A DNA stretch of 31,766 bases from Candidatus Fraserbacteria bacterium (GCA_037443265.1 JBBIOR010000020.1:1-31766); one strand, 5' to 3'; positions 1 through 31,766 are shown, counted from the first letter of the stretch. Program-made: numbers and translations. Notes: generated by a model not told the origin, from the letters alone.

Positions 1-131
1 TCGACGGTGTGCCCAGCGGTGACCTGGGTCTTTTCATCCAAGGCGTGGACAATGAGATGTCTGGCAACAAGAGGGGTGATCTCTGCCCTTCTGACTACCC
101 TTGGCCGCCGGATTTCATCAAGAAGCCCTAG
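1..131 (+). CDS. 3' end of an upstream CDS (partial); C-terminus DGVPSGDLGLFIQGVDNEMSGNKRGDLCPSDYPWPPDFIKKP, possibly the tail of a secreted beta-helix-type protein
   Basis: Open frame from position 3 to TAG at 129-131, directly abutting the next ATG at 132; translated by hand. The family guess rests only on recalled resemblance of the GN..GDLCP..WP..F tail. Confidence 0.55.
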   Translation, partial: DGVPSGDLGLFIQGVDNEMSGNKRGDLCPSDYPWPPDFIKKP

Positions 132-423
132 ATGAAAACGCTGCTGGGTTCTGCCCTGGCTGCCTTGGTCTTGCTCGCTCCCAGTGCGCTAGCCACCCCA
201 AGCCTCTCCTTAAGCGGGATCTTCCTGGGCGAGCCCGATATCTTCATTCCCGCCTGGGAGTGAGCGTTGAGTTCCCCTTCACCCGCTCTGGGCTTGCGGG
301 CGCAGCTCTTTTTCTGTCCGGCAGCTGGGATCTCAGCATGGGCGTAGCCCGGCCGCTCTCCTCCCGCTGGACGCTCGATTCCTCCAGCCACAGTATGCCG
401 CCGGTTTCACCCTTAGCTTCTAG
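132..423 (+). pseudogene. Frameshifted small secreted beta-strand protein (outer-membrane-protein-like)
   Basis: ATG 132 gives signal peptide MKTLLGSALAALVLLAPSALA-TPSLSLSGIFLGEPDIFIP, then TGA at 261-263. A -1 shift at the C run 249-251 continues RLGVSVEFPF...LSGSWDLSMGVARPLSSRWTL. A second -1 shift near 376 gives FLQPQYAAGFTLSF, TAG 421-423. Confidence 0.55.
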
Positions 424-501
424 GTAAGACCAGGGCTTGAAGGCTTCCATTCCTCGCTGTAAAGTGAAAACCATCATGAGGACCGGCATTGGAGGTAGGC
501 C

Positions 502-1236
502 TTGTTCTTCCCATTAAGAGACTATCGCCCCAGCGGATCGTTCCCCCTGATCACGGTGGCGGTGATCGCCATCGACGTGCTCGTGTATCTCTATCAGGCG
601 CTCATCTTGGGCAATCAGCCGTCTCCTTATCGAATACGGGTAGGCCTTCGGGTCGAGACACTCTCGATGGAAGAGCTCTTCCTCTTCACGTATGGAATCA
701 CGCCCTGTGAGATCTTGGGCCGCTGCGAGCCGTTCCCACCGGTGAGTTTTCCTCTCTGGATCACCTTCTTCACCTCCATGTTCCTCCACGGAGGCCTGCT
801 CCATCTGGCAGGCAACCTGTGGTTCCTTTGGATCTTTGGGGACAACGTAGAAGACGCCATGGGCAAGGTGCGCTTTGCGTTCTTTTATGTGCTGTCGGGA
901 TTGGCGGCGGCCCTCGCCCAGATGCTATCCGCGCCCGACAGCTCCATCCCTATGGTCGGGGCCAGCGGGGCCATCTCCGGCGTGCTCGGGGCGTATCTCG
1001 TGCTCTATCCCCAGGGGCGCGTGCTCACCCTCGTCTGGTTCCTCTATTTTATTCGCTTTGTGGAGATGCCTGCCCTCATATACCTGGGCCTCTGGTTCTT
1101 ATTGCAGCTGGTGAGCGCCTCTTTGGGGGGCTCCTTAGGCGGCGGGGTCGCCTGGATGGCTCACATCGGAGGATTTCTAGCCGGAGTCCTGCTGGTCCGT
1201 ATCTTCACTCGCCCTTCTTATAGTATTCAGCGTTGA
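502..1236 (+). CDS. Rhomboid family intramembrane serine protease
   Basis: Multiple TM segments; FLHGGLLHLAGN, GASGAISG (catalytic Ser) and AHIGG (catalytic His); SD GGAGGT at 491-496 before the TTG start. Confidence 0.95.
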   Translation: MFFPLRDYRPSGSFPLITVAVIAIDVLVYLYQALILGNQPSPYRIRVGLRVETLSMEELFLFTYGITPCEILGRCEPFPPVSFPLWITFFTSMFLHGGLLHLAGNLWFLWIFGDNVEDAMGKVRFAFFYVLSGLAAALAQMLSAPDSSIPMVGASGAISGVLGAYLVLYPQGRVLTLVWFLYFIRFVEMPALIYLGLWFLLQLVSASLGGSLGGGVAWMAHIGGFLAGVLLVRIFTRPSYSIQR

Positions 1237-1471
1237 TCTGGGCGAAGTGCTTCCATTGCTCGGGAAGATCCTCTTCAGGGTAGATGGCCTCGACCGGGCA
1301 GACGGCCGCACAGGCCCCGCAGTTGATGCACGTCTGCGGGTCGATGTAGAGCTGAGGGACGCTCGCGAATTCTGGTTCATCCTGACGCGGATGGATGCAG
1401 TCAACCGGACAGACTTGGACGCATTCACCAGATTTGGTGTTGACGCACGGCTGAGCGATGACGAATGCCAC
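1205..1471 (-). CDS. fdxA: 7Fe ([3Fe-4S]/[4Fe-4S]) dicluster ferredoxin
   Basis: MAFVIAQPC-x7-CVQVCPVDCI...LYIDPQTCINCGACAAVCPVEAIY...W...NA matches the FdxA pattern. GTG start at 1471 follows SD AAGGAGGAG; the track's start at 1519 is an upstream extension. Confidence 0.92.
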   Translation of the reverse strand: MAFVIAQPCVNTKSGECVQVCPVDCIHPRQDEPEFASVPQLYIDPQTCINCGACAAVCPVEAIYPEEDLPEQWKHFAQINAEYYKKGE

Positions 1472-1569
1472 AATTCTCTCCTCCTTGTGGCCCGGAGTAT
1501 AGCCGATACCCAGCTGCATCGCAATTTCCTCTTGCCCTCCTTGCAGCCCTGCTCGTAGAATGAAGAGCC

Positions 1570-2148
1570 ATGCGCGCTGGCTTGGGGAGTCGTAGGAGAT
1601 TTCTCTATCGCGTCTCCCTTTACAGTCTGGCCCCCTTGGTGGGGTTGTACGTCTTCTGGGCTCACACGAGTCTGGAGGGGCGCCTGCTGGGTCTATCGGG
1701 CCTGGGCGTGGGTACGCTTGCGCTCTATCTGCTCTTCGCGCGCCTAAAGGACCCTGGGAGCGCGATTCGTTATGCGCTGCGTCCTGTGCCCATCGTCTTA
1801 AAGCTGCTGGAGCGCTGGCAGCCCCAGCCTGCGCGAGATCCCTTTAGGCTACAAGACTCGTTACGTTCTTTCTTGAGGGAGGCCCTTCCCGATGTGACCA
1901 TCGAAGAGCGTCACGCCGCTCAAGGCGAGCACATCGCGCTGTCCGTCGGGGAAGAAGTGCTCATTTATCTGGCCCCTTCGTCCCTCCAAGACATCGAGTC
2001 TCTGCGGGAGATCTTAGAGGAGCTACGCACTCCCCTACGCGAGGAGCCCTTGTTGATTGTGTATTTCGATGCCGGGGAGATGTCCGCTTGGGCGACTCAG
2101 TTGGCCGAGAGCATGTCACGCGCGCGGCTTCTGGTCAAGCGCTCATGA
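1570..2148 (+). CDS. Hypothetical membrane protein, two N-terminal TM helices plus a C-terminal alpha/beta domain
   Basis: 192 aa ORF filling the gap between neighbours; two hydrophobic segments followed by a soluble domain. Confidence 0.75.
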   Translation: MRAGLGSRRRFLYRVSLYSLAPLVGLYVFWAHTSLEGRLLGLSGLGVGTLALYLLFARLKDPGSAIRYALRPVPIVLKLLERWQPQPARDPFRLQDSLRSFLREALPDVTIEERHAAQGEHIALSVGEEVLIYLAPSSLQDIESLREILEELRTPLREEPLLIVYFDAGEMSAWATQLAESMSRARLLVKRS

Positions 2149-4695
2149 GCCGGGCGTAGGCAGCTTGCGGAAGATAAGATCCACCAAGAAGAGCGCTAGG
2201 GCCAAGAGGGCCAGGGTCTGCCAGATGTCGCGCCAGAACCAGGCGCGACCGCGCAGAAGAGGAGCCAATCCTTCAAGGTTTTCTAAATATTCCCCTCGGG
2301 TCTCGTAAGAGAGGCGCGTAAGTAGCTCTTGGTTTACTCCTATCCGACGATACTCAGCAGCGTAGGGGATGCTGATGGCCTCTTGCACCCATCCCAAAGA
2401 TTCCTCACCCACGCTGAGCAGATAGACTCCTTCTGTGAGATCCGGCACGCTCGCCTGATAGCGTCCGGGAGCGACCTGCTCGAAAGTGAGTGCTTGGGGC
2501 TCGGAGTCGGGAGCGCTCAGGCGGCCCTCCAGAGAGAGGAGATCGAGCCAGCGGCCGTCGCGCGCCGCCTCGGCCGTCACCCGGAGAAGAGAGCCCTCCA
2601 GCTCGGTCTGTAGAGTCAGCTCCTTAGGCGCAAGCGGAGCGTCGCTGTAGACTCGGCTCAGCAGCTCCGCTGCCAGCGTGCCCAGGCCCTCCCAACTGAG
2701 CCAGCGCCCAAGGCCCTCATCACTAAAGCTCGTGTTGAGCACAAGCACCTTGCCCAAGCCGTAGCGCCAGTGGCTGACCAGCGGATCCGCCTGAGCATCC
2801 TCAGCTCTAATTTGAAGGAGCGTCTGGGCCATCGGCTTCTCAAACGTGAGCACATACCCATCCACAGGAGGAATCGCCCTGGGGTCGACCTGGCGAAGCT
2901 CAAAGGCGTAAGGGCCGGGCACGACGGGTACCGGTCCTTTGATCCAGCGGGCTCGCTCCAGGCGGATCACCTCCTCCAGGGTGATCTGCGGCAGATCTTT
3001 TGCGTCCTTCACCTCGTATTTGATGCCCTGGCCTACCTCGGCCAGCCGCCAGAGAAATTCAATATCTGCCTGGGCACCGATGGCAATCGCAGAGGCCGTG
3101 ATCGTGCTCTGGGCGATCTCGCGGAAGATCCTCTCGAAATCGCGCCCCTCTCGCGCGACCTTCCCGTCGGAGAAGACGAGAATGTGCTTGACGCGGGCGC
3201 GCACTTTCTGAAGAGAGGCTACCGCATCGCGCAGAGCATTGTAGACGTCCGTGCCGCCGTTGGCGGAGAGCCCTTCGATCTTCCTGCGGATATCGCCCTT
3301 GCGACTGCGGACGGGCTCCAGAGGGACGAGCCATTGATAGGTGGAATCGAAGGCGATGAGGCCGAGGAGATTGCGCGCATCCAGTTTATCGACGGCCGCG
3401 ATGGCTGCCTGCTTAAGGAGTTCGATCTTGGGCTGTGTGCCTGCGATTTCGCCCATGCTGCCGCTCTTGTCCAGCAGCATCACCAGAGCGAGAGCCGGGC
3501 GCTGGAGCTCCTCTGGGCCTTCGTAGGTGACGGGCAGAAGCCTCTCCAGCTGGCGATCATAAAACTCCTCGACGGCTCTTCTCCCTTGGATGAGCCAGAG
3601 CCCGCCGCCCAGATCTTGCACGTAATGCGTGAGATTCGCGATCTGGCTGCGGCTGAGCTCTTTGAGAGGAACGTCATCCAGGATCACGGCGCGGTAGGAG
3701 AGCAGCGAGGTCGGCGTGGGGGCGAACGCCCGCAGCGAGACCCGCGCGTACACATGGCCGGCACTGCTGAGCATCCGTTCCAGCGGCGAGGGGCCTTTCA
3801 AATCCGCTTCGACGAGCAAGATGCGCGGACCCCCCACGGCTTCCACTAGGGCTCGATAGACGTTGTTCTGGAGGATGGCGTCATCGGGAGCGATCAGCTC
3901 TGCGCGATACTCATGGAGGCCAGGCTGCTCCAGCTCATCTCTCTGCTCGAAGAAGTTGAGGCCCGCCTGTAATGTGAGCTCTTGACTGGCGATGAGCGTC
4001 TCGTCGCGATAGACCAGCAGGCGTGCCAGGCTTGGCCGTGAGGCATAGATTACGCTTTGGAAGGCGAACGGGAGCCCTAAGGCCACCTCGCGCGGGACCC
4101 GCACGTCTTGTATCGAAAATTCTGTAGCCGGCGCCTCCATAGCCATCGTGAAGATGGGCACGCCTTCCCGAGCAGCTCTCCTTGTGGCAGTCGCGAGCGC
4201 CCCCTGGGTAGGCTGGCCGTCGGAGAGCAGCACGATCGTCTTCGTCCCATCTTGAGGGAAAGTGGCTAAGGCCAGTTCGATCGCCGCGGCCAGATCCGTC
4301 GCTTCGCCCCCTAGGGTGGTGTGCAGCTCTTCGAGGTTGAGTGAGGGCGCGAAAGGTGCCTCAACGAAGGGCTGCTCTGCGAAGACGATCACGCCGTATT
4401 GTGTGCGAGGCTGAGGAGAAGCCCAGCGGTTTAGGCGCTCAAGAAAATCGGGCGAAAGCGCGGCGCGCGTGCTCTGCGATATATCTACGAGAAAATAGAC
4501 GTAATGGTTCTCCGCGCGGCTTTTCATCTGCGGTCCGGCCCAGGCCAGAACGAGGAGCGCGATGGCTCCAACCCGGAGCCAGATCGCCAGGCGGTCTGTG
4601 AGGGTCTTCCCTCGTAGCTCGCTTCTCCTTAAGGCCAGATACCCCAGCGGAATGAGAAGCCAAAGCAGCAGCCAGGGCGCAAGGAAGCGAATCAC
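2143..4695 (-). CDS. Membrane protein with two vWA domains and a class I glutamine amidotransferase-like domain
   Basis: N-terminal TMs; MIDAS motifs LVDISQS and LLDKSGS with LSDG/FSDG; YRAVILDDVP...GGGLWLIQG and WRYGLGKV segments; C-terminal TM. Confidence 0.9.
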   Translation of the reverse strand: MIRFLAPWLLLWLLIPLGYLALRRSELRGKTLTDRLAIWLRVGAIALLVLAWAGPQMKSRAENHYVYFLVDISQSTRAALSPDFLERLNRWASPQPRTQYGVIVFAEQPFVEAPFAPSLNLEELHTTLGGEATDLAAAIELALATFPQDGTKTIVLLSDGQPTQGALATATRRAAREGVPIFTMAMEAPATEFSIQDVRVPREVALGLPFAFQSVIYASRPSLARLLVYRDETLIASQELTLQAGLNFFEQRDELEQPGLHEYRAELIAPDDAILQNNVYRALVEAVGGPRILLVEADLKGPSPLERMLSSAGHVYARVSLRAFAPTPTSLLSYRAVILDDVPLKELSRSQIANLTHYVQDLGGGLWLIQGRRAVEEFYDRQLERLLPVTYEGPEELQRPALALVMLLDKSGSMGEIAGTQPKIELLKQAAIAAVDKLDARNLLGLIAFDSTYQWLVPLEPVRSRKGDIRRKIEGLSANGGTDVYNALRDAVASLQKVRARVKHILVFSDGKVAREGRDFERIFREIAQSTITASAIAIGAQADIEFLWRLAEVGQGIKYEVKDAKDLPQITLEEVIRLERARWIKGPVPVVPGPYAFELRQVDPRAIPPVDGYVLTFEKPMAQTLLQIRAEDAQADPLVSHWRYGLGKVLVLNTSFSDEGLGRWLSWEGLGTLAAELLSRVYSDAPLAPKELTLQTELEGSLLRVTAEAARDGRWLDLLSLEGRLSAPDSEPQALTFEQVAPGRYQASVPDLTEGVYLLSVGEESLGWVQEAISIPYAAEYRRIGVNQELLTRLSYETRGEYLENLEGLAPLLRGRAWFWRDIWQTLALLALALFLVDLIFRKLPTPGS

Positions 4696-6542
4696 CGTCT
4701 CCTCCTCGGCCTGGGCTGCCTGCTGCGCTCGAAGAGCGGCCAGCGCTCAAAGTAGAAGAGTTCGAGCCATAGCAGTCCGATCGCCGCGGCCAGAAAGTAC
4801 GGCCAGAGTGCACGGGCCGCGCGCAACTGGCCCTCTAAGCTCCTCTCGGCGGATGGCGCGGGGTGAGCCAGGGGTGGAGCTTTTCTCTGGGAGGTCCAGC
4901 GGGACTCTTCCGGCGGCGGGTTGGCCGCAAAGAGCTTTTCAATCCCACCGGAGACCACCTCATAGAAGCCCGGCTGCTCCAGATGCCCGCAAGAGGAAGT
5001 TTTTATCGCCTGGCAGGAGCGCCCGGCCGGATCGATCACTTCGACAGAATCTGCAAAGCCGCTCAGGGGCAGCTCCCCTCCGACGTCTAAATTCGTCTCC
5101 TCCTCTGCTCTTGGAGCCAGCCAAGAGAGGAGTCGGTGCATCAAGATCGGGAAATCCAGAGAGATCCCCAGATTGGAAGCCGCAAGATCCACGCCCAAAT
5201 ACGCCAAGCGCAGCCCCCTGGTCTCATAGAGATACAAGAGGGGAATCTCGCCAGCCGTGATCAACACTTGGCCTTGGGGGTCCACTTGAGCCCGCGGAAC
5301 TCTCAAGAGACGCCAGTCCTTTGGGTTGATCCCCCCCAGCAGGGGATGATTCACTCTGGCCTCCACGCTCAGGCTTTCCGCTTCGATCTCATCGTTCCAC
5401 GCCACCCAGGGAGGCAGAGCGGAGTGGATCAATAAGAACCTCCCGGCCACGGGAGCGGCGAGCCCTCCTTGATGGACCACCATCAGATCCAGCTCGTTGG
5501 CTGAGGCATCCGCGGTGCGCTGCCAGCTGAGATCTACGCTTCCCAGGAGCCGGAAGAACCTCTCCAGATAGAAATTCCGCTCGCCTAAGAAGAGCACCTT
5601 CCAGGGTCGGGGTCGGGGCAGCGCAGCGTATCGAATATTATCCTCAGCCCAATCGTCTGAACTGCCTTCCAGCTGAGCCACGAACCGCGAGAAAGATGGA
5701 CCCTCATGGCGGAAGGCCAAGGCTGAGATGCGCTCAGGCTGAAGAAGAAGGGCCCTCTCTTCAATGATTTGTCCATCCGCCGTGATGCGCAGCTGGACAT
5801 TTCGTGGCTGCCGGCCTGAGTTCCACAGCTCCAGGAATAGATCATAAGAGCGGCCGTCGGGCTGCTCTCGGACTCCAAAGCGGGTAATAGCTAAGTTCTC
5901 GCGCTCGGTGGCTCCGACGAGCCGGACCTCCCAACCCCACTGCTCTGGACTCTCGGCCGGCGGCTGATCTGTCAAGAAGACGACCCGGTCGAAGCCTTGA
6001 GGGGATTGGCTCTGCAGCAGGCTCAAAAGATCATCCAGTTTGGCATCGCCCTGGAACGTAGCCTCAAACTGGGCGAGCAGTCGTTCGATCTGTCCATGGT
6101 CGTGGGTGGGCGGCGCAAGCAGCGTGCTATGGGCTTGGGCGCCAATCAGGGTCACCTGGGCTGCCGGGTTGGCGCGCAAGATCTGGAGGGCTTCTTGGGC
6201 AGCCTGCTGGGCGAGCGTCGGGCCATCGGGGCTTTTGCGGGCCCGCATGCTGGCGCTTTTGTCTATCACCAAGGCCAGCGACTGGACGCCGCCCGCGCGC
6301 GTGTAGATCACCGGCTGAGCCAGTCCCAAGACGAGAGCCGCTAGGGCCAAGAGCTGCAAGAGGAGGCCAAAGAGTCCCCTCCAGCGTAGTCGCAGGGCGC
6401 TCTTAGGGTTCTGCTCCATCCCGCGCCAGAGCCATAGAGACGAGACGGGGACGAGGCGCGCTTGTCGCTTGAGAAAATAGATCACAGCCACAGGCGCTCC
6501 CAAGCTGAGCAGCCCCAGGGCCCAACTCGCCAGCAAGATCAT
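4692..6542 (-). CDS. BatA N-terminal domain plus vWA domain membrane protein
   Basis: IYFLKR...VSSLWLW...LLLQLLALAALVLGLAQP is a BatA-type N-terminus; MIDAS VIDKSAS and FLTD; C-terminal TM. Confidence 0.9.
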   Translation of the reverse strand: MILLASWALGLLSLGAPVAVIYFLKRQARLVPVSSLWLWRGMEQNPKSALRLRWRGLFGLLLQLLALAALVLGLAQPVIYTRAGGVQSLALVIDKSASMRARKSPDGPTLAQQAAQEALQILRANPAAQVTLIGAQAHSTLLAPPTHDHGQIERLLAQFEATFQGDAKLDDLLSLLQSQSPQGFDRVVFLTDQPPAESPEQWGWEVRLVGATERENLAITRFGVREQPDGRSYDLFLELWNSGRQPRNVQLRITADGQIIEERALLLQPERISALAFRHEGPSFSRFVAQLEGSSDDWAEDNIRYAALPRPRPWKVLFLGERNFYLERFFRLLGSVDLSWQRTADASANELDLMVVHQGGLAAPVAGRFLLIHSALPPWVAWNDEIEAESLSVEARVNHPLLGGINPKDWRLLRVPRAQVDPQGQVLITAGEIPLLYLYETRGLRLAYLGVDLAASNLGISLDFPILMHRLLSWLAPRAEEETNLDVGGELPLSGFADSVEVIDPAGRSCQAIKTSSCGHLEQPGFYEVVSGGIEKLFAANPPPEESRWTSQRKAPPLAHPAPSAERSLEGQLRAARALWPYFLAAAIGLLWLELFYFERWPLFERSRQPRPRRRR

Positions 6543-7411
6543 TGCAGAAGTGCCCCCTCTCGCAACGTCTTAAGCACCGTCTCCTCCAATGGAACTCCCG
6601 ACGAGAGGCGGAAATAGCGCAGATCGTGACGCAGGCAGAACTCCTCCAGCCGCCGGCAGTACTCCGAAAGATTCTGGGTATATTGTCGCAGGGCCTCCTT
6701 CCCCACGTAGATGGCCAGCTCCTTTTGATCTTCAATGTTCTTTAGGTGTAGCTCGCCGCCCAGCTTGGGCAAAAGATCCTCCGGTGCCAAAAGGTGCAGC
6801 ACAATGACGCTGTGGCCGCGGTAGAGCAGCCGCGCCAGCCCCTCCTCAAAGCCGTCTTCGCTCAGCATATCGCTGATGATGACACAGAGTCCGCTCTCAC
6901 GTCGAATGCGGGTGAATCGTCTAAGAGACTCGTTGATGGAGGTCTCCCCGGCCGGTTGGATCTCCTGCAAGAAGCGAAAGATTTCGAAGATCTGGCGATG
7001 CCCACCCTTGGGGGCAATCCCACGGCAAAGATCCCTGGCAAAGGGGAAGATCCCCACGCGATTTAAGTCTTTCAAGCCCAAATAGGCCAGGGCTCCCGCC
7101 AGCTGGGCGGCGTACCAGAGCTTCTGTCCGATCTCCATGGAGCGGCTGATGTCTAAAAATAAATAAATGGGCACATCTTCCTCGCGGGTGAAGACTTTGA
7201 TGAATAGGCGGTTCAGGCGCCCATAGAGGTTCCAATCGACGTAGCGCAGATCTTCTCCGGGGTAATACTCTTTGTACTCGGCGAACTCTAAGCTCATGCC
7301 GGCCCGTGGAGTGAGCCGCCGTCCCATGAGCGTGCCGTGAAACCGCCCGCGCACGACGAGCTTGAGATTCTCCAGTCTCTTGAGGAACTCTGGAGTGAGC
7401 AGGATGGCCAT
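6539..7411 (-). CDS. DUF58 domain protein (MoxR partner, vWA-like)
   Basis: GMSLEFAEYKEYYPGEDLRYVDWN, LDISRSM and IISD motifs; directly follows moxR. Confidence 0.93.
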   Translation of the reverse strand: MAILLTPEFLKRLENLKLVVRGRFHGTLMGRRLTPRAGMSLEFAEYKEYYPGEDLRYVDWNLYGRLNRLFIKVFTREEDVPIYLFLDISRSMEIGQKLWYAAQLAGALAYLGLKDLNRVGIFPFARDLCRGIAPKGGHRQIFEIFRFLQEIQPAGETSINESLRRFTRIRRESGLCVIISDMLSEDGFEEGLARLLYRGHSVIVLHLLAPEDLLPKLGGELHLKNIEDQKELAIYVGKEALRQYTQNLSEYCRRLEEFCLRHDLRYFRLSSGVPLEETVLKTLREGALLQ

Positions 7412-8395
7412 CTAGACCTCAGGCGTTCTTTCCAGCACTTGCTGGAGGATCTCCTCGACGGCGATCCCCTCGGCCTCGCCCCGGAAGTTTCGAATGAGGC
7501 GATGGCGCAGCGCGGGCAGAAAGACTTGATGGATATCTTCGGCTCGAACGTTGAGCTGACCTTCCAAGAAGGCATTGGCTTTCGCTCCCCACAGCAGGGC
7601 GATGCCTGCCCGGGGACTGGCCCCGTACTCCACGTAGTCGCGCACGAGCGGGGGTGTGCCCTCGGCCTGCGGATGAGTGGCCGCCACAAGGCGCACAATG
7701 TAATGCCTCAAGGGCTCGGCAATCGGGATCTGAGAGACGAGCTGGCGGGCTTCTAAGAGCTCCTCACGGGTGAAGATCCTAGCTGCGGGCAAGGCGCCCT
7801 CGAGGGCGCTACGCACCAGGATCTCATCCAGCTCGTCCGCAGACGGATAGTTCAAGAGGAGCTTGAAGAAGAAGCGATCGACTTGGGCTTCCGGGAGCGG
7901 GTACGTGCCCTCCATCTCGATGGGGTTTTGAGTCGCCAGCACCATGAAGGGATCTTCCAAGGAGTACGTCCGCCCGCCGACGGTAACACTCTTCTCTTGC
8001 ATGGCCTCAAGGAGTGCCGATTGGGTCTTGGGCGTGGCCCGGTTTATTTCATCGGCCAGGATGATATGGGCGAAGATCGGCCCCTGGGTGAACTCGAAGT
8101 AGCGCCGGCCGCTCTCGTCCTCCATGATGATGTTCGTGCCCAAAATGTCCGCAGGCATAAGATCCGGCGTGAACTGGATGCGCGCGAATTTTAAGCCTAA
8201 AAGATGCCCCAGCGTCCGCACCAGCAGCGTCTTGCCCAGCCCCGGCACGCCCTCCAGCAGCACGTGCCCGCCACATAAGAGGCAGATGAGCACCCCTCGA
8301 ATGGTCTCTTGATGGCCGACGATCACCCGCTGGATCTCACGTGTGAGCCTTTGAAAAGCCTCTTGACTTCTGGCGAGTCGCTCTTCGAGGAGCAT
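7412..8395 (-). CDS. moxR: MoxR family AAA+ ATPase
   Basis: Walker A GVPGLGKT, RIQFTPDLMPADI, Walker B LADEINRA, ATQNPIEMEGTYPLPEAQVDRF, GASPRA. Confidence 0.97.
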   Translation of the reverse strand: MLLEERLARSQEAFQRLTREIQRVIVGHQETIRGVLICLLCGGHVLLEGVPGLGKTLLVRTLGHLLGLKFARIQFTPDLMPADILGTNIIMEDESGRRYFEFTQGPIFAHIILADEINRATPKTQSALLEAMQEKSVTVGGRTYSLEDPFMVLATQNPIEMEGTYPLPEAQVDRFFFKLLLNYPSADELDEILVRSALEGALPAARIFTREELLEARQLVSQIPIAEPLRHYIVRLVAATHPQAEGTPPLVRDYVEYGASPRAGIALLWGAKANAFLEGQLNVRAEDIHQVFLPALRHRLIRNFRGEAEGIAVEEILQQVLERTPEV

Positions 8396-9853
8396 CTACT
8401 CCTCACTCCCAATCGCGAGGAAATACGCGCGCACCAGCGCACGCAATTCGGGAGGAAGACTTCTAAGCTCAAGCAGAGCTTCGACCTGTGGGAGACTCAC
8501 CCGCAAGATCGGCGTGCCATCCGGCTGCTGCCCGATGAGGTCCACTGGGATGCCTTGGGTGAGCAGTCTCGCGAGCACCTGGGCGTCTTTTGGCAGCAGG
8601 GCCGAGTGAATGGGCAACTCCGTCTGGGTCGGCAAGGGCTGCTTTCCCGAGGCGGCGGTCTTGGAGCCGGGCTCCTCCCCCACGCCACTGCCGGAGCTGG
8701 GCGAAGAACTCTGGCGGAGATCATCTCCCGTGGGCTTGCCTTCGGAGGGCTCGCCAGCCGAGGCTGCCTCTGCACCCCCCTCTGATGAATTCTCACCCCC
8801 ACTCGATTCGCCCGATGCCGAGGAGTTGTTCTGCTCTCCTTCGGCCTGCCCCGAGGAAGAAGCGTTGGCTTGATCGCTCGGCTGGGCTTGGGCTTCATCT
8901 TTTCCGGAGGGCGCAGAGCCTCCCTGAGGGGGATTAGCTGCCTCCTCTGTTGAGGAGGATGAGCCGGGGCCTGAGCGATCCTCGGGTTCTGCTGATTGGG
9001 GATCGGCCCCTCCTGACAGGGCCCGCTCGAGCTGCTGGCGGGCCTCTTCGAGGGCGCGTTGCAGTTCCTCCCGGCCCGAAGGCGCAAGGAGCCTCTCCAG
9101 CTCCGAGGAGGGCACCTGTTCGGACAAGCGCGCCAGCTGAGCGTGCACCTGCTCGGGGGTTAGCTCTCCGCTCTTAAGCCCTCCCTGCAGCTCACGCAGC
9201 GCTTCAGCTAGGGCCGCGGCCGGGCTTGCGCGACCGCTCTTCTGCCCTGCGGCTTGCTCCTGCGCTTCAGATTCAGATCCGGATGTCGTCGTCTCCCTTG
9301 GGGCTGGGTTCGACGGATCCGGCCGGGCGGAAGTCATCGCCGAGCCGAAGGGAAGCCCGGCTAGAGGCAAGGGCGGTACCCCCGAGAGCCAGAGCAGAGA
9401 GGCCGCGAGCGTTGCGACCCCCAAGACGCCTAGAAGGAGCCAGGCCCTCCGTTCTGATCGGGGGACGGGTAGAGCCCGGGCAGGGTCAAGCGAGAGGTCC
9501 TGAGTCTTTCGATAGAGGGCTTCCAAAAAATCTTCAGCTCCTCCTGCCCGGCGCAGCTCATAGATGGTGGTGAGCTTCTCGCCCAGTCCGAACGCGCGAT
9601 CCACCCGATAGAGATCTTCCTGGAGGGCCACGGAGCGCCGGTAGCCGAGGCGCGCCCCATAGAGCAAGCTCACGAGATTCAACAAGACAAGGAGCGACCA
9701 GGGCACCCTCTCCGGCCATCCCAGAGAGACGGCGCCTATATAAACCAGTGTGATCGCCAGCGACACGGTTGCGCCCCATCTGAGGCCCCGAAGCGCGTTG
9801 AGCCACCGTCGGCGCCGGATCACCTCACGCTCGATGGCCAGGTAAGTGTCCAT
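8396..9853 (-). CDS. Membrane protein with coiled-coil and long Ser/Glu/Gly/Ala-rich disordered region
   Basis: Three N-terminal TMs, DRAFGLGEKLTT, low-complexity linker, C-terminal LPPELRALVRAYF; stop abuts the moxR start. Confidence 0.85.
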   Translation of the reverse strand: MDTYLAIEREVIRRRRWLNALRGLRWGATVSLAITLVYIGAVSLGWPERVPWSLLVLLNLVSLLYGARLGYRRSVALQEDLYRVDRAFGLGEKLTTIYELRRAGGAEDFLEALYRKTQDLSLDPARALPVPRSERRAWLLLGVLGVATLAASLLWLSGVPPLPLAGLPFGSAMTSARPDPSNPAPRETTTSGSESEAQEQAAGQKSGRASPAAALAEALRELQGGLKSGELTPEQVHAQLARLSEQVPSSELERLLAPSGREELQRALEEARQQLERALSGGADPQSAEPEDRSGPGSSSSTEEAANPPQGGSAPSGKDEAQAQPSDQANASSSGQAEGEQNNSSASGESSGGENSSEGGAEAASAGEPSEGKPTGDDLRQSSSPSSGSGVGEEPGSKTAASGKQPLPTQTELPIHSALLPKDAQVLARLLTQGIPVDLIGQQPDGTPILRVSLPQVEALLELRSLPPELRALVRAYFLAIGSEE

Positions 9854-10520
9854 TCGTCCTCCCTTCTTGGGGGCGGCGAGTCCAAAGGGCCAACATCAGC
9901 CCGACGCCGGCCCATAAGAGATAGAAGCTTACATACGGCCAGGGAGCCATTTCGGCCAGAAGCGCCATGAGCGGCCAGTAGGCATTCAGGAACTGAAAGC
10001 CGGGCACGAAGAAGCTTGCGGCCAAATACAGGAAGAAGCCGAGATATTTTAGGTTGAATTGAAAGATCTCCGAGCGCTGGGTGAGAGCCAGACCCCAGCC
10101 GAAGAGTCCTAACACAAAACCGACGAGGCCCAAGTGCAGAAGAATCGCGATGCTCAGCAGCGGGCTGAGCGAATGGGCCAGGGTGAAAACCAACCAGTAG
10201 GGGAAGGTGAGCACCAGCGCCAGCAGCGCACGCAAGAGAAGATGGAGCAGCTGGCCCGGCCAGGTCAGGCGACGTTCCCACTCGACCTCCGCCTGTCCCA
10301 GCGTCATGGCCACAATTCCGTAGATCATAAGAAAGAGTAGGGAGAAGACCGCAGCGCCGTTCGCTGGGGAGGCTTGGAGTTCGCCGATGCGCTGGGTGCC
10401 CGGCAGGAACACCAGCAGCAGCAGCCCTGCAAGCAACACAAAGGCCATGTACGTCGACCACGTGGACGAATCGAACCAGAATGCTCCATCGACTCGCAGC
10501 GGCCATGGGATTCGGCTCAT
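9825..10520 (-). CDS. Multi-pass membrane protein (ABC-2 permease-like topology)
   Basis: About six hydrophobic segments; ATGA overlap with the upstream gene and 29-nt overlap with the downstream gene. Confidence 0.8.
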   Translation of the reverse strand: MSRIPWPLRVDGAFWFDSSTWSTYMAFVLLAGLLLLVFLPGTQRIGELQASPANGAAVFSLLFLMIYGIVAMTLGQAEVEWERRLTWPGQLLHLLLRALLALVLTFPYWLVFTLAHSLSPLLSIAILLHLGLVGFVLGLFGWGLALTQRSEIFQFNLKYLGFFLYLAASFFVPGFQFLNAYWPLMALLAEMAPWPYVSFYLLWAGVGLMLALWTRRPQEGRTNGHLPGHRA

Positions 10521-12373
10521 CCGCGGCTCCTCGACATCCCTTCGATCACCAGTAGCTTGAGTGTCCAGCGATGCTCACTCGGCTGTCGCTCGAGGCTCTC
10601 CTGTTTAGCCCAAGCGAGCAGTGCCCATGGGGGGTCTCTCCCTTCTAGCTCCGCTTGGGCTTGGGCATAGAGCTTCTGTTTGGCCTGTCCTTCAAGGTTG
10701 GTCATGGGGGTCCGTCCCATCTCCACCGGCCAGCTGCCGGATCCTCGGTCACCCAGAAACACCTCGCGCGCTGCACCCGCAGGGAGATCGCCCAGCGCAT
10801 AATAGATCCCCCGCCGCAGCAAGACGGCTTCCTCGAGGGTCCAAGGGCTTTGATTATACACCCGGACAAGCGGGGCTCTGACACCCTGCGCCTCGTCCAT
10901 CTCAATCTGAACGGGAAGGGACACCAGTTCCTCCATATAAAGATGCTCTGGCTGATAGGCGGATAAGGGCAAGGGCCAGAAGGCCATCTGAGCGCGGGTT
11001 CTCTGCATAACGAGCGTCACGCTGGCCTCTTCCAGAGGCAAGAGGAGCGCATCGCGGCCCACAGTCCACGTCGGAGTCATTCTCCGTTTGGCGATGACGC
11101 TGTACCAACTCTGCGAGAGGGCCCACGGAGTCTGATCCGTCCCCCAGATGAGGCCCACTTCCAGAGATTGGAGCCGACTGGTGAGCTCCGGCTTCTCGAG
11201 GTAGCCCACAAGGATGCCAGAGCTGAGCAGAGCCCAGCTGAGGAGGAGCAGAAGAACCCGCCAGCCTCGGCCCTCTCCGCGGCCTGCCCCCTCTATCCAG
11301 TGGCGGAGCATCCAGAGGCTGAGAAGCCCAAACCCCCCGACATACAGGGCCAGCAACCCCCCCATCAGAGGGGCGGAAGGGTAGCGGAGCTCCCTCTGGT
11401 GGAACAGCTCAGGTCCCAGAGTCGAAGGCGGCGGGATCTCCGTGCGCTCGGGGATGAGTCTCTGCCAAGGGGTGGTCACCCGCAGGTTGATCAAATCGGC
11501 GGCACTGAAGTAGACCCAGCCGCGACCGAGCGGACCGCGCACTAACACAGGCCATCCTGCCTCACGGTAGAGCACTTCACCGCGCGGCTGGCCTACGACG
11601 GCCACGGCCCCCAGATCCGGCACAAAGCGCACGTCCTCCACCTCGAAGGGGAGGATCTCCCTAAGCCAAGGGGCCTCTTGCAGATAGAAATTCTCTCCTG
11701 CAAAGACAACAAGCTCGCCGCCGCGGATGAGCCATTTCACCAGGGCCTCCTGCTGCTCTGGAGTGAGGGCGTTCGAGTGGAACCTCCCCAGATAGATGCG
11801 GCGCACCGCTGCATAGCCTTTCCAGTTGAGAGGGAGCTGTTCGAGCTCGATCTGTTCCACCTGCTCTCCGGTGGGCAGCGCTCCCGGGAAGCCCACTTCG
11901 CTCAAGGCTAGGACGAAGGGATCACTTCGGGCGGCATCCGCCAGCGGGACGCGACGGGCGGCGATCTCTTGCCCCTGGGAGGTGAGGGAGATGATCAGCT
12001 CGGGTCCGTCTTCCTCTGGGGGCGGATGGACGGAGAGGGGAAAGTAAAAGACATAAAGTTGCTGGGCGCGTGGACCGAGTTGGATTGTGCGCCTCATCTC
12101 CACCGAGCGAGCTGGCCCACTGGGGCTCTGAAACACCTGGCGCAGGATGAGTTCTCCCGTGAGGGGTTGGCCTCCATAGGTGATTTGCACGCGGATGGGC
12201 GTGTACTGCTCTGGCAGGAACTGATCGTTGAATCCGAGTCGGACGTCCAGAGCGGGTTGGGCGTAAGCCAGGGGAGCGCCAAACCCCAAGATGATCAGGG
12301 TTGCGGCGAGGAAAGTGGCGGGAGGTTGACGGCTCCGCTCTTTCCTCTGCTCTCTCGGGCGAGTCGCGCTCAT
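10517..12373 (-). CDS. Secreted/membrane protein leading the MoxR-vWA operon
   Basis: Signal peptide ending LAYA-Q; YTPIRVQI and ALVKWLIRGGELVV (GATase-like fragment); two central TMs. Confidence 0.85.
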   Translation of the reverse strand: MSATRPREQRKERSRQPPATFLAATLIILGFGAPLAYAQPALDVRLGFNDQFLPEQYTPIRVQITYGGQPLTGELILRQVFQSPSGPARSVEMRRTIQLGPRAQQLYVFYFPLSVHPPPEEDGPELIISLTSQGQEIAARRVPLADAARSDPFVLALSEVGFPGALPTGEQVEQIELEQLPLNWKGYAAVRRIYLGRFHSNALTPEQQEALVKWLIRGGELVVFAGENFYLQEAPWLREILPFEVEDVRFVPDLGAVAVVGQPRGEVLYREAGWPVLVRGPLGRGWVYFSAADLINLRVTTPWQRLIPERTEIPPPSTLGPELFHQRELRYPSAPLMGGLLALYVGGFGLLSLWMLRHWIEGAGRGEGRGWRVLLLLLSWALLSSGILVGYLEKPELTSRLQSLEVGLIWGTDQTPWALSQSWYSVIAKRRMTPTWTVGRDALLLPLEEASVTLVMQRTRAQMAFWPLPLSAYQPEHLYMEELVSLPVQIEMDEAQGVRAPLVRVYNQSPWTLEEAVLLRRGIYYALGDLPAGAAREVFLGDRGSGSWPVEMGRTPMTNLEGQAKQKLYAQAQAELEGRDPPWALLAWAKQESLERQPSEHRWTLKLLVIEGMSRSRG

Positions 12374-12407
12374 CGGGCATCCTCGGCTGATGCTGGGCTA
12401 TCAGCTT

Positions 12408-12435
12408 ATTATGCCTATTATAAGAGGCCTGTCAA
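12408..12435 (-). promoter_or_regulatory. Putative sigma70 promoter of the MoxR-vWA operon
   Basis: Minus strand TTGACA-16 bp-CATAAT (a TATAAT also lies within the spacer) in an AT-rich gap 35 bp upstream of the ATG at 12373. Confidence 0.5.
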
Positions 12436-12442
12436 GGGCCGC

Positions 12443-13288
12443 TTAGCCCTTGACCGCCCCGCCGGTGAAGCCCGCGATGAAACGGTCGAGGAAGAGATTG
12501 TAGAGGATCGCCACAGGGATGCTGGAGAGGAGCACGGCGGCCATAAGTGGCCCCCAGCGATAGACGTCATGGACCAACGCGATCGGAACTCCCAAGCTGA
12601 TCGTCATCTTCCCCACAGCATTAATGAACGTCAAAGCGTAGACGAACTCTTGCATGACGAGGGTGAACGAGAAGATGACGACCGTAAGCAGCCCGGGCAG
12701 GGAGAGCGGCAGCACGGTCTTGAGAATAGCTCCCAGGCGGCTATAGCCGTCGATGAGGGCCTGCTCTTCAATGTCCTTGGGTATGGATTTGAAAAAGCCC
12801 ATGAGCAGCCACGTGCAGAAGGGGATGGTGAAGGTGGGATAGATGAGGACCAAAGACCACAACGTATCGGAGAGCCCTAAGAGGGAGACCAGGCGGGCCA
12901 GGGGGATGAACAGCAGCGTAGGCGGCACCAGATAGGTCAAGAAGATTCCGATCCCTAGCTTCTCCCCCCATTGTCCCGTAAGCCGCGCGAGGCTGTAGCC
13001 CGCCGGGACCGTAACAAGCAGGGTGATGGCAACGACGAGCAGGCCCACAAGGATCGTATTGCGCAGGAACGTAGCGTAAGGCGTCTCAAAGATGAGCTGT
13101 TTTAGATGATTGAGGGTGGGGGGCAGGTTAAAAAGATAGGGGTTATGTTTTGGATCGGTGGCCACGTGAAAGAGATCTTCGTCTTGCTTGAAGGTGGTGA
13201 TCGTCATCCAGTAGAAGGGGAAGACGGCGAAGGCCACAAATAGAAAGATCAGTGCGTAAAGGGGTAGCCAGCTGCGCAGCCATCGCAT
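12443..13288 (-). CDS. Carbohydrate ABC transporter permease (MalG-like)
   Basis: PFYWM, EAA-loop variant SIPKDIEEQALIDGYS, C-terminal GFTGGAVKG. Confidence 0.95.
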   Translation of the reverse strand: MRWLRSWLPLYALIFLFVAFAVFPFYWMTITTFKQDEDLFHVATDPKHNPYLFNLPPTLNHLKQLIFETPYATFLRNTILVGLLVVAITLLVTVPAGYSLARLTGQWGEKLGIGIFLTYLVPPTLLFIPLARLVSLLGLSDTLWSLVLIYPTFTIPFCTWLLMGFFKSIPKDIEEQALIDGYSRLGAILKTVLPLSLPGLLTVVIFSFTLVMQEFVYALTFINAVGKMTISLGVPIALVHDVYRWGPLMAAVLLSSIPVAILYNLFLDRFIAGFTGGAVKG

Positions 13289-13289
13289 C

Positions 13290-14228
13290 TTAGGTCACCT
13301 CGGTCCGACGGGCGAGCCGGAGCATAAAGAACGCGACGATCAAAAGCAGGGGGAAGAGGAAGATGGCAATCGCTGCCCCTTGGCCCAGCTGCCCGCCGAA
13401 GATGCCCCGCTGCCAAGCCAAGCTAGCCAGCACGTGGGTACTGTTGTAAGGGCCGCCTCGGGTGAGGATGTACACCACAGTCATGTCCGTGGCGGTGAAG
13501 ATGATCCCGAACAGCACCGCCACGGCCACGATGGGCAGCATAAGAGGCAGGATGATCTCAAAGAATCTTCTCCAGAAGCCCGCGCCGTCGACGACGGCAG
13601 CATCCTGAATCTCTTGAGGGATGGAGGTCAGGCCCGCCAGGAGGATGATGGTGGCAAAGGGGAGCATTCGCCAGACGTGGATGAGGATGATGGCTGCCAT
13701 CGCCGGGGTGGTGTAGCTCGTCCACCAGATCCAATCTTGAGGTCCCAAGATCCCTACAGCCCGCAGCGTCCAGTTGACGGTACTCAGAGTCGCGTTGCTG
13801 GCCCCGAGCACCCAGTCCCAAGAGAGCGTGGTGAGGCTGATGGGGGCCACCCACGGCAGCAGGATCAAGAAGCGCACGATGGGCCTGCCGGGGAAGCTCT
13901 TAAGCAGGGCCAGCGCCAAGATCTTCGCCAGGATCAAGACGATGAGCATAGAAATCGAAGTGAAGATGAACGTGTTCTTTAGGGCTTGGAAGAAGAGGGG
14001 ATCGGCGAGGATCGTCTGAAAGTTCTTGAGACCCACAAACTGGGCGCTCAGCTGGCCGCTGATGGCGTTGGTGAAGCTGAGATAGATGGCCAGAAGCAGG
14101 GGCAGGCCGATTAACAGCACGATATAGCCGATGGCGGGGCTGATCAGCAGCGGCCCGAGCAGGCGCTCGCGATCGAGAAGATAGCGATAACGGGCCCGTG
14201 GGATTTCACGCGCGGCTTCCACCATCAA
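13290..14228 (-). CDS. Carbohydrate ABC transporter permease (MalF-like)
   Basis: FVGLKNF, LAGLTSIPQEIQDAAVVDGAG, TRGGP. Confidence 0.95.
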   Translation of the reverse strand: MMVEAAREIPRARYRYLLDRERLLGPLLISPAIGYIVLLIGLPLLLAIYLSFTNAISGQLSAQFVGLKNFQTILADPLFFQALKNTFIFTSISMLIVLILAKILALALLKSFPGRPIVRFLILLPWVAPISLTTLSWDWVLGASNATLSTVNWTLRAVGILGPQDWIWWTSYTTPAMAAIILIHVWRMLPFATIILLAGLTSIPQEIQDAAVVDGAGFWRRFFEIILPLMLPIVAVAVLFGIIFTATDMTVVYILTRGGPYNSTHVLASLAWQRGIFGGQLGQGAAIAIFLFPLLLIVAFFMLRLARRTEVT

Positions 14229-15250
14229 AACTCCGGTTCGGTGCGCCAGCCACTCTCTCTGGAGAAGAACTTAAGATCGCCGCATCTTACGGCAAACTCG
14301 TAGCTTCTCCCCTCCTGGATCGGAATCGAGACCGTCAGCGGGAGCTTGGCGATCACAGGGCTATCGTCTTTGCCGGCCAGCTGTCCGTAGAGGAGACGAT
14401 CTGACCCCAGATGTTCGACCCGGCGCACGTGGAAAGAAAAACTCACCAGATCCTCGTGGGCGTTGTAGATCTCTTTGGGGAGGAAGCTTTCGGGGCGGAA
14501 GCCGATGAGCCGTTCAGCGCGCGCGATGAGGTTCATCGGAGGCGTCCCCACGAAGGTGGCCACAAAGGTATCCGCCGGTTCGTGGTAGACTTCATAGGGT
14601 GTGCCGATCTGCCTCACCTTTCCCTCGTTCATGATGGCAATGCGGTCGCCCAACCCCATGGCTTCAATTTGATCGTGGGTCACATAGATCGTCGTTGTGC
14701 CGATGTTACGTTGGAAACGTTTGAGCTCATCACGGGCGGCATGTCGGAGCTTGGCATCAAGGTTGGAGAGGGGCTCATCGAGCAGAAACACACTGGGTTC
14801 GCGCACGATGGCCCGGGCCAAGGCCACCCGTTGGCGTTCACCGCCGGAGAGCTCGCGGGGCCTCCTATCGAGCAGATGTGCGATCCCCAATAGCTTCGCT
14901 GCCCATTCGACTCTCTCCCTGATCTCCTCCCACCGGAGGCCCTGAGCCTTGAGCGGAAAGGCGATGTTGGCAAAGGCCGTCTTGTGGGGATAGAGCGCGT
15001 AGCTCTGGAAGACCATGGCGATCTTCCGGGCCCGCGGGGGTAGATCATTGACGACGTGCCTGTCTATGAAGATCTGGCCGGCGGTGGGCTGCTCTAAGCC
15101 GGCGATCATGCGCATGAGCGTCGTCTTGCCCGAGCCGGAGGGGCCGAGCAGCACGAGGAACTCTCCATCCTGAACGGTGAGATCTACACCATCGACCGCT
15201 CGAACTTTGCCAAAGTATTTTTTAAGATCTCGGACCTCTACGATGGCCAT
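14225..15250 (-). CDS. Carbohydrate ABC transporter ATP-binding protein (MalK/UgpC family)
   Basis: GPSGSGKT, LSGGERQRVA, LLDEPLSNLDAKLR, YVTHDQ. Confidence 0.96.
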   Translation of the reverse strand: MAIVEVRDLKKYFGKVRAVDGVDLTVQDGEFLVLLGPSGSGKTTLMRMIAGLEQPTAGQIFIDRHVVNDLPPRARKIAMVFQSYALYPHKTAFANIAFPLKAQGLRWEEIRERVEWAAKLLGIAHLLDRRPRELSGGERQRVALARAIVREPSVFLLDEPLSNLDAKLRHAARDELKRFQRNIGTTTIYVTHDQIEAMGLGDRIAIMNEGKVRQIGTPYEVYHEPADTFVATFVGTPPMNLIARAERLIGFRPESFLPKEIYNAHEDLVSFSFHVRRVEHLGSDRLLYGQLAGKDDSPVIAKLPLTVSIPIQEGRSYEFAVRCGDLKFFSRESGWRTEPEF

Positions 15251-15320
15251 CCGTAACTCCTCAATTAATGACCAGATGAATCCTAAAGCATGCGAACGTC
15301 GGCGGTCAAGTGCCGAGGCG

Positions 15321-15361
15321 AGGGGGAGGTGCTTGGCCTTCTCTTGGGCAGACCTCCCCCT
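15321..15361 (-). terminator. GC-rich stem-loop after the solute-binding protein gene (mRNA stabiliser or partial terminator)
   Basis: AGGGGGAGGT (15321-15330) is the exact reverse complement of ACCTCCCCCT (15352-15361); no strong U tract follows. Confidence 0.55.
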
Positions 15362-15374
15362 CCCGCTGGCTAAA

Positions 15375-16862
15375 TTATAGATCCTTAGCTGGGTCTCCGC
15401 CCACCAGGCCTCTCTGCCGCCAATCGTTGAAGATCGCCTTGACGCGGGTATTCGCTTCGGCCAGTGCCTTCTCGGGCGTCAGCTGCCCCGTGGCCGCCTT
15501 GGCGAACATGTCGGGGAGCACAAATTCATCGAAGATCTGGCTGATGGCTGGGTTGGCCGGGCCTGGGTGGCCGACATTCGTGCTCCAGCCCGGCTTCACG
15601 GTTCCATCCGCAAGTGGCTCCTCCACCCCGCCAAACAACGGGAACAGCTTATTGGGGGGATTGGAGCCGAACGGATCGTTCTCAAACTGTTGCTTCAGCC
15701 ACTCCCAGCCGGCCCGCGGCTTCTGCTCGAGCGGCACATTGGGATCGGCCAGCGTCCCGAGGAACGAGGAGGTGTTGTAGAGCTTGCTGTTCAGCACATC
15801 ATCCCGCTGGTTGTTCATGAGGTGTACGAGGAACTCCTTGGCCAGATCCTGCTGCTGGGAGAACTTCCAGATCACATAGATGTGCATGACGTGCTCGCTA
15901 GCCCAGGCATCTCCCCGGGGACGGGGGCCGAAGAGCGCCGGTGTGAAGAAGGTGTTGTCGGCCAAGGAACCTGGAGCTCCTCCAGGGAGTGCCAGCTGCC
16001 TGTCTTGAGCGGTGCGGTAGGCAGAGATGGAATTGAGGATGAGCGAGGTGGACCGCGAGTTGAAGGCCTGATTATTAGAGGCCGCGTTCCAGCTGAGAAT
16101 TTCGGGGCTCATCCGCTTGAAGAGCTCGACGCCGAAGCGCAGGGCTGAGAGCGCCTCAGGAGAGTTGAGCACGACCTGCTCATTCTCGTCCTGGATGGAG
16201 GCATTGAAGGACCAGAGGATCTGCCGCGTGGCCATGTTGCTGTCGATGTCTTGGCTGTAGCCGATGCCAATGGGGGTCGGGATCTCCGGGAACCGCTGGC
16301 GGATGAGGTCTCCGGCCACCAGTAGATCCTCAAGGGTGCTGGGTCCGTTGGGGAAGCCGATCGCTTCCCAGACGTCCTTGTGGTAGTCGTAGGGGTCGAT
16401 GGTGAACATGTTCGAGAAGCCGAACCACTTCTCATTGGCCGGGTTGAAGGTGCTCTTCTTGGCCAGAGCCGTGATGGGGCCATGACGAGCCTCCACTGCG
16501 TTGATAATGTCTCTATGGTCGATGACGTCGTTGATGAATTGAGAAGGTGGTGCAAGGAAACCGAAGAGGTCCGGCCCGCTCTGCGCGGCCACGATGGCCT
16601 TGGCCCGAGGAATAATGTCGGCAAAGGAGATATGCTCCACCTCAACGTTGACCGGTGGATTACGGTTTTGCCCCCATTGTTGGGCAAAGGGGTCAAACCA
16701 CACATCGTAGGCGGGCACGAAGTGGCTCCATTGAGTGATCCTCAGGGTGGGAGGCTGGCCGCTCACTCGGAAGGGCTCAAACTGGGCAAGCCCGATGGCT
16801 ACCGCTCCTACTCCGACGGCCTTGAGGAGCTGGCGCCTGGAAATCTGCTGCTTATCCCACAT
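15375..16862 (-). CDS. Extracellular solute-binding protein (family 1), Tat-exported
   Basis: Twin-arginine SRRQLLK, QWSHFVPAYD, first gene of a CUT1 ABC operon, SD AAAGGAGGG. Confidence 0.92.
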   Translation of the reverse strand: MWDKQQISRRQLLKAVGVGAVAIGLAQFEPFRVSGQPPTLRITQWSHFVPAYDVWFDPFAQQWGQNRNPPVNVEVEHISFADIIPRAKAIVAAQSGPDLFGFLAPPSQFINDVIDHRDIINAVEARHGPITALAKKSTFNPANEKWFGFSNMFTIDPYDYHKDVWEAIGFPNGPSTLEDLLVAGDLIRQRFPEIPTPIGIGYSQDIDSNMATRQILWSFNASIQDENEQVVLNSPEALSALRFGVELFKRMSPEILSWNAASNNQAFNSRSTSLILNSISAYRTAQDRQLALPGGAPGSLADNTFFTPALFGPRPRGDAWASEHVMHIYVIWKFSQQQDLAKEFLVHLMNNQRDDVLNSKLYNTSSFLGTLADPNVPLEQKPRAGWEWLKQQFENDPFGSNPPNKLFPLFGGVEEPLADGTVKPGWSTNVGHPGPANPAISQIFDEFVLPDMFAKAATGQLTPEKALAEANTRVKAIFNDWRQRGLVGGDPAKDL

Positions 16863-16971
16863 ACTACTCCCTCCTTTGGTATGAGAAAGATTCTGCGCGC
16901 AGAGATTTTTAGGGTTTCCCGGTGGTGCATCCCCTCCTTTCGAAGTTTCACCCTACTTTGGTTTTAATTTT

Positions 16972-17001
16972 AATATAGCATAGAGCCGTCCAAGGAGTCA
17001 A
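16972..17001 (-). promoter_or_regulatory. Putative sigma70 promoter of the sugar ABC operon
   Basis: Minus strand TTGACT-18 bp-TATATT with extended -10 TG. Confidence 0.55.
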
Positions 17002-17013
17002 GGGGCTTCTTCC

Positions 17014-17043
17014 TTGCTTGAGGCGGGCTCATGTTGCTATAAA
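17014..17043 (+). promoter_or_regulatory. Putative sigma70 promoter of the SDR-rtcA pair
   Basis: TTGCTT-18 bp-TATAAA with extended -10 TG, back to back with the ABC promoter. Confidence 0.45.
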
Positions 17044-17057
17044 AGCTTCCTCGGGAG

Positions 17058-17858
17058 GTGAAGGCATTGGATCTGGGACTGAAGGGCCGAGTGGCTCTGG
17101 TGGCCGCAGCCAGTCAGGGATTGGGCAGGGCCATTGCCACGCGCCTCGCTCAAGAGGGAATGAAGCTGGCCATCTGCGCCCGTCATGAAGAACCTCTCAA
17201 AAAGAGCGCGGAAGAGATCCAGAGAGCCACCCGAGCCGAGGTCTTGGCTGTGCCTGCCGATGTCACCCGCTCTGCTGACATCCAAAGGCTCGTGCAGAAG
17301 ACCGTGGAGCGATTCGACTCGCTGGACGTGCTCGTCACGAACGCGGGTGGCCCCCCGCCCGGAAAATTCCTCGATCTGAAGGATTCGGCCTGGGAGCAGG
17401 CCTTCCAACTCACTCTGATGAGCGCGGTGAGATTATGCCGCGAGGCTATCCCGCACATGCAAAAGCAGGGCTGGGGGCGGATCATTCACGTTACGTCCGT
17501 CTCCGTCAAGCAGCCGTTGGAGAATCTCCTGCTGTCGAACTCGCTGCGCTTGGCCGTGATCGGCCTCTCGAAGACCCTGGCCCAGGAGCTGGCACCCTTT
17601 GGGATTACGGTGAACGCCGTCTGCCCCGGCCCCATGGCCACTCAGCGCCTAGAGCAACTGATCGCAACCCAGGCCCAGCATCAGGGCATCTCTCTGGAAG
17701 AGGCTAAGAGGAGCTGGACAAAAGAGATCCCGCTGGGGCGTCTGGGCCAGCCGGAGGAGCTGGCGGATCTCGTCGCATTTCTCGCTTCAGAGAACGCGCG
17801 CTTCATCACGGGCACAGCCATCCAAGTCGACGGGGGCATGGTCAAAGGGATCTTCTAG
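17058..17858 (+). CDS. SDR family oxidoreductase (atypical FabG-like subgroup)
   Basis: VAAASQGLG, VPADV, TNAGGP, VNAVCPG, ITGTAIQVDGG; the YxxxK motif is replaced by SNSLR. Confidence 0.92.
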   Translation: MKALDLGLKGRVALVAAASQGLGRAIATRLAQEGMKLAICARHEEPLKKSAEEIQRATRAEVLAVPADVTRSADIQRLVQKTVERFDSLDVLVTNAGGPPPGKFLDLKDSAWEQAFQLTLMSAVRLCREAIPHMQKQGWGRIIHVTSVSVKQPLENLLLSNSLRLAVIGLSKTLAQELAPFGITVNAVCPGPMATQRLEQLIATQAQHQGISLEEAKRSWTKEIPLGRLGQPEELADLVAFLASENARFITGTAIQVDGGMVKGIF

Positions 17859-17865
17859 TCATTTT

Positions 17866-18882
17866 ATGGAGGAATTCATCGAGATCGACGGGGCCGAGGG
17901 AGGCGGCTCGGTGCTCCGGGTAGGGCTTGGCTTGGCCGTCGCCCTAAAGAAGCCCATTCGGGTTAGAAATATCCGGGGGGCCCGAAAGGACCCGGGGCTG
18001 AAGCCTCAGCATCTGGCCGGGCTCTTGGCTACAGCCCAGCTGTGCAACGCGGCCCTCGAGGGGGCAACAGTCGGCTCGCGTGCCATCACTTTCATTCCCC
18101 AAGAGATCACTAGGCGCAAGCTCACAGTAACAGTTCCTACGGCCGGGGCGGTGGGGCTGGTCCTTCAGCCGCTGCAGATCGCCTGTCTCGCCGCGCCGCA
18201 GGAGGTCGAAGTCGTGATCGAGGGCGGGGGGACATTCGGGAAATGGGCTCCGCCTTTGCCCTATCTCGAAAGAGTCAATTTCGCCATCCTGGCCCGCCTA
18301 GGGTATCTCACGCAAGTTCACACAGAGAGATATGGCTTCTATCCCAGAGGTGGGGCGCGGGTGCAGGCACGCTTCTATCCACCCCAAATCCAAGGCCCCA
18401 TTCAGCTGGACGAGCGAGGGTCACTCCAGAAGATCCAAGGGCTCTCTTTTGCCACTCAAGCCCTCTCGGCGGCTAAGGTGGCCGAGCGCCAAGCCCAAGC
18501 CGCTCAAGCCAAGCTCCAGAGAGCATTTTCAGGCACGAGCATCTCTGTTGAACCCCGCTATGTCGAAGCCAGCTCCATCGGCTCCGCGGTCGTGCTCTGG
18601 GCTGCCTTCGAGCAGACGATCTTGGGGGCTGACGAGCTGGGCGAGCGCGGAGTCCCTTCGGAGAGGATCGGGCAGCTGGCGGCCGAGAAGCTCATCGCGG
18701 AGCTCCAGTCAAAGGCCACGCTTGACGTGCACATGGCCGATCAGATCATACCGCTTTTGGCTCTCTACGGTGGGTCTTTCCGCTGCCGAGAGCTCACCGA
18801 CCACATCCGGGTAAACATGTCCATCGCCGAGCAGCTGACAGATAGGAGTTTTGCTGTGGAAGACGGGAAGATCTCTTGTTAG
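17866..18882 (+). CDS. rtcA: RNA 3'-terminal phosphate cyclase
   Basis: IDGAEGGGSVLR, NIRGARKDPGLKPQH, GFYPRGG, VAERQ, DVHMADQ and LTDH (predicted adenylated His). Confidence 0.93.
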   Translation: MEEFIEIDGAEGGGSVLRVGLGLAVALKKPIRVRNIRGARKDPGLKPQHLAGLLATAQLCNAALEGATVGSRAITFIPQEITRRKLTVTVPTAGAVGLVLQPLQIACLAAPQEVEVVIEGGGTFGKWAPPLPYLERVNFAILARLGYLTQVHTERYGFYPRGGARVQARFYPPQIQGPIQLDERGSLQKIQGLSFATQALSAAKVAERQAQAAQAKLQRAFSGTSISVEPRYVEASSIGSAVVLWAAFEQTILGADELGERGVPSERIGQLAAEKLIAELQSKATLDVHMADQIIPLLALYGGSFRCRELTDHIRVNMSIAEQLTDRSFAVEDGKISC

Positions 18883-19685
18883 CGATCGCCGAAGACGAGC
18901 CGGACTTCAAAGAGCTTGGGCCAGAGTTTTCCGGTCACGAACAATCGATCGCCCTCAGCATCATAGGCGATCCCATTGAGGACATCGGCGGATCTTCTCT
19001 CTTCCGGGCTGAGCAGGCCCGTAAGATCGAGCCAGGCTCTGACCGCGCCCGTCTCTGGCGAGATGATGGCAATCCGATCCGTCTGCCAGACATTCGCCCA
19101 GATCTCGCCCTTGATATATTCTAACTCGTTGAGGTTTCTTATGGGCACCCCCTTGGCGCGCACTTCAAGGCGCCCGATCTCCTTAAAGCTCTCCGGGTCT
19201 AAGAAGCGCAGCGTAGATGTGCCGTCGCTCAGGATGAGGCGCCTGCCATCGTGGGTGAGCCCCCAGCCCTCGGTGGAATACGAGAACTGCCCAAGCAACT
19301 GGAAGCTCTCTCGGTCGTAGACGAAGCCCGTCTGTTCCCTCCAAGTCAGCTGAAGGATCTTCTCCTTCCAGAGCGTGATGCCCTCGCCAAAATATTGCGG
19401 GGGCAGATGATGGATCTGGAGCACCCGGCCCGTGAGGAGCTCCACGCGGCGCAGAGAGGATTCTCCATACAGCCCCGTCCCCTCGTAGAGGGCGCCACCC
19501 TCGAAGAGGAGCCCTTGGGTGAAGGCTCCTCGATCATGGGGATAGCTTTGGACGATCCGGTATCCGTAGACGGGGATAAGCTCGGCGGAAGAGCTGGCGG
19601 GAGGGGCTTGCCTTATCAGCGCGAGGTAGAGAGCAACTGCCAATAAGATCACGATGGTGGAAAGAGCCATCAAGCCCCGCTTCAT
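18879..19685 (-). CDS. Glutaminyl-peptide cyclotransferase (type II, plant/bacterial beta-propeller glutaminyl cyclase), N-terminally anchored
   Basis: YPHDRGAFTQGL, YEGTGLYG, FGEGIT, QLTW, EGWGLT, LNELE, VLNGIAYD, TGKLWP; hydrophobic N-terminus. Confidence 0.96.
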   Translation of the reverse strand: MKRGLMALSTIVILLAVALYLALIRQAPPASSSAELIPVYGYRIVQSYPHDRGAFTQGLLFEGGALYEGTGLYGESSLRRVELLTGRVLQIHHLPPQYFGEGITLWKEKILQLTWREQTGFVYDRESFQLLGQFSYSTEGWGLTHDGRRLILSDGTSTLRFLDPESFKEIGRLEVRAKGVPIRNLNELEYIKGEIWANVWQTDRIAIISPETGAVRAWLDLTGLLSPEERRSADVLNGIAYDAEGDRLFVTGKLWPKLFEVRLVFGDR

Positions 19686-19754
19686 GGCCAAATCTTACAA
19701 GATCGGTCGAGGGGTGAGCAAAGCTCCTTCCGCATCTTCCCCACGGCAGGCGGA

Positions 19755-20144
19755 TTACGGCTGGACAATGAGCTCGCCCTTCATGCCCTGCTCTTTGTGG
19801 CCTGGGACTTGGCAATAGACTTCATAGGTTCCGGGGGCCAGCTCGAGCTCGAGAGTGCGGGTCTGACCGGCGGGGAAGGGGTCGATCTCCTCTTCGACTC
19901 CCGGGCCTTCGACCTCAAAGCCGTGAGGCACAGTACCCTGGTTGCTGACGATAAAGCGCACCTTGCCGGCCTTGGCCGCAAGATGCGCGGGGATGAGCTG
20001 CCATTCTTTGAGGGTGACCGAAATCTGCTGAGCCCCATAGGGTGCGGGGGCTTTGAAAATCTTAAGGAGATCACAGCCGCTGAGCAGCAGCATGAGCCCT
20101 AACGCCAGGCCCGTCCAGACGATGAAAGGCCTTACAATGCGCAT
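19755..20144 (-). CDS. Cupredoxin-domain lipoprotein with a complete type-1 copper site
   Basis: Lipobox LLSGC; NQGTVPHGF (His) and YCQVPGHKEQGM (Cys, His, Met). ATG at 20144 follows a purine-rich SD. Confidence 0.9.
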   Translation of the reverse strand: MRIVRPFIVWTGLALGLMLLLSGCDLLKIFKAPAPYGAQQISVTLKEWQLIPAHLAAKAGKVRFIVSNQGTVPHGFEVEGPGVEEEIDPFPAGQTRTLELELAPGTYEVYCQVPGHKEQGMKGELIVQP

Positions 20145-20180
20145 GAGGCACCTCTCCACTCCCCTTGACAGGGGGTTGAT

Positions 20181-20678
20181 TTACTTCACTTCCAGCTCGA
20201 GTTCGATGGGATGGCCATGCGGGGCATGGGTGACTTTCAGTTTGCCGGGCGCATTTCGCTGGAGCCGGATGGCCACCGGCTTGCCCTGCTCCAGGCCAAA
20301 GAGCGTCTGTGAGGCCTGCAAGACTTTAGTGGGGTCAGCCGGATCGACAATGTCAAATGAGAGGCGATTTCCCGCCTCATCGACGATGGCTATGGAAGGA
20401 TGGAACCGCTCACCTGAATCCGTCGTCGCGTTGTAGATGACGATCTGGCCACGCTTGAGCTCGGTGGCGGTGGCAAAGATCGCCCCCTTGTTGTCGGGGG
20501 CGATGAACTTGGTGGTGCCGGGATGGTAGAGCGAATGGATGAGCGAGAGCTCAAAGGCCTGCGTCTGTGCCTGCGACGGCGGATTATGATACGGGGCCAG
20601 AGCCGGCTGAGCTGCTTCCAGCAAGAGCAGCAGAGCGAATCCCAGCAGCGATACCCTCCTCCAACGAAGATCTCCCAT
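20181..20678 (-). CDS. Secreted His-rich beta protein, possibly a divergent cupredoxin fold
   Basis: ATG 20678 follows SD GAGGAGGG; signal peptide; no Cys; motifs IHSLYH, RFHPS, VTHAPHGHP. Confidence 0.8.
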   Translation of the reverse strand: MGDLRWRRVSLLGFALLLLLEAAQPALAPYHNPPSQAQTQAFELSLIHSLYHPGTTKFIAPDNKGAIFATATELKRGQIVIYNATTDSGERFHPSIAIVDEAGNRLSFDIVDPADPTKVLQASQTLFGLEQGKPVAIRLQRNAPGKLKVTHAPHGHPIELELEVK

Positions 20679-20730
20679 GCTGTATCCCTCCTCAGTATTT
20701 AAATTATGCCCTGTTGTTATAGCCTGCCTG

Positions 20731-20739
20731 TGGTAAAAT
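20731..20739 (+). promoter_or_regulatory. Extended -10 promoter element for the membrane regulator gene
   Basis: TGGTAAAAT (TGn-TAAAAT) in the AT-rich divergent intergenic region; followed by the direct repeat ATCTCAA-GG-ATCTCAA. Confidence 0.4.
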
Positions 20740-20778
20740 GTGAATCTCAAGGATCTCAAAGGAGGGTCAATCGCGCCG

Positions 20779-21681
20779 TTGGACAGGCCGAGTGTCAGGG
20801 TGCGCCTAAGGCTGGTGATGCTCGTCCTGGGGACCACGATCCTCCTGAGTGCAGCTTTAGGAGCCCTCTATGTCCTTCGCGCCTCGGGGAGCTTGCGGGC
20901 GCAGTTCTTCGAGCTGGCCAAGCGTTCGGCTCAGATCTTTGCGGAGGCCGTGGACGCCGGCACAGCGGCACCCCAAGAGATCGCCCAGATCTTCGTCCGA
21001 GGCGACGTGCTCTATGCTCAAGTCGTCCGGAATGGGCAGATCATTGCTGAAGACCCCCCGGAGGCGTCGTCGGAGTTGGGTCTTCCTGAGGTGGAGTTCT
21101 CGGGTACGCTCCTCTGGCGTGAGGGGCAGCTTCGGGATGGCACCCCCTATCTCGAGCTGCTGCGCCCCTTGACGGGCGCAAGCCAGAGGGAAGCTACTCC
21201 AGAGCCGAGCTACGTCCGAGTCGGCTTCTCGCTCCTGCGGGTGCGCAGTGCCCTTCAGGCCGAGATCCTGCTCGTCTTGGGAGTGGGCCTGGGAATCCTC
21301 CTCATCGTGGGCCTGCTCTGCGGAATGTATCTCTTCTTCCGAGCGCGATCCGCTTCAGCTCCTGGAGATTCTAAAAGACCCGCAGCAGCCTTGGTGATCG
21401 ATCCGGCCGGCAAGGAGGTCCGTCTTAGGGGAAAGCGGGTGAATCTTTCGCCCAAGGAATACGAGCTAGTGAGTCTTTTGGCCTCGGAACCCGGTCGGGT
21501 CTTCTCGGATCGGGAGATTCTAGAAAGAGTCTGGCCCCAGAGCCACACGGCCACCTCCAAAGACGTCAAGCAATATATTTATTTATTGAGGAAGAAGCTG
21601 GAGCCGGACGCCCAGCGGCCTCGACTCATCGTCACCCACAAGGGCTTCGGGTACAAGCTGGTCTTTCACGAGGACGATTGA
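20779..21681 (+). CDS. Membrane-anchored one-component regulator: TM-extracytoplasmic domain-TM fused to a C-terminal OmpR/PhoB-type winged-helix domain
   Basis: Two TM helices flank a soluble loop; C-terminal LSPKEYELVSLLASEPGRVFS...ILERVW...YIYLLRKKLE...IVTHKGFGYKL is the Trans_reg_C pattern. Start is uncertain: TTG 20779 after AAGGAGG, or GTG 20740. Confidence 0.88.
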   Translation: MDRPSVRVRLRLVMLVLGTTILLSAALGALYVLRASGSLRAQFFELAKRSAQIFAEAVDAGTAAPQEIAQIFVRGDVLYAQVVRNGQIIAEDPPEASSELGLPEVEFSGTLLWREGQLRDGTPYLELLRPLTGASQREATPEPSYVRVGFSLLRVRSALQAEILLVLGVGLGILLIVGLLCGMYLFFRARSASAPGDSKRPAAALVIDPAGKEVRLRGKRVNLSPKEYELVSLLASEPGRVFSDREILERVWPQSHTATSKDVKQYIYLLRKKLEPDAQRPRLIVTHKGFGYKLVFHEDD

Positions 21682-21718
21682 CCCGATTTTGGCCCGCCAT
21701 CGATTCCTTTTTGAGGCC

Positions 21719-21764
21719 AAAAGAAAGAAAAAGAAAAAGAAAAAGAAAAAGAAGGAGGGAGGAG
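21719..21764 (+). repeat. 46-nt purine-only tract containing a (GAAAAA)4 simple sequence repeat
   Basis: Four perfect GAAAAA units at 21727-21750, preceded by degenerate units and running into the SD of the next gene. Confidence 0.9.
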
Positions 21765-21770
21765 TGAGAG

Positions 21771-22361
21771 ATGGCTCGCTTAAGCAGGCGTGCTCTTCTG
21801 GGCGGTGCTTTAGGAGGGATCTTCTTCGGCTGGAGCCGTGCGCTCTTGGGTGGGGTCCCCTACGGGCAGTCGGACGAGCCGCTTAGAGCTTGTACGCGGG
21901 AGGCGGAGGCGGCCAACGGGGAGATCTCTCTGGCTATAACCCATCTGCTCTTTGCTTGGGACGCCCTGAGCCGGGGCGATCTGGCCAGCTCCAGGCTCCA
22001 TACCCATCAGGCGCTCAATCTGCTCGAGGGCCCCGGGGGTGAGCATTACGACGACGCCTACGAGGGCCCGCAGGATGGGGTGGGCGCGCAAGTCCACGCC
22101 CGGCGCCTGCTGGAATGTCTGCAGCAGGCCGCTCCGGGGGCGGATTACGTCCTGGCGGCGGAGAACGTGCTCTTCTTCCTGGAGGCGGCTATCGTTCATG
22201 CCTCCGGGGCTCTGGGGCGACTCGACTCGAAAGCGACGGCGATCCGAGAGCTTCGTGAGGCACAAGGGTTGCTCATGGCCGCGCGCGGCTCGCGGGAGGA
22301 GCGATACCGGCCCAGCGAAGGGGGGACGCGCACGATCCTAGCCTGGCTGGAGGATCTTTAA
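21771..22361 (+). CDS. Tat-exported helical His-containing hypothetical protein
   Basis: SRRALLGG twin-arginine signal; strong SD; motif LHTHQALNLLEGPGGEHYD...GPQDGVG. Confidence 0.85.
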   Translation: MARLSRRALLGGALGGIFFGWSRALLGGVPYGQSDEPLRACTREAEAANGEISLAITHLLFAWDALSRGDLASSRLHTHQALNLLEGPGGEHYDDAYEGPQDGVGAQVHARRLLECLQQAAPGADYVLAAENVLFFLEAAIVHASGALGRLDSKATAIRELREAQGLLMAARGSREERYRPSEGGTRTILAWLEDL

Positions 22362-23128
22362 ATCTCGTAGTGAGTGACGATCTTCTTCTCTTCTCCAGTG
22401 ATCTCCACGCGGATCTCGAAGTGCTCTTTGATCCCGCTGTTCTGCAGCTTGGGCTTTAAGAGATTATCCAGCTGGAAGATGCCTGCGGAATTGGACATGT
22501 GGATCTCGATGCAGACGGGGCTCTCCTCGCCACGTCGGATGCGAACCTTCTCGATGGCCATGGCAGAGACGGCATGGATCGTCGGGCTGCCCTTGGAGAA
22601 GGGAATGCGCGCCCGGCCCTCCTCCATGTCCAGGGCGTCGGCCACTTTCAAGACGCCAGCCTCGAGCGTCAAGGGCTGAATATCCGTCTTGTGCGCGTAG
22701 ATGGCGTGGAGCGTCTCCGAGGTGATGATGGCCTTCTCGCGCTCCGGGTAGAGCCCGCTGAGCAATTCTTCGATCAAGGGAAGTGCCAGCGGCACCGAGA
22801 AATCTTCATGGCGGACGCGATGGACGATGTGTCCGACGTCATGCAGACACCCAGCCAGCACCACGATGAGCTCCGCGTCGTCTTTGGTGAGCTGATAGTT
22901 CCGCTCCACGCTGGTCCTTACACCTTGCTCGGTGAGCAGTCTCAAGATCTTAAGCGCCAGATTGCAGACGATCTTGATATGAATGGGCCCGTGATCGTTG
23001 ATCCCGAGGCGATCCACGGCCATGACGTTCGAGCACTGCCAGAAGGTCTGGAGCTTCGCCTCCGCCTCGATTCGCTCGACGAGCTCTGCTAATTTGCGGT
23101 TGCCGCCCAGGGGCAGATTGAGCAACAT
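22358..23128 (-). CDS. HD-superfamily metal-dependent phosphohydrolase (COG3294-like)
   Basis: NDHGPIH, LHDVGH, VADALDM..GRAR, IHAVSA. Confidence 0.9.
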   Translation of the reverse strand: MLLNLPLGGNRKLAELVERIEAEAKLQTFWQCSNVMAVDRLGINDHGPIHIKIVCNLALKILRLLTEQGVRTSVERNYQLTKDDAELIVVLAGCLHDVGHIVHRVRHEDFSVPLALPLIEELLSGLYPEREKAIITSETLHAIYAHKTDIQPLTLEAGVLKVADALDMEEGRARIPFSKGSPTIHAVSAMAIEKVRIRRGEESPVCIEIHMSNSAGIFQLDNLLKPKLQNSGIKEHFEIRVEITGEEKKIVTHYEI

Positions 23129-23140
23129 GTCAATCCAACA

Positions 23141-23665
23141 CTACTGAGGTGACTGGTCTGTCTTTTGGATCTCGCGGATTCTCTCGATGCCCCCTATCTC
23201 ATCGATCACATCGCAGACGGGCTTGGGCACGTAGCGCCGCCACTCCTCGCCTTGGAGCATCAGCTCGCGGATCTTCGTGCCCCAGAGATGCCTTCTGTCT
23301 ATCGGGGGAACCTGTTTGACGGGGATGCCGGCCTCTTGAAAGAGGCGGACCACCAGAGGATTATTCGAGTAGACGAGGTCAAACGGCGGCGTGAGCCGCC
23401 GAATGTGCGCGACATACAGCGCATTCTGCTCGATGTCTTCAATGGGGAGCACATACTTGGTCACAGGATGATCATCGAGAGCTCGGATGATCATCAAGAT
23501 TCTTTCTCCCGCCGTGAACGGGTCTCGAAGCGTATGGCTGTATTGAGCTGAACCTACGGCGATGATGAGCTCCTCCACTTCTGGGGCGATCTTTCGAATC
23601 ACGGCGTCGTGGCCGTTGTGATAGGGCTGAAAGCGACCCAGAAAGAGTGCCCGCTTGGCAGACAT
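23141..23665 (-). CDS. nadM: Nicotinamide-nucleotide adenylyltransferase, archaeal NadM type
   Basis: GRFQPYHNGH, GSAQYSHT..PFTAGER, YSNNPLV, GTKIR. Confidence 0.95.
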   Translation of the reverse strand: MSAKRALFLGRFQPYHNGHDAVIRKIAPEVEELIIAVGSAQYSHTLRDPFTAGERILMIIRALDDHPVTKYVLPIEDIEQNALYVAHIRRLTPPFDLVYSNNPLVVRLFQEAGIPVKQVPPIDRRHLWGTKIRELMLQGEEWRRYVPKPVCDVIDEIGGIERIREIQKTDQSPQ

Positions 23666-23676
23666 CTCCTCCTCCT

Positions 23677-23925
23677 CTAGGTGGGGAGCTGAAGTTGCCC
23701 TGCGACTCGTCTTGCGATCTCCTCCGGCTCGGGCAAGCGGCCATCCGGACCGATCCGAAAGATGGGCTCTTCATTGAGAAAGACGGTGAAGACGCCCTTC
23801 GTGCCCGGCTGAAGGCTCAGTGACCGGATCTTGTGAGGAAAACGCTCCAAGAGCAACTTGGCCACCTCCAGTGCTCTGCCTAAGAACATGCACTCCACGC
23901 AGTACTCAAGGCGAACGCTGGCCAT
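23677..23925 (-). CDS. Rdx (SelW/SelT/SelH) family redox protein, Cys form
   Basis: 82 aa: VRLEYCVEC, PGTKGVFTV, GRLPEPEEI. ATG at 23925; the track's longer frame is an antisense shadow of the next gene. Confidence 0.88.
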   Translation of the reverse strand: MASVRLEYCVECMFLGRALEVAKLLLERFPHKIRSLSLQPGTKGVFTVFLNEEPIFRIGPDGRLPEPEEIARRVAGQLQLPT

Positions 23926-24012
23926 CGATCCTCTCCCTTCGGCTTGCCTTCTTCGGCCCTCCAGCTTATAACTATCAGGGCCGGAAGACAAGAAGCTGAG
24001 GAGGGGATAGAA

Positions 24013-24546
24013 ATGGCCCGTTTGAATATGGGAGAAAAAGCTCCGGATTTCCAGCTCAAAGGCATCGATGGCCGGATCCATTCGCTCGCGGACCTTCGCG
24101 GCCAGAAGGCCACCGTCGTGGTCTTCTCCTGCAACCACTGCCCGTATGTGAGAGCTTACGAGGATCGGCTCATTCAGATCCAGCGCGAGTACTTTCCGAA
24201 GGGCGTTCGATTCCTTGCCATTAACGCCAACGACGCTCGGAAATACCCTGAGGACGGCTTTGAGAACATGATCCAGCGGGCGGCGGAGAAGGGCTACAAC
24301 TTCCCGTATCTGCGGGACGAAACGCAACAGACCGCGCGAGCCTACGGCGCAGAGCGCACACCCGAAATCTTCCTGTTGGATCAGGAGCTGAAGCTGCGCT
24401 ACCATGGCACGATCGACGACAACTGGGAGCATCCCGAGTGGGTCACCCGTCACTATCTGCGTCAGGCGCTCGATGCCGTGCTCGCGGGAGAAGCTCCCAA
24501 GATCCAAGAGACTCAGCCCGTGGGCTGCACCATCAAGTGGAAATGA
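24013..24546 (+). CDS. Thioredoxin-family peroxiredoxin-like protein (AhpC/TSA fold)
   Basis: APDFQL, CNHCPYV, FPYLRDETQ, TPEIF, YHGTIDD, GCTIKWK; SD GAGGGG before ATG 24013. Confidence 0.93.
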   Translation: MARLNMGEKAPDFQLKGIDGRIHSLADLRGQKATVVVFSCNHCPYVRAYEDRLIQIQREYFPKGVRFLAINANDARKYPEDGFENMIQRAAEKGYNFPYLRDETQQTARAYGAERTPEIFLLDQELKLRYHGTIDDNWEHPEWVTRHYLRQALDAVLAGEAPKIQETQPVGCTIKWK

Positions 24547-24547
24547 A

Positions 24548-25225
24548 ATGAGAATGACACGATCTCAGCTGGCGGCGCTGATCGATCACACCCAGCTGGG
24601 CCCAGATGTCTCGCGCGCTCAGATTAGAAGACTCTGTGAAGAGGCTGTCCAGTACGGCTTCTATGCCGTGTGTGTCAATCCTTGTCACGTCTCGTTGGCA
24701 AAGGGTCTTTTGAAAGATTCGGTCGTCAAGGTGACGACGGTGGTCGGCTTCCCCCATGGGGCTAATGTCCCCGCCGCAAAAGCCTTTGAGGCCAAGCAGG
24801 CCATCGCCGATGGGGCCGACGAGCTAGATATGGTGCCCAACATCGCGGCTCTAAAAGAGAGCGATGAGGGGTACGTGCTCTCGGAGATCCAAGCTGTGCG
24901 CGAGGCTGCCCGCATGAGCACCCAGCCCGTCGTCTTGAAAGTGATCCTGGAGACAGCCTTGTTGAATGATGAGCAGAAGATCGCCGGCTGTAAGCTGGCG
25001 AAGGCTGCCGGGGCGGACTTCGTGAAGACTTCCACGGGCTTTGCCGCCGGAGGAGCCACGGTCGAGGATGTCCGCTTGCTGCGTGCCGCCGTCGGCCCAA
25101 GGATGGGCGTGAAGGCCTCCGGCGGGATTCGTGATTATGCGACAGCTGTGGCTATGATCGAGGCGGGAGCCACCCGAATCGGCACAAGCTCCGGGGTGCA
25201 GATTCTGGAAGGGGCGCCCTCATGA
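24548..25225 (+). CDS. deoC: Deoxyribose-phosphate aldolase
   Basis: IDHT, VVGFPHG, GADELDMV, KVILET, FVKTSTG (Schiff-base Lys), GVKASGGIR, RIGTS. Start at 24548 or 24554. Confidence 0.97.
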   Translation: MRMTRSQLAALIDHTQLGPDVSRAQIRRLCEEAVQYGFYAVCVNPCHVSLAKGLLKDSVVKVTTVVGFPHGANVPAAKAFEAKQAIADGADELDMVPNIAALKESDEGYVLSEIQAVREAARMSTQPVVLKVILETALLNDEQKIAGCKLAKAAGADFVKTSTGFAAGGATVEDVRLLRAAVGPRMGVKASGGIRDYATAVAMIEAGATRIGTSSGVQILEGAPS

Positions 25226-26292
25226 AGGCGAAGATGCTCTCGCCTGTCTGGTGGGAAGATGGGGAGCTTGTGTTGATCGATCAGAGGCGGCTGCCGTGGG
25301 AGTATCGCCTGCTGCGTCTAAGACGGGTTGAAGAAGTCGCCGATGCGATTCGACATCTGGCCGTGCGGGGTGCGCCGGCCATCGGAGTTGCGGCGGCCTA
25401 CGGCGTTGTGCTCGGCGTGCGAGAAGCCCGCCATGAGACTGAGCTCATCGCGCAGTTCTCTCAGACTGTCGAGCAACTGCAGGCCAGTCGGCCCACAGCT
25501 GCGAATCTCAAGTGGGCTCTCGAGCGCCAAAGGCGCGTTCTGGAAGCGAAGCTGGGGGGGGAACGGGAAAGCGTGGTGCAGGCATTGCTAAGCGAAGCCC
25601 ATCGCATCCGCCAGGAGGACATCGAGGCGAATTTGAGATTGGGCGAATACGGAGCGCAGCTTCTGCGCGATGGCGATCGGGTGCTCACCCACTGCAACAC
25701 AGGGGCGCTGGCCACAGCGGGCTGGGGAACTGCTCTGGGCGTCATCCGCTCGGCGTTCTCTCAGGGGAAGAGATTGAAAGTCTGGGTAGATGAGACGCGA
25801 CCGCTCTTGCAGGGAGCGCGTCTTACGGCCTGGGAGCTCCAGCAAGAGGGCATACCGTACGAGATCATCGTCGACGGCGCAGCCGGGGCCCTCATGGCCC
25901 GTGGGCTCGTCGATGTGGTGATCACGGGAGCGGATCGAGTGGCGGCCAATGGCGATACCGCCAACAAGATTGGCACATACCCGCTGGCGGTGCTCTCCCA
26001 TCGTCACGGCATCCCGTTTTATGTGGCTCTCCCAACTTCGACAATCGATCCTGAGATCCCAGATGGAGAAACTATTCCTGTCGAAGAGCGCCATCCGGAC
26101 GAGATCACGAACGTCTATGGCATGCAGATGGCGCCGGAGGGCGCAGCCGCGAAGAATTTTGCGTTTGACGTGACTCCGCATGAGCTGATCTGTGCGATCA
26201 TTACAGAGACGGGCGTGCTCCGTCCACCCTATGAGTCCTCCATCCGGGAGGCCCTTCGCTCCTCCTGGGCGATCCACCGTGTCTCGATCTGA
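25222..26292 (+). CDS. mtnA: S-methyl-5-thioribose-1-phosphate (or 5-deoxyribose-1-phosphate) isomerase
   Basis: DQRRLP, VRGAPAIG, RPTAANL, THCNTGALAT, ETRPLLQGARLT, NKIGTY, FDVTP. Confidence 0.96.
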   Translation: MKAKMLSPVWWEDGELVLIDQRRLPWEYRLLRLRRVEEVADAIRHLAVRGAPAIGVAAAYGVVLGVREARHETELIAQFSQTVEQLQASRPTAANLKWALERQRRVLEAKLGGERESVVQALLSEAHRIRQEDIEANLRLGEYGAQLLRDGDRVLTHCNTGALATAGWGTALGVIRSAFSQGKRLKVWVDETRPLLQGARLTAWELQQEGIPYEIIVDGAAGALMARGLVDVVITGADRVAANGDTANKIGTYPLAVLSHRHGIPFYVALPTSTIDPEIPDGETIPVEERHPDEITNVYGMQMAPEGAAAKNFAFDVTPHELICAIITETGVLRPPYESSIREALRSSWAIHRVSI

Positions 26293-26872
26293 GGTGGCCC
26301 TGCGAGTGGAGATCGTCCAGACGGCCCGAAAGATGCTGGAGCTGGGCCTGGTAGTCGGCAGTCTGGGCAACTTGAGCGCGCGCGCCCCTAAAGATCCAGA
26401 AAAGATCTACATCAAACCCAGCGGTCTTCCTTACAGGCGTCTTACGGCCGAAGACATTGTGGTCATCGATTCAGAGGGGAACGTGCTGGAGGGCCATCGG
26501 AAGCCCTCGTCCGAATGGAGGCTACATGCGGCCATTTATCGAGAACGCCCAGATGTTTGTGCCATCGTGCACACGCACAGCGTGGAAGCGCAAGCCTGGA
26601 GTTTTCTAAATGAAGAACTGCCCGCGCGCACAGAGGAGTTGGAGATCTTCGTGGGTGGGAGCGTGCCGACGGCCCGCTATGCGCCCTCGGGGACGCAGGA
26701 GCTGGCCAAGAACGCCGTGCAAGCGCTGCAAGATCGAAAGGCGGTGCTCTTGGCCTGCCATGGGGTGGTGGGCGTAGGGGCCTCGTTGGAGGAGGCTCTG
26801 CTCATCTGTCAGCTGGTGGAGCGTCAGGCTCATCTCGCCTGGCTGCTGAGGTTGGCAGGTCAGCGCTATTGA
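26279..26872 (+). CDS. Class II aldolase/adducin family protein (FucA-like; likely 5-deoxy/methylthio-ribulose-1-phosphate aldolase)
   Basis: GNLS, KPSG, PSSEWRLH, HTHS, HG zinc ligands. Start is uncertain: GTG 26279 or ATG 26231. Confidence 0.88.
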   Translation: MSRSEVALRVEIVQTARKMLELGLVVGSLGNLSARAPKDPEKIYIKPSGLPYRRLTAEDIVVIDSEGNVLEGHRKPSSEWRLHAAIYRERPDVCAIVHTHSVEAQAWSFLNEELPARTEELEIFVGGSVPTARYAPSGTQELAKNAVQALQDRKAVLLACHGVVGVGASLEEALLICQLVERQAHLAWLLRLAGQRY

Positions 26873-26898
26873 CAAGGGGCCGAGCCGCATGTTAGCCT
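26869..26898 (+). promoter_or_regulatory. Putative sigma70 promoter of the nucleoside ABC operon
   Basis: TTGACA (overlapping the aldolase stop codon)-18 bp-TAGCCT with extended -10 TG. Confidence 0.5.
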
Positions 26899-26958
26899 AT
26901 CCATAACGGGAAGAGTACCCCTACTGTACAATCCATAAACGAACGGAGGTCGAGGAAC

Positions 26959-28149
26959 GTGAAGAGTGGGCGAGAGCTGCTGTTAGGGACGCTCATCGCG
27001 CTGGTTGGCCTTTGGGGATTCCAGTCGGGCCTGCCAGCTGCAGGCCAAGCTCCCGGGACGATCTGTCTTTACTTCGACCAGACTGGGCCGGGGGATCTGA
27101 GCTTCAACGACATGGCGTTGTTGGGAGCAACCAACGCTTCCCAAGACTTCAACCTGAAGCTCAAGACGACTACCGCGGCCAGTGAGGTGAGTTATCTGCC
27201 AGATCTCCGTGGGTTGGCCAGCTCCGGAGAGTGCTTGATCATCATCGGCGTGGGGTTCCTGCTGTTTGATGCTCTTCCGGCAGCCGCCCGGGAATTCCCG
27301 AATCAAAAATTCGCCTTCATCGATGGGCCGTCCTTTGGGTTGCCCAATATGCTGGGCGTGCTCTTCCGCGAGCAAGAGGCTGGGGGACCTGTGGGGGTGG
27401 TGGCCGCCCTGGTGGCCATCTGGAAGGGACAGACACGCATCGGGGCCGTGGGTGGGGCGGAGATTCCCCCGGTCTGGCGCTATGAGGCGGGCTACCGCTT
27501 CGGAGCCTACTGGGCGGCTGACTGGTACAACCGGCATATCGGTCAGGGCGCTAAAATCGAGGAAGTGAGGGTCCCCTATGTGGGCCGGTTCGACGACCCG
27601 GCCTCGGGGAAGACGACCGCACAGGCCCTCCTAGGCGCTGGCATCCAGAACATCTTAGGGATCGCCGGGGGTACGCACCTGGGCGTATTTGACGCGGTGG
27701 AAGAGGCCGGTCGGGCTGCGGGGCAGGAGATCGGGCCACCCTTCGCCTACGGCGCGGATGCCTCTCAAGAGTACATCAAGCCAGGGTTCATCTTGGCCTC
27801 GGGCCGCAAGCGCGTGGACGTGGGGTCTTACACCAGCGTGGAGCGTGCCTTGAGTGCGCAGGGCCCCTTCGGCGGCGATCTCCTGTTGGGCATCAAGCAG
27901 GAGGGCACAGGCTTCAGCACGATCGAGGATGTCAAGACCTTCATCGATTTTGCCATCTCTGCGGGTCAGCTCCCCCCAGCCCAGAAGGAGGCCGTGCTGC
28001 AGAAAGTCATCCAGGCGCGTACTCAAGTCCCTTCGTACGTCTGGGTTGCACTGGATGAGTTCCAGTCGGCCATTCGCGCGGGAAGCATCACGCTGCCTGA
28101 GGCAGACACGGCAGAGCAGATCAACGCGGTGCGCCAGCAGTACCCATAA
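26959..28149 (+). CDS. BMP family ABC transporter substrate-binding protein (nucleoside/purine type)
   Basis: GDLSFND, IIGVGF, FAFID, FREQE, GRFDDP..GK, KRVD; signal peptide without a lipobox. Confidence 0.92.
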   Translation: MKSGRELLLGTLIALVGLWGFQSGLPAAGQAPGTICLYFDQTGPGDLSFNDMALLGATNASQDFNLKLKTTTAASEVSYLPDLRGLASSGECLIIIGVGFLLFDALPAAAREFPNQKFAFIDGPSFGLPNMLGVLFREQEAGGPVGVVAALVAIWKGQTRIGAVGGAEIPPVWRYEAGYRFGAYWAADWYNRHIGQGAKIEEVRVPYVGRFDDPASGKTTAQALLGAGIQNILGIAGGTHLGVFDAVEEAGRAAGQEIGPPFAYGADASQEYIKPGFILASGRKRVDVGSYTSVERALSAQGPFGGDLLLGIKQEGTGFSTIEDVKTFIDFAISAGQLPPAQKEAVLQKVIQARTQVPSYVWVALDEFQSAIRAGSITLPEADTAEQINAVRQQYP

Positions 28150-28174
28150 GCCGCCTGGGAAAGAGGCAAAAGAC

Positions 28175-28204
28175 AGGGGCCAGTCGAGTCCGTGGCTGGC
28201 CCCT
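28175..28204 (+). terminator. Stem-loop after the BMP gene (mRNA stabiliser or partial terminator)
   Basis: AGGGGCCAGTC (28175-28185) pairs with GGCTGGCCCCT (28194-28204) with one G-U pair; followed by CTTCTC. Confidence 0.55.
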
Positions 28205-28214
28205 CTTCTCGGCC

Positions 28215-29780
28215 ATGCCTGAAGAAAAGCAGCCGCTCATCGAGACCCGCCAGCTCACGAAAGTCTATCCCGACGGGACGGTCGCTCTAGAGAAGGTCGA
28301 TTTTCGCGTCCAGAGCGGGGAGATCCACGGGCTTTTGGGAGAGAACGGGGCGGGGAAGACGACCCTGACGAAGATTCTTTCAGGGCTGCTCCATCCCACC
28401 TCAGGAGAGATCCACTGGAGAGGAAAGCTCGTGCGCTTCGCCACGCCGCGCGAGGCGCTCAGCGTGGGCATCGGCATGGTCCATCAGCATTTCGCCCTGG
28501 TGGAGCCCTTCACGGCCTTAGAGAACGTGGCCCTCGGCCAGGAGGGAGGGGGTCTGTTGGCTCCGGCTCATCTCTCCAAGATCGCAAGAAAGCTAGAAGA
28601 GATCATGGAGCAGACGGGCCTGCGTGCTCCCATGAACGTGCCGGTGGAGCTCTTGCCCGTGGGCGTGCAGCAGCGCATCGAAATTTTAAAGATGCTCTAT
28701 CGAGACGTGAAGCTCTTGATCTTGGATGAGCCGACGGCGGTGCTCACCCCCCAAGAAGCAGAAGAGCTCTTCGAGACGCTCAGGGGGCTAAAGCGGGCGG
28801 GCACAACGGTGATCTTCATCACCCACAAGCTCAAAGAAGTGATGGCGATCACGGATCGCATCACGGTGTTGCGGCAGGGCCGCCTGGTCGCTCAAGTCGA
28901 AACGAGGGCTACCTCCCCCGAGGAGCTCTCGACGCTCATGGTCGGCCGCAAGATCGAAGCCCGCTTCCAGCGCCGTAGGGAGGAGGCTGGCGAAGTCGTG
29001 TTGGCTGTGCGCGCGCTCGCGGTGCCGGGCGATCTGGGGGGCCAGGCGGTGCGGGAGGTCTCGTTTGAAGTGCGCGCGGGGGAGATCTTCGCGATCGCCG
29101 GTGTCCAGGGGAACGGGCAGACGGAACTCGTAGAAGCCCTAACGGGCCTGCGGCCCTGGCTCTCGGGAGATGTGTGGGTGTCCGGAGTGAGCCTTCGGGG
29201 TCTTAAGCCGGATCAAGTCTTTCGTTGCGGCGTCGCCCACATCCCGGAAGATCGCCGCCGGCGCGGCTTAATTGGGCCCTTCACGGTGGCGGAGAACAGC
29301 ATCTTGGGCCTGCAGCGCTCTGCGGGCTTGCGCGGGCTCTGCGGGGCGCTCAGTTGGCAGCGCATCTACGCTCATGCGCGCGAGCTCATTGAGAGATTCG
29401 CCATTCAAGCGCCGAGCGTGCGCGCGCCGGCCCAGTCCCTAAGCGGCGGGAATCAGCAGAAGCTCGTGGTGGGTCGCGAGCTGGCCAAGCGCCCGAAGGT
29501 GCTGATCGCCGCGCAGCCCACACGGGGATTGGACGTGGCGGCCACCCAAGACCTTCGAGATCTGCTCTTGCGTCTACGAGAGGAAGGCGTGGCGATTCTT
29601 CTCGTCTCGGCCGATCTGGATGAAGTCTTTCAATTGGCGGATCGGGTAGGCGTCATGTACGAGGGACGCTTTACGGGCATCGCGCCGATCGCCTCTCTCA
29701 GTCGCGAGCTGATCGGACTTCTCATGGGCGGCATCCCCCTGGAAGAAGCTTGGGCTCTCTGCCAGAGGGAGAGGACCTGA
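28215..29780 (+). CDS. Nucleoside/simple-sugar ABC transporter ATP-binding protein (two ABC domains)
   Basis: GENGAGKT, IGMVHQHF, LDEPTAVLTPQE, HIPEDR, LSGGNQQK, QPTRGLDV. Confidence 0.96.
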   Translation: MPEEKQPLIETRQLTKVYPDGTVALEKVDFRVQSGEIHGLLGENGAGKTTLTKILSGLLHPTSGEIHWRGKLVRFATPREALSVGIGMVHQHFALVEPFTALENVALGQEGGGLLAPAHLSKIARKLEEIMEQTGLRAPMNVPVELLPVGVQQRIEILKMLYRDVKLLILDEPTAVLTPQEAEELFETLRGLKRAGTTVIFITHKLKEVMAITDRITVLRQGRLVAQVETRATSPEELSTLMVGRKIEARFQRRREEAGEVVLAVRALAVPGDLGGQAVREVSFEVRAGEIFAIAGVQGNGQTELVEALTGLRPWLSGDVWVSGVSLRGLKPDQVFRCGVAHIPEDRRRRGLIGPFTVAENSILGLQRSAGLRGLCGALSWQRIYAHARELIERFAIQAPSVRAPAQSLSGGNQQKLVVGRELAKRPKVLIAAQPTRGLDVAATQDLRDLLLRLREEGVAILLVSADLDEVFQLADRVGVMYEGRFTGIAPIASLSRELIGLLMGGIPLEEAWALCQRERT

Positions 29781-29784
29781 CACG

Positions 29785-30831
29785 ATGCCTTTCCTCAGGG
29801 CACTCCGGCCGTTGTTTGAGGTAGCGATCGCACTGCTTTGGGGGCTCTTGCTTGGGGCAGCCCTGATGGCCCTGTGGGGTTATGACCCTCTGGTAGCCTA
29901 TCGGGCCTTGCTGCTGGGAGCCTTTGGGGATCCTTATGCGATGGCGCACACCCTGAGTCGTGCTTCGCCGCTCATTCTGACGGGACTCACCTTTGCCATC
30001 GGCCTGCGTGGTGGACTCTTCAATATTGGGGCTCAGGGACAGCTGACCCTGGGGGCCTTGGTCGCCTTGGCCGCAAGTCTTTGGGAGCTGCCCCCGGGCT
30101 GGCACCTGGCCGTGGCCGTAATATTGGCCATGCTCGCTGGGGCACTGTTCAGCATTCCCTCGGCCGTCTTAAAGCTCACTTGCGGTGTCCACGAGGTGGT
30201 CTCAACCATCATGCTGAACTGGATCGCCTTCTGGCTCGTGAGTTACCTGGTCATTACGCATCTTAAGGACCCGTTGCGCGGACATAGTTCTATCCCAGCC
30301 GCGCCGGGCGCGCGATTCCCGCTGGTGATGGCCGGCAGTGACCTCACCTACGCGTTGCTGGCCAGCGTGGCTTTTGCCGTGGTCATCTATTGGGTGCTCT
30401 GGCATCAGCCGGCAGGCTATGAGCTGCGAGCGGCCGGGCTGAACCCCGAGGCGTCGAGCTACGCCGGCATCCGTCCTGGGCGGAGCATGACGCTGGCGTT
30501 TGTGCTGGGCGGCTTGAGCGCAGGGCTGGCGGGCGCTGCGGAAGTCCTGGGGCGTTTCCCCTATGCGCTCACGAACACGCTTTCAAATCTCGGCACGCTG
30601 GGGTTCGACGGGATTGCCGTAGCGCTCGTGGGCCGAAATCACCCCCTGGGAGTCGTGGCGAGTGCCCTCTTCTTCGGGGCACTCTTTGCCGGGGCCACTC
30701 AGATGGGCTTTCAGGCGGGCGTTCCCATCGACATGATCCAAATCGTCCAGGGGATCATCATTCTGGCCGTGGCGGTTCCCGAGCTTTTGAGCCTGAGTGG
30801 GAGAATTCCGCTGCGGCAGAGGAGGAGATAG
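29785..30831 (+). CDS. Nucleoside ABC transporter permease 1
   Basis: GLFNIGAQGQ, HEVVSTIMLN, GYELRAAGLN, GFDGIAVALVG. Confidence 0.95.
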   Translation: MPFLRALRPLFEVAIALLWGLLLGAALMALWGYDPLVAYRALLLGAFGDPYAMAHTLSRASPLILTGLTFAIGLRGGLFNIGAQGQLTLGALVALAASLWELPPGWHLAVAVILAMLAGALFSIPSAVLKLTCGVHEVVSTIMLNWIAFWLVSYLVITHLKDPLRGHSSIPAAPGARFPLVMAGSDLTYALLASVAFAVVIYWVLWHQPAGYELRAAGLNPEASSYAGIRPGRSMTLAFVLGGLSAGLAGAAEVLGRFPYALTNTLSNLGTLGFDGIAVALVGRNHPLGVVASALFFGALFAGATQMGFQAGVPIDMIQIVQGIIILAVAVPELLSLSGRIPLRQRRR

Positions 30832-30835
30832 GGCA

Positions 30836-31741
30836 GTGGATCTGTTGGCGGTGCTCTGGTTTGCGCTGCCTGTGGCGCTTCGGGCCATGGTGCCCATTGC
30901 GCTCGCGGCCATTGGGGAGGACTTCGATGAGCAGGCGGGCGTGGTCAACATTGGGATGGAAGGGATTCTCGTGATATCGGCCTTCGTCGCCATGGTCGGC
31001 ACCTGGGCCTGGGGCGATCCTTGGCTGGGCGTATTGCTCGGCCTCGCTACGGGTGCGCTGATCGGGTTCATCCACGGCATCATCAGCATCTACCTCAAGG
31101 GGGATCAGATCATAAGCGGTGTGGGAATCAATCTCCTAGGGTTCGGGCTCGTAGGGTTCAGCGCGGTCCTCATCTGGGGTGGGAAGTCCTGGCAGCTGCC
31201 GGCGCAGCTGTGGATTCCAGCAATGCCGGTGCCGTGGGGGAGCCTCAGCCCCTTCGTGCTCATCACCGTCGGCTTGGCTTTCTTCACGTGGTGGTTGCTG
31301 CACAAGACGGCCTTCGGCCTGCGGGTGAGGGCGGTGGGCGAGAATCCCGAGGCGGCGGACGTGGTCGGGGTGAGCGTGGAACGGACGCGCCTTGTGGCTG
31401 TTGTCTATGGTGGGGCGCTCTGCGGGCTAGGCGGAGCTTTTCTTAGCCTAGACTGGACGCACGCGATCACCAATACCCTTCCGGCAGGTCGGGGCTTCAT
31501 TGCGCTGGCGAATGTCGTGTTCAGCAAGCTGAACCCGCTTTTGGCGCTTCTGGGCGGCTTCTTGTTTGGCTATTTCGATGCTCTGGCCATCCAGTTGGCT
31601 TCCCTGGCGGGCAGTGCCCAGCCGATCCCTTATCAATTTGTGCGGATGATCCCGTATATTGCGACGCTGATCGTGGTGGCAGGCGCGATCGGGCGGGCAC
31701 GCTTTCCCAAGGCGATCGGACAGCCTTACCGCAGGGAGTGA
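30836..31741 (+). CDS. Nucleoside ABC transporter permease 2
   Basis: GVVNIGMEG, GLRVRAVGENP, GRGFIALA, PKAIGQPY; GTG 30836 follows SD GGAGGAG. Confidence 0.95.
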   Translation: MDLLAVLWFALPVALRAMVPIALAAIGEDFDEQAGVVNIGMEGILVISAFVAMVGTWAWGDPWLGVLLGLATGALIGFIHGIISIYLKGDQIISGVGINLLGFGLVGFSAVLIWGGKSWQLPAQLWIPAMPVPWGSLSPFVLITVGLAFFTWWLLHKTAFGLRVRAVGENPEAADVVGVSVERTRLVAVVYGGALCGLGGAFLSLDWTHAITNTLPAGRGFIALANVVFSKLNPLLALLGGFLFGYFDALAIQLASLAGSAQPIPYQFVRMIPYIATLIVVAGAIGRARFPKAIGQPYRRE

Positions 31742-31766
31742 TTCGCCGGCTCTGAGATCCAACCTT

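Follow-up and report, generated by a model that had tools for sequence, protein, structure and literature searches.

A membrane-tethered winged-helix regulator and its conserved partner beside divergent cupredoxin genes in Candidatus Fraserbacteria

The window, as we call the whole stretch of DNA analysed here, comprises 31,766 nucleotides from a Candidatus Fraserbacteria bacterium (GCA_037443265.1 JBBIOR010000020.1:1-31766). Between positions 19,755 and 22,361 two pairs of genes diverge from a shared region of 100 bp (20679-20778), and all four open reading frames that an earlier note on this DNA had placed there are present. The shared region had been called AT-rich, which holds, with 46% G+C against 61% for the window. 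The minus strand carries the cargo genes. These encode a secreted 165-aa protein (20181..20678), whose gene has the Shine-Dalgarno sequence AGGAGGG (20686..20692, minus strand) 7 nt 5' of its ATG at 20678, and a type-1 cupredoxin lipoprotein (19755..20144), whose frame is open to a GTG at 20159. The likelier start is the ATG at 20144, which has GGAGAGG ahead of it. On the same strand follows a gene for a glutaminyl cyclase with an N-terminal membrane anchor (18879..19691; Pfam Glu_cyclase_2, 7e-103), which, judging from the spacing, is probably the last gene of a cargo operon. A short G+C hairpin between the first two cargo genes (20160..20175) is terminator-like on the plus strand and has no U-run after it on the cargo-gene strand. 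The plus strand encodes a transmembrane transcription regulator (20779..21681) and, after a spacer of 89 nt that holds a purine-rich (GAAAAA)n tract (21716..21755, plus strand), a 196-residue protein (21771..22361), here called the partner. The regulator frame opens at 20740, and the N-termini of homologues favour the TTG at 20779, as had been assumed; AGGAGGG (20760..20766, plus strand) lies 12 nt 5' of this codon, and the protein counted from it has 300 residues. The Shine-Dalgarno sequences, the cupredoxin start and the purine-rich tract were read directly from the sequence.

The regulator consists, in order, of a first transmembrane helix (~20809-20880), an extracytoplasmic sensor of ~128 residues (~20881-21264), a second transmembrane helix (~21265-21339), a short linker and a C-terminal winged helix-turn-helix (wHTH) domain (21430-21660, all plus strand), topology and membrane limits again being read from the sequence. 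Its assignment draws on family alignment A1 and on a Trans_reg_C match (PF00486) that spans profile positions 1-77 of 77 and residues 231-307 of the 313-aa frame at 78.4 bits (cut-off 26.2). Searches against Pfam and NCBIfam found no REC (PF00072), HAMP, HisKA or HATPase_c domain, REC being absent from the Pfam search at E <=0.1, and the NCBIfam response-regulator models cover only the C-terminal ~95 residues (about 196-308), all far below cut-off. The wHTH is 55-72% identical to those of classical REC-wHTH regulators, and residues 7-186 match (30% identity, E 4e-11) the N-terminus of a 504-aa kinase that the same genome encodes and that has the architecture HAMP-HisKA-HATPase_c. The sensor-sharing kinase at L090:592-2106 carries HisKA and HATPase_c, and the REC-wHTH regulator that adjoins the sensor-sharing kinase, forming a kinase-response regulator pair on contig C13, has a wHTH 57% identical to the window's. 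Because of this kinase-type sensor homology and the wHTH identity to REC-wHTH regulators, the comparison supports a kinase-free derivative of a two-component system, as the earlier note had suspected, in which a sensor of histidine-kinase lineage appears to be fused to an OmpR-type wHTH.

A profile of the sensor finds 98 places in 52 of the 184 genomes of the phylum, 68 of them in regulator-sized frames (166-410 aa) and 30 in kinase-sized frames (471-887 aa). Residues A51, Q52, F54, A55, E56, V73, G75 and D76 are invariant. A protein language model lists look-alikes in 8 + 8 + 1 + 2 clusters with sCache families (0.94-0.95), a likeness in features only; the Pfam Cache models give no match at E <=0.1, and the sensor profile gives none among PDB sequences. 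The sensor is probably Cache-like, as far as such model-derived features can tell. Scanning metagenomes with only the window's sensor as query returned 330 pattern matches and 0 confirmed relatives, and a second scan, with alignment A2 as query, returned 3 loci only.

The conserved companion of the regulator is the partner protein rather than the cargo. Its gene lies directly downstream, on the same strand, at 51 of the 68 regulator-sized sensor matches versus 2 of the 30 kinase-sized ones in the 184 genomes, and tblastn finds it in 13 of 18 full-length regulator loci. The AF2 model of the partner is an all-helical four-helix bundle (pLDDT 86.6). Its sequence has no match in Pfam, NCBIfam or the PDB (best PDB E 0.16, a designed helical repeat), the model has no Foldseek match at E <=0.001, and the protein atlas holds no usable match. 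Alignment with VIA-align (Z 16.2 to 10.3) puts de novo four-helix bundles on top and LytS-N, 4HB chemoreceptor domains, SMBP and PsbQ below, matches that reflect a common helical arrangement only. The partner is predicted to be a secreted or anchored periplasmic protein. Tat export had been proposed for it, and the window's own copy does contain SRRALL; as a family trait this is unsupported, given that the arginine pair occurs in 2 of 23 aligned members, the others having Sec-like leaders, and that Pfam TAT_signal gives no match.

Modelling of the regulator-partner complex gave ipSAE values of 0.69, 0.00 and 0.71 in three runs (median 0.69), against 0.00 for the best of three controls, with the partner at a pLDDT of at least 83 and a contact agreement among runs of at least 2%, one of the three runs standing at 0.00. 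Among 157 solved complexes 116 attain the ipSAE mark, and among 215 mismatched pairs 2 do, counts that hold roughly here since our own alignments were used. The modelled interface joins sensor residues 43-77, which include all the invariant sensor residues listed above, to partner residues 50-77. The models thus support a predicted binding of the partner to the conserved N-terminal helix face of the sensor.

The cargo is of copper type. The cupredoxin scores above the cut-offs of Cupredoxin_1 (52.3 bits, cut-off 27; 6e-14) and Copper-bind (30.2, cut-off 21.2; 6e-7), its ligand set H79, C116, H121 and M126 is invariant in 9 sequences, and its lipobox, LLSGC in the window, is kept as L(S/A)(G/S)C in 8 of the 9 aligned sequences. 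The type-1 cupredoxin lipoprotein proposed earlier is borne out in these features, with copper binding and lipidation as predicted properties; orthologues in family f3 are 66-76% identical. The 165-aa protein has a signal peptide, an APYH-Pro-rich N-terminus and a predicted cupredoxin-fold domain, and no family in Pfam or NCBIfam; it has 3 close homologues. The earlier label His-rich fits modestly, with 7 His among its 165 residues. Specifically, H48, H93, H151, H154 and H156 are invariant in 8 sequences, with His at positions where type-1 sites carry Cys or Met. The protein is homologous to domain 2 of two-domain cupredoxin proteins (L003/7/8/19; 27-31% identity). Its AF2 model from 8 sequences reaches a pLDDT of 63.3 overall and 82-88 in the core, and all the Foldseek matches listed for this low-pLDDT model are cupredoxin-fold (best E 7e-4, two at E <=0.001), so that the protein is predicted to be an all-His cupredoxin-fold variant. 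A whole-library profile search returned 46636 matches, mostly multi-cupredoxin proteins; an N-terminal plastocyanin-like domain in half of the 8 rows had entered the profile, and the search says little on the 165-aa protein itself. In the six frames of the genome [AS]PYH has 2 matches, and SP-APYH occurs only in the window's 165-aa protein. Both in the window and in G104 (L116:2429-3244, 72% identity), the glutaminyl cyclase gene comes after that for the cupredoxin and shares its strand.

Across the phylum, 25 of 44 cupredoxin matches lie within 12 kb of a regulator or partner of the family, on 18 contigs of 17 genomes; the cases are not independent, because most belong to one family, f3. At least five arrangements occur, namely the divergent one of the window, the co-directional one of f3, and those of G000:C32, G104:C6 and G052:C35. 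The syntenic locus G104:C3 has the window's layout with different copper-type cargo, genes for glutaminyl cyclase, a plastocyanin-like cupredoxin and a CHRD protein standing divergent to those for regulator, partner, HD and NMNAT. Within family f1, a CHRD, cupredoxin or APYH-tagged secreted-protein gene adjoins the regulator-partner pair in 5 of 6 genomes. Clade B regulators precede DUF1800-DUF1501-sulfatase, others precede an SBP_bac_5 or Kelch gene, and one paralogue lies beside a cupredoxin / cytochrome bd-like / cytochrome c cluster. The syntenic loci L083/G101 and L001/G098 have no cupredoxin match within the flanks examined, and the common flanks RtcA/SDR and HD/NMNAT enclose the pair in opposite orientations in the window and in L083/L001, which makes the window's divergent layout the derived one. 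Of the four-gene module that had been expected to be co-conserved, the strong pairing of regulator and partner and the recurrence of cupredoxin genes therefore stand, and a fixed module is unsupported because the cargo varies from clade to clade and is not constant even among syntenic loci.

That variable cargo, the two syntenic relatives that have the pair and no cupredoxin match, and the derived inversion would all suit a coincidental neighbourhood, in which the pair controls itself or distant genes only and the cupredoxin operon is separately controlled. We consider this unlikely. In G104 the genes are likewise divergent, the copper-type cargo being of another kind, and the repeats have an equal offset (see below); a copper-type or APYH-tagged neighbour recurs in the 5 of 6 family-f1 genomes, and the 25 of 44 cupredoxin matches near the family lie, by a rough estimate, far above chance for genomes of ~2 Mb. 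The regulator probably controls the divergent copper-protein genes.

If so, the question arises whether it senses the metal itself. CopRS and CusRS are copper-responsive two-component systems, and CopI is a cupredoxin. The earlier note had inferred a kinase-free counterpart of CopRS/CusRS-type regulons; in this reading the locus would be a direct extracytoplasmic sensor of Cu (or Zn or Ni), whose sensor domain or partner would bind metal and induce detoxification or buffering proteins. The copper-type cargo with its invariant type-1 ligands, the second, predicted cupredoxin fold with five invariant His, and the recurrent adjacency of cupredoxin and CHRD genes to the regulator family all speak for this reading, as do weak similarities of the cupredoxin to CopI models (34.2, cut-off 280; 12.7, cut-off 200) and to the EfeO cupredoxin domain (45.7, cut-off 270). 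His77 of the partner, kept in 20 of 23 sequences, also lies inside the modelled interface. Against it, the sensor has no invariant or near-invariant His, Cys or Met across 33 sequences, nor among 9 close ones, and the invariant residues of the partner in 23 aligned members, N83, G87 and G105, include no metal ligand. Kinship with CopR/CusR is unsupported, the heavy-metal regulator model TIGR01387 (CopR/CusR/SilR) giving 35.6 bits against a cut-off of 279.2 and ranking below MtrA- and PhoB-type models. Paralogues flank non-metal genes, the genome already encodes CsoR, CopZ and CopA together on contig C4, and its haem-copper oxidase and the paralogue's cytochrome cluster fit electron carriers rather than resistance proteins. 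We therefore give direct metal sensing only a small chance of being correct. The likeliest cue would be one linked to copper or redox conditions in the periplasm, perceived other than through a conserved metal site in the sensor.

The shared region offers a candidate operator. As the earlier note reported, ATCTCAA occurs twice, 9 bp apart (20744-20750, 20753-20759), and a third TCAA unit, GGGTCAAT (20763-20770), extends the direct repeats over 20744..20770. On the cargo strand they read TTGACCC-TTGAGAT-TTGAGAT, just upstream of the -35 element of a candidate sigma-70-type promoter for the cargo operon (20716..20744, minus strand), which consists of TTCACA (20744-20739), a spacing of 17 nt and TATAAC (20721-20716). 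An automated promoter scan gave 0 sites, because it accepts only T as the final base of the -10 element. Among the sequencing runs searched, no RNA run was listed as containing the stretch; one DNA run contains it and may be its source. A pho-box interpretation was considered and dropped, as the window holds only CCTGTTG and CCTGTGG, 17 bp apart; in clade B, L004/L005 have CCTGTCA-N4-CCTGTCA ahead of TATAAT.

Taken alone, the ATCTCAA repeat is within chance and marginally unusual; only when relatives are compared does it carry more weight. When the 100-bp region is shuffled, a perfect 7-mer recurring at 7-12 bp appears in 562 of 20000 near-dinucleotide shuffles (2.8%) and in 430 of 20000 plain ones (2.2%), and among genomic windows of 100 bp, 992 of 16922 (5.9%) contain one. 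Positionally equivalent repeats occur in L083/L120 (GCTCGCAAGG twice) and in G104 (AGGTCAAC twice, with an 11-bp period), and the window and L120 repeats align, with two identical changes in both copies. Perfect repeats of at least 7 nt at 9-11 bp are found in 4 of 6 family-f1 orthologue upstream regions versus 492 of 11194 genome windows (4.4%), one of the four being CCGCGTC in L119, which lies in a terminator-like G+C-rich palindrome behind the upstream gene. The units vary among relatives (ATCTCAA, AGGTCAAC, GCTCGCAAGG), as do the periods (9, 11 and 10 bp), and 2 of the 6 orthologues have none.

Such repeats might also be no operator, reflecting either chance or a leader or ribosome-binding sequence with a stuttered CAAGG/AAGGAGG. 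In the window and L120 they abut the regulator's Shine-Dalgarno sequence, the window's repeat ending 1 nt 5' of AGGAGGG with an equal layout in L083/L120, and L118/L119 contain a degenerate CGCAAG..CAAGAGG. OmpR-type wHTH direct-repeat sites usually have a period of 10-11 bp, from which the window's 9 bp deviates, and the chance rate is 2-6%. This reading has a substantial, if below-even, chance. What argues for an operator instead is the G104 repeat, with its 8-nt unit and 11-bp period, which lies 115 nt from the regulator start and begins 66 nt from the cargo ATG, the same distance as in the window, together with the enrichment among orthologues. Rfam has no family in the divergent region (a single sub-threshold lncRNA match, E 0.064, was disregarded).

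The data are compatible with a model to which we give slightly better than even chances, in which the locus is a membrane-tethered co-component switch, bound by its partner, with the divergent cupredoxin operon as its likely target. A two-component system would have collapsed, a kinase-lineage sensor and its two membrane helices being joined by a short linker to a winged helix. An extracytoplasmic cue would alter the sensor-partner complex and so change how the tethered winged helices pair or are oriented. Their binding site would be the tandem TCAA/TTGA units just ahead of the candidate -35, from which they would, as we infer for the direction of regulation, activate the divergent operon. The output would be a type-1 copper lipoprotein and an all-His cupredoxin-fold variant, both periplasmic, followed by glutaminyl cyclase. 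Because the repeats overlap its own leader, the regulator may also feed back on the regulator-partner operon. A bolder extension, which we regard as rather improbable, would see here a phylum-wide collapsed two-component family made workable by a dedicated periplasmic four-helix helper, absent from the kinase relatives, and, in this lineage, exchangeable APYH-polyproline-tagged copper-type cassettes in a feedback circuit, the sensor-partner complex reading the tag or the copper/redox state.

These results also bear on the evolution of bacterial signalling. Within one phylum and even one genome, a kinase with its regulator coexists with the fused descendant of such a pair, which works without phosphorylation, and with both forms side by side the step from a two-component to a one-component system becomes directly studiable. 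The association of the partner with the fused form suggests a replacement for kinase control, and a pair as small as 300 and 196 residues has potential as a simple transmembrane switch for engineering. Two further features of this little-studied, uncultured phylum come to light, a hitherto undescribed protein with a predicted cupredoxin fold of the all-His kind, and the APYH tag carried by copper-type cargo.

The earlier note had recognised no described system here. For the regulator family this stands, in that the literature searched contains no paper dealing with the family, with cupredoxins of the Bipolaricaulota, or with copper in connection with CHRD domains of bacteria. The locus is not wholly undescribed, because transmembrane transcription regulators and co-component pairs are known as kinds (Demey et al. 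2023, PMC10269533; Kinch et al. 2022, PMC9214523). Among these, ToxR/ToxS, TcpP/TcpH and VtrA/VtrC combine a membrane-anchored OmpR-type wHTH that acts without phosphorylation with an operon-encoded extracytoplasmic partner that binds the sensor. The window's pair resembles them in its tethered OmpR-type wHTH and in the partner gene just behind the regulator gene, and it has the hallmarks of a co-component, with a conserved adjacent partner (51/68) and predicted sensor binding. ToxR-type proteins carry the wHTH at the N-terminus and cross the membrane with a single helix, whereas the window's regulator has an N-terminal sensor between two helices and a C-terminal wHTH, and VtrC is a lipocalin-like barrel, whereas the window's partner is modelled as a four-helix bundle; no sequence relation to these systems was seen. 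The C-terminal wHTH, two transmembrane helices and helical partner thus place the locus outside the ToxR-like class and the VtrA/VtrC-ToxR/ToxS superfamily. Cache receptors with transcription-factor outputs, as outlined by Upadhyay et al., share the layout of an extracytoplasmic sensor between two membrane helices with an HTH output, the likeness of the window's sensor lying in language-model features only; that description includes no dedicated partner protein, which the window's locus has.

Like CopRS/CusRS, the locus sets an envelope signal system beside a periplasmic cupredoxin-type protein; unlike them, its regulator has no kinase and its sensor no conserved metal ligands. With classical OmpR/PhoB systems it shares a homologous sensor and wHTH (57% identity for the C13 pair, 72% for others). 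Those systems comprise HAMP, HisKA, HATPase_c and REC, whereas the window's regulator dispenses with all four, and, unlike in classical systems, a partner gene goes with the fused regulators and rarely with kinases (2/30).

The window is an entire contig (C20, 31,766 bp) of a 1.69-Mb genome in 44 contigs that is 88% complete and that the source names of its homologues place among Bipolaricaulota/Acetothermia/Fraserbacteria, and its ORFs bear out an arrangement of four genes in two divergent pairs at 19755-22361, as the earlier note had described. On the plus strand lie a 300-residue regulator (20779-21681, its frame open from a GTG at 20740) and a 196-residue partner (21771-22361); on the minus strand lie a 165-residue secreted protein (20181-20678) and a cupredoxin lipoprotein (19755-20144/20159, by ORF and Pfam), with a membrane-anchored glutaminyl cyclase (18879-19691; Glu_cyclase_2, 7e-103) 63 nt beyond. 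The 100 bp separating the divergent start codons are indeed AT-rich, at 46% G+C against 61% in the window. A purine microsatellite, roughly (GAAAAA)n, occupies 21716-21755 (+) in the regulator-partner spacer, immediately 5' of the partner's GGAGG. Elsewhere in the window, genes for a MoxR-type AAA ATPase, DUF58, BatA and two VWA-domain proteins follow one another at 2143-8395 (-), a cluster type already known.

Trans_reg_C is the regulator's sole Pfam match (residues 231-307 of the 313-residue frame, 78.4 bits), and NCBIfam response-regulator models, the best being MtrA- and PhoB-type, cover only its C-terminal ~95 residues, all far below their cut-offs. Two hydrophobic helices, ~128 residues apart, precede this winged helix-turn-helix (wHTH), the first behind a short basic N-terminus and the second followed by basic residues and a ~15-residue linker. 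From this order the protein is predicted to be N-in and two-pass, its domain extracytoplasmic and its wHTH cytoplasmic. A word-indexed search with the regulator returned 706 proteins at E<=0.001 (8000 candidates scored); the first 102 homologues listed have 183-371 residues and PF00486 alone, and classical REC-wHTH regulators appear from rank 103, at 57-72% identity over the query's last 29-34%. Across 33 aligned family members, L91, A93, Q94 and G162 are invariant in the sensor, which carries the motifs GDVLYAQVV and YVRxGxSL and in which no His, Cys or Met is invariant or close to it. A language-model feature search with residues 1-190 reached single-Cache clusters at 0.94-0.95; the sensor matches neither a Pfam Cache model nor a PDB sequence.

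The same type of sensor is found on kinases. Specifically, contig C13 of the window's genome encodes a 504-residue HAMP-HisKA-HATPase_c protein, and residues 7-186 of the window regulator align with its N-terminus at 30% identity (E 4e-11); the adjoining REC-Trans_reg_C regulator has a wHTH 57% identical to the window regulator's. Two full-length paralogues of the window regulator lie on contigs C32 and C8. A sensor profile from nine close sequences gives 98 matches in 52 of the 184 genomes of the phylum set, 68 of them in open frames of 166-410 residues and 30 in frames of 471-887. Matches thus fall in both regulator-sized and kinase-sized frames, and therefore a single sensor type is common to kinases and fused regulators. 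Judged by sequence, the regulator is a collapsed two-component system, a kinase-type sensor joined to a wHTH. The proposed kinase-free counterpart of CopRS/CusRS thereby survives in the evolutionary sense, through the sensor shared with kinases, and not for CopRS/CusRS in particular.

For the partner, neither Pfam and NCBIfam models nor PDB sequences gave a match. Where the regulator match extends into the sensor (18 loci), tblastn places a partner homologue immediately 3' of the regulator in 13 and found none in the homologous loci L002, L009, L023, L026 and L053, of which L026 has a same-sized ORF aligning at 24%. A profile of 23 members places the family in 87 of 184 genomes, and on the same strand, 450-690 nt past the sensor match, for 51 of the 68 regulator-sized matches; several of the other 17 are at contig ends. 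Only 2 of 30 kinase-sized matches have a partner downstream, and these two are presumably regulators in long open frames, because the gap to the partner is too short for a kinase core. What is co-conserved of the proposed four-gene module is thus the regulator-partner pair, and the cargo varies among relatives. Some partner-profile matches fall inside frames of 524-775 residues, where the four-helix domain may be fused to a larger unit (G173:C212:1042-1602; G134:C6:46355-46879; G173:C1:1040-1606; G175:C2:44759-45301; G138:C44:6643-7155).

The AlphaFold model of the partner (23 sequences, pLDDT 86.6) shows a disordered leader and then a bundle of up-down helices; Foldseek returned no match at E<=0.001, and VIA-align generic four-helix bundles only (Z 16.2 to 10.3), which are uninformative for this fold class. 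N83, G87 and G105 are invariant in the 23 sequences and His77 is kept in 20, and an RR pair stands in only two leaders, so that Tat export, suggested for this protein earlier, is not a family trait. Modelling sensor residues 34-160 with partner residues 36-196 gave ipSAE 0.69, 0.00 and 0.71 (median 0.69 vs 0.00 for the best control), with partner pLDDT of at least 83 and at least 2% of contacts shared between runs. Of solved complexes, 116 of 157 attain this mark, and of mismatched pairs 2 of 215; both figures are approximate, since custom alignments were used. The modelled interface sets sensor residues 43-77, the most conserved stretch, against the partner's first two helices (50-77). The model supports binding of the partner to the sensor, which is therefore probable.

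On the opposite strand, the lipoprotein is a cupredoxin (Pfam Cupredoxin_1 6e-14, Copper-bind 6e-7), with H79, C116, H121 and M126 invariant in nine sequences and a lipobox in eight of them. The 165-residue protein belongs to no Pfam or NCBIfam family and has only three close homologues (60-66%); as a query it was found in one other of the 184 genomes, over its first 44 residues only. With certain two-domain proteins that begin with a plastocyanin-like domain, it shares 27-31% identity over their second domain; it reads T-H-A-P-H-G-H in place of the type-1 Y-x-C-x-x-H-x-x-x-x-M, and keeps H48, H93, H151, H154 and H156 invariant in eight sequences. Overall confidence in its model is low (pLDDT 63.3), with 82-88 in the core, but the Foldseek matches listed are all cupredoxin-fold domains (copper nitrite reductases, multicopper oxidases, factor VIII, EfeO; best E 7e-4). 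The most likely products of the divergent operon are thus a blue-type cupredoxin and a second protein of cupredoxin fold whose site may be all-His.

A signal peptide, APYH and a proline-rich stretch begin secreted proteins beside the regulator pair (window 20181-20678 (-); L116:4115-4642 (-); L083:8676-9287 (+); L003:7234-7836 (+)), whatever domain comes next: all-His cupredoxin fold, CHRD, unknown, or cupredoxin plus CHRD. In the window's genome, no ORF but that of the 165-residue protein has APYH behind a leader. If the signal peptides are cut at plausible sites, Gln would become the N-terminal residue of this protein, the CHRD protein of genome G104 and the L083 ORF; four other APYH proteins lack it. 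In both the window and G104 (L116:2429-3244 (-)), the gene after that of the cupredoxin encodes a membrane-anchored glutaminyl cyclase, the two being 72% identical.

In one clade (L003, L007, L008, L016, L019), two to five cupredoxin and CHRD genes follow regulator and partner on the same strand; L007, L008 and L019 hold orthologues of the window lipoprotein (67-73%), and these three and L003 a two-domain relative of the 165-residue protein. The cupredoxin query matches in 30 of 184 genomes, and 25 of the 44 matches compared have a regulator or partner no more than 12 kb away (18 contigs, 17 genomes), most coming from f3, the family of co-directional cupredoxin loci, and so not being independent. 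Separate arrangements occur in the window, G000:C32, G104:C6 and G052:C35. At G000:C32:1364-7527 (L113), Rrf2, DUF7482, cupredoxin-like, cytochrome bd-I-like and cytochrome c genes follow a paralogous regulator; this paralogue has no partner gene, the DUF7482 protein has an RR leader and the cupredoxin-like protein is a membrane protein.

Within the window's own family, f1, contig G104:C3 has the same layout (glutaminyl cyclase, cupredoxin, secreted protein; regulator, partner; HD, NMNAT), with a plastocyanin-like cupredoxin and a CHRD-domain secreted protein. Because layout is kept with other cargo, the cargo behaves like a cassette that can be swapped while the regulatory site stays in place. 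DUF1800 and DUF1501 genes replace cupredoxin cargo at L004, L005, L006 and L011 (with a sulfatase at L004 and L005), an SBP_bac_5 gene is found at L023, and a Kelch and a weak Cu2-monooxygenase-like gene at L053. In the syntenic L083/G101 and L001/G098/G099 the pair lies between HD/NMNAT and RtcA, with no cupredoxin match there; L001 has a CHRD gene upstream of the pair, and L083 a 203-residue ORF with the APYH N-terminus downstream. Between the same flanks (SDR/RtcA and HD/NMNAT; window 17058-18882 and 22358-23665), the window has the regulator-partner segment in the opposite orientation to L083 and L001, and G104 shares the window's orientation. By eye, a tRNA-like sequence lies on the opposite strand just upstream of the regulator gene in L003, L007, L008, L016 and L117. 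On balance, we incline to the reading that the regulator-partner switch controls the cupredoxin operon, whatever its cue.

The copper-type cargo would favour direct metal sensing by the regulator system, as the earlier note had proposed, but nothing links the input to copper: conserved metal ligands are absent from both sensor and partner alignments, and the CopR/CusR/SilR heavy-metal model scores the regulator at 35.6 bits against a cut-off of 279.2. Furthermore, regulator paralogues carry other cargo, contig C4 has a canonical CsoR, CopZ and CopA set and C2 another CsoR, the genome encodes a haem-copper oxidase, and respiratory-type genes adjoin the C32 paralogue. For these reasons direct metal sensing is unlikely; the oxidase and the respiratory-type neighbours fit a role of type-1 cupredoxins as electron carriers.

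The repeat earlier linked to wHTH binding, ATCTCAA twice, 9 bp apart, is present at 20744-20759. It is weak alone: shuffled sequences yield such a repeat at a rate of 2.2-2.8%, and 5.9% of genome windows contain one. With a third unit (TCAA at 20747, 20756 and 20767), the array reads TTGACCC, TTGAGAT, TTGAGAT on the cargo strand and abuts TTCACA-17 nt-TATAAC, a fair candidate for a sigma-70-type promoter ~30 nt before the cargo Shine-Dalgarno, at which a promoter scan of the window found no site. OmpR/PhoB-type activators usually sit just upstream of the -35 element, where this array stands. G104 has the 8-nt repeat AGGTCAAC (GTTGACCT on the cargo strand) with an 11-bp period, and in G104 and the window alike the first copy starts 66 nt from the cargo ATG; L083/L120 have GCTCGCAAGG twice, before AGGAGGG at the window's position, and their array aligns with the window's, with the identical two changes in each copy. 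Perfect repeats of at least 7 nt at 9-11 bp occur upstream of 4 of 6 f1 orthologues (not L117 or L118) vs 4.4% of genome windows. For at least three of six, a binomial test gives P 0.0015, overstated as kin are not independent, and one of the four, at L119, resembles a terminator palindrome. The repeat gains weight in the context of these relatives. In the window and L120 the repeats touch the regulator's own Shine-Dalgarno, which speaks for their being leader sequence of the regulator, a possible though less probable account. If they are instead an operator, regulator binding would activate the cargo promoter and, with the operator at or after the regulator transcript start, probably dampen transcription of the operon that encodes the regulator. 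Upstream of the regulator in clade B (L004:5880-5990, with one mismatch; L005:5940-6050), a pho-box-like CCTGTCA-N4-CCTGTCA of 11-bp period stands shortly before TATAAT and precedes regulator, partner, DUF1800, DUF1501 and sulfatase genes.

Transmembrane transcription regulators are widespread, with two membrane regions in 17%, according to PMC10269533, and three sources already describe membrane-bound one-component regulators, co-component pairs and Cache sensors with HTH output (PMC10269533; PMC9214523; PMC4822843). No description of this regulator family was found in full-text literature, and the genome-by-genome supplements of PMC10269533 may include members. What appears undescribed is a family, confined to one phylum as far as seen, in which a kinase-derived two-TM sensor precedes a C-terminal wHTH and an obligate four-helix partner accompanies the regulator. 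The same holds for the family's recurrent tie to cassettes of cupredoxin/CHRD genes and for the APYH-tagged, all-His protein of cupredoxin fold. In pairing a regulator with a partner, the window genes are like the co-component systems ToxR/ToxS and VtrA/VtrC (PMC9214523); unlike in those systems, the regulator's topology is reversed and the partner is helical, not lipocalin-like.
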